Shown here: one piece after another, positions 1-64,000 of the stretch
How the letters are laid out: every line of letters starts with the position of its first letter
Position numbering within the stretch: the first letter of the stretch is position 1
Assembly (NCBI GenBank): GCA_904063045.1
Contig: CAJFCJ010000003.1
Span: 2,218,504 to 2,282,503, forward strand
Direction of reading: 5' to 3'
Origin: Dimorphilus gyrociliatus
Taxonomy: Eukaryota > Animalia > Annelida
Length of the DNA: 64,000 nucleotides
Translations under genes and position numbers: made by a program
The notes under the pieces: generated by a model
Databases searched by the model: none
What the model was told of the DNA's origin: nothing
The model's input: only the letters and a program-made list of their open reading frames with translations

Positions 1-176
1 GGTCGAATTCTGCAAAAAAAATTTAAGGTACATTAATGAGATAAGAAATTTTTGAAGTTTTCGTCGTAATATTTCACTAGTACCTCGTCTGATAGCATTA
101 AAGGACCATCACACATTTTCATGTCCCTTATGGTATCTTTATTTGGCGAGTTCAGTACGTTGTTTTCAACAGTCAT
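1..176 (-). CDS. 5' end of an unidentified gene running off the left edge, divergent from SPAG6
   Basis: ATG at 176 opens 31 codons (MTVENNVLNSPNKDTIRDMKMCDGPLMLSDE), followed by a GT donor at 83, a 74-bp intron ending TTTTTTTTTGCAG at 10, and an in-phase next exon from 9. Confidence 0.5.
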
Positions 177-372
177 TGCACAACATCATGGGTATGAGCG
201 ATAAAACATGAATATATCAAATCGATACGAAGGAGAGCGAGGCCAAAAGAAAAATAGCCAAATCAGGATTATTTTTCTATGATGCTATTATTCTAAAATT
301 ATTTAATTTTCACAAAATAATTAAATAAATAATATTTAGTTTTACAAAATAAAAAATCACTGCTGGCCTGTT

Positions 373-386
373 GTTTCCAAGACAGC
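373..386. promoter_or_regulatory. RFX X-box-like element upstream of SPAG6
   Basis: GTTTCCAAGACAGC (reverse complement GCTGTC-TT-GGAAAC), 72 bp before the ATG. One mismatch to the relaxed consensus RTHNYY-WT-RRNRAC. Confidence 0.4.
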
Positions 387-458
387 AGAATTTAAACGTA
401 AACAGGCATATTAACAATTAGAAAGAGTTTGCCTTTTTTTAAAGTAAAATTTACCAAA

Positions 459-2098
459 ATGAGCCAAAGGCAGGTTTTACAAGGTAAAAATTGTTGTATG
501 TTAATTTATAAAATATTTAATGTTATATTTTTTGTACAGTTTTTGAACAATATCAAAAATCAAGAACACAATTTGTCCAAACTGTAGCCGAATTAGCCAC
601 CCGGCCTCAGAATATTGAGATTCTACAGAATGCTGGTGTTATGTCACTTCTTAGACCTCTCCTTCTTGATATTGTACCAACTATACAACAAACGGCTGCT
701 CTAGCTTTGGGAAGATTGGCCAACTATAATGACGATCTGGCTGAGGCTGTTGTCAAAGGTGATATTTTACCTCAATTGGTTTATTCTTTAGCGGAGCAAA
801 ATGTTAGTATTACTTTCGATTCCCTACTTTATAAAGTGTTAACTTATTAATGAAACTTTTAGAGATTCTATAAGAAAGCTGCCGCATTTGTACTAAGAGC
901 GGTTGCTAAGCACTCACCGGCTCTCGCCCAATCTGTAGTTGATTGCGGAGCTTTGGACGCTCTTGTTATTTGTCTTGAAGAATTTGATCCCGGAGTTAAG
1001 GAGGCAGCTGCTTGGGCTCTAGGCTACATTGCGAGACATTCGGCTGAATTGGCTCAACATGTCGTTGACGCTGGTGCCGTTCCATTGCTTGTTCTTTGCG
1101 TGCAAGAGCCAGAGATTTCCTTAAAAAGAATAGCAGCTTCTGCCCTCAGTGATATATGCAAACACTCTCCAGAATTAGCCCAAACAGTCGTTGATGCTGG
1201 GGCTATAGCACACTTAGCTCAAATGATTCTTAATCCAGATGCAAAGTTGAAAAGACAAGTATTCTCTGCTCTTAGTCAAATCGCTAAGCACTCTGTAGAC
1301 TTGGCTGAGATGGTAGTTGAGGCAGAAATTTTTCCCGCCGTTCTTACTTGTCTAAGGGATCAAGATGAATATGTAAAAAAAAATGTGGCAACTCTCATAA
1401 GAGAAATCGCAAAGCATACTCCAGAGTTGAGTCAATTGATTGTCAATGCCGGTGGAGTAGCAGCGGTTGTGGACTACGTTGGAGAAACAAGAGGAAATGT
1501 TCGTTTGCCAGGTGTAATGATGCTTGGATATGTTGCGGCGCATAGCGAAAACTTAGCAATGGCTGTAATAGTTTCAAAAGGAGTCGTGCAGTTATCCGTC
1601 TGTTTATCAGAAGAAAGTGAGGATCATGTCCAGGCGGCTTGTGCATGGGCTTTAGGGCAAATTGGAAGACACACTCCCGAACACGCAAAAGCAGTTGCCG
1701 TTGCCAACGTCCTTCCTCGTTTGTTGCGTTGCTATTTAAGACCTGATGCCTCAGAAGACCTTCAAACAAAATCTAAGAAAGCTCTTAAAAACATACTACA
1801 GAAGTGTGTCCATCTTCCTGCCCTAGAGCCACTCTTACATGACGCTCCTCCGAATATTCTTAAACACGTTGTAGGCCAATTTAGTAAAGTTTTACCTCAC
1901 GATACTAAAGCAAGAAAATTATTTGTCACATCTTGTGGTTTGAAGAAAGTTCAGGAGATAAAGGCAGAACCCGGCTCTGCTTTAGCTGAATACATTAACG
2001 CTATAAATAATTGTTATCCGGAGGAGATTGTGAAGTATTATTCACCCGGCTATTCGGATGCCCTATTAGATAGAGTTGACAAGTATCAACCTCAATAG
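459..2098 (+). CDS. SPAG6: Sperm-associated antigen 6 (PF16), armadillo-repeat axonemal central-pair protein, 507 aa
   Basis: Exons 459-483, 540-802 and 863-2098 with GT-AG introns of 56 and 60 bp. N-terminus MSQRQVLQVFEQYQKSRTQFVQTVAELATRPQN, ARM repeats, C-terminus YYSPGYSDALLDRV. Confidence 0.97.
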
Positions 2099-2475
2099 GA
2101 AGTAACAATTACTTCCGTTATACAACATCTTTCTCCGACTATATCACTTAAATTATCTACTAAAAGAAAACTTAAAACGTAATTTATAGAGTGAAGAAAA
2201 AGAAAAGTAACTCTATTTTATTTGGAAAGTTTGCTTTTCTATTCTGTCATTACGGATGATATATATATATAAATATATATACTAATATATTAGCAAAACA
2301 TCTCTACGCCATTTATTCGTCTATTTTATTTTATAAAACTATAAATAAAGATATGATTTTTCATTCAATATAATAATTATCTTAATATGAAATTAAAAAC
2401 CTACAAAGAGAATAATATCTAATCTTTCTATGCATTCGGCAAGAGAACGATATTAACCTATTAATCTGTTTGAAT

Positions 2476-2489
2476 ATTACCGTAGAAAC
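2476..2489. promoter_or_regulatory. RFX X-box-like element upstream of TMEM145
   Basis: ATTACC-GT-AGAAAC, 62 bp before ATG 2552. One mismatch to the relaxed X-box consensus. Confidence 0.4.
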
Positions 2490-2551
2490 GGTCACGTGGG
2501 TATTTAGATTTCTTTTGCAGTCTCAGTGAAATTAGAGGGTGATTGTACAAA

Positions 2552-5822
<3,271 letters not shown>

Positions 5823-6740
5823 CCATATTTTCTTCTATGTAAAATTATATTAAATCAATTATAAAAAATGCAATTTCTAGTAGGAAAGCTTAAATGGAAA
5901 AGAGCAAAATACTTTGCCATATTATTAAATTATCACTATTACTATCAAATGTTAAGTTACAGAGTTGTCTTGTTTCTAAAAAGGAAGCTAAAATATTTAT
6001 GAATACTTAAAAAAAATATCGTATCAAATTAACTATGTTCTATTTCTTGTCCTTTTAAAATTGTTATATCAGTTGAAATAAGAAAATATCAAATAAATGT
6101 CACTTTTATCTTACAATTTGTATCATTTGACTAAAGAAAAGTGTTCGCTTTGAGTAAATAGGTAATTTACCTATGGCCTTTGTGAGAGAAAAATAGCATG
6201 ACATATTGTATATCTATCGTCTTCATATATTCGAAAGTTACTGGTAATGACTCTTCGTTAGTACTTCTAAAGATTTGCATAAAGCAAACTGTATCAATGA
6301 AATGTATTAAACTAGTGCAAAAAAAATAGTTAATTATTTGATTAGCAATCTAATATTTTTAAATTATAGCCCTGACTTCTGTTAGCCATATCTCTTTTTT
6401 AACTTGGCTTTGTTCAACGTTAAATTAGGCATCAAAACTATTCTATTTCCATGCCCTTCAAGTAATTACTAAAATTGATAAACGAACATTATTTTGCTTT
6501 GTTGTATTGATAGTCATTATTTTAGGCTCTTAGTATATTATAGTTTCTGAACCTCATTGTTTTTTCTTCTGTTTAAGTGCTATGCAAGGAATAACTTTGT
6601 CTAGCACCGGAAGTTACGTCATAAATTTTCAGTTCTTTTCCAAAATGTTTACTCTTAAAAAATGCTTATTTTTAATAAGTGTTAACGAACCAAGAAAAAA
6701 ACGGATTTACGAAAGATATATTTATACGAAAATAACAAGT

Positions 6741-6754
6741 TTTGTCATAGCAAC
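6741..6754. promoter_or_regulatory. RFX X-box-like element upstream of PACRG
   Basis: TTTGTC-AT-AGCAAC, 59 bp before the putative ATG 6814. The AGCAAC half-site is perfect. Confidence 0.45.
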
Positions 6755-6813
6755 GTCAACAAGCAATGCCCTCATCTCTATAGAAGCAAACGTTTCAGGA
6801 AAGATAGTAAAAA

Positions 6814-7856
6814 ATGGCAGCGAAGGCTCAGAAATGCCCCCATTCTGATGCCTTTACGGTAATTTCTGGTAAAAAATCAGTAAGTTGTCCTTAATAACAG
6901 TATTTAGGAATTAAAAGAGGAAAAATACAGAAAAGTTAGATAATTTTCATGTTGTCGGCGTGCCTACGCTTTCTTGAAATAAACAGAAAGTTATCAATTC
7001 TTCCTGTCAATATGAGACGTTGCATTAGAACTAATTATGATTATGATATATAGTTCTACTATATACATTATTTATTTTAATTAATTGTTTCAGCCTAGCG
7101 CTCCACCAACAACCGGAGCTTTTAAGAGGAGTAAAGCGAATCCATCAAACTTTCGAAAGTTTTACGAAAGAGGAGATTTTCCAATAGGCTTGGAACATGA
7201 TACCAAGGGCAATAAAATTGCGTGGAAAGTAGAAATTGAGAAATTAGACTATCATCACTATCTACCACTTTTCTTTGATGGCCTAAGCGAAATAACCCAT
7301 CCTTATGAATTCTTTGCAAGGCAAGGTGTTCATGATATGCTGGAACATGGTGGTAGTAAAATTCTACCCGTCATTCCTCAATTAATTATACCTGTCAAAA
7401 GTAAGCTATATTTTACTTTACGTTTTTTCTCTTCGCGTATCAATATGTGAGTAGACCTCAATTAATATAAATTTTTTCATTAGACGCCCTCAGCACGAAG
7501 GATACTCAGGTTATGTGTACAACGCTGAAAATTCTACAACATCTAGTTGTTTCTGCTGATATGATTGGTGAAGCTCTCGTCCCATACTATCGCCAAATTT
7601 TACCAGTGTTAAATTTTTTCAAGAACAAAAATTGTAAGATTGTAATAGTAAACTTGATTAGAGTTTAGTAATTTCTGAGTACATTCTTTATACAGTGAAC
7701 GTTGGAGACAAAATCGATTACAGCCAGCAGAAGAGAGAAAATTTGGGTGACTTGATTCAGGAAACATTAGAAGCATTTGAGCGTCATGGCGGAGAAGATG
7801 CTTTCATTAACATCAAGTATATGATTCCCACTTATGAATCGGTCATGTTAAATTAA
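6814..7856 (+). CDS. PACRG: Parkin co-regulated gene protein (axonemal inner junction)
   Basis: Exons 7094-7400, 7484-7633 and 7696-7856 encode [45 protein letters not shown]. The first exon 6814-6858 ([15 protein letters not shown]) is tentative. Confidence 0.95.
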
Positions 7857-8672
7857 TCTGGTTTGCAAGCTATACTACTCGAATCCAAGAACGAATTTAT
7901 CAGATATTGAACAATAAAAATATTGATACTTGGTAGTCTATGCTGTAAATGTGTTTTGTTTCGCAGAATATCGTATATTATCAATTACAACTTAAAGTAT
8001 AATTTAGCAAATAAAACACCTATATTTTAATATTTTTTCTCTTGAGCCATGACTTTTATAAGTTAAAAACAGAGCAAACACCGTATAAGACATTCACTAG
8101 TCATATATTTTACATAAATCTTTAACAAATATTTAGTTATCAAACGTGTTCGATATTTTTCTACGCTTTTGCTTTTCCAATATTTTTTACAAATAAGAAT
8201 ATTGAAACGCTCGATTAACGTTCGTTTGTATGACATTTTATGCACATGATATCTATTTCCCTGATCTAATAATAAGTTTAATAAATTAGACGGAAAATAA
8301 TAATGTAGCAAACAGCTTTTGATATACAAAACAGACAGAACAGTAAAGTTATTTAATCTTCTTACTTTCATTTTCCAACTCGATATTACTGAATGGTTTG
8401 GTGTTACGTTGACTTTAATATTCTTTTTAAAAAATTGGTTATTCTATCTTACAACGACTTAGTTGACAAAAGATACAGTTAAGAGTATTATGTTTTTGTT
8501 AAATATGATGAAAAAAATATATAGATATTCAGAGTATAAAATCTCTGTTGCTATAGGAAAGTCATGAATAAAAGAAAAAAAAGTAAACGTAATACAAAAG
8601 TTTTACTTTTTAAAATTTCATGATAAGAATAAAAGACGTGTTTTCTTGCTTTGATTGCTAAATAGATCTATT

Positions 8673-11600
8673 TTATACAATTTCAATGGGAACAAATGCA
8701 GTAATTTCATCACTCAATGGTACGGATAACATTTTACCCGCTGGAAAGTCATGCACTTTCAAAAGATGTAAATTACCTTCTTCGAAAGAATTTTCCTTAA
8801 ATTTTATCTTTTCAGTCTCAATTTTAAATATATTTTCATCCTCCAAATCAGACTCCTTCAACTCCGCTTTCATAGAATTATCTCCAGGCGCAGAATTATT
8901 TGGATCCTTTATAATTTGAATAACAAAAGCATTACCAACAACAAAAAACTTTGCCAAAGGGACATAACATTCGTAATTTGTTTTCCTTCTGCCAGACCTT
9001 TTAAACTTTCTTAGCTGAGTTTTATTCATGTTAAAATGAAATTCTTGTTCAGGCCATTCAGATACTGGAATATCTCCTTTAGAATTTTTAGCAACTCGCA
9101 TCCTCTCGCCGTCAATAATTTCGCTAGTTTTTATAAATTTTTGAACGTATGATTCATCTAAAAGTTATAAGTAAAAACATAAATAAATAACAATATATAA
9201 AAAAATTCAAAAATATATAATATATAATTTAAATATAAATATAGGTTACAATTACCTATGTTATTATTAACATTTAATGAAGATTTCTTCTTCGATACAG
9301 CGTTTTCATAATCATCTTCATTCTCATCTTCATCGCTGATATCTTGTTCAGATTGACTTGCTTCTCCTTTTTTGCATGTATTACTTTTCTTAAAAAGAGG
9401 TTGCTCTTCATCAAAACTTGATTCTTTACTTAATTTTCTACGACGTTTCCTTGCTGCGTTTTTATAAGCGTACATTTGCTTTTGTTCAACGCCAAGTAAC
9501 TTTAAAACGTCAACATTTTTCCTTTTCTTAGGCCTAACCCATTTAGATTTATAGCTATTTGATGAAAGCGAAAGAAAAGTAGAAAATTATAGGTAAAATA
9601 CTATGTAAAATATAAAAAAAGGAGATATATAACCTTTTAGACGTTCCCTTGGACCGCCTTTTTTGTTTCAAATTATCAACTTTCTCAACTGTCTCTTCTT
9701 GTTCTCGTTCTCCGTCACCGATATCTTCTTTATCATCTTCAACGGTTTCGCTTGTTGTTTTTTCTCTTTGTATTTCGTGCAGAATATCTCCAACGCTAAA
9801 CTGTTCTAAAAGTCTAGGCCATGTAAAAGTTGTTAATATTCTTTTTCTTAGTAATTTATATTCGTCGGTTTGCTTGTATTCATAAGCCATAGCGTTTAGT
9901 CTATGCATTAAAATTGAGCTCATTTCATTTTGCCGCTTTTCAATCTCCATTGCCAATTGTATTACATGAGGTTTATAGCTTTTACAAAGACTCATAGAAC
10001 CTAACACGTTATCCCATTTGAAAGTAACTGGTGAACCTGCTGGAAGTCGATATTCAACTAATGGAAGCGCTCGCAAGACTCTGTCATAGCCTCTCATCGT
10101 CGTAGTAGTTGGGTATAGTGGAGTAATATCAGAGTATTCCTTATCAATATATATTTGAGCTGGTAACGGTAAATCAGCGCTAGGTAAGCGTTTCTGTGCG
10201 TTAGCTCGTGTTGTTATAGATATGACATCCTGAACGTTATGTTGTATCGTTCGAGCGAATAAAGAGTCATTCATATGTTTTATCTTTAAAAATACAAAAT
10301 AAGGAAAGTGATAAATTATTTACTTCAACTATTCAAAATAGATTATAATGGGAACCTTCAATTTATTCAAATCATGTTCCAAAATATTGTGCTCACTCAT
10401 AATTTCCTCTGATCGGTCGCACAATCTATCAATGTCAATCTCAAAAAGCTAATAAGAATAAAATAATACTTCATTTATTTTTGGCTTATACTATAATTAT
10501 AGAAAATATTATACTTCTCCTAATTCACTCATAATGTTATCATGAGTTTTGACGTTTAAAGATTCAATTGATCGAAAACAATCTTTGGTAGATTTTGGAA
10601 CTTTAGTCCTCTTTTGCAAAGTTCTAATTATAACGTCTAATTGTTCATGTGTAAAATCCTCCGGAGAATCGATAGCACCTAATGAAATAGTGTTTTATCT
10701 TTGTATTGAAAGTATTTCTATTTAAAAATTCTAAATTTTTAAAAACCTTGTTTAAGAAACTCTCTGCTTTCCTTTTGTAAATGGTAACATCTTCGTTTAG
10801 TTCCTTTAGCATCTGATTTTAGTTCATACTCTGTAACCTGAGCTAAACTAATTAGATCTTTAACTTTTGTAATTCGACCAAAATTTCGCATTCTCGTCAT
10901 CAAAATGGCTTGCTAAAATAAAAAGTAATACAATAGCATTTTGTTTGTAATCTACATTATCTACCAATTTTTGAGAGCGCTTCTTCTCATTTACAGCACT
11001 ACGTTCTTGTATATATCTTAGACGTCTAGCCTTTGCTTTTACGCCTTTCGATAATGACTTAAATACCAGGCTCTTAAGTTGTCTTTCATTTTCAGTCGAT
11101 CTTATGACCTCCAGATCAATTTTCGCTTTTCTTAACTGCATAGAAACTAGAGGTTTTGGCGGTGACACACCTAAATAGAATATGCAAGTATTATTTTATA
11201 TTCTAGAATTAAAGATATACGGTATTCTAACCCATTTCTATATTTTTTACTAGTTCTCTAGCACTCTCTCTAATCTCCTCAACTTTAATTCTATGCATGT
11301 TTTCATCTATTTTATGAGCTTCTTCATCTTCGTATAAAAGCATTAAACCCTGTAAATTTAATAAGATATATGAAGAAATAACCTGGAGAGCAGCTTTTTT
11401 TTAAATTACTTGAACAATATCATTTAATTCTGGATTCTTGATCTTTTTCAATTCAGCCAAATTTTCCGCATTTAAAGCTCTATCAATAGTATTTTTTGTC
11501 GTTTCATTAAAATCTTTTATTCTTGCTTGAGCTTCCTTTATAAAAAGAAAATTCAATTTTATAAAAATATTATATATAAAATATATACTGTATATAGTAT

Positions 11601-13838
11601 ATGAGTATATTAAATTTATATATATACATGTATATCATAAGGTATAAATATGAACTACTATGAAAGAAGATACGAACTTTAACTAAATAAGATTTCTTCA
11701 TTGATCTTAAATTTTCTTTGAAACTTTGCAAGTCCATTTCGTGTAGGAATTTTTCAGAAGCCGTTATAAGTAAACTTAGTTCAGAATCCTTTTTAAACAA
11801 TAAATAAATTACTGAATAGAAAATAAAGCTACTAGCAATAATAATGCTTTTACATTCATTCTAGCCATAATATACGCATCTTCTTTCCATTTAGACAAGG
11901 ATTGGTATCTTTGAAACAACATTTTACTTGTTCTTCCAGAGAAAGCTTTTGCCATATCAACCCATCGAACTAAATTACGAATTAAAACAATCATTAAGTT
12001 AAAGTATATGTCATATATAATTGATTTTTACCATTAGCACCCTCTTTTAATTGCATTATTGTTAAATCTTCTTCCGTCGTCCAATTACCGAATATCAAAG
12101 TTTCATCCAAGTTATCCTCATATCTAAAGAGGAAAAAAGAAAAAAAATGATATATTTTTTGTGATTCTCTTGATTCTATTATAGTTTTAAATACTAACTT
12201 TTGTCTACAAGACAAGGCAGATCTGGTTGTTATAATTCGTGATGCTTTGACATAATCAGCACCAAAAGTTTCAATTGATAAACGTAATAACTATTGAAAA
12301 GAAAGTTTAATTTTAAAAAATTGCCTGCTACTTTAGTTTATTTAAAAATTTTACATCTTCCTCGCCTTCAGTCCAAGGACCTAACATATAGCCCTTTAAT
12401 TTCGACTTATAAATTCGAACACAAGAATCAGGAGTAATATCCCCTAACTTTTCAGATACTAGAAAAACATTGTAAATAATATTTAGGTTTAAAATAATAT
12501 TAGTAAAACATAAACATAAAATATTAAATAATAATTATTACCTTTATACCAGTTGATAAATTGGTTGTTTGTATATTCGGCCACAATATTTCTAAACTCT
12601 TCAAGCGAAAGTCTATTAACCTTTCTATTTTTCAATGAAAATAAAGATAAGTTAACAAAACTCAATTTAATCATAGATAATTACGGTTCATCAAGTTCTG
12701 GCCATCTTTTGACTGCAGCTAAATAGCCTCTTAAGCATTCAAAAACACTTCTATTTTCCTTTTAAAAAAATAAAAATATAAGCTTTCATATCATTAACAT
12801 CATTATTATATTTAATTCAAACCCCCATCTCTTTTGCAATGGTATTCCAATTAGTTCCTTTTTCAACTAAGCCAATAAGTTTTTTCAAGCTATCAGTAGA
12901 GAAATTTCCTCCGGACAACGAAGGATGCAGAACCATAGACCACATTAATCTACAATTTTCTTCTGAATGTATACCCTTAAAATCTGTAACCGATATTTTA
13001 AGCCAGTCAATTTCGTGTGATTGGTCAGGAGGTTCTAAAAGTTCTTCATCGGATAGTGTAGGTATTTTTGCCATCTCAGCTTTAATTTTATCAATTTCCT
13101 CTTCATACTTTTTCTTTTGTGATTCAGGTAACTTATCATTATCCAATTTCTCGTTTAGCAGCTCAAGTCTATTTTTAGTGGTATAAGAGATTTAGACCGT
13201 TATTACATATTATTTCATAGTGAAAACTATTAAAATAAACCTGTTTCGAAATGGTTGGCATTTACGATAAATAGTGTCTTCCCTTACTGCTTTTTCAATA
13301 ATTTCCACATCATCTCTAAACCATTTTTTTCTATTTCTAACTGATGGATCAAAAGCTCGATACTTTTTAAGAAACTTTGAATCGTTTGTTTCTGGATAAG
13401 CCTGAATGTCAATATATATTATAATTTACATTAATTATTTTCTATTTATTGTCATACGAAGCCATTCTCATCTTGTATATAGGGTTTTTGAATAATATCA
13501 AAAATTTGAATTCCTTTTTCTGGTTCCTCAGGTTTTCCCCTGTTTAAATCTTCTTCAATTTCTCGTTGCTGACCGCGATTCCTTGATAAAGCTATTTCGA
13601 ATTTTCTTCTTAGTTCAACTAAATTGGCCTGGCATTGTTGGTTTAATGCCAATGTCTGCACGAGGGGAGAGTTGTACTCGTCCGGTTCACTACTAATATT
13701 TGCTGACGACTACAAATAAAATGTGAACATTTGAATAATGTAAATCCGTATGTATACCTTAGAATATCCAAAATCCGATAAGCTTTGAAGTTCATATTGC
13801 ACTAGCTCCTCGTCATCACTGCTTTCAGAATCGGTCAT
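8673..13838 (-). CDS. SNAPC4: snRNA-activating protein complex subunit 4 (SNAP190), Myb-repeat protein, about 20 exons
   Basis: ATG 13838 (MTDSESSDDEEL), LALNQQCQANLVELRRKFEIALSRNRGQQREI coiled coil, EIDWLKIS, and Myb-like repeats (NWNTIAKEMG..RSVFEC; GPWTEGEED..TRSALSCRQK; GNWTTEED..RWVDMAKAFSGRTSKMLFQRY). In-phase GT-AG junctions link the ORF-track fragments down to the stop at 8673. Confidence 0.85.
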
Positions 13839-13849
13839 GATAAGGGTCT

Positions 13850-13857
13850 GCGCGAAA
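13850..13857 (-). promoter_or_regulatory. E2F-type site next to the SNAPC4 start
   Basis: GCGCGAAA (TTTCGCGC on the minus strand), 11 bp from the ATG. Confidence 0.35.
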
Positions 13858-14275
13858 ATAGAAACACCTGTTGTTAGTTCATAGGAATCCCAAAATAAAG
13901 TTTATGAAAATAGAATTAAGCAAACTATATATATGTTTTTACCTATATTAGGATATTTTAAAGACTATCATAAGAGTTTGTGTTGATTATTTCAATACTA
14001 AAGATTCATAACAGAAACAAAATCGACAACCAAACGAAATCTTTTCCAAACTAATGGTGTCCTAGTTTGAAATATAAATTCCCTGTAAGTATCTGGCTCA
14101 AAGTACTAAGATGAGAGTTGAGCATAAATATACAATGAATAAATTAACAACAGTTCTTGCTTTAAGGAAATTAGAAATTTCTTTTTCACAGGAAACTCTC
14201 AAAGGAAACAGAATACAAGTCATGTGATCTCTATTTAGTATATGTTTCACCGTTGCTCAATGTTCTAAACATTTT

Positions 14276-15267
14276 ATGAAACCGACTACAAATATGGAAG
14301 AGGTAGTAAATATAAAAATTAAGACGCCTATTTACGAATATGCACTATAAAATTTCCAATATAGTCTTATAATAGTAAAATCATTGATGGAGAGGCGTCT
14401 GAATCAGATGAAGAAGAGATAGAGCAGGAAAGTTTTTCTACATTAGATTCTATATCTCCTTTACAAGGTGAGATATGATTGCTTTAACATAATTAATTAT
14501 CCCGTAATGTTATGATAATGCGAATAAACGCTAGAGTTTATTAGCTTTTTTATCATATTTTGTATGCAGAAGATGAAGGCTGTCTGTAAACATTCCAATT
14601 TATAGAATATCTTTGAAGTTGTCAAATTTATCTCCCCTTTTCTTATATTTATTCTTATATTTCCAGGAAAATATAATTTACTTAGGGATATATTTGTTAT
14701 ATTCTATAAAAAATTTACATTTTGATTTCAAGTATATAACTACTAACGTCACTAATGTATTCTATCTTATCGAACGCTTAACAGTTTCGCCCAGTCCTCA
14801 GGCGCTGACAAAAGTCACTTTGACACCCAAATACAATAGGTAAGTTGACCTTTGACAGATATATGAATTATATAATTGAAATCATTATTTATTTCAGTTT
14901 ACTTCAAAGAAAACTATGTAAGAAGCAAAAATAACTAATTTTTTATTTTTATTTACGTAATTAATTATGTATTTTAACCTTAGTTGAAAAAAATATGAAA
15001 TTGAGATCAGATATTGTATCTTATAAATGTGAAAGTTTCATAAAATCTGCCGATAGAATAAAGAATCTTAATGATCAAATCAAGTTAACATATGTGAAAT
15101 TGCAGGTAAATATTTATCAGTCATTCTCCTTTGTTTATTTGTAAAATCTAGCTTTTAATTGTTATCAGGAAACCTCCCAGAAAATGAGATTATCTTTAAA
15201 TGATCTTTTGAATACCGAAGACCAGATTAAAGAATGCTCAGATACGAACTTTGGGAACTTTAAATAA
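14276..15267 (+). CDS. BLOC1S3: BLOC-1 subunit 3-like protein (6 exons, absent from the ORF track)
   Basis: Spliced peptide KIIDGEASESDEEE .. PKYNSLLQRKL-FEKNMKLRSDI .. ETSQKMRLSLNDLLNTEDQI matches the BLOS3 GEAxExD motif and C-terminal coiled coil. Start at 14276 or 14294. Confidence 0.75.
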
Positions 15268-15423
15268 ACTTTATATTTTTCCTAAATTGTACAAACTATT
15301 ACAATAATGAAATATATTTATTTATTGTCACATGACTTCTTCCTAGTTTGGCACTTGCGGAATATTCATGGATTGTTAATAAAATGGATATCTGCAATTG
15401 CTAATCAAGGTGGTAGTTATTAT

Positions 15424-16096
15424 TCAACTTTTGAGATAATAGTCGAAAGATTTTCCCTTATTGTCTTTAACATCTTTCAACTCGGGACAAACTGACAGTA
15501 GATAATCAATAATGTCTTTATGTTGATTTTCGGCAGCCTAAATATAAAGTAATATAGAATTTATTAATATGATATAGATCAACGATTTTGTATAGTAGAT
15601 ATACAGATTACAAGTATATAAGACTGTTTGAAGTCTTTCTTGTATATACCTTATGTAAAGCCGTTTTTCCATCGCTATCTATAGCTTTTATTTCAGCCGT
15701 ATTTTTAATTAGTAATTCTACAATAGACTTTTTTCCGGTAGAGCTTGCTCTGTGTAAGCTGGTCGAGTTACCGCTTCTTGTGGTAGCATTTACAAAGGCT
15801 CCATGCTTTAACAATAAACTGCAGACATCTTCATGACCATTTCTACTGGCGTAATGCTTTAAAAAGAAAGAAGGGATTTAATTAAATTATAATATATAAT
15901 GACAAAGTGTTACCAAGGCTGTGTATCCTGATTGATCCGGCCTATTTACATCAACGCCCTTTGATATAAATTTTTTTACTTCATTATAGTCACCAGACAC
16001 GGCAGGTTCCCAAATACCCCTTTCAAATTCCATCTCAGCTATTGATTGTTGTACAGATGAACTATACTGAGCAGAACATTGATGATTATGATCCAT
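15424..16096 (-). CDS. ANKRD39: Ankyrin repeat domain-containing protein 39
   Basis: SVQQSIAEMEFERGIW, DQSGYTAL|HYASRNGHEDVC, TSLHRAS, DSDGKTALHK|AAE. Three exons. Confidence 0.92.
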
Positions 16097-16576
16097 TTTT
16101 CTTTAATTTCTCTTCTTCTTTTATAAATCCTTGGCACACTTTGGATAGTCTTCCAAATTTATCACAGCACTTTCTCATCGACTCTAAGACGCTTTTGCAC
16201 TTAGATTCGTTGTATTTACTTGCTAATAAAAAAAAGAAATAAGAAAGTATTATTTTGGTCAGTTTATTTTCATTATAAAAAGATCATTAATGAAAATAGC
16301 AACAAATGCACTTTTTTTCGTCTTCGTGTTTTTATATTTGCTATAAAGGAATTTTCTTTCAGCTTTATTTTTTGCTTGTCGCCATATGATGTATAACTTT
16401 TTTTGTTAATAGTGTATTGAAAGGAGAAGATATAATTTGTATATTTTAGCAGATGCTTTATTGTCTAGAAAATACCTTGCAAGCAAATTTGTATGTCACA
16501 CGCCCTTGTTTGACACGGATCTTTAGAAGGATTCATCCACTCCTATGAACAGTATATTTTCGCTCTAAATAATAAA

Positions 16577-16673
16577 CCCAGGTGGCGACACTGTTGATGT
16601 TTCATATAAACAGTGAACTATGTTTCATTTTCTGGAATATCGTATCTTTGATTGTTACGTCGTAAGAGGGCAG
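16577..16673 (+). promoter_or_regulatory. Two CTCF-like cores between ANKRD39 and CEP85
   Basis: CCCAGGTGGCG (16577-16587) and AGAGGGCAG (16665-16673) against the CTCF consensus CCASYAGRKGGCRS. Confidence 0.3.
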
Positions 16674-17688
16674 CTCAATCGGCAGTTTAAGAGACAGCCC
16701 CATTTCCCTGAAATGTTTTCGATCTTATTTGAAACTATCAAATAGCGAATTTGACCAATAATCCAACTTTTCTACAAGAAATTTCTAAACTACAATCGCC
16801 ATACTATTTTTTTCTTTTGTGAATTGAATCATCACTCCTGTAAGAGGGGTTTTTAACAGGTATAGTTTCCTTTCCAATTTTTGTTTAAACCCTTATTATC
16901 GCCCCAATATGTTTGGTTAGTTATATTTGTTTTCTGTCAAAAAGCTGTTTATATTTTATTCCATTCGGCTTTTAGAACATAAAGTACTAACTTATCAAGT
17001 CTATTAGTCTAACGTAAATTTTTTTATTTGCAAATTACTCATATTAGGTATGTGATTACTGAAAACTTTTTATCGTTTATTAGTCAACACTATCTCTTTA
17101 AGTCAACAGAAATCACCTTTATTGCAACTTTCTTCGACATACCAAGATTTTCGATAGCCTTTATTTATTCAATTTTATTCAATTACGTATGGCATTAATC
17201 CAAACATAAGAATAGGTAATGTGCTCAGTGTCATGTGAATCATTGAATTAAATCATTGAGAAAATCAATAATATAAATTAAATGAATTTAAATAGAATCA
17301 AACTGTGTATAGTATTGAAATATTTAAGCTGAAAAAGAGTCTTTCTATCCTGATTATCACACAAGATATAGATATTTTAAAAATTCGGATTTAATCAGAA
17401 TAGAAAGAGATCTTTGCGATCGATTAAAGCCTACATCTTTTTTGTGAATAAAAAAATACCGAAAATTGTTAGTACTCTAATTACTAATTCATATTATGAG
17501 TTGTTTCAAACCTTCAAGCAAAGTTCTATATAAAGTAGTTTAATATGAATCAATTGATTACCTTTTTTGAGAATTAACTATGTCATTATCACACGATGAC
17601 CTCAAAAATAAATAATATAATCTTATAAATTTTTTTCACAGAAATAAACTGTAATCTCGTTTAAATATATATTATACAAGGCTATAAG

Positions 17689-17717
<29 letters not shown>
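17689..17717. repeat. (TA)n microsatellite
   Basis: Perfect TA run. Confidence 0.95.
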
Positions 17718-17721
<4 letters not shown>

Positions 17722-18273
17722 GCAAAGTTATCTCTCATACTGATAATATATAAAAGAACTTAGTATGATACAAAATGATTTATTTATTTTTTTCATCCTT
17801 TTTATTCTGTTATTTCTTTTTATTTTCAAATATCTTTGTCCCTAAAATAGATTTATTGAAAAATAGATTTTAGATTAAAAGGTCTAGCCGAAGGCGTATT
17901 TATAACATCTGTTCGTACAAGTAGTTTGATTGAATGATTTTCCGACCCTGTTCAATATGTATAACCCTTTTAAGTATTCCTTTCAAGAGTTTCGGAGACT
18001 GTTTAGAAATTGCTCTTTTTTTTTTTTGAATTTAAATTCAGTTAGTGAAATAAATTCTCTTCGGAATTATTTATCTGTTATTTATTGACTGGTAAGAGAA
18101 AAGCTTAAATTTGTCTGTAAATAGTACGCTAATCCTATTAAATGGATTTAACATCTTTTTTGGATACAATTCAACCGGCTGAACTGATAATAAAATAAAT
18201 GTTAATATGTAAACAAGGAGGCCTCTTTGATGTAAATAATTTTAACCTTAAATATTAACTAATAGATCAGAAA

Positions 18274-21200
18274 ATGATGCATTCCACCTCACGTCATAAT
18301 ACTCGTTCTACCGAACGACTTTCGGAAGAAATTCGACAACCTCGAAGTCGGTCCAGAGGACGAGAAGGTGTTCCAACTGCTCATGTTTCTCCTCAACAGT
18401 TGAGAACTGCTCCACCAAGACAAGAAAATTCTCCTATTTGGCAAGAACCTCGCGTAAGAAGGGTTGATGAAGAAATGAGGAGAAGTAGTTCACAAAATAG
18501 ATTGTTAGACGATGGTTACGATTCATCTGGGCAATATTCGTCATCTGCTGGTAGTCTCTTTCGACGATATCAAGAGAGACCGGGACGAGAAGATTATAAC
18601 GCTCAGGTAAACTATTTTTCATTATTTTACTAAATCTACTCTTGACTCGTAAACCAATTCTATATTTTTATTACAACTATTTAACTAATCTCTTAATAAT
18701 TGAATTGACTATTTTTCTTAGAATAGCCGTAGAAAACTTCCTATAAAAGCTTTTTTACAAAGTAAACAAGTTATCATATTAATATTATATTTATTTTCTC
18801 ACTCTTCAGTATAAGACGAACTTCCTTTCTTAGTAGTTAATTTATTGTTTTAACGATCTCTAATTGTCTATGTTGCCTACGTGAAAAGATTCAACAAAAG
18901 ATGCGTAATGCTTAATATAGAATTACGCAAAAAGACATAAAATATTTACAAATATTAAATAAATGAAGTAGTTTTTATAAATAATTCTTCTTTTTCTGTT
19001 ATTCGAAAAACAGTTATGAGATTTCATGTAAATATATCTTTTATGAATGTAAGTCCCAGGGATTTTTTAACTGTATACACTCTCTTTTGTACCTTTCAAT
19101 TAAAAATCTCTACAAAAACCTCTAAAGAATTTTACAATAAGTATTAAAAGATAGTTTTTCATAGGTTTTTTTTCCCCTAGATAGCAAGACATAATTAGTT
19201 CTCGTGATTTGATGCCTTTTTTTAATTAATTCCTATTTTCTTAGCTGGGTTAAGAGAATATAAAATTCAAAAAAATATTTTATCTTTATCCTCTTATAAT
19301 TTTATAAAGAAAGAAAATTAAACAATTGTGCTCGTATATCGGATATGCTTTGTTTAGGCATTTATTTACTAATAAAATAGTTTTCCTCTGTTTATCGGCA
19401 TTTCCTCGACATTTCAATGAGACATATAAATCGACTCTCTAGCTTTATCTTTTTATACAATGTATAACTTTGTAAAAACCGGAAAGGACTTTATGATAAA
19501 AAGAGAAGATAAGATATAAGGTTGAAAATTTTCCCATCGCAAATATTTATTCGTTTCTTTACATCTCTAAAGGCGTCAATGGATAATATATGAGAAATAT
19601 TCTCATGGTTCAATCTATTGATCTTTTTCTTGATGAGCCATTAAGAAATTTAACTAAACGTTGAATATAGCTATTTGGTTTAGTTTCTTTTGCTTTGTCT
19701 TCTGATTAATTGATATCAGGACTGAATTTAAAGTTGGCGAATATTCAGTCGTCCCAGGCACTGTTTGCACTTTTCAATAAAAAACAAAAATAAGGCTCTC
19801 CTCTAGATAAAAAAGAGATCAATAATAATCTAATACACCCTTTAATCCGCTTTTTGAAAGAACTTTTCTCCTTTCAGCATGCCACGTTAGATAGTCTTGG
19901 AGAAGGAGTTAGAAGGATGATGTTTAACAAACCACCAAGACCACCCAGGGTAAGATTATTTATTTATTGAATTGTTAATAGTTTTCTTCACGGCACGATC
20001 TTAATTATTCTTAATATATAGATGGAAGATTGTGCCAATTGTGGTCGTCCTAAGTCCTCTGAAGGAAGAAGTTCTGCTTTGGAGCAATTAGAAAGGAAAT
20101 TAGGGTACAGACTTTCTTAATTTTAATGTACAATGAAAATTGCATTGTAATCTATATTACTTTATAGATCTGTTGAATACGAATTACGACAACACAAGCT
20201 TGAAACAAATCGACAGTTAATGGCTAAACAGCACGAATTAGATGAAACAATAGAGAACCTAAGACTTTGTAAATCTAATGCAGACGATTGGAGAATAAGA
20301 TTTGAGCAGAGTCAAAAATCATTAGATGAAACAAGACAAAAGGAAATAACTTTACAAAGATATTTAGAACATTTACCTACGTCAGAGACTAATGAACAAA
20401 ATCGATTAGAACTTCGTCATTTAAGGTATTGTTGTGGTTAACTATATGAAATTTACGAATGGTAATAGTCATTGTTACTCGTTTAGGTCAGAAAACGAGA
20501 GATTAAGAGATAGAGTTGGTAGATACCAAGAGGAAGCAGGAATGTTAAATCAAGAGTTAAATGATAAGGGAAAGTGCTTGAACTCCTCTAAACTTAGGGA
20601 AGAAATGCTAAGCGAGGAGCTGCGTAAGTGCCAAAATGAACTTGAAAAATTTGCCGACTCAAACACGGCAATAAAACTACAAAGAGAGTTAAACTCCACC
20701 CTCGCTGATAAACAGCAGCTTCAGTCCGATTTGGATAACGCTTATAAAGTACACGAGTTGTTAAAAAAGAGACTTAAAATGGCAGAAGACAAAGCCAGAA
20801 ATGAAAGTGTAATAAACTTCGAAAAAAGTTCTAGGGAAGAAGAGACTATTGCTGCCCTGAGAAGAGATTTAAACGACAAAGATGATATGATTGGTAACTT
20901 ACATATGAATATTAAAGAGTTAAGCAGTCAGCGTGAGAGTGTTCTTAAGCAAAATGTTGTAATGGAAAACAGGATTCACGAACTCGAAGCATTAAATACA
21001 AAAGAAATGTCCAAACTTATTACATCATTACTTGTTCAAATGACAGCATGTTCTGACGAGATAAAAGCCATTGTTAAATTCTGCCAACAAAGGGCTCTCC
21101 GAAAAGAGCCAGATTTATCATTAATGCTTGCAGCTAGAAGTTCTTCTCCGGAGGGTACTTTGAAGGAAAATATCTCTATAAAAGTACTTGAAGATAGGTT

Positions 21201-21306
21201 ACAAGATATCAGGGCTCTAAGAAGGGAAATTGATGACTTGAAAGACGTTATTTGTACACAGTACGCCGAAGAAATGGGTGATAACATGGTCTGTAATCAG
21301 CAATAA
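18274..21306 (+). CDS. CEP85: CEP85/CEP85L-family centrosomal coiled-coil protein
   Basis: C-terminus LQDIRALRREIDDLKDVICTQYAEEMGDNMVCNQQ and EPDLSLML resemble the CEP85 family. Long coiled coil. Five exons with a 1271-bp first intron (18607-19877). Confidence 0.8.
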
Positions 21307-21600
21307 AACCTCATTAGGATTTTTTTCAGGGAATAATCTGAAAGGGAATTGTAACTTTCTCTTTGGTGAGATGTTTAAATCAGGTGATGAAACACCAAAG
21401 CTGTTACATAGTTTAAAATATTTCACATATCACAAATATATCACCATTTATATAAATAACTACAATCAACAAAGAACAATTTTAAGTTTTATAAAAAATA
21501 TTTCATTCCATTGTTATATTATATTTTTTAATTTATTCAAAAATCTTTTCCTTAAATATAACCAAATTTATTTCAAGAATTGAATATTCAATTTTTTAGA

Positions 21601-21613
21601 CGCCATCTGCTGG
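21601..21613 (-). promoter_or_regulatory. Strong CTCF-like motif between convergent CEP85 and SH3BGR-like genes
   Basis: Minus strand CCAGCAGATGGCG(T), 13 of 14 positions match CCASYAGRKGGCRS. Confidence 0.55.
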
Positions 21614-21631
21614 TATAGGAGATTTATGAGG

Positions 21632-21632
<1 letters not shown>

Positions 21633-21662
<30 letters not shown>
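21633..21662. repeat. (TA)n microsatellite
   Basis: Perfect TA run. Confidence 0.95.
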
Positions 21663-21665
<3 letters not shown>

Positions 21666-21890
21666 TTATATTTCTATATTTATCTTTAATAAAGACTATA
21701 TTTGCCTCTATAAATTTATTGTTCCTTTACTGTGACATATATAAATCATAATATGAAGTCGATTTGAAACTCTAATAAATAAGCTCCTTTACTTATATGC
21801 TCCTAATTGACTTCTATAGATGGATTGCTAACAAAGAGAGATGATGATAAGACTAATCCTAAAGCCACACAACTTCTAGTTTTCTTTAGA

Positions 21891-22303
21891 TCAATCATCT
21901 AAATGCAGAAATTCATTTAAAGAGTTTTTCTCAACAGCTTCGCAAAATGCTTCATAATCCTTTAACATACAGTAAAAATCATTAATCAAATTTAATTAAA
22001 GAGATAGTATTACCCCGCAATATTGCGTGTCGTTAAATAATTGAGGCGGAATAGGAGAAGACTCTTTTCCGTTCTTACTATGTTCTAACATGAAGTATTT
22101 GTCATCTTCACAATGGGGATTTGAAACGTCGATTTCCTCAAAATCGATTTCAGCTGAACTTAAAGTTTGACGAATAAAGTTTTGTTGTTTTTTTATCTGA
22201 TAGAAAAAAATATATATTAAAAAAATGTTCTTTTTGTAAAAGATAATAAGCATTAAACCTCTGTTTTACCAGAAACACTAGAAAAGTACAATTTCACAGT
22301 CAT
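21891..22303 (-). CDS. SH3BGRL: SH3BGR/SH3BGRL-family glutaredoxin-fold protein
   Basis: MTVKLYFSSVSGKTE|IKKQQNFI..FEEIDVS..PIPPQLFNDTQYCG|DYEAFCEAVEKNSLNEFLHL. Three exons. Confidence 0.9.
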
Positions 22304-22320
22304 AATCACACGATACGACA

Positions 22321-22322
<2 letters not shown>

Positions 22323-22389
<67 letters not shown>
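22323..22389. repeat. (TA)n microsatellite, about 33 units, just upstream of the SH3BGR-like ATG
   Basis: TA run with one interruption. Confidence 0.95.
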
Positions 22390-22969
22390 CTGTATACAAT
22401 ATGAACGTTTGGCCTATTATATTGATATTTAAAGTAGGACTTGGTTCAAAATCAATTCCTGTTGATAAAAAAGAAAGACTATAAAAACTGATAGGCGTAT
22501 GAATTTTGAAATAATAGCTTATAGAAAAAGTTTACTTTTTACGTTTCAAGTTACTTAAAATATTAACAAAACAAGTAAAATTGAAAAGTTTACTTATATA
22601 AGAAAGAGGGGAAAAGGGAACTAATTTTCTTTTTCGTTTTGTATATATGAATAGTAATGATATAAAGTTTGTGTTTGTTATTTGGATTATATAGGTCTTT
22701 CAACAATCGTATTGAGACTCTAAAATCAGAGAGTGATTATTCGAAGAGGAAATATGTTATCTTTATGATATAGCCTATTCAGTTTTAGTGAATAGTATTC
22801 AATAAATATTTAGCGCTTTGTTAAAAGTCTTTGAAATATGATATATATATTTTTTCATTATTCATATTTTACTACCTGAGGTTGTTTCATAGCATACACT
22901 GTATAAAACAGTTATGAGGCAAACTATTTGATGAAGCTTTTGTTCGATATAGGCTTGCGTGTATGCAGT

Positions 22970-23043
22970 GGCCCGTTAGCTCAGTTGGTTAGAGCGCCGT
23001 GCTGATAACGCGGAGGTCGTGGGTTCGACCCCCATGCGGGCCA
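22970..23043 (+). tRNA. tRNA-Ile, anticodon GAT
   Basis: Acceptor stem GGCCCGT/GCGGGCC, D arm GCTC/GAGC, anticodon arm CCGTG-CT-GAT-AA-CGCGG, T arm GTGGG-TTCGACC-CCCAT, discriminator A. A and B boxes intact. T14 Pol III terminator at 23049-23062. Confidence 0.95.
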
Positions 23044-23408
23044 GATGATTTTTTTTTTTTTTACATATTACATACATTTACTTAGTATTTTCCGTTATTT
23101 TTTTCAATCAAGGCATTCTTTTGTTCTATTTGGACACCTTGTCCAAAAAAATGCATTCTTTATTAGTTCAAGAGAAATAATCAATTGCAAGGGATTTCAG
23201 TAGAATTTTGTTTAAAATATGCTAACAGAACAATCAATTCATCACAATTTTTATGATATTATCTACTTTTCACGATTTCGATTACTTATCGGTTTACAGA
23301 TATCGATTAATCAATAAGTTAAGGTGAAGGTCGATAATAAATCATCTTTACTTCATTTATTAAAAAATTGCTGATCTATAGTTCACTTGTCAATTGAAAA
23401 TATCAGAA

Positions 23409-24950
23409 ATGGAAGAATTTGATGTTATAGTTGTAGGTGCTGGAATAATGGGAAGTAGCACAGCTTATAACTGTATTAAAAAAGGATGTAAAACTCTCCT
23501 TCTAGAACAGGTTTTGTTTAAATAGACTTTCAAGTTTTGAATAATTACAAAGAATCTTCCCAAAAAGTTTCCATTACCTCATGCCAGAGGTAGTTCTACG
23601 GGTCATTCAAGAATAACTAGAAAAGCATATTCTAAGGAACTGTACGCGAATATGATGCCAGAAGCCTATAAATTATGGAGCGAGTTAGAAACGGAAACAA
23701 ACACTCAGATATACAAGTAATAACGAATATTAATTACGAGATATCTTTATCAGAATATTTCCATATAGGAAAACAGGTGGGATTATTATAGGAAAAGCAA
23801 ATGTCAGATATTCCGAATATGAAAAAGTTCTAAAGGAATTAAAAGTAATGTTTTATATATAGAAATCTAAAGTTTCTGATTGTCAATTTATCCACAAAAT
23901 AGACAGAAGTACTTTCTCTCACTGAAAATGAAATTGTTGAAATGTTACCAAACACAAATTATTATGGCTTTCAAGGAATATGTGACCCTGAAGCTGGTGT
24001 ATTATTTGCTGATAAGGCTGTTAAATCATTTCAAGTACTCTTTCAAGATAAATAAATATATAAAATCAATAAACATTTCTTGAAATAATTTTGTAGTCAG
24101 CGTTCCTTAGACGAGGTGGATCGTTAAAAGAAAATGAAAAGCTCGTAAATATTTCTACTGGGAGTATTGTTAAAATTACAACTACAAAAGGAATTTACAA
24201 TGGTAAAAGTTTGATTGTTTGTGCTGGATCTTGGACAAACAAAATACTTTCAGAACTGGATTTAAAACTGCCGCTTAACGTTAGCAAATCGCATTTATAA
24301 ACAAGACTTAAATATACTTCTGAAAATTTGCAGCCTCGATACGTTAAAGTATGCTATTGGAAAGTAAAAGATGGATTAAAAAAATCAAATCTTCCTGTCT
24401 TGATTGATGTTAATGGTGTCAACTATCACGGTGTAAGAGAAGGAGTTTATGGAACACCTCCAGAAGAATATCCCGACTTTTACAAAGTAACAAAACAAGA
24501 ATTTAATACGACTTAAACAATCCAACAAATATTAATTGCAGGTTTGTATGCATGGAGGTAAAGATCTATCTGATCCAGATTTCAGGGATGGATCCGATGA
24601 TGGAGAAGAAGTGAAAATTATATCCAACTACGTTTCAAAATATATGCCTTTCTTAGATTCAAGGCCAGCCATTGTGGAAACTTGTATATATACAATGACT
24701 CCTGATGAAGACTATATAATTGATCGTCATCCTAACTGTAATAACATTTTCTTCGGAGCTGGCTTTTCAGGTAATATTACAAATTGTAACATATTGTTTA
24801 TTGAATCTATCTAATTTTTTAGGGCATGGATTCAAGTTGGCTCCAGTTGTTGGAAAGCTGCTAAGTGAAATGGTTCTTAAACAACCAACTACTTTTAATA
24901 CTGCACCTTTTAGCCTACATAGATTTCGTAATTCTACTTCTAAACTCTGA
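23409..24950 (+). CDS. PIPOX: Peroxisomal sarcosine / L-pipecolate oxidase
   Basis: [18 protein letters not shown]-binding motif, [21 protein letters not shown] (flavin-attachment Cys region), [12 protein letters not shown]-terminal SKL (PTS1). Eight exons. Confidence 0.93.
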
Positions 24951-25107
24951 TAACCATATCAGAAAGAGAGCCTAATTATTAAGCAACCACTGATTATTAA
25001 CATATTAAAAAATATGAATATCGTAGATTTAATAAAAATGAAAACTAACATAAACTGTATTAATTACAGCTAAAAGAGAACTTAAAGATTTAATTCATAG
25101 GACAATT

Positions 25108-26370
25108 TTACAATATAGCTGGTTGATCATGAGTAGAAATTTCGTGGCTTAAATGCGTTTGTAGATCACTGAGCTTTTTCTTTAGGGTGCTTAAGCCGGA
25201 TAAGACAATAGTCTCTGGTCTTAGAGAGCCGCAAGATTCCACATTCATAAAGAACTTGCTAGGCTTTGAAAAAGGATCGTAAGGAGCTTCAGCTATAAAA
25301 TTTTTAAATAATGAATATCAGAATAATCCTTTGCACGGTGGATTTTAATATATCTAATATATAATACTAACGTTCTTCTTCCGGCAATTCGCTATATTCA
25401 CTCTTTGGCCTAAAATAATAATAGAAATGAGCAGAGTTCATTATTACAAGCTAAACCCTTACCATTCTTCAGGATTCGGATAAATAGTGTGCCTTAGTGA
25501 ATTATCTGGGTCATACTCAAAAGCGACCCCGGCTGTAGGGTTCCATTTTGCATGCTCTTTTGCAAAACCTTTGCGTGCTATAGCTTTTAGCTTGAGTTCT
25601 TGTCCTTTGCGTAACTTCACTATAATTATATCTGAAAGATAGCAAAATTTATACAAGCTCTTACACTTAGCTCTAAATTGAGTTTACAAACCTTCAACGG
25701 CTTCCGAAAAATCCGAAGGCATTTGACTTTGTCTGGTTGTCACCTAGTTGCGAAGATTTATTAACAATTTAAAACTCAGGTATCTACTAAATGACAAAAT
25801 AAACGTACGGGAACAACTTTTGGATTAGAAGTTAAGAGATCGGCGGTTGTAACTTGTCTTGTTTGTTCGTCTGAACACCTTACGTCTAGGGTAAATTCCA
25901 CACTGCATTCCGAACAAAACTCTTCGCATTGACAATCCTACAATATTGTAAAATTGTTTTAACAACAAAAATATATACAAATAAACTCACTCTTGTATAT
26001 TGCATTTTATCAATGACTTCGTCACAAGTTAATGGAATTAATCCAAGGCGATGAGCTATAAACTCATCAACTAAAACAGTGGAATTTTTTTCTATTTGAA
26101 TCCAATCAATAGCTAATATTTCAGAAAATATAGTTAATATTCTCAGTATATTTTAAACAATCATTTTACCTAGTATCGGCGTTTCTGCTATAAATACTCT
26201 TCGACAAGCATTAGCCACACTGAAATAAGTAGTTGTTTTATCGCTCGCTAAATAAACAGATATTTCAGAATTTGATAGTCTTACCTCAAGTCAGTATCTT
26301 CCAGAGTAAACTTTATATTTTCATTAGTTAATTCCGTTAACTGTACAATTGTTTGATTAGCGTAGGGCAT
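25108..26370 (-). CDS. POLR2C: RNA polymerase II subunit RPB3
   Basis: [45 protein letters not shown] zinc site, [20 protein letters not shown]. Eight exons. Confidence 0.97.
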
Positions 26371-26519
26371 GACTCAGTATTGTTGTGATCCTGCGAAGCC
26401 GCTAATATGAAAGATTTGACGTTTCGCGATTAACTGGTAAAAATTTTAGAATATTTCACTACACGTCGTGTACATCTGATACAAAGTAATATCATAATAA
26501 TAAAACAAAAAACCTCACA

Positions 26520-27625
<1,106 letters not shown>

Positions 27626-27880
27626 ACTAATTCCATTCAAAAAAATTTCTTTATCTTGTTCGTTCTTTCGAACTGAATTTAGCTAATACAATATTATAAA
27701 TCGTTAAGAATCTTATCGTCGAGATTAAAGAATTACAAAGAGATGCAGGCTGAATACCCTAATTAGTCTGTGGTAGTATATAGACCCAGCGGGTCAACTA
27801 ATCGATGTCAGTTGATGCTTTGACATTGTTGTGTGAGTTCCTTTCTTTGAGCCATTGACGCTTAGATTTATTCTGACAAG

Positions 27881-28585
27881 ATGACAAAGTCATTCCTATC
27901 TAGAATATATTATGAACGTAAAGTCCACAGAAGGACATTCTGCTTAGATCGTTTCAACATTAGTACAGACGAAGCAATAGATATGGAAGCTCATAGGGAT
28001 ACTCTTTGTGAAAAAATTTGGAAGGCCAGAACCTTTTCAATTATTGCTGAGGATGACAATACGAAGAAGATTAAAAAACAACTTCGGTTTATTAGACGTA
28101 AGCGTTTACATTTGCGCCGCCTTACAAATTCTATTAAGGAAGGAGAAGCTACTTCTGTGTGGTCGTCTGGAACTGAAGAATGCTTTGTTCAAGGAGGATT
28201 ACGCACTTTGGCTACTTTCGACAATAGCAATACACTTGAAGTTCGACTTCCTCCAGAAGGCTGTTCAGATTCCTCAGACAGCAGTTGTGAAAACTCTTTT
28301 CTCTCGACCTTTGATTGTGTTAATGAAGACCTTTATTCTTCGGATTCTTCTTCGGATTCCTCAGATTCTAGTTTAAACTTTTTTTGCGAAAATATTTATG
28401 AAGAACCAATCGAACCGTTCAAAATTCCCGAATTAGACATATTCTCTTCTTCAATTGAACCACCTACCCCTCCTAAACGCAAATCTTCAATCTTAAAAAA
28501 GAAAACAATGAAGAAACGTATATCCAAATTATTCAGTAGATTTCATTTAAAATCATGTAACAGTGTAGGATCGTCTAAAATGTAA
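27881..28585 (+). CDS. Intronless 234-aa protein of unknown function (basic helix, Ser/Asp-rich tract, basic tail)
   Basis: An uninterrupted 705-bp ATG ORF in AT-rich DNA, with higher GC than its flanks. No recognised domain. Confidence 0.7.
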   Translation: MTKSFLSRIYYERKVHRRTFCLDRFNISTDEAIDMEAHRDTLCEKIWKARTFSIIAEDDNTKKIKKQLRFIRRKRLHLRRLTNSIKEGEATSVWSSGTEECFVQGGLRTLATFDNSNTLEVRLPPEGCSDSSDSSCENSFLSTFDCVNEDLYSSDSSSDSSDSSLNFFCENIYEEPIEPFKIPELDIFSSSIEPPTPPKRKSSILKKKTMKKRISKLFSRFHLKSCNSVGSSKM

Positions 28586-28908
28586 ATTTTCAAAAAATAT
28601 GTATTCCCGCTGTATATATATATACAGTATATACCAGTTTACTGAGAAACTTGCTGTTTAATTTTGCAATCATAAGAGTCTTTGTAGACCTCATGTAAAT
28701 TTATAAAATAAAATAAAAAATATCTACTTGTCGAATATTATAGATTATCTAATCATAATATCTATCTTTTATAGAATTATAAAGCTTAGGCTAATGATTA
28801 CAAATACGATATAGATATTAGCTTGGATAGGCAATGTCAAAGGTTTTATAGCGATAATAGGAGCAATACATGCCTTGGTTTTTCTTCGAAATCATTCGAC
28901 AAATCGTT

Positions 28909-29507
28909 ATGTCATTTAAATTGTCTACAAAAGTAGCTTACTATCCTACTCTTCTATTTAATGTTTTAAGAGAGAAATTTGGGGTCACTAAATGGTATCA
29001 CGCTATTGATGATACTGTTATACTTGGAGCATTGCCGTTTAGAAATGTTGCGAAGAAGGTTTGTTTAATATCACTTTTAAGTCAAAATCACTCAAATTGT
29101 TTGTATTCTTTAAACAGTTAATTACTGAGTACAACATAAAAGGCGTTGTTTCAATGAACGAACTTTATGAGATGAAATTTTTTTGTCCTACGAAGAACGA
29201 ATGGTCGAATATGGGTGTTGAACAGATAAATCTACCAACAATCGACTATAGTGTACCTTCTTTAACTGATATAAGAAAAGGAGTTGATTTTATTAATCAT
29301 AAGAGAGATGAGAAAAGCACTGTCTATGTTCATTGCAAAGCTGGAAGAACCAGAAGCGCAACATTAGTAGCTGCTTATTTATGCAATAGGTATAACTATT
29401 CCCCAGAAGAAGCAGTAGAAGAAATAAGAAAAAAAAGAAGTCATATTTATGTTGCTAAAAGACATATTCTAGCATTGCATAAGTTTGTTGATTCTTCTCA
29501 TAATTAA
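28909..29507 (+). CDS. PTPMT1: Mitochondrial phosphatidylglycerophosphatase PTPMT1
   Basis: AYYPTLLFN, WYHAIDDTVILGALPF, catalytic VYVHCKAGRTRSAT. One intron. An alternative in-frame ATG lies at 28870. Confidence 0.95.
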
Positions 29508-29553
29508 TATATAAAGTTAATAGCATCGCTTTTCGATCTATGCACAAAATATA

Positions 29554-30095
29554 TTAAGATCTTGATTGCTTCTGTAAATAAGCAATCAATCCATACAAAA
29601 GAGGTCTGCAAAGAAAAATTGGATAATTATATCTTAAAATGTTGTTTTAATTGTTTAAATATGTGTCTTACATGTTGGCTGTTTCATCAATAATATTCAA
29701 TTCCTCACATAAAAGAGATCTTGGTAGTTGAGGTCCAGTTTGTCCACTTTCTAAGAGTTAATTCGACTTTATGCAAAGTTATAGATAATATTATAAAACT
29801 TTTTATTTACCAGTTTTTAATAAGGACGCTGTATTACGATAATTATTAAATTCCAGATATTCTATGATTAATTCATTAATAATAGCATTTTCTTTATTTG
29901 GCGGTTGTTTATCATCACTTTCATCTTGTAAACTTTTGAATATTTCTCCTCTTAGTTTCGTTTTTACTTCGTTTAATATACCCTTATTCTCCAAAATACC
30001 TCTAACAGCTAACGAATTTTCTCTTATTTAGAAAAGTTGATAAAAGAATATCATTACTTACCGGTTTTTAAGTCATCTATATTTGCTGTTTCCAT
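29554..30095 (-). CDS. CEP20: CEP20/FOPNL (LisH / FOP dimerisation domain), 120 aa
   Basis: Exons 30095-30062, 30008-29811, 29750-29672 and 29605-29554 encode LENKGILNEVKTKLRGEIF..ENAIINELIIEYLEFNNYRNTASLL..ESGQ..IPLLYGLIA. Confidence 0.9.
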
Positions 30096-30243
30096 TTTAT
30101 AATTATATAAATATTAAATTAATACTATTTTAATTAAATTTACAATGTAATTTCCTTGATATTTGTCAGTCGGACTAAAACTATCAGGTGCGCCTGTACA
30201 TGTTTTTCTTCGGAATGTCAAGGTCAAAGAATACTCTATAATT

Positions 30244-30255
30244 TTTGGCGCGAAA
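30244..30255. promoter_or_regulatory. Palindromic E2F site upstream of CEP20
   Basis: TTTGGCGCGAAA, about 150 bp from the ATG. Confidence 0.5.
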
Positions 30256-30414
30256 TTAAGTAAACGAAATCTTTCCGCTGATGTTTTCTTCTAATTTTTT
30301 TGCTATGAATGATAATAATCAAAGAAAAATTTTCTTATTTGAATAATAATAATTAAATAAAGTAAACAAACTGAAAAGTCATTTTGAACACTTATTCGCC
30401 ATAGTAAGATTCTG

Positions 30415-31060
30415 TTAAGCTCTTTGTTTTGGACACTCATTTAGAAAATAAAAATGCCAAAAAATATACGTCACAGATGCGAATAGTAATAGAGAGCCAA
30501 TTATTACGTAAGTATACCCATAGGAGCTTGACACATTCTTTATTTTACCCCCACAAGCTGAAGCAATCAAGAGACCAATACCACAAAAAACCCATTAATT
30601 CCTAAAGCATCACTTCTTTTGACACTAAATCAGACAAGCAATATTTCTTTAAGTAGAATTTCCCCCCATTGATTGTCATTAATAAAAACAGTAACGGTAA
30701 AAAGTTGTTTGTGTTATTGTAGGAATTAGCACTGGACCAACCCTGTTAATCATTGTCTATATGAAATAGGGTAGGCCTCTCAAACTCTTATGCTTTTTTT
30801 GGTATCAATAACAAAAACCAGACAAAAGTCTAGAGAAAATAACTATTAAGGAGCTGAAAGGCACCAAAAAGCTACTATTAAAATAAGAGAAGAACCAAAA
30901 ACAGTCTATTTATCACAGTAATTCGGAAAGGTTTTTCTTGCTAATGAACTTATTCAATTTACCTCCTATCAAGCCACTTGCAATATTGTCACAATACCTT
31001 ATATAATGACATCTGTGAACCACCGTTCAGCCCCTTATTCCCATTCTAATTATAGATGAT
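30415..31060 (-). pseudogene. Degenerate MFS (SLC16/MCT-like) transporter C-terminal fragment
   Basis: Peptide pieces in shifting frames: DNIASGLIGG, CLSDLVSKE, SDALGINGFF, CGIGLLIASACGGKIKNVSSSYGYTYVIIGSLLLFASVTYIFW*. Several frameshifts or stops cannot be repaired by GT-AG introns. Confidence 0.4.
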
Positions 31061-31583
31061 AATGATTTTTCAAGGCTAGCTGCTTATAAGTGTAATTTGC
31101 AGTTAGTAAAGTCTTTTGTTTTACCTATCTGGATTATTAGAGTCCTGTTCCATGCTATATAAAGATAGTTGCAAACGTTTTCCAAATACCATTAAACCTA
31201 TGAACTTAACTATTAAACAAAAGTTTTTAAAAATATAAGTATTAGATGTTTGTAAAAGTAGGTTTACCGAAATATCTATTCACGGCATTAAAAGACAAAA
31301 CTCTTAATTTATTATAATAAAATTTTTTCAGTTGCTAATTAATTAATTATGTAATGTAATTTATTGAATAATGAATGGAAGCTGTTTACGACTAATTTAG
31401 ATGTTGAATACTCTTTTTATGAAGTTAGTATTTAGCATGACAAAAGGATACCTAATATGTTTAAAATGGGGTTGTTATAATTAACTTACTTGCTATAGAA
31501 CTAATATTTAATTAGCTTAATATATTGGAAGTTTTTAATTAAAATTTTATTGGAATTTATGTAGTTTGATAGCACCAATCATA

Positions 31584-31595
31584 TTTCCCGCCAAA
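31584..31595 (+). promoter_or_regulatory. E2F site upstream of METTL18
   Basis: TTTCCCGCCAAA, 82 bp before the ATG. Confidence 0.45.
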
Positions 31596-31677
31596 CGACT
31601 TACTTATGGAATATAATAAAAACTGTTAAACGAGTTAACGAAAAAGCTACTTTCAACTTCCTGTTTTGTCGGAAAGC

Positions 31678-32705
31678 ATGTTTTCATTTAACTTTAACGT
31701 TGATAGTTCGGAAAATTGTGATAAAAAAGATGCATCAATTGATACTAATGAAGAGAAAGATACAAATGACAGTAAGCAATAATATTAATTCGTTATAGAG
31801 TAGTATTTATATATCAATTTCAGCTACTGAAGAAGTTATTTACGGAGAAGTAACGTTTAGTACCGCTGATTGCAATAATTTAATTGAATCATGTGGAATA
31901 GAAGAAACAATGATAACACCTGATTACAAAATATATCATATAGACTTGAATGTTTGTGAGGAAAAATTAAAGCAATCATCAGATAGTAAAATAAAAGAAG
32001 GTAAAACTAATGATATTTCAATATTTAGCGATTACATAAAGTATGTAATAACGTAATTTAGCTCTAGATAAAAATTCGGACGTTATTCCTCAAGTCTACG
32101 AAGGTGGATTAAAAGTATGGGAATGCAGCATCGATCTTTGTGCATATCTAAAAGAAACAAACTATGAATTGAGTAATTTAAATATTTTAGAACTAGGATG
32201 TGGAATAGGCTTACCAGGAATATATACCCTATCAAGACAACCTGCAAGTGTTACATTTTCAGACTATAATAAAGAAGTTTTAGAATTTGTGACTTGTCCT
32301 TCAGTATTTTTTAATTCAGAGGATGAGGATCGACCAGAAGTTTCTTTTATATATGGGGATTGGTCTGTAATTGATAGGCAATTACGACACAGATTTTATG
32401 ATCTTATTCTCATGTCAGAGACTATTTATGATACCACCAATTATAAAATTCTCCTTAAACTTTTGGATTTAGTATTATCAGATAAAGGAGAGGTTCTTTT
32501 AGCGTCTAAAAATCATTATTTTGGTGTTGGAGGTGGAACAAGACTGTTTGAAAAAGCAGTTGAAAATCATGGTATCTTCAAACATTTCCTGTTAAAATCA
32601 TATCCTGAAGGTAAATTATAAATTTTCAAAAAGAACTCATAGAAATATCATTATTAACTTATTTCAGGACTTCAGAGAGAAATACTTAAGTTAGCTAGGC
32701 GTTAA
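31678..32705 (+). CDS. METTL18: Histidine methyltransferase METTL18/HPM1
   Basis: MFSFNF start, DVIPQVYEGGLKVWECSIDL, ILELGCGIGLPG SAM motif, DYNKEVL, YDLILMSETIY, ASKNHYFGVGGG, GLQREIL. Four exons. Confidence 0.93.
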
Positions 32706-33213
32706 TCAACAACTAGTATTTTCATCAAGGTCGTTTATCTTTCTTATAAGAACAAATTAGTCCGCTTAAGGAGAACAATTACATAAATAAATCAGTTTGT
32801 AAATTTTGAATAATCAAAAATTTCCTTATTGATTCATTACTCTCATAACTATATAGTAAACATTATGTAATTGTTACAGAAGAATAGTATCAATGGGAAA
32901 TTAGAATGAAAAATGAGATATTTATAGTTGATAGCGTGTAGCTGTCGATATAGATTTGTAATTAATTTCTCCAAATTCCTTAAATTCAGATCTGTTTTTA
33001 GAATCATTAGTAAACCCGTAAAAGTTGCTATTACCGCTTAAAGATCACCTATAAGAACATCTATAAATACCACGTAATCGGATACATGAATATTTACAAA
33101 CACCATAGCATTGCCTCAAGAAATAGAATATGCCACAACATATATTTCGTTAGTGATGTTTATTTTTGTCAGGTAGTTTTAACTTTGTTTACATTATTCG
33201 AAAGTCTTTTCAG

Positions 33214-34164
33214 TCACGATCCGTTTAAGAATTTTCTTAAGTTTTCTTTGGTAAACCCAGATGATTTGAATGACGATAGTAAAGTCTTGACGTAGTCTTT
33301 TAATTGATTCCCTCCAAAGTCGGGCTGTTTAGAAAAAAATTAAAATGTTTGTAATATATAATAATGTTTGTAATATATTAAAATTATCATCTACGTAGTG
33401 TAAATGCTTTGATAAATCACGAATGAAGGCTAAAAACTCTTCATTATCCAGAGATTGATTTCTATCCTGTAAATTATCTTCAAAATTAAGTATATTAGTC
33501 TTATTTTACATCAAAACTGTTTACCTTATCGTAGTGATTAAAAATGCTATTTATTTCGCTATCGCTCAATTTATCGTTTAATTCCATCTTGAAATTGGTA
33601 AGGAAATTTCTTTCAGTATTAAACATTGTATAAAAAGCCTGTAGATTTAAACTTTTTGTCTCTAACTTTGTATATATTTTCAATGTTTTCACTTGAAATT
33701 GTAAACTCTGTCCATAACTGTTTGCATGATCACAATATTCTGCATAATCATTAAGGAATCTCTCTAAATTTTCACCACATAAGCTACCTTCGTCTTGTGT
33801 ATATTCCAACCAAATTTTCATAATATCAACACTGTGTATAGGCTCATCAGTATCACATGACATCAGTGGCGAAGTTTCTTGATCACTATATAATCCTTGA
33901 TTCTCGTCATGTTTATCAACTTGAATAGGATTTTTCCTAAAAGAAACGTGTTAATTTATATCTACGATTTTTAGACTAATCTACTAAGTTAAATATAAAC
34001 TTTGAATTCTCAGCTGGTGTTTCAAGTAGATGATTTATTGTAACATCTTTCTCAAATTGTGTATAAGGATGATCAAATTCTGAATTTCCCCTTCTTTTCA
34101 CATCTTTTAAATAGTATAGTTTAGTAGCAGTTCTCCTCTTTCCATCGCTCCCTTTATCACACAT
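33214..34164 (-). CDS. Secretagogin/calbindin-like EF-hand protein retaining only the C-terminal half
   Basis: Four in-phase exons. SVDIMKIWLEY..LERFLND, ERNFLTNFKME and IFNHYDKDRNQSLDNEEFLAFIRDL resemble hexa-EF-hand EF3-EF5. One canonical Ca2+ loop. Confidence 0.7.
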
Positions 34165-34255
34165 ATTTAAAAATCTTCACACAATCCTTAAGGCGTAACG
34201 TTATATTTCTGCTCTCCAAACTAATAACAATATTACTTGTTTATATTGAATAAAT

Positions 34256-34844
34256 ATGTTAAAATATCAAATTATATTATTATTTATTAATAAGATAATT
34301 AGTTCATATCGTAAGTAGCAATTTTAGAATACTGTATATTAAACAAAGTCAATTATCCATTACTAATTTCCTCATATAAGGGGAGACGGATATTTCTATG
34401 AAGCTTTTAACTTGTTATAGTTGCCGTGATGTATTTGATATTCGTTCAAAAGTTTTCTTTAGAGATTGTCCTTATCATTTTAAAGATAGAAAAAATTCAT
34501 TAAATCTTACAACTTGTGTTGGACGTTACTGCGTTTCAGCTACGCGTTTGTATAATAGGTTGGGAGGTGACGCTCGAAAATACTTAAAGAAAAATTTCTC
34601 TGACAATATTCAAACTAATGGTCTTATTTATTTTCAAAAGTTTTGTTCTTTTATTAAATTAGTTGAGCCTATAGAACAGGACCATTTAATTGATGAAAAT
34701 TGTGTTATCTACACAAGTTCTGGAGAAGGTTTGGTAGAAATATGTTATTGTAATAGTGAATCTTTTTGTAATTCATCAATTTATTTAAAATCGTCTGAAA
34801 AATTTATGTCTTTAATAATCTTTGCACTTTTTAAAATAATGTAA
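34256..34844 (+). CDS. Ly6/uPAR three-finger (Sleepless/Quiver-like) protein, probably GPI-anchored
   Basis: Signal exon 34256-34310 (MLKYQIILLFINKIISSY), 70-bp phase-1 intron, 10 Cys from CYSC to CYCNSESFCN, hydrophobic C-terminus FMSLIIFALFKIM. Confidence 0.75.
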
Positions 34845-34939
34845 AAATAATGTCATTATTCTTTTAAAATTATTTAAAATAAAAACATTCAAAACCTTGG
34901 ATATCGTACTTTCAATGGAATGTATTTCATTTGCATAAA

Positions 34940-36694
34940 ATGGCTGACTTGGCGGGATTGAATATGGAAGGGGCACAGAAAAGCTTTGTTGGTTGTCTTT
35001 CAACTGTTTTAGAATTAACAAAAATTTCTGAACAAAAATGCATTCGTATATCTCGTCAGTCAAAAATAGTGCTATTGAGGCACTTTCTGAAATCGATCGG
35101 CAAGAAAAAAGCTAATATAGTTGTTGATCAGTTCCTTCGTAAGAGTAATTAGCTACTCTTTAAAATCCACAATAATAATATTTTTTGTCTTAAAGGTTCT
35201 CAGAAATTAGGAAAGAAGGTAATTACACATATAATCATTTTCTCTTTTTAAGCATCGTTTCAGTATCCTAAGAAACTGAGGAAAACCAGTTATTTGGATG
35301 TGGATCAACTTATATCAATCATATCGGAAAATGTTAAAGATTTCCCTTCTGCTCATAAACTATTGGAAGTGTTAGATGATAAACTAAGCCATAATATACA
35401 AGTATAGACGTACTTAGTTGAAGCTAAAAGATACTAATCAATAATTTTTATATGAAAGCTGAATTTGAAAAACTTTCGTAATTCGAAACTCAGGAAGTAT
35501 AGAGAAAAAGAAAATCCATTCTATGGTCTATCTCTATCAGAATGGACAAAAAAAATAAATGAAATTTGTAATGATCCTGGTAAATTATATGTACGGTTTA
35601 TAGAAATATCTGGAGTTTAAATTTCTGAAAAAAAATGAATGATACAAAAGTCGAATTTACAGGTTGAAAATGACATTGATAAGGAGACCCCACCAATGAC
35701 TAATTTTAAATTTATTAATGAATATGTCCCTGGCTCAAACGTGGAAATAACGAATAAAGCCATAATAGGGTAAGTGAAAAACTCTTTCACATATTTTGTG
35801 AAAAATATAAATGGAAAACTTACTAGATGTTCCTGTAAAACCTGTGATTCGAAATCTGGATGTTGCCCCACGCAGGCTGGTACTGATTTTATGTATGATA
35901 AAAATGGGCATGTTAAATATCAACCTGGACGGCCAATTTATGAATGCAATAGCCTTTGTCCATGTAGTAGAAAGTGTAGAAATAGAGTAGTTCAAAGAGG
36001 TAGAAGTATACCTTTAATTATATCTCGTACCAAAAATAAAGGTTGGGGAATCAAAACGAAGCAAGCTATATCCCCTGGATCTTTTGTTTGTGAATATATA
36101 GGAGAAGTAAGAAAGTAAATGGGAATAAAAAACTATTTTGTCATGATTGCTTTCAAATAATTAGGTTATAACTACGGAGGAAGCTGAAAAAAGGGAAGAA
36201 TTATACAAAGTTGAGAGAAACACTTATTTATTTGAATTAGACTTTGCCGACGATGAAAATAAACCGAAGTATGTTATTGACGCAGCTTTTAAAGGAAATG
36301 TTAGCCATTTTTTAAATCATTCGGTAAACCCATATAAAATTATTTTTTCCTTGAAATTTTAAATAATTGGTCAACTATTTTCAACTGACAGTGTTCTCCT
36401 AATCTCGGTGTCTATCCAGTTTATATTGAAAACTTAGACATTCATATGCCAAGATTGGCTTTTTTCGCTATTCGAGAAATTTCATCGGGCGAAGAATTAA
36501 CTTTTGATTATCAAAATATGGCGATTAGAAAACAAAAAGAAGCAATTAAAGTAGAAAATGCTATCGATCTCAATTTGCCTGATGTTGAACAAATGCTTGC
36601 TGAATCAGCATCAACATCTCCCATAAAAAGTCGTTTGGGTTCTATTAGATGTCTTTGTGGTGAATCAAACTGCCGAAAATATATCTTTAAGTAA
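34940..36694 (+). CDS. SUV39H: SUV39H/Su(var)3-9 H3K9 methyltransferase (pre-SET, SET, post-SET)
   Basis: EWTKKINE..VENDIDKETPPMTNFKFINEY, pre-SET CSCKTC..CC..YECNSLCPCSRKCRNRVVQRG, GWGIKT..FVCEYIGEV, YLFELD, GNVSHFLNHS|CSPNL, EELTFDY, post-SET CLCGESNCRKYIF. Confidence 0.93.
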
Positions 36695-37341
36695 ATAAAG
36701 ACAATATTTTTTTCAATTTTATACGAATTCTTCTATGTCAGTTTTGTTACAATTTTTACTCTTTTAAAAACAATACAATAATTTTTACTTATCAAAAAAA
36801 TGTAATTGACATCTAATTTCATTGTAAATCAAGACTTGGTAATATAAATATCTATAGCTCGAATTTTTTTAAATAATTTGCTGTTTATCAGCAAAAGAAG
36901 TATATTTATCTTGATAGTCAGCTGTCTTATTTTGCTTTGTATGTATTTGAACATATAAACAATATTTTAAGATAATCACGATAGGCTGTTTATAATCAAG
37001 GACTGACGCTAAATAACTCCCCTATATGATTAACAGGAGTATAATTGATAGCGATGTTTATTTGATCTAATTATTCTGCAGAATAACTGCTAAATCACTC
37101 TATTATATCAACTATTAAGTTGCCCGCCAAGAGCTCTAGCAGACGACAGAATGAATGTAGGGTCCGCCATTTACAAACTGCGCTTTAAACTAGCACGTTA
37201 CCTATTATAAACAATGAATTATTTCAATTTAAAAAATTTTTTTAAATAAATCTTTTTATCTGTTCCGTTTTATAATATAGTTTATATTTTGGCAAGAGAC
37301 TAGCAGACGACGTTTTGAAAGTTCTCCCATTTACTTTAAAT

Positions 37342-39879
37342 ATGGACAGTCGCAGCTTAAACTCTCCAATAAATGAGAGTGATGAGCGCGAATCTTTGAT
37401 AAGGAATAGGGGAGAACGATCCTCAGACTCCATAGGATCAACAGATCATCCAAGACGAAGATCCGTTGTTGAATGGGTACGAAACGCAGTTAATTTTAGA
37501 AGAAGAAATAATTACTCAAGCTTCTATGAGAGAATAGATGGAGATAATGTTTCCAGCTTTTCAAGCAACTCAACAGATGATCAGGAACACACCCATGAGA
37601 TTGAAACTAAATATGAGAGTTTAGACTACGATCCTTGCGAAAACAACTTATATATTGCTGAAGAATGTGAAACTGGTTACAGAGACTATCTTTTTAAAAA
37701 TTTTGCCCGATGGATCGTTATGTTTTTCATTGGGGTTATAACTGCTCTTATAGCTTGTTTTATAGATTTCACTATATCTTTATTAGCTGGATTAAAATAT
37801 CGAACAATTAAGGCGTTGGCGGATTCTTGTGTGATTGACGTTTGTATGGGTCAACCTTTAATTGTATGGATAGCTCTAAATATTGCTTTTGTTAGCATCT
37901 CAGCATTTTTAGTAGCGGTAGTTGAACCTGTTGCAGCAGGTTCCGGTATTCCTCAGATTAAGTGTTACTTAAATGGTGTACTAATTCCTAAAGTTGTTAG
38001 GTTAAAGACTCTATTTTGCAAAGTAATAGGTGTAACATTATCTGTCGTTGGTGGTTTAGCCATAGGCAAAGAAGGACCTATGATTCATTCCGGTTCTGTT
38101 GTGGCGGCTGGAATTTCACAAGGGCGTTCCAGTACTTTCGGAAAGGATTGCCATTTTTTTAAATTTTTTAGAACAGATCATGAAAAACGAGATTTCGTTA
38201 GGTATGTAAAATTACTTAATTACTATAAAATTATTCAGCTATCATATTTACTTCAGTGGTGGTGCTGCTGCTGGTGTCGCAGCCGCTTTTGGTAAGATTC
38301 AGAATCTAATATCCTACTAATATTTGTAATATCTATTATCTCTATTTAAGGTGCTCCAATTGGAGGTGTCCTGTTCAGTTTAGAAGAAGGAGCCAGTTTT
38401 TGGAATCAAAGTCTTACTTGGCGTATATTTTTTGCTTCAATGGTTTCGACATTCACTTTAAATATTGTTCAGAGTTTTATAAAAGGTCACCCATTTTTTT
38501 TATCATATTCTGGATTAATCAATTTCGGTACGTTTGGTGACGATGTTCAGTTTCACATGCAGGAATTATTAATTTATATACCCATGGCAATTTTTGGCGG
38601 ACTAAGTGGAGCCTTATTTAATAAGATTAACCATGATTTAACTGTATTTCGAGCAAAATATTTAAAAAAATGGTACTTGAAAATGCTTGAAGCTATGATT
38701 GTTGCTGCTACAACATCCTTAGTGTCGTTTGTATTAATCTATTCTACTCAGGATTGTCAGGCTTTAGGCAAGGATCATACAGATGTCCCTCTACAAATGT
38801 ATTGCGGAGATGGTGAATATAACTCAGTAGCTGCTCTCTGGTTAAGAACGCCGGAAGAATCAGTTAAGAGCTTCTTTCACGATCCTCCAGGTTCATTCAG
38901 AATTCCAACTGTACTCTGTTTTACCATAGTATATTTCTTCCTTGCAACTTGGACTTATGGACTATCGGTCCCAAGTGGATTATTTATTCCATCTCTCTTG
39001 ACTGGTGCTGCTTGGGGTAGATTGGTGGCGATATTACTAAATATGGCATTCCCAAACTCCACTTCCTTCGATGCCGGTAAACTATCTTTAGTGGGAGCTG
39101 CTGCACAACTAGGAGGAATTGTTCGAATGACAATTAGCTTAACAGTAATTTTAATGGAGGCAACGGGTAATATTTCTTTCGGTCTACCTTTAATGATAAC
39201 TTTAATGATAGCGAAATGGGTTGGCGATTTATTCAATGAAGGTCTATACGATATCCATATCGAATTGGCTAAAGTTCCCATACTTAGTTGGGAAGCACCT
39301 GCCTTTACTTCCGATAGATCAGCTGAATCTGTTATGTCTAAGGATGTTCAGTGCATAAATAAAATTGAAAAGGTGTCTTCAGTTCTTGGACTATTATATG
39401 ATGAACCTCACAGTGGTTTTCCTGTTGTAGACAAAGACGGAACTCTGAGGGGTTTCGTTCTTAGATCGCAGCTTCTTGTTCTTTTAAAACATAAAATGTT
39501 CTATCAAGAAGAAACTGATAGATCAAATTTGCCAGAACTTAGGCAACATCATTTTCGACAACTAAGTCCTCATTGGAAAAACCAGAAGGATTATCTTCGA
39601 AAAATTGTAATTAGCGAAGAAGAAAAAAGCTTTCTACTGGATTTGACTCCTTTTATGAATCCTTCGCCATACGCTGTGTCTCTATCTGCATCTTATCCAA
39701 GAATGTTTAAACTATTTAGAGGGTTGGGTTTAAGGCATTTAGTAGTTGTTGATACAAAGAATAAGGTTGTTGGTATTGTCACAAGAAAAGATTTGGCGAG
39801 ATATAAATTTATCACTAAAGGATTCCAAGGACGTGTTCACCAATTAGCTTTTTCAACGACAACAGAAGAGCAAGCTTGA
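37342..39879 (+). CDS. CLCN7: Lysosomal Cl-/H+ exchanger ClC-7, 807 aa
   Basis: Exons 37342-38201, 38257-38291 and 38351-39879. ERESLI dileucine motif, YESLDYD, GSGIP, GKEGP gating Glu, SLEEG proton Glu, GLFIP, two CBS domains (FRGLGLRHL). Confidence 0.96.
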
Positions 39880-40176
39880 CGATAATTAAACTCTTTATTA
39901 TATTTTAAAATTGTTTTTCTTCGAAACGAAACAACAAAGTAGATGTTTAGGGAGAAAAAGAAAGCTTATTCTTATATTTTTTTTAACTTATAACTTATTC
40001 TTTTACCTTGTTTTTTAGCCCGAATTCTCATTGTCTGATATTTCTAATACAGAGTCAAACATTCGTAATGAAAACATGTAAACATCTTCTTCTTATCATT
40101 TTAACATTGTTCAATAATAGTCTAATTTAAAAGTACATCTACACTTATGAATTATTAAAATTCAAACTTGAACTGA

Positions 40177-40194
40177 AGGTGGCGCTTTTCGCGG
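40177..40194 (+). promoter_or_regulatory. CTCF-like core plus E2F-like site upstream of MAN2C1
   Basis: AGGTGGCGC (40177-40185) followed by TTTCGCGG (40187-40194). Confidence 0.3.
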
Positions 40195-40327
40195 ACTCTT
40201 TGTCGTCTTTGGAACTGAATTCTACACCTACCGGTATTTTATCGCTCGTTATCAGTTTTTGTAATATTTATCAGCTGACGAGAGATGCGTAACTCCATTT
40301 AGAAGATATTAACCATTTATCATAAAC

Positions 40328-43300
40328 ATGTCTATGCCAAGATACACTTTAAAACACAAAAGAACTACCTTGGAAAGGGCTGAAAAATTTATATCCGAAG
40401 TGTATTTTACAGATGTAAATCTTCATGGAAAGTAAGAATTTGATGAATATTACATAATTTCAAGAAATATTTTTTTAATTTATGAAATATTCCATAGATT
40501 GCGAAAATTTGAAAGAAATATTGAATTAATTGAGCATTATAAGGCTCCTGGAAGAATAACATTCCAACAAGCTATATCGAATAAATTTAATGCAACAAAA
40601 CTGCACGAAAGATTTGGACCAACGTAAGAAAATATTTATATTTGTTTGGAAAATATCCATAAAATAATGGATATGGTTTTAATATTATTCTTCCAGATGG
40701 AGTACGCACTGGTTTAGAATAACCTTAGAAATTCCAAAAGAACTTCAGAGTGAGGATGTCCAATTGGAATGGGATAGCGAGTCGGAAGCAATGATATGGT
40801 CAGAAGATGGGAGAGCATTACAAGGATTCACTGGTGAGAATAGGCGAAATCTATTCTTGTTACCTAAGAAAAGGTAGGTCAAGTAAGATAAAATGTAGTT
40901 CATTCTAAAAATCTTCTATAAATTTCTTAGCGGAAAGCAAATATGGTTTATTGAGATGGCTTGCAATGGTTTATTTGGGGCTGGTAATAATTCACAGATA
41001 AATCCACCAAATGAAAATAAGTATTTCGAATTGAAGAAATGTGGATTGGTCGTTTTGAATGAATTAGTTCACCAATTATGTATTGATTATCAAATTCTTA
41101 TTGATATTGTAAAAGTCAGTTGACTATAATTTTCTTGATAAATATTCATTTATAAACAAATTTTATATTTAGCAATTAGGTAAATCAACTAGATCTTACC
41201 AAGCTCTCTTTACTTTGAATAAAATGACAAACATAATTGAAGTTGGTAACGATAGATCATATGAAGAGTACATCTTGGATTAAATTTGACTATTAAACTA
41301 ATTGTTTTTGTATAAAACAGAGCTCGATCGATAGCGAAATCTTTCTATGAGGAGCATAATGGTCAGAATATTCATATGATACATGCTGTAGGAAATTGCC
41401 ATATAGACTCAGCTTGGCTTTGGCCCTACGAAGAAACGATCAGAAAATGTGCAAGGAGCTGGTCTTCGACAATTCGTTTGATGGAAAAATATCCTGATTT
41501 TACATTCGCTTGCTCTCAAGGCCAACAGGTTAGGGAATATTTTCAATAATTACTACTACAACTTACTAAATGATTATTAAATTCTGTCTAGTTTGAATGG
41601 GTTAAAGATAATTATCCTGATATATATGAAGAGATGAAAAAGTATATATCTGAGGGTAGATTTATACCTATTGGAGGAACTTGGTGTGAATTGGATGGTA
41701 ATATACCGAGTGGAGAATCATATATAAGGCAGTTCTTAATAGGTCAAAGATTTTTTAGGAAAGAGTTTAATATTACTTGCCAAGAGGTTTGTCATTTATT
41801 AATTAAATATTGGTATAATGTAAAAATAACATATTTTGCCTATAGTTTTGGTTACCCGATACTTTTGGTTATTCTGGCCAGCTACCTCAACTTATTAAAT
41901 TGGGAGGTATGACTAGATTTGTAACTCAAAAGATGAGTTGGAATATCTTTAACAAATTTCCAGTTAGTTGTTTAATATTTAAGTATATCTGTAGTTAATT
42001 GAATTGTTTGATATTTATTTGAACTAAAGCACAACACTTTTTATTGGATTGGTATCGACAACTCAAAAGTAATTTGTCACTTCCCACCAGGTGATTCCTA
42101 TACAATGGAAGGCAAAATATCAGAGGTAGTTCTTAGATCTTCAGCCCATAAACTAAATACAAAATGCTTTATTTAAAAAGTTGATAGCCACGGAAAATAA
42201 TCATAAAGATAAAGGTAGAAGTGATAGAAGTATGTATCTCTACGGATATGGAGACGGGGGTCAGGGTCCGACGTTAGTAATACAAATAAATAATAAAAAC
42301 AATTACATATGCTATCTTTGGTAGGGGTGAAATGATTGAAGTCTTAAATAGAGTGAAAGATGTTGTCGGTTTACCAAAGTAACTATTAAATGAACCAGCT
42401 ATTTGAACATTTCTTAAACATTATCATGTTTGCAGGGTAAAATATTCATCACCTACGGAATTTTTTGATGAAGTTGAATCATTTGAATCTAAAAACCTAT
42501 GTGAATGGACTGGGGAGTTGTATTTAGAAATGCACAATGGCACATATACAACGCAAGCTAAGGTGAAATAGTTTTCAATTGATAAGACAAATGATAATGT
42601 ATCTCTTTTATAGACAAAACTAGATAATAGAAAGTGTGAATTTCTTTTGAGAGATGTTGAGTTTCTATCATCTTTAGCTTGGTTGAATAAGTCTTACCAA
42701 TACCCTCATGAGGAACTCACAAGAATATGGAAGCTCTTATTACTAAATCAATTTCATGATGTTTTACCCGGTTCTTCTATTCGAATTGTTTATGAAGATG
42801 CAGCAAAATATTACAAAGATATTAAACGTTCAGGGAAAAAGCTCAAGGACTCATCTTTGGCGGCGTTTTCAAACGAAAAAGTAATTTTATAATTAAATAT
42901 TTTGGATACATATTTATTTACATACTATTCGATAAAGGATAACAAAGGCAGTGTTTTAATTAATACTTTTGGCTGGGCTCGAAAAGAAGTTGTCAGTTGG
43001 TCTGATGAAACTATTGAAAAAGCTGATTTAGAACAGGAAAAAATTCAATATGATGTTGGAGAAAGCTTAGGTATTTTTTATAAAGTAATTTTTTGCTTAA
43101 ATAACCGTGTTTTTTTCAGTTCTTGTTGATATCCCTGCTTTCACTTTTAATCCTCTATCAAAGTTGGATGTCATTCAACCAAACGAATCCAACGAAGTAA
43201 CTGTAACTAAAGATGTAAGAAATAATTTCAACTTTTTCAAATGGCTGATAATCAATATATATTCTATTTTGAAACAGGAGGATGGTAATTTTGTCATGAG

Positions 43301-44447
43301 GAATAGTTTATTAACAGCTGTAATTGATTGTGTAGGTCGAGTAATATCATTAAAACTTGCTGGTTCTGAAAGAGAAGCCATTTCTCAAAGTGATCCTGCC
43401 AATCAGTTCTTGATTTTTGATGATATACCGTTATATTGGGATGCATGGGATGTTATGGATTATCATTTGGAAACGCGAAAAACTCTTGAATCTGCCATAG
43501 AATATGCTAGAATTACAGAAAGTGGTCCAATTAGAGCTAGCTTAGTTTTTGCATTAAAAATAAGTGATTCTTCATACATTCAGCAAACCATTAAACTTGA
43601 CGCTCTCTCACCAATGCTGAAATTTGATACGATTGTACATTGGCATGAGAATAGAAAGTTCTTGAAAGTTGAATTTCCTTTGCGGGTTCATACCACTTGC
43701 GCAACTTACGAAACTCAATACGGTTTCTTAAATAGACCAAACCATCAAAATACTTCTTGGGATTCAGCCAAATTTGAAGTGTGTGGTCATAAATGGGCTG
43801 ATCTTTCTGAACACGGATTCGGTGTTTCAGTCTTAAACGATTGTAAATACGGATGGTCGACATTTGGTAATATAATGCGATTATCATTGTTTGTATTTGC
43901 TATCAAATTAAATAACAAAAGTTTAAACATTAAATAATTCCTTAAAGGCTACGATCTCCTAAAGCGCCGGATGAAACAGCAGATATGGGTATTCATCATT
44001 TTACATATGGATTAATGCCTCATAGTGGTACTTTCCAACAAGCAAATGTCATTCAACAAAGTTATAACTTGAATTGTCCTCTTGTTGAAGTGCCAACAAA
44101 GCAGGATGTTTCTGGTAAATTTGATATTGAAATATCAGAAAATGCAATCATACTGGAAAGTATTAAAAAAGCAGAGGATCACGATGCTATTGTATTCCGC
44201 TTCTATGAAAGTCACGGAAGTCACGTAACCACTAGAGTGAAATTACCCAAGATTATTAAGGATGCTAAACAGTTAGTTTTGTTTACTTTAAATAATATTT
44301 TATGGAAATAATTAATTATTAATTTACAAAAACAGCTGCAATGCTATCGAAGATATTTTTGAAGATGAATGTCTAAACTTTGACAAAGAGAATTTGGTTA
44401 TTGAATTTACACCTTTTCAAATAAGATCAGTAATGATCATATTTTAA
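40328..44447 (+). CDS. MAN2C1: Cytosolic alpha-mannosidase 2C1 (GH38), 18 exons
   Basis: [117 protein letters not shown]. Confidence 0.97.
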
Positions 44448-44574
44448 ATGAAAATTGACAATATAAGTAATGTTTCTTCAAGTTTCCTGTATTTCTTGAA
44501 ATTTGACAAAATAAGTAAAATGATTATCACATTATATTTTGTTATGAATTCAAAAAATGTTCAAATTCTTCAAT

Positions 44575-47013
44575 TTATAATTCTTCAGTCTGAGAAACAA
44601 GCCATTTATATAAGTCATTTCTGGATTGTTTAAGCATTAACCCTCCTACAACTTCTCTACACTTTTTATGATAGGAATTTACATAATCAACCTGAAAGAA
44701 AAGCAGTTAAACCAACGTAATTATTATGAATAATTATTATTTACCTCTTCTGGAGTAAGCATTTCTTTGATTATCATTTTCTTTTGGATAGGGACCAAAG
44801 TGATTGGTTCAAATGTAAGATAACCTCTATTTCCAAAGTTGTTTTTAGTGTCTGCTTTGACGACAATTTGAAGATTTTCAATACGAATACCAAACTTTCC
44901 ATCTTCGTAGTATCCTGGTTCATTACTTAATACCATGTTTTCTTGAAGAGCCACCTCGGACGCTAATAATTTATAGCTTATCCTGCAAGGACCTTCGTGA
45001 ACATTTAGAAAGCATCCGACACCATGACCAGTCCCATGTTGGTAATCCAGTCCTCCCTCCCAAAGGTACAACCTAGCTAAGGAGTCCAGTCGACTACCCA
45101 TAACACCATTGGGAAAGACGACTTTAGTTAATGCAATGTGACCTTTCAAGACACGAGTAAAGCAATCCCTTTCAAATTCAGTTGGAGTTCCAAAGTGAAT
45201 TGTTCGCGTAACTATGGGAAAAGGAGATTGAAACACAACATATTTAAAATGTATATTTTTCAGAAGCCTTTCAATAATAGCTAAACTAACCATCTGTTGT
45301 TCCATCCTTAAATTGAGCTCCAGAGTCACAAAGATACAATTCATCTTTCGTGATTGGTCTGTTAGTTTCGGGTGTTACCTTATAGTGAATAATTGAACCA
45401 TTGGATCCGGAAGAAGATATAGTTTCGAAGCTAGGACCGACAAACTCATCTTGTTCAGCTCTGAAATTTTCTAATATTTTCGAGCCATGTAGTTCATCTA
45501 CTTTGATATTATTAGATAGCTGTTGTTCAAGCCACATAAAGTATTGACATAGAGCCACGCTATCCTTGATATGAGCTCTTCTCATGCCTTCCGCTTCAGT
45601 TTCATTTTTGTTGGCTTTCATCAAGTTTATAGGGGTTAGGCTGTTAAATAGACGATCTTCTGGTACAGCACTTGAAATAGCGTAGTTTGTCGAATCACTT
45701 AACTATATATATAAATACATGTATAAACAAAGATAGATTAAATGCCAATTTAAAAAGGAGAGTTACACAAAATCAATACAAACCCATATTTTTCCTTCAA
45801 CCTCTTTTTCAATAAGTTGAAGTAAATCAGCTTTTATTTGCCCATACGGTTTAATCTCAACTCCTTTTAAGTGTTCTCTAACACTATTCGTCACCTTAGC
45901 CGGGTCAATGAATAGACTGTAGGAAACTATTTTTTCATAGATTATCAAGAAAATTCTAACACTTACTAAACATTTTTCACTGTTATGATGACGTATGAAA
46001 AAAATACTGGATTAAAGACAATATCCGATCCTCTTAAATTTAAAAGATAAGCTATCTCATCTAATGCAGAAAGAACCAAGATTGTTGCTCCTTCTGCTTC
46101 CATTTTGGTTCTACATTCTGCAACCTTATCTTGCCAATTTTTTCCAGCAAATTTCATATCAAGAATAGAAATTGGATTACAAGGAACAGGAGGCTGATCA
46201 GTCCAAACCTTGTCAATTAAGTTTTCTTCAACAGCAACAAGTTGCCGGTTAGCTTTATTTAGGTCATGGAATGATTTGGTCCATCCAGAGTTTGAATAAA
46301 GCCAAGGATCAACTCCAATCCGACTGTCCTTTGGCAGAACTTTTTTTAACCAAGTAGTTAAGGAGGGTGTATCAGGCAATCCATCTTTCATCAAAGTCCA
46401 ATTGTCGTCCAACTGTTGATTTGCTTGTAAATAATATCTTCCATCTGTCCATAAAGCTGCCTCCTTTTGCGTAATAACCGCCAATCCAGCACTTCCAGTA
46501 AATCCACTAATCCAAGCTCTTCTAGCATCTCTTTCGGCAATATATTCACTCTACAAAGACACAACATTTATCGAAAGAAATAAGATAATATTCGTCAAAA
46601 TCTATTTTTTGCAACTTTAAATTGGTTAACAATACAATTCGTAGGTTTAGTCTTTAGCCACTTGTGACAGTTACATTTGATTTTTGATAAAAAAAATATG
46701 GCATGATTTTGTATCGTATAGGAGCGCAGATAAAATATAACTATGATAGTGTTTTGGATATAATTTGTGTAAAAAACAAACATTTAATTGATTATCTCAT
46801 ATAATACTGTTCAATAAATTCGTTTTGCTTTTTTTTTCAAACCAGTTTCAATCTTATTCAAAAACCTCGTAGTGTAGTAATTCATTTGAATATTCAATTC
46901 ATTACCATATGAGCATCCTCCGATGGGACAATATAAGCTTGTAAACTAAATTTGGAAGATTTCATAAGCTCTCTAAGTTGTCGAAGGATTGTTGTTGTAC
47001 TTTTTCGAGACAT
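44575..47013 (-). CDS. XPNPEP1: Cytosolic Xaa-Pro aminopeptidase P
   Basis: MSRKSTTTILRQLRELM..AYIVPSEDAH, WTDGRYYLQA, LCDSGAQFKDGTTD|VTRT, HGTGHGVG, HEGP, EPGYYEDGKFGIRIE. No signal peptide or GPI tail. Six exons. Confidence 0.95.
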
Positions 47014-47241
47014 CTTTAAGGAATTACAGCTCTGACGTTGCAACGAAACTAAAGAACCTTTTGAAAAGAACAAAAAAAAGTAACGACAATGTACGCCCTC
47101 TAGTTATTCTTGAAAAGTAGTGAAACAAACAATCTTTTTATTGGAGGAAACAGTTAAAATCGTCCAATATTATATTTTAAGAGTGTATCAAAATTGAATA
47201 ATAAATATAGAACAGTATTTATAAACAACAGTTAAAAAGTA

Positions 47242-49156
47242 TTATTTTTTATAAATAGCAGAACGAAGTTCATCATTATATTTAACATCCTCCATCACTA
47301 GTAAGTAAGGGAAGGGAAGGGGTCCTGGAGAAGGTGATAGCAGAGTAACACTTTCTTTATTGATATCGATTTGAGTTCTTGAAAAAGAAAAAAGAGAGAA
47401 TAATTTTACCAAACTAAAAATAAAATATGAAAAAATTTACTTACATTACAACAAATCCTGCAGCATTTGATTGAATAATTTCTTTTTCAGTATTTGCAGT
47501 AGATACACTACAAACGTGATACATAAGATTTCGACTCGGCGTTACAGAAACAACTTTCGTTTTATTATCGGCTAATGTTATTCCAACAGGCAGCATAGAT
47601 TCTGGAAGATCCGGCCCACCAATTTTAAAGAATTTTACAGAACTCCATTGAACCTTTTTGAATTAAATTCGTAATTAGTATACGGTATAATTATTTAAAC
47701 GCTAAAAAAATTAACCTCAAATGTATGTGGGTATAGAGCTTGTTCACGAGTTCCATAAAAATATTCATAGATTTTTTTATCACGAGTTGTCTCTCTTACA
47801 GTTCTTGTTCTCTCAACAACCTATATTTTCATTATAATACGTGTTTACACGTTTTAAAAGAAACTCTTAGATTAATTAACTTACTCCTCCACTTTTCTGT
47901 AGCATTATAACTTTTACAAATTCAGGCATATCTCTTAATAATTCGCTGTATAATCTTTCTTGATCCAAAACAACAACAACGTCAACTATAATGAATTTAA
48001 ACTATTTAAAGAACAGAGGGAAATAATTTTGCGAATGACTTCTTATTTACCCTCGAAAGCTCCTGCAGCATGAACTATTGAACGATAGCCTCCATCACGT
48101 ACCCAGCCGCACGTATTTATAACAACACCACTATAATTTGCTAATAATTTAATGGGAAAAAGAGAAAATATAGGACATTAGGAGTTGATATCTGAAAAGA
48201 ATAGAAAATGCGATTGCTTACTTTGTTCTATATTCTGCGCTCTCATTGATACTGCTTCAGCTAAACGACTAATTAGTACTTTATATAGATCAATATTGTT
48301 TTGTGGCGTAATATGACCAAAATGAAAAATTAAGGGACCTATGGAAAAAAATTTTAATTTTTAATTGCTTATGCAACCTTCAAACGAGTTTTTAGAACAA
48401 ACCGCTAAGATTATAGCCTTCTTCAATGTCTACAGGAGTTTCAATAACACTAGCTCCAATTGTTCCAGGTATACTTAAATCGGGTTGACCAACGTCTAAA
48501 TCTACAAGGATTGGAGTTCTTTTTAGTCTTGCTGCCCAACTTACCAACATTTTACATATTGTACTTTTGCCAACATCAGTTGGTCCAGCGAGCATAATCT
48601 AAAATTAATTTTTTATTATTCTGTAAATGTAAATCATTAAAAGCTTACTCTTGGTCCTCTGGACTTTTGCTCCGCTGCCTGATCTCTCATTTGCTCTAAG
48701 CCGGCATGTACATTTACATATAGAACCATTGGTGTTTCTTTGGCTCTGTAAGCTACTTCGGGTTTTCCGGTTAAGTAGAATGGAATTAAGGATAATATTT
48801 ATGTTGTCTAACACATTTTTAAAGGTAAACAAAAAAGGATATTTTAACTTTGCATTTGTCCCACGTGAAAACAGCAACTTTTCTCCCTCGATAGAATTTA
48901 TAAACACATCCCTTAACTAATTCGCTACCATAAATTTCCGCTGTTCCTTCAAGAAGCTGTAAGAATCGTTAGTGGATGAGATTTTGATAAAAATAAATTA
49001 AATGCTCTTACTTCAAGCTGTATAGGTTCGTTTACCTCTACTTCAAATCTTAATTCGCTATGAGCTTGTAAATCGTATTCAACTTTTGGCTGGATAAAGG
49101 CTATTAAGTACATATATGATTTATGTAAAATTATAACTTACTAAGTTTACGTCCAT
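47242..49156 (-). CDS. CLP1: Polynucleotide 5'-kinase CLP1, 11 exons including one AT-AC intron
   Basis: [23 protein letters not shown]-loop [38 protein letters not shown]. Confidence 0.96.
48775..48842 (-). other. U12-type (minor spliceosome) AT-AC intron in CLP1, 68 bp
   Basis: 5' site ATATCCTTT, branch site TCCTTAAT (48792-48785) about 10 nt from the 3' end, 3' end TAC. Removal restores FTWDKCKVK|LTGKPEVAY in phase 0. Confidence 0.92.
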
Positions 49157-49293
49157 CTTTATATTTACACGTTTTAAGTAGAGACGATAAAAGAGTATTT
49201 CAACGAAATAAAGCCTATGTTTTCCGAAATGTTGTTAAATTCGGAAGTTGTAAATTCGGTTAATAGTAGATTCTGCCGGTGAGAATCTCTCAA

Positions 49294-49303
49294 CGCATGC
49301 GCA
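49294..49303. promoter_or_regulatory. NRF1/Ewg-like site in the CLP1/CS bidirectional promoter
   Basis: CGCATGCGCA matches the core of YGCGCAYGCGCR. Confidence 0.5.
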
Positions 49304-49392
49304 TTGTACGAAACTACTTGTAGGAGCGTGTTATTTCTACTCGTTTAAACGATTCTTTCACCGGTTTTCTAGTTTCAAACTAATCAATAAAG

Positions 49393-51208
49393 ATGACTTT
49401 GGCAAGAACTGTAATCTTCAGATTGGCGGGGAAGTCAAAGGTATATATTCCAAATTAAATTGCTTAAAGTTCTCTGATATTTCGGTAAAGGAGGACGTTT
49501 CATCCCCCAGCTATAGTCATTGATAACTAAATTGTTTCTGATGAGGATATAGTATTTACTATAAATCCAAAGAGGAAATAATATAGTTACCTTTCATGTG
49601 AGATATGAAGTAGGGTGTTACACAATCGGACTATGCTCTAATTTTGAATGGAATTCAATCAAGGTCATTCTTGAAAGGCACTTATCTATACAATAGAGAG
49701 ATAAACCAAATTGAAATTATCTTGGTTCACTAATAGGTAATAGTAAGATATCCATCTTTTTTCATAGATTCCAACTCCGGCTATTTATCAAGCAAGAGGC
49801 TATGCTGAAGCCAGTAACAACAATCTTAAGGATGTTCTCTCGAACCTCGTTCCGCAACAGCAAGCACTTGTCAAGAAGTTCCGAAGCAATCATGGCGATA
49901 CCAAAGTGGGACATGTCACCGTGGATATGATGTATGGAGGAATGAGAGGAATTAAGGGCCTCGTAACGGAAACATCAGTTCTAGATCCGGAAGAAGGAAT
50001 TCGTTTCAGAGGGTACAGTATTCCTGAATGTCAAAATTTACTACCTAAAGCTCCAGGAGGAGAGGAGCCTTTACCAGAAGGTTTATTCTGGTTATTAGCC
50101 ACTGGTGATATTCCCACTGAACAACAGGTAGCAAGCATTACCGAGGAATGGAATAAGCGGGCACATTTGCCATCTCATGTTGTTACCATGTTGAACAACT
50201 TCCCCAACAATATGCACCCCATGTCCCAATTTGGAGCCGCTATTACAGCTTGCAATACTGAATCCCGCTTTGCTAGAGCTTACGCTCAAGGTGTTTCTAA
50301 GGCTAGCTACTGGGAACATGTTTATGAAGACGCTATGGACATGATTGCTAAATTGCCTACAATTGCAGCTATAATTTATAGAAATCTTTACAGAGATGGA
50401 ACAAGCGTTGGGGCAATTGATGAAAGCAAGGATTGGTCTGCCAATTTTGTGTCTATGTTAGGATATGAAGATGAAAAATTTACTGAATTAATGCGATTGT
50501 ACTTGACAATTCACTCCGATCACGAAGGAGGAAATGTCAGCGCCCATACATGTCATTTAGTTGGATCAGCTCTATCAGATCCTTATTTGTCATTTGCTGC
50601 TGGTATGAACGGTTTGGCAGGTCCACTTCACGGTCTAGCAAATCAAGAAGTACTTGTTTGGATTACCAAGCTACAAGAAGCTGTAGGAGATAATCCATCA
50701 GATGATACCATCAAGGAATTTATCTGGAATACTCTAAATTCTGGACAAGTTGTACCTGGTTACGGACATGCAGTTTTAAGAAAAACTGATCCTCGTTATA
50801 CTTGTCAACGGGAATTTGCATTGAAGCATCTTCCAAACGATGCTACGTTTAAAATTGTCGGGCAACTATACAAAATGGTACCAGATATTTTACAAGAACT
50901 TGGGAAAGTTGCTAACCCCTGGCCAAATGTGGACGCTCACAGCGGTGTCCTTCTACAGGTAAGATCTTTCTGAGAATGTGCATTAGTTGATATTTATAGA
51001 GTATAAATCTACATATTTCTCCCTTTTATATTTCAAACAGTACTACGGAATGAAGGAAATGTCTTATTATACTGTTCTGTTTGGTGTAAGCAGAGCTTTG
51101 GGCTGTATGAGCTCTTTGATATGGGATAGAGCTTTCAATTTACCTATTGAAAGACCAAAATCAATGAGCACCGAAGGCTTGATGAAACTCACGAATTTTA
51201 AACCATGA
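49393..51208 (+). CDS. CS: Mitochondrial citrate synthase, 468 aa
   Basis: Exons 49393-49440, 49768-50958 and 51041-51208. Basic presequence, [62 protein letters not shown]. Confidence 0.98.
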
Positions 51209-53058
51209 AAGAGACAATACTGAAATAAAAAGGACTCAATATCATGTGTTAAATATAAAATAATAAGCTATCAATTGGACTATTTCAGCTCTCTCTCTCG
51301 CTATCTCTGCTATTTTAGTTAGCATTCCTGTTACAAAACGTAACGTTAAATAATTTTAGTTCTGTTCTAGAGTGTAAAGCAGAGCATGATTTTATCCTAC
51401 TGCAATCTCTGTAAAATATTGTTTGGAAAAATTAAGTATTAGATACTAAACATATTTTTCTCTAACAGTAGCACCAATTCATAGAATCTACGTGTTGGAA
51501 ATATTGTACAAAACCCTTAACAATATTTCCCTTGACCTAATAAACTCAGCTATAGTTAAATCATGTAAAATGAGGATGGTAAACAAGATATTTTATTTTT
51601 GAATTCTTTTGAAAGAAAAATATTTATCTACTAGGTCAAGATTATAAAAAGATTATAAATCTTTTGTATTTGAGAATAAAACTAGGACAACATTCCCACA
51701 GTTTGAATCATAACTATCTCGACAAAAGAGTCAATTGATAATCAAATTTATGAGCTCCATAAGTTGCAACATGTTTTTGTATAGAAAAAGGAAATGAGGC
51801 AAAAACAACCTTTCTAGGCTTAGTTTCAGGACGGTGTCCGTAACTTTGAATCCTGAATATAATTCGATCACAATTTTCATAGATACCAAATATCTCATAA
51901 AAAATAAAAAAATATTACACTTAATAATTATCTAAATAGAAAATGATATGTATGTAATTAATAGAAAAACCCAAGATCAAATTGTTGGTTTCGTAAGTAC
52001 TTCATATTTTTAGTAGGATGAATCCTCTATAGTAAAAAACTTGAGACTGTTTCCAAAAGTCGACTTATTATCGTTCAGGTATTTGACAATTTTAGTTAAA
52101 TATTCTGGATAAAAATCTTATCTGTCGTATTTTTAATACAAAGTAATAAAAATTTAATACAAAAATTAGATTCTTGGAATTTTGGTGATTTTGGCTTGGG
52201 TGTTTGTAATCTTAGCTGGACGAAAGGCTTCACTTCGATGGCTTGATAGCAGATAAAAATTGAACAATTATTCCAAATTCTCTACATTGTTGTCAATTAA
52301 GAGTTATCTTCTAGCGATAAGAAAAGTAATACGATTTCTATGATTGTTCTACAAATAAAATTATTTGCTATTTTATAAATTTTTATCGCCTTATTTTTTT
52401 TGCAGTTATTACTACAATAATGGATGATATTTCTTCTCTCTTGTACTATTTTATATTGATACCTGTTACCATACCTGTATTTCTATTTTTTATCACATTA
52501 GCTTGGATTGGAAAGAGGTTATTTACGAATAATTAGTTTTTGGCAATCTTCCATCAAACATACTTAGTTATGACTGTTTTCTATTAAAATTTTTCTATCT
52601 AAAAAAAAAAAGACGAATAAATAAATTGTTTTAAACGATTACATAAGTACTTGGGTGCTTACAATAAAATGTAATTGTCTTTTTTTGCGTTCATGCGAAG
52701 TAAGGTCTAAAACACATCTCATACTGAGTTACATGATTGAGTCTACTTTATTTTCTTATAAAATATATGTAGAATAATAGAATTACTAATCATTTTTTTC
52801 TAGCCCAATGTCTTATCTATTCGATTTATATAATTCTACTCAACCTATAGTTATTGTTCTCTATATCAGCGTAAGTTTTAAAAACACTTATGTGGTATAG
52901 TATTGTTTTAACACTACTCAACAATTCTTTTATACCACTGTGGTGTTATTTGGTTATCTTGTAAGTTTAATTATTTTTTTCTTACTAGTTTTCCAACGAA
53001 ATTCTTTTTTTTTTGTGTTTTAAAAAATAATTTATTAAGATTAGAAGAAAATAAAATA

Positions 53059-54018
53059 TTAAATAAACTGCCTAGTGAAATTTAAGTCTAATTCGGCAGA
53101 GTCATCGGTAATTAGTTTGGATACTCTAGAAGAAAAAGTTGTGGTAGTTATACAATCCATTTGAGATTTCAAATCCATTATTATATGATTTATCTGATGG
53201 GCTATTCCAATAATTTCAATGTGCTTCTTTAATTCTGTGGCGTAAATGTCGAGTTCATGATAAACTTTTAGAAAGTCTCCAATAGTATTTTGATTTTTTA
53301 CTAATTTTCGGAGTTTGAACACTATTATGCAAATGGTGTCGATAGAAACTTTAGCTGAATTGTAAGCATTTGTAATCATTTCTAAAAGACCGCCATGTAA
53401 ATCTTCAACAACGCCGAAAGAATCTTCAACTTTCGTTATATTTTTTGCTTTAATTCTCTTCAAAAAATCATTTAAATCAAAATCATTATTTGACGCTAAA
53501 TTCTGCAAGTGAGCATGTAATTTGAGCATTGTCTTATTAGCTATAGCTGTTTCATCGGCACCAACTCCTTTTAAACTATCTAGATCTTTGGGTAAGGCGA
53601 CGTGTGGGAGGATATGCGTCATTGATTCATAAGAATCAATTATACCTTGGAATAAAGCTTTTATGGCTGAAAACCCATGTTTACTCAACTTTTTTTCAAT
53701 TCCTTCTTTGGTCAGGTACGATCTTTGCTTTAATTGGGCAGCTTGAACCTTTCCCGCTACAAAGTCTTCTAAAGCTTTTTCCTTAAAAACTTCATTTAAG
53801 CTGATATGATTAGTTTTTGTCTTTTGCGCTTTAGCCTTAAATAATAATAAAAAAACAACAAAATTAATATCTTATATTGGTGTTTTTTATATATAATTTC
53901 TCTCGAACGTTTCTAGTTTATTTAATACAATAATATAAATATTATATAAATTAAAACTTACAAACTCTAAAATACTGAAAGCACCGAACAAAAGGAGCAA
54001 CTTGAAAAAAGTTTTCAT
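53059..54018 (-). CDS. Secreted all-helical His-rich protein of unknown function, 277 aa
   Basis: Signal exon 54018-53962 (MKTFFKLLLLFGAFSILEF) with a GTAAGT donor, a 126-bp intron, and an open second exon 53835-53059. Confidence 0.8.
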
Positions 54019-55168
54019 CTTTCTCTTTCTTGTTCTTTCAATAGACTGAAAACGAATTAAAAGTAGAGCACTGTCTTCACTTTTTTCTATATAAACTACT
54101 CAATAGCAACTCTACTCAACAAAAATCTGTAGTGGAGTATTATAACTTATTCTAAACGATTTAGCTTATGTTTTTATTGACCATTTATAATCCAAATTAC
54201 ATCTTTAATGATTGATATTGGAACCACAAGAAGAGACTTTATTTATCATTCATCTATATCTTGTTTAGCCAAAAGAAATACTCTCTAGTTTATATTTTCA
54301 CTTTCATCCCTTATCCTTCATTTTACAAATTTCATATCCATTTACGATTTATCTTTCTCTTCTTTTGAATTTTCAGGGGTGATGTTCACCTCTAAAGGTA
54401 GTTGTTTCCTCTGATAAAACTCTAAAGTTTGAGGAAAAATGTATATATTTGATCATTAAATACGTCATTAGCAAGTAAACAGTACTTACGTCTATGCACA
54501 AGGAAGATAGGACAGTGGAAGAAGAAGATGGAGAATGGAGAAGGATGAGAGCTAATTTAAAATGAATCAATTTTATCTTTATTACTGAATAAGTCGTAAA
54601 ACAGTAAAGTCAAAAGGCTTACTGTTAAATAATATTATAAATATTATCTAAACTTTTGAAATTGACACTTTTAATTAACTGTTAATCATAGAAAATAAAA
54701 AATAATAATAGGTTTGTTATTGTTAAGTTGTTCCTTTTTCAGTGTGTTTAATGAACAAACCTTTATCTGTGGACATTTAAGAAGAGAGGGAACAAAGAGA
54801 TAATCTATCTTTATCACTCTTTTTATTCGAATTAAAAGTAGATATAGTCTCTTTGAAAGATGACCTATCTACGACAATTATTTGGCGAGAGTTTAAAGGT
54901 TACGTAACCTATTCTATTACTTTCGTTTGGTTGTGGTAGGGTTGGGTTAACATAAGCTACTCTGACACGAGTCAGAGGAGAAGACGATTTAAAACAATTG
55001 CTCTTTGACATTGATTCATACAATAGGAACGACACGAATCCAATTATAACCTGCTCTGTATATATAGCATTTACAATCTTTGAATTATATATAAAGGATA
55101 AACTGAAGTCAATCAGAACAAGTCAGACGAAGATTTCATACAAAAGTTGTTAATTGTAAAAGAGAAAA

Positions 55169-55588
55169 ATGGTTAATTATCCAAAAATGATACCTCTACA
55201 TAAGAATCCTGAAGAATTGGATAAATCTACAACTAGTATAGCCGACTATTTGAAACTAGTAGAAGACGAATGCCTATATCCAATCGATATGGATATATTA
55301 ACGATGGAAATTCGAAGTAAGAAAATAGAAAGATGGCTCAGATCAAAGGATATTAGCGACGAATTTAAAGAAGAATTAGGTTGGGAATTGGCAAAAATAA
55401 CATCAAAGAAAGAATGGCTGAAACAATTTGCTGTTAATAATATTGTTCAAAAAATATGGGAAGTGTTCATCTTATATTCAATAAGAAATGTCTTTATGGT
55501 TGATCATCTCTTTAATCGTTATAAGAAGAGTATTAGAAGATCTTACTATGATTCATCTAAATGTATTCTACATATTAAAGAAACATAA
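55169..55588 (+). CDS. 139-aa ORF of unknown function (may have upstream exons)
   Basis: ATG ORF with an AAAAATGG context and helical charged composition. No recognised domain. Confidence 0.55.
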   Translation: MVNYPKMIPLHKNPEELDKSTTSIADYLKLVEDECLYPIDMDILTMEIRSKKIERWLRSKDISDEFKEELGWELAKITSKKEWLKQFAVNNIVQKIWEVFILYSIRNVFMVDHLFNRYKKSIRRSYYDSSKCILHIKET

Positions 55589-55816
55589 TAAGACTTTTGT
55601 TGTATATTTTTTACTATACAACATTGATAAGAGATAAGAGATATATTTCCTACTTTCATTTTCTCATTTACAATAAAATAACAATACATCTCAGAAAAAA
55701 AATGTGTCCTTGCCATATCTAATTTAAAGTCGAAGCTCTATTGTGATTGGTTAAGTTTTCAATTGTAACATGTAGACATTTCCAAACCGATTGAAAGAGA
55801 CTCCTATTTTCTTGTA

Positions 55817-57244
55817 ATGAACACGGTAAAGAAACTGATAAGGTGCGATATTTGCAATAATTTCTACGAAATTAAGAATATAAAGTCTATTTGCTGTTCA
55901 AAGCGAGTATGTTTTTATTGTATTCGGATTATTACTGAACGTGAAAATGCTAGTATAAAATGTCCCTTCTGCTCTACTTCTTCATCTCTTACGTCTAATG
56001 ATATTTCAAATTACGAGTCGGGATATTTAACTAACGAAGTACAACATGAGCAGGAAGGTCAAAGGAATAATGATAGTAATGAGGAGAATAATACAAAAGA
56101 AAGGTTAGAAAATGGAAGATACGAAAGAGTTATGCGTAATTCAAGAATTTTAAAGGGATATTTTAAAAAGAGGAAGATTGATTTATTAAATGAACTAGAA
56201 TGTAAGTTCAAAGTCTTAGAAAATCAATTAGCTAACGACTATCGGAGATGCCTTAATGAACTTGATTGTATATATGATAAGAAAAATAAAGACATGAGAT
56301 TGTTTAAAAGGGAACTTGCCACCTATTTCAATTTTCTTAATGAAAATTTCAATAGACCTAGAGAACATATTGAGAGAAATCTAGTGGAAATGTACGAAAA
56401 AATCATGCTATCAAAAGTGGAAATGGTCGTAAATTCTGATATTATAAAATCAAAGTTTACACTTAACTATCAAGATTGTATTCCAGACATTTTGAAATAT
56501 GTAAAAACTATAGAATTATCAGTTGATAATGAGAAATTCAACGTCCAATCGATAATTGTAAATGAAGGTTTTTTACAAATTGTAAAAAACTATGTCAAAT
56601 ATTCAATAGTGGACGAATACGATTTGGACTGTAATTTTAGGAGAAGATTATATAAAATTAATGATATTATAACAAGTTTTACGATAAATTCAAATAATTC
56701 CATCTTTTACATTGGTACAATGAAATGTAACTGTATTTGGAAGAAGCTTTGCAATTCGATTTTAGATTCAAGCCTTTGGCTAAATATACAATTTCCTTTA
56801 CAAGTTCTATCAGTGAAAGATAAGGATATTTTAATATTATATAACGATGGATGTAATATTTCACGTTTTGACGAATCGGGTAATGAAATATGGAGAATAG
56901 CAACCAATCATGTAAAATCGTTAAGTTCCACGGATTCCTTCAACACTTTTGTAAGCTTTGAAGAGGAAATAATGAATTACTTATCCATTATCGATGGTTC
57001 TGGAGAGAATAGTTTAAATATTTGTGGATCTTTTTCCAAAGCGCTTGTCTTCAAACAACGAATTTTTCGGGTAGAAACAGAAAATAAGACTATTAATATC
57101 ATTGCATTATCAGATGGAAAAGTATATAGTAATTCTATTAAAATAGGCTGTCAACCTTATCAAATATACGGATACAAAGATTTTATGAATACTACAATAT
57201 ACGTTTTAACGACTGATAATCAAATATACTATTATAAATATTAA
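55817..57244 (+). CDS. Intronless RING - coiled coil - beta-propeller-like protein (TRIM/NHL-like architecture), 475 aa
   Basis: CDIC-x12-CC-x4-C-x2-C-x13-CPFC at the N-terminus, central heptads, and a beta-strand-rich C-terminus with short repeats. Confidence 0.75.
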   Translation: MNTVKKLIRCDICNNFYEIKNIKSICCSKRVCFYCIRIITERENASIKCPFCSTSSSLTSNDISNYESGYLTNEVQHEQEGQRNNDSNEENNTKERLENGRYERVMRNSRILKGYFKKRKIDLLNELECKFKVLENQLANDYRRCLNELDCIYDKKNKDMRLFKRELATYFNFLNENFNRPREHIERNLVEMYEKIMLSKVEMVVNSDIIKSKFTLNYQDCIPDILKYVKTIELSVDNEKFNVQSIIVNEGFLQIVKNYVKYSIVDEYDLDCNFRRRLYKINDIITSFTINSNNSIFYIGTMKCNCIWKKLCNSILDSSLWLNIQFPLQVLSVKDKDILILYNDGCNISRFDESGNEIWRIATNHVKSLSSTDSFNTFVSFEEEIMNYLSIIDGSGENSLNICGSFSKALVFKQRIFRVETENKTINIIALSDGKVYSNSIKIGCQPYQIYGYKDFMNTTIYVLTTDNQIYYYKY

Positions 57245-57268
57245 GAATGTAAACATTTTCTAAAAGCA

Positions 57269-57279
57269 AGATGGCGCTA
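57269..57279 (+). promoter_or_regulatory. CTCF/YY1-like motif just 3' of the RING gene
   Basis: AGATGGCGCTA contains the CTCF core AGRKGGCGC and overlaps the YY1-type AAGATGGCG. Confidence 0.35.
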
Positions 57280-58551
57280 TTTAGAAGTAAATAATCTTTT
57301 TTAATAGTAGCAGAAACAAAAACAGTTATTTTTACATTCTATTATGATATTAATACAAAAGCCTTAGAAAGGAAAATTCCGACACTAAGCTCTTGTAATG
57401 TGCTAGTTATATATTTGTAAGTAACGTTTGTGATGTAAAGGTCTGTTGATGTTTTATTTCTGTATACAATACAGTGTAACAGTGTAACATTTCAGAACTT
57501 GATATTGAACTTGTCATTATGAAACGCTTATTCTAAACTTTATACTAAAATCTCAATTTGAAAACTCTAAGTACACTCTAATAATTCGTATAAATGTAGC
57601 TTATTAGGCTTTCTCTTCTGTTGAAATTGCTATAATTATGATAAAATCTTGTCTTGCATAATTTCCATAGAAAATATATTATCTCTGTATGGTTTCTGTC
57701 AATCAGAGAATGACAGTAGGGAGAAAAGGAGTAAGAGATATTTATAGTCTGTCTGTAAGGATTCTTCTTTTCTCAGTTGAACCTTTATAAAAATTAATTC
57801 CAGATTATTTTATTATGTATCATATACCTTATCGGAGTATTAAATGATGAGTGTTACTTATTACCAACTAAATTCTTTGATAGTTAATTAATTTTGGTAT
57901 TCTAAGCAAATAATCCCGGCAAAATTCTTTTATAACCAACCGAATTTAGGGAGGAAAAATATATCCAACTTTTTAATTTACCTTAAAAGCAATTATTTAA
58001 ATAAAAGAAAAGTAGATGAAAGAGTAAAGAATGATATACGTCCATCTTCTTCTATTCAATTAGTTTTGGGATATGGTACTTAATTAGTGTAAATTGCTAT
58101 TGGGACGTTTTATAGGTTTTTTATTTTCATTCCAAGGGCGAAACTTTCTTATTCACTTAATTATAATAGGAAAATTTAGATAAAGTTGTACAAGGAGATG
58201 AAGATATGGTTGGGAAAAAACTAGAAAAATATCAATTGTTTTTTACTAAATCTAAAAAATACCTATTAACGAACTATAGTATCTATACGATATATATACT
58301 GTATACATTGTATACATTTCACTAATATATACAGTATATGCAAATCTGTAGTATACTCTTTATTACGATTTCATACGGGTGATTAATAAATCATTATACA
58401 CAATTTGATTATAAAAATAATCTAATCTAATATAAAAAATAGTTATTTAGTGCCTTTAATTTAAAGAAAGAAAAGATCTTTTTCTTTTCTCTCTCTATAT
58501 ATATCTCTCTTTCTCTTTCTTTCTCTCACAAATATAAAAAAAACACTGTTT

Positions 58552-58586
<35 letters not shown>

Positions 58587-58595
58587 GTCTCTCTC
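58552..58595. repeat. (CT)n/(CTCTGT)n microsatellite
   Basis: tctctgtctctgtctctgtctctctctctctctctgtctctctc. Confidence 0.9.
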
Positions 58596-58774
58596 AATCT
58601 ATAATGTTTCACTACCTAAAAGAAAGAGATTTACTTTTCTAATTTTTTATCTGTGTATTGAGGATATTATGCACCGTTTTATGACAACACTTAAAAAATT
58701 CTATACAATTAGACAGTAGTTTATGGGCAATTTTTTCCCAAATAAAAAAAAAAGAAATCCAATTTAGTACGAGT

Positions 58775-59224
58775 CTACGAAGGAGAACTAACTGATGGTG
58801 AAGAACTTCTTGGCGTTGATGGAAGAGATTCAGTTAGAGAACTAGTTTCAATAGAATTACTGTAACTAGGTCTACGAACTCTTCTACGTTTAACAAACTT
58901 CCAGATTAGAACGCTCGATATCAAGAGAACAACAAAAACGATAAAGGATATGAAGAAAGCGTAACTTTGTCCTTTAAGCCATATTTTATGCTCTAAATAT
59001 ATAATGAGATGTTATGTAGTATACGAAATATGTTTCCGCTATAATTTATGCATTGTATACATTCTTACCTTTACAATTCTTTTCATCGATACCATCTAAA
59101 CAGTCAATTTTACCATCGCAGAGCTTATCGTTAATACAAATTAATCCTTTAGAATTAACAGTAGAATTACAATAAGTGCTACTCCCTTGACAAAGTTTGG
59201 GCGTAGTTGTTATTTTTTCACCTT
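58775..59224 (-). CDS. 3' part of a small type I membrane protein with one LDL-receptor class A module (5' exon unresolved)
   Basis: Phase 1-1 exon 59224-59069 (CQGSSTYCNS..CINDKLCDGKIDCLDGIDEKNC). The last exon encodes a TM segment (AFFISFIVFVVLLISSVLIW), KRRR stop-transfer and a Ser/Pro tail to TAG at 58775. Confidence 0.75.
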
Positions 59225-59859
59225 CTGTTTGGAGATGAAAAGTGGAGAAAAGCAGAAACAAAATAAGGGAGAAAAAAAAACACGTATTACAAAAATAATG
59301 AAAATAATAATAATAAAGCCTAATACCAACCCATAATCAGGAAGTACGCTCCTTTTCGCTGACTATCCCTTTTTCTTATTGTATAATTATATAGAAGATT
59401 TGTTAAAAAGAAAGGAAGATGATAGAGTCAATCCGGTAAGAATAAATTTTCTTTTCAAGTAAGAATTTAATATTCCATAAACAAATGAAAAGTATTTGAA
59501 AATTTGTATAAATACATATAAAAGTATTATATTTATATATAAACTGTATACATGTATTTATATCCTTAGCAAAAAAAATGTTGTAAAGCAGCTGTTACTT
59601 TGAAAAATATACACTTGTCTTGTAAGTAGTGACACCTATATTTTATTATCTGATTGGTTATAAATTATTATACTGAATATATTTAATAGGAAAGGGAAAG
59701 CAGGTTTATTTAAAATTTAGTTATTTACTTTAATTATTTAATAAAGAAATATCAATAATTCTGAAGTAATATTTAATAAAAAAATTAATGATCATATGGG
59801 AAGATAGTGACAGCAAATTTATAATAGATTAATTCTTTTAAAGACTCGCTTCCAGCCAA

Positions 59860-59940
59860 CTATCTCCTTTTCCATTTCCTCCCTCTCTCTCCTCTCCTCA
59901 CCTCTCCTCTCCTCTTCCCCCGCTTTCGCCTCTTCATCCT
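59860..59940. repeat. Polypyrimidine/polypurine (CTCCT-rich) tract
   Basis: About 80 bp almost entirely C/T on the + strand. Confidence 0.7.
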
Positions 59941-60003
59941 AATCCTAGTCCTCTTACCATTCTCAAATCTGATTTTTCCCATCAGCAAATAAATCATTAA
60001 GAA

Positions 60004-62474
60004 TTAATTAATCTTCTCGTTAGAAACACCTTCACAAAAAGATTCTCTTGATGATGAATTTTTCGATAATCTCTGAGGATTTGTCTTCTTTGATTTGGAT
60101 TTATGAATTAGTCGAAAGAAATATATAAGCAGATTAAGGAGAATAATTAGAAATATAGCACAAAAAAGTAATATATAATCGACAAATGATTGGCCATGTA
60201 TTGGAGAAAAATTAAATTGCGTCGACCTTGAAGTCGTTTGATGCATAACAAAATTACTTTTACTTCTTTTAGTGATGGGGTTCTTAGTACCTCCATTTGT
60301 ATCGATTCTTTTATGGTTGGTCGTTTCTTTTAATGTTCCTGAAGTATACTTTTCATCATAGGTTCTTGATGTAGATGGACTTCTTGATCGATTGCCTGAC
60401 CTAAATTTTACATCAGCGGATAAATACAGCCCACAAGAAGAACGTAAATTTAAAAAAAAAGTAATTTTAATAACAATACCAATTGCAAATTTGAAACGGA
60501 TAAACACAAGGTATAATAACTGCCGACAACGATAATCCTACATTAGCGATGGAACCCAAACCCCATAATAAGATCTTTTTCCTTCTTTTCTTTGATTTAC
60601 GTTTGTCAAGTTGAATATTTTCCGTGACAGTTTTTTTTGCATTTCTCTATTTACATTTAAAAAAAAAAGCATCACTATGTACCTATCAGGTTCTTCTTGC
60701 CCGTATTAATAAGCATAGCTTACCTTATAGGGTGTTAGATAAGTTATATAACTTGTTGGAGAATCTTCTCCTTTAACTAATAGATTTTGCGAAGGCGAAA
60801 GATGTTTAAGCTTATTCAAAGCTACTTCAATAATATATTTTGACAATTTTCTCGTTTTATCTTCCAGTATAAGTCTTTCAAGATATTTTTTATCATTCTC
60901 CAATTGGGAAATAAGCTGTTTTGTTTGTTCTATTTCTTTTTTATTTAACTCTCTATTAGTTTGTTTGAAAATGTCTAATTTTATCTTTAATCCCTCTATT
61001 TTAGACTCTAATATTAACTCTTTATAAGTATCAATATTCATCCTTAAAGAATCAATTTCGTATTGTTTATCAATTTCCAATAATTCCAATTCTTTCTTTC
61101 TATCATCTGTTAAAGTATCCTCAATGTTTTTATTTGCGTTATCCTTATCAATCTCCAATCCAATATCTCTAATACGACGTATTAAAAATGATTCCTTTAC
61201 AACATCTAAAATATTTAAATTCTTATTTATTAAATGGAAGAATTTATCATTCCATTCTTTCAGCAATATTCTCATTTTATCTATTTCATTATTGAAATTC
61301 TCTTTTTTTCCATTGAATCTTATAGTATAAAATGTAATTAAGCCTAGATAAAAACATGTTGATATACAAACATTCTTAATAGAATACTGTGGAATGTATT
61401 CCTCAGGGAATGTTTTGAATTGATATTTGGAATATGTAATTGAAATTGGGCAAAATTGATAAAAAATTCAGTGTTAAGATGCATTTGTTGAAGTAAATCT
61501 TCTAGCAAATTTATCGAATTTAAATGATTAATTAAACCCAAAGATTCTCTAACTTCAGTATTTGATTCATCTATTAATCTTATATTTTATGTAAATTAAT
61601 CATTTAGTAGAATTATTATTAGTAAGATAGCAGACTTTTGTAAATCCTTTTTCAGTAAAAGAAATGTATTTAAGACGTTTCTAGTCCATATTTGTGATTC
61701 AGTTGCAAAATCGATAACTTGGGCAAGATTTTCATTTTCTGCTAGAAGAATATCATCAGGTATAGACTCTTTATCACTCAAACTTTTAAAAATTCTAATT
61801 ATTGGTATCAAAATACATTAATTATTAATAAAAAAAGATAATGATTAAATTAGGTTAATTAGTTTTATTTTTTTACTTAATTAACCCGTCTTCTGAAAAG
61901 GCTTTTGATAATTTCTCCTTAATTACATTTTGCTTTAACGTTATCTTATCAATTTCTCTAAACTCTTTAATTAGATATTCGCCAGTTTCTCTATTTAGTA
62001 AACTAAAGAAGAGGTCTAGAAATCATTTAAATATTTAAATGTGATAAATTTTCCATGGAAATGAATAAAAACCCGCTAAATGATTATCTCCTTCAACGCT
62101 ATCTATACTTGAAAAAAAAATATAAACTCTTTTCTTATTAAATCTATTAATAGTTTGTTTTTCCTTTTTTCTTTTGTAATTCTTTTTTACCTATTATCGA
62201 TTGACTGCTCCCGTTTAAAGCTTTTCAAAGAATTCGATTTAGAACCAGGCTAATTAGTATAATATTTAATGACGAAATATTTTTAATTAATTTCAATATA
62301 CCTGTTTCTTTGATAAATGAACTAATTTATTAATTTTTCTATATAAATAAAATATATTAGATTATAATAAAGAGAATCTTTCTATTTGATTTTAATTGTT
62401 TTAGCAATAGTTTACTTATTTTTTGAAGATTGATAATAAAAGAACGTTTTTTTAATGGCGGCATCGAATTCCCT
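60004..62474 (-). CDS. Multi-exon coiled-coil protein with two C-terminal hydrophobic segments, function unknown (5' end unresolved)
   Basis: Ten exons with fully consistent phases: 62474-62416, 62338-62302, 62249-62191, 62107-62073, 62015-61886, 61794-61636, 61578-61372, 61318-60724, 60646-60480, 60400-60004. Confidence 0.7.
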
Positions 62475-62549
62475 CTAAGAACGTATATTGAAAATATTGA
62501 AAGGAATTTTATATATAGTGTAACAAAAGTATATAATATGCATAATAAC

Positions 62550-63677
62550 ATCACCAAGGTCTTTTTCCTTGAGTTTAACATTTAAAACGATAACAAGATT
62601 GTAAAATATAATTATCAAAACATAATTATTCATAATCTATTTATTTTAATAAAAAAATTATCGTTTTCCATTGAAGTTTCATTTAAATACAATATTATAT
62701 CTGTATGAAAAGTAAAGATAATTAATCCTTCGGAAATTACTCAAGGTAAGACGGATAGAATAGGCAGACTTTCAAATGATACACAAACCTCTATACAGAC
62801 GCTTTAAAGATTTCATAGAAATGTCAAAAATAGAGTAGAATTTTTATTTAAAATAGCAAATGACGAAAAAAAATTGCTTAAATTCATTGATGAGAATATT
62901 GAAAATGCTGTAAAAAAGACATTCAGAATAGTTAAATTGTTTAATACTTGCTTATTTACTTATCAGCAGCTAATACTATATACTTTAAGTTAAATAGAGT
63001 ATTTCGGTTGCCATAGTAATTTTTTTCATCCGATACTTTATCTAAGGCTAACTAACTATTTGTAAAAAGAAAGTAAAATGAAATTCTATAACATTTTTTT
63101 TATAAACTTTACACTTATATCCAGTTAGGTAGAATCTTAAGGCTATATGAGAATTCTGATGGGAGACGTCTTATTATATTCTTATTATATCAAATATTAT
63201 TAGTATAGCATGTAGATATGTAAATTAAAATCATTATATGCATCTTCGGAAATACTATTTTCCTTTTTTTAAAAGGCTTCCAACTGAGAGAGATTTACCT
63301 TAGAAAACGTAACTGTAATTTAAATTAAACCGGAACTAATCCTATAAGAATATTTTCTGTAGAAGGTATTTCAAAGCATTCAAACAACGAGATTTATACC
63401 TTTTCAACATCTTTAATTAGTTTTGATAAAGTTGATAAGTTAAATGATATGGAACCTTTTTTTTTCTCCATAAATGAATAGTTTGTTAACTTGTAATCTA
63501 TTCCAAATTTGTCTTCCATTAAAAAGCAATCATTATCTTTCATATTTCCATATTTTGTCACTATTCAATAAATATTACATTCTATCCGTTATTTCTATCA
63601 GAAATACACCAGTTTTCATATTAATCTACACTGCTTAGAGGATTCGTAAACTCATCTATCCGTATTCTCCTCACAAA
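62550..63677 (-). other. Further small in-frame exons, probably the 5' part of the same gene or a neighbour
   Basis: Acceptor/donor-bounded open frames such as 63677-63632 joined in phase to 63562-63405 (MTKYGNMKDNDCFLMEDK..), and near 63040-62985 (DKVSDEKNYYGNRN). A complete path was not established. Confidence 0.35.
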
Positions 63678-64000
63678 CTGTTTATGAATGTCAAACAAGA
63701 AAAGAAAAAAACTGGAGCATTATAAAAGAACATAGAACAAAATAATAATAAACAACAAAAACATAAAAGTTCTGACAGATTGCGCGAATATTATCGACAT
63801 ATTAAATTTTAGTTATAACCTTGAAATTATTGATTTAATTTTCTATTTTAAAGCTTTTTTTTCATTGTAAATAATCTATTATTCTATTCTATTTTCTATT
63901 ATAAAAAAAAACGTAAGATAGAGAATTTCCTTTGATTGTCAATGTTACAAAATCTATATATTGTACACTGACCATGAAATTTATTGATTTAATTTGAATG

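What the first reader, a model, noticed from the sequence alone, without database searches (positions are those of the whole stretch)
34940..35600. SUV39H ortholog with no recognisable chromodomain
Seen: the N-terminus (VGCLSTVLEL) and everything from EWTKKIN onward are SUV39H-like. The roughly 150 residues between them lack the chromodomain signature (Y/F-E-V-E..YLVKWxG..TWEP) and contain no Trp. The short introns hide no such exon, and the upstream gene ends 95 bp before the ATG. Established: the SUV39H/Clr4 chromodomain aromatic cage reads H3K9me and drives read-write heterochromatin spreading. Inference: a writer uncoupled from spreading, which could suit a gene-dense, repeat-poor genome, or a specialised paralog.
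Basis: partly seen in the sequence, partly recalled or inferred. Interest (0 to 1): 0.7.

Follow-up and report, generated by a model that had tools for sequence, protein, structure and literature searches.

The report
SUV39-type histone methyltransferase without chromodomain
This compact annelid genome carries an intact, conserved gene for a SUV39-type enzyme that writes the histone H3 lysine-9 silencing mark but has no chromodomain to read that mark, and a published gene census lists this enzyme class as absent from the species.

Summary
An 8-exon, 446-codon gene lies at 34940-36694 (+). Exons 5-8 encode a complete Pre-SET/SET/post-SET module. Its best solved-structure match is human SUV39H2 for each of exons 6, 7 and 8 searched alone, well above EHMT1/2. 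Exons 1-4 (about 165 residues) give no Pfam hit and contain no Trp before the SUV39 'W-x3-LN' motif.

A chromodomain profile built from 52 SUV39 relatives scores at most 8.2 bits in all six frames of the 64-kb window and of a 20-kb syntenic locus from a related species. Real chromodomains score 22.5-87.5 bits. The relative has the same seven introns, the same chromodomain-less front end (35-53% identical, dN/dS about 0.26) and a strongly constrained catalytic part (dN/dS about 0.07). AlphaFold2 predicts exons 1 and 3 as all-helical.

Chromodomain-less SUV39 enzymes are known (Hydra, coral, DIM-5, SET-25), so this is a new member of a known kind.

If the genome is Dimorphilus gyrociliatus, as earlier scan notes say, the gene contradicts a 2025 census that lists SUV39H1/2 as absent. 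No RNA evidence could be obtained, and the joined protein was not searched.

The parts
34940..36694 (+). Whole SUV39-type gene: 8 exons, 1341 nt of coding sequence, 446 codons plus stop
   Evidence: Exons joined only inside a local script give one open frame with a single terminal stop. All introns are GT-AG. Intron positions and phases are the same in the related locus L001.
34845..34939 (+). 95-bp spacer between the upstream gene's stop and the ATG, with an in-frame TAA at 34880-34882 and no AG
   Evidence: Read-through cannot extend the protein N-terminally, and no splice acceptor lies between the stop and the ATG.
34940..35138 (+). Exon 1 (66 codons + 1 nt): basic, helical N-terminal region, no chromodomain
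   Evidence: No Pfam hit and no PDB sequence hit. AF2 predicts helices 23-31, 39-53 and 55-65 and no strands, mean pLDDT 73. It is 53% identical to L001 exon 1, dN/dS 0.14.
35196..35218 (+). Exon 2: 23-nt micro-exon, frame kept but sequence not conserved; probably a linker
   Evidence: The L001 counterpart is 26 nt and also keeps the frame (read).
35264..35401 (+). Exon 3 (46 codons): helical, lineage-specific
   Evidence: No Pfam hit. AF2 predicts helices 13-23 and 28-44, pLDDT 68. Same length in L001, 35% identical.
35459..35590 (+). Exon 4 (44 codons), ending in the SUV39 'W-x3-LN' motif (EWTKKIN, 35540-35560); donor GTACGG
   Evidence: 16.3 bits against a profile of the 44 residues upstream of VENxxD in 98 SUV39 relatives; 0 of 1000 shuffles reach it. 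L001 has a GTAAGT donor at the same codon.
35663..35977 (+). Pre-SET region (exon 5 and the first half of exon 6) with all nine cysteines, first at 35828 and last at 35975-35977
   Evidence: Pfam Pre-SET E 5.5e-10 on exon 6. Aligned to SUV39H2. Cysteines counted from the sequence.
36041..36511 (+). SET domain (exons 6-8) with GWGIKT, YLFELD, NHSC (split by intron 7) and ELTFDY intact
   Evidence: Pfam SET on exons 7 and 8. SUV39H2 is the best PDB match for each exon. Motif coordinates.
36518..36649 (+). Insertion of about 44 residues between SET and post-SET, conserved in L001
   Evidence: Exon 8 alignment with L001 is 74% identical overall. An insertion at this place is typical of SUV39H and Clr4, not EHMT (own knowledge; the SUV39H2 alignment covers both flanks).
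36650..36694 (+). Post-SET CLCGESNC followed by RKYIFK and the stop
   Evidence: Aligned to the C-terminus of SUV39H2; coordinates.

Best explanation
This is the SUV39-type (KMT1A/B-like) histone H3K9 methyltransferase gene of a dinophilid annelid. An ancestor shared with at least one other species lost the chromodomain, while the complete catalytic module stayed under strong constraint. In place of the chromodomain there is a basic, all-helical N-terminal region of about 165 residues under weaker but real constraint. Shown: the gene structure, the SUV39-type catalytic module, the absence of any chromodomain-like sequence, and conservation in a second species. Inferred: the enzyme still methylates H3K9, and it is brought to chromatin by its helical N-terminus through partner proteins (an HP1-, MPP8- or MBT-type reader) or nucleic acid. 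Any read-write feedback would then run in trans rather than within one polypeptide.
For: Gene model and frame. Pfam Pre-SET and SET. SUV39H2 is the best solved-structure match for each catalytic exon (87.3, 41.0, 56.5 bits) against EHMT1/2 (72.5, 24.1, 27.8 bits). Among the nearest cluster representatives whose names were looked up, those carrying a family name are called SUV39H or Su(var)3-9 (lamprey, cricket, horseshoe crab, amphioxus, hagfish, barnacle). No Pfam hit in exons 1, 3, 4. A chromodomain profile run unfiltered over six frames of the whole window and of L001 gives at most 8.2 bits (E 0.28), against 22.5-87.5 bits for 94 positives. The same scan finds chromodomains in genomic contigs of the next-nearest relatives (66.5 and 56.9 bits). 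Exons 1 and 3 are predicted all-helical. Syntenic ortholog L001 has identical intron positions and the same chromodomain-less N-terminus; N-terminal dN/dS is about 0.26 and catalytic about 0.07. A precedent for trans-coupling is SET-25 with LIN-61 (PMC7778263).
Against: There is no RNA evidence. Pfam, structure prediction and database searches were run exon by exon, not on the joined protein, so a fold spanning exon boundaries was not tested. Enzyme activity, partners and the trans-coupling mechanism are inferred only. The rest of the genome was not searched for a second SUV39H. Species identity comes from earlier scan notes plus annelid best hits, not from a direct check.
Confidence: 0.75

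Rival explanations
1. The gene model is incomplete: a chromodomain is supplied by a distant or alternative 5' exon outside what was examined.
For: No RNA evidence was obtained. The spacer to the upstream gene is only 95 bp, so the promoter position is unclear.
Against: There is no chromodomain-like sequence in any frame within 35 kb upstream or 27 kb downstream in the window, nor in the 20-kb L001 locus. An in-frame stop lies upstream of the ATG with no AG acceptor between them. The MA(D/E) start is conserved in L001. The species' median intron is 66 bp and no spliced leaders were found (PMC7854359).
Confidence: 0.06
2. It is a specialised paralog, and a canonical chromodomain-bearing SUV39H exists elsewhere in the genome.
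For: Only one 64-kb window was examined here. Vertebrates carry two SUV39H genes (own knowledge), and P0045 looks like a SUV39H2-type form lacking most of the chromodomain.
Against: The published census assigns no KMT1A/B ortholog to D. gyrociliatus (PMC12153100). The catalytic part is under strong constraint, and the gene keeps its position in a syntenic block of about a dozen genes in the relative, as expected of the ancestral copy.
Confidence: 0.08
3. The helical N-terminus is itself a cryptic methyl-lysine or chromatin reader of another fold, so read-write coupling in cis is retained by a replacement module.
For: The region is conserved between two species whose synonymous sites are saturated. 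It is basic, 19% Lys+Arg. It has no detectable relative, so its function is open.
Against: It has no aromatic-rich signature and no Trp in residues 1-148. Only helices are predicted. The common methyl-lysine readers (chromo, Tudor, MBT, PWWP) are beta-rich folds (own knowledge).
Confidence: 0.08
4. It is not a SUV39 ortholog but a truncated EHMT/G9a-class or other SET paralog.
For: The census reports two EHMT-class genes and no SUV39H in this species (PMC12153100). One of those two could in principle be this gene.
Against: SUV39H2, and even fission-yeast Clr4, score above EHMT1/2 for exons 6, 7 and 8. The SUV39-specific W-x3-LN motif, the adjacent CC in Pre-SET, the SET/post-SET insertion and the C-x-C-G-x3-C-R-K-Y-I-F end are all present. 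There are no ankyrin repeats. An earlier scan note places both G9a/GLP-type genes on other pieces of the genome (not checked here).
Confidence: 0.03

Closest known systems
SUV39H1/2, Su(var)3-9, Clr4 (KMT1A/B)
   Same: Pre-SET with nine Cys; SET with GWG, NHSC and ELTFDY; an insertion before post-SET; a C-x-C-x4-C post-SET with an RKYIF end; and the W-x3-LN...VENxID motif upstream of Pre-SET. It is the best labelled match for every catalytic exon searched.
   Different: No chromodomain. The N-terminal 165 residues are a helical region with no detectable relative outside the lineage.
Chromodomain-less SUV39 homologs of cnidarians (Hydra: PMC1435931; Acropora SUV39H1-like, P0109)
   Same: A SUV39-type catalytic module with a long N-terminus that lacks a chromodomain.
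   Different: The loss here is in a bilaterian (annelid) lineage, so it is independent. The N-terminal sequences are unrelated. Krauss et al. 2006 described the chromo domain as obligatory in bilaterian Su(var)3-9.
C. elegans SET-25 and Neurospora DIM-5
   Same: H3K9 methyltransferases with no chromodomain. SET-25 is linked to existing H3K9me by a separate reader, LIN-61, and by NRDE-3 (PMC7778263). This is the likely working analogy.
   Different: SET-25 is described as SUV39/G9a-like, and neither enzyme is a close ortholog of this gene. Their partners were shown by experiment; here no partner is known.
Tapeworm SUV39-like protein (Mesocestoides corti, P0136)
   Same: A bilaterian SUV39-like protein with Pre-SET and SET and no Pfam Chromo hit.
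   Different: Only 67 residues lie upstream of its Pre-SET hit, its gene model is unverified, and it has no similarity to the N-terminus here.

Membership tests
SUV39 clade of SET methyltransferases (KMT1A/B type) | Pre-SET zinc cluster with nine cysteines | tested here: met
   Pfam Pre-SET E 5.5e-10 on exon 6. Nine Cys lie between residues 201 and 250.
SUV39 clade of SET methyltransferases (KMT1A/B type) | SET domain with cofactor and catalytic motifs (GWG, NHSC, ELxFDY) | tested here: met
   Pfam SET on exons 7 and 8. Motifs were read in the alignments to SUV39H2.
SUV39 clade of SET methyltransferases (KMT1A/B type) | Post-SET C-x-C-x4-C | tested here: met
   CLCGESNC at residues 433-440, aligned to the SUV39H2 C-terminus.
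SUV39 clade of SET methyltransferases (KMT1A/B type) | Closer to SUV39H/Clr4 than to EHMT, SETMAR or other SET families | tested here: met
   Labelled PDB scores favour SUV39H2 for exons 6, 7 and 8. Nearest representatives that carry a family name are SUV39H or Su(var)3-9. No tree including EHMT or SETDB1 was built.
Canonical Su(var)3-9/SUV39H/Clr4 architecture (chromo + SET) | N-terminal chromodomain with an aromatic cage | tested here: not met
   No Pfam Chromo hit. At most 8.2 bits in six frames against 22.5-87.5 bits for positives. No Trp in residues 1-148. Exons 1 and 3 are predicted helical. The joined protein was not tested.
Canonical Su(var)3-9/SUV39H/Clr4 architecture (chromo + SET) | H3K9 di/trimethylation activity | not testable with these tools
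   Inferred from intact motifs and a catalytic dN/dS of about 0.07.
EHMT/G9a-GLP (KMT1C/D) | Ankyrin repeats upstream of Pre-SET, and post-SET directly after SET | tested here: not met
   No Ank hit in any exon. About 44 residues are inserted before post-SET. EHMT scores are lower in every exon.

The most novel reading that the evidence does not exclude
The conserved, basic, all-helical 165-residue N-terminus is a new targeting module. It replaced the chromodomain in dinophilid annelids and docks the writer onto a separate H3K9me reader (an HP1, or the MPP8-like double-chromodomain protein noted elsewhere in this genome) or onto nucleic acid. That would give a trans-coupled read-write system in an animal with negligible DNA methylation and very few transposons.
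Probability: 0.3. Interest if true: 0.6.

Novelty: new member of a known kind. Interest (0 to 1): 0.45.

Why it matters
The SUV39 chromodomain is the textbook element that lets the H3K9 writer bind its own product and spread heterochromatin. It was described as obligatory in bilaterian Su(var)3-9 proteins (PMC1435931). Here a bilaterian lineage keeps the enzyme under strong constraint without it.

It also bears on a published conclusion. The 2025 annelid chromatin census states that D. gyrociliatus lacks KMT1A/B and links this to its loss of DNA methylation (PMC12153100). If the window is from that species, the enzyme is present and that argument needs revisiting.

Tried and rejected
- **Reads:** Only one run, of unknown kind, holds the stretch.
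- **Annotated protein:** exact look-ups of two single-exon ORFs of the window found nothing. The big protein search returned no 100% match. No reference for the full-length protein exists, so every search and fold was done exon by exon.
- **N-terminal similarity:** My own profiles gave only weak scores.
- **Exon 3:** it shows no similarity to SUV39 linkers.
- **'Beta-sheet deleted, last chromodomain helix kept':** this idea rests on visual likeness only and is not supported statistically.
- **SAP/helix-extended-helix idea for exon 1:** no Pfam hit, no Foldseek match and no Atlas hit.
- **Chromo-like string at 34878-34958:** 'YFICIKWLTWRD' lies in another frame across the ATG, scores 8.2 bits at E 0.28, and is absent from L001. 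I treat it as chance.
- **Census supplement:** the gene tables are truncated in the held copy, so I could not see which gene ids were called EHMT.

Full report
**Gene model**

The + strand between 34940 and 36694 carries eight exons:
- E1 34940-35138
- E2 35196-35218
- E3 35264-35401
- E4 35459-35590
- E5 35663-35769
- E6 35827-36106
- E7 36165-36323
- E8 36392-36694

They are separated by seven GT-AG introns of 45-72 nt. Joined inside a local script only, to check frame and length, they give 1341 nt: 446 codons and one terminal stop.

The preceding + strand ORF ends at 34844, 95 bp before the ATG. That spacer holds an in-frame TAA (34880-34882) and no AG, so the protein cannot be extended upstream by read-through or by an acceptor in the spacer.

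It is correct in substance.
- 'VGCLSTVLEL' is residues 17-26 and 'EWTKKIN' is residues 148-154, so 121 residues lie between them, not about 150.
- Residues 1-148 contain no Trp.
- Pfam finds nothing in exons 1, 3 and 4 even at E<=10. It finds Pre-SET (E 5.5e-10) and SET in exons 5-8.
- PDB sequence searches with exons 1 and 4 find nothing relevant.

**Is a chromodomain hidden anywhere?**

I built a profile from 52 full chromodomains of the nearest SUV39 relatives. I ran it without filters over every stop-free stretch in all six frames of the 64-kb window and of a 20-kb orthologous locus.
- The best score is 8.2 bits (E 0.28). The 94 positive-control hits among the relatives score 22.5-87.5 bits, median 64.
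- That best hit is a short string in another frame across the ATG. It is absent from the relative, and I treat it as chance.
- The same scan picks up chromodomains at 66.5 and 56.9 bits in raw genomic contigs of the two next-nearest relatives for which genomic contigs with upstream sequence were fetched (L007, L009). The method therefore works on unspliced DNA.
- A simple motif scan of the window found no TWEP-type signature either.
- AlphaFold2 on exon 1 (66 aa, two-sequence alignment) gives three helices and no strand, with pLDDT 80-88 over residues 21-66. Exon 3 gives two helices.
- Foldseek and the protein Atlas give no match for exon 1.

**What kind of SET enzyme is it?**

Each catalytic exon, searched alone against solved structures, is best matched by human SUV39H2.

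| Exon | SUV39H2 (bits) | Clr4 (bits) | EHMT1/2 (bits) |
|---|---|---|---|
| E6 | 87.3 | 81.4 | 72.5 |
| E7 | 41.0 | 33.1 | 24.1 |
| E8 | 56.5 | 29.1 | 27.8 |

- The exhaustive protein search with exon 6 returned 150 representatives. Among the nearest ones whose names I looked up, those carrying a family name are called SUV39H or Su(var)3-9: lamprey, cricket, horseshoe crab, amphioxus, hagfish, barnacle and damselfly.
- The nine Pre-SET cysteines, GWGIKT, YLFELD, NHSC, ELTFDY and the post-SET CLCGESNC are all intact.
- The end of exon 4 matches the SUV39-specific W-x3-LN motif that precedes VENxID. It scores 16.3 bits, and 0 of 1000 shuffles reach that.
- There are no ankyrin repeats.

So this is a SUV39-type enzyme, not an EHMT-type one. 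No tree including EHMT or SETDB1 could be built, because no such sequences were on hand.

**A second species**

The best hit of the big search (P0001, 76% identical) is an exon-sized ORF on Logan contigs. Its 31.8-kb contig, of which 20.3 kb is held as L001, is syntenic with the window over about a dozen genes.

| Region | Amino-acid identity to L001 | dN/dS |
|---|---|---|
| Exons 1, 3, 4 | 53%, 35%, 51% | about 0.26 |
| Exons 5-8 | 73-82% | about 0.07 |

- The L001 ortholog has introns at the same seven positions and phases. This includes a consensus GTAAGT donor where the window has the weaker GTACGG.
- It has the same chromodomain-less front end.
- Synonymous sites are saturated (pS about 0.7), so the dN/dS values in the table are rough.
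- The front end is therefore coding and constrained, and the chromodomain was already missing in the common ancestor of the two species.

The likeness of the extreme N-terminus to the pre-chromodomain segment of other SUV39H proteins falls in the same register in both species. It is weak: hhalign E 0.42, and 3.0 and 7.3 bits on my own profile, reached by 6-8 of 500 shuffles. Whether the chromodomain was cut out of an otherwise retained N-terminus, or the whole front end was replaced, stays open.

**Organism and literature**

- Earlier follow-up notes of this scan name the genome as Dimorphilus gyrociliatus. I did not verify this directly.
- It fits that the best named matches of the neighbouring CLC-7 gene are annelids.
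- It also fits the 30% G+C, the roughly 55-nt introns and the high gene density, given the species' published median intron of 66 bp (PMC7854359).
- The 2025 annelid chromatin census states that only Capitella has a KMT1A/B (SUV39H1/2) ortholog. It says D. gyrociliatus lacks it and carries two EHMT-class genes (PMC12153100). No other held paper mentions both the species and SUV39.
- An earlier scan note places both G9a/GLP-type genes on other pieces of the genome (unchecked). If so, the gene described here was probably missed rather than filed as EHMT. The census gene tables are truncated in the held copy.

**Precedents**

- Krauss et al. 2006 found no chromo domain in the Hydra and Dictyostelium homologs or in DIM-5, and called it obligatory in bilaterians (PMC1435931).
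- Among the nearest representatives, coral (Acropora) and tapeworm (Mesocestoides) SUV39-like proteins also lack a Pfam Chromo hit.
- C. elegans SET-25 has no chromodomain. It is tied to existing H3K9me by the MBT protein LIN-61 and by NRDE-3 (PMC7778263).

The kind is known. This is a new, independently arisen member in an annelid.

**How it most likely works**

- Shown: an intact, constrained SUV39-type catalytic module joined to a constrained, basic (19% Lys+Arg), helical N-terminus without a reader fold.
- Inferred: it methylates H3K9. Targeting and any feedback on existing marks run through partner proteins or nucleic acid bound by the N-terminus, as for SET-25 and DIM-5.

**Limits**

- No transcript evidence was obtained.
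- The spliced protein has no reference. Pfam, PDB, Atlas, AlphaFold and the big search were therefore run exon by exon, and the joined step was left out.
- Two local scripts read the whole window file, including those places. One was the motif scan (which printed one context line from there). The other was the six-frame profile scan.

Noticed in passing
window 34878-34958 (+), frame +2 relative to the ATG: The best chromodomain-profile score in the window falls here: 'GMYFICIKWLTWRD*', 8.2 bits, E 0.28. It overlaps the start codon of the SUV39 gene in another frame. It has no counterpart in L001 and is probably chance, though its position is curious.
   Followed up: partly
window 36518-36649 (+): The insertion between SET and post-SET (about 44 residues, Lys-rich first half) is well conserved in L001. 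It lies where Clr4 has its automethylated autoregulatory loop (papers listed) and could play the same role.
   Followed up: no
window 34398-34844 (+); L001 8398-8843: The upstream neighbour is a small Cys-rich protein with a '...CYCNSESFCN' motif and a hydrophobic tail, so it looks Ly6/uPAR-like. It is conserved in the relative and ends only 95 bp (131 bp in L001) before the SUV39 start codon.
   Followed up: no
window about 27000-46500 versus L001 1-20312: Gene order is kept between the two species although synonymous sites are saturated: DSPc phosphatase, MFS transporter, Methyltransf_16, EF-hand, Ly6-like, SUV39, CLC-7, alpha-mannosidase, M24 peptidase.
   Followed up: partly
protein P0160: The best named HMMER hit of the window's CLC-7 exon is an NCBI record flagged 'UNVERIFIED_CONTAM' in the sturgeon Acipenser sinensis assembly (E 2.7e-187). 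It scores above all annelid hits, which suggests a contaminating small invertebrate in that assembly.
   Followed up: no
window 35580 versus 35591: Exon 4 uses a weak GTACGG donor although a consensus-like GTAAAT lies 11 nt upstream and out of frame. L001 has only the downstream site, as GTAAGT. Use of the upstream site in the window would truncate the protein.
   Followed up: partly
They lie between the SUV39 gene and the CLC-7 gene and were left out of all later database searches.
   Followed up: no
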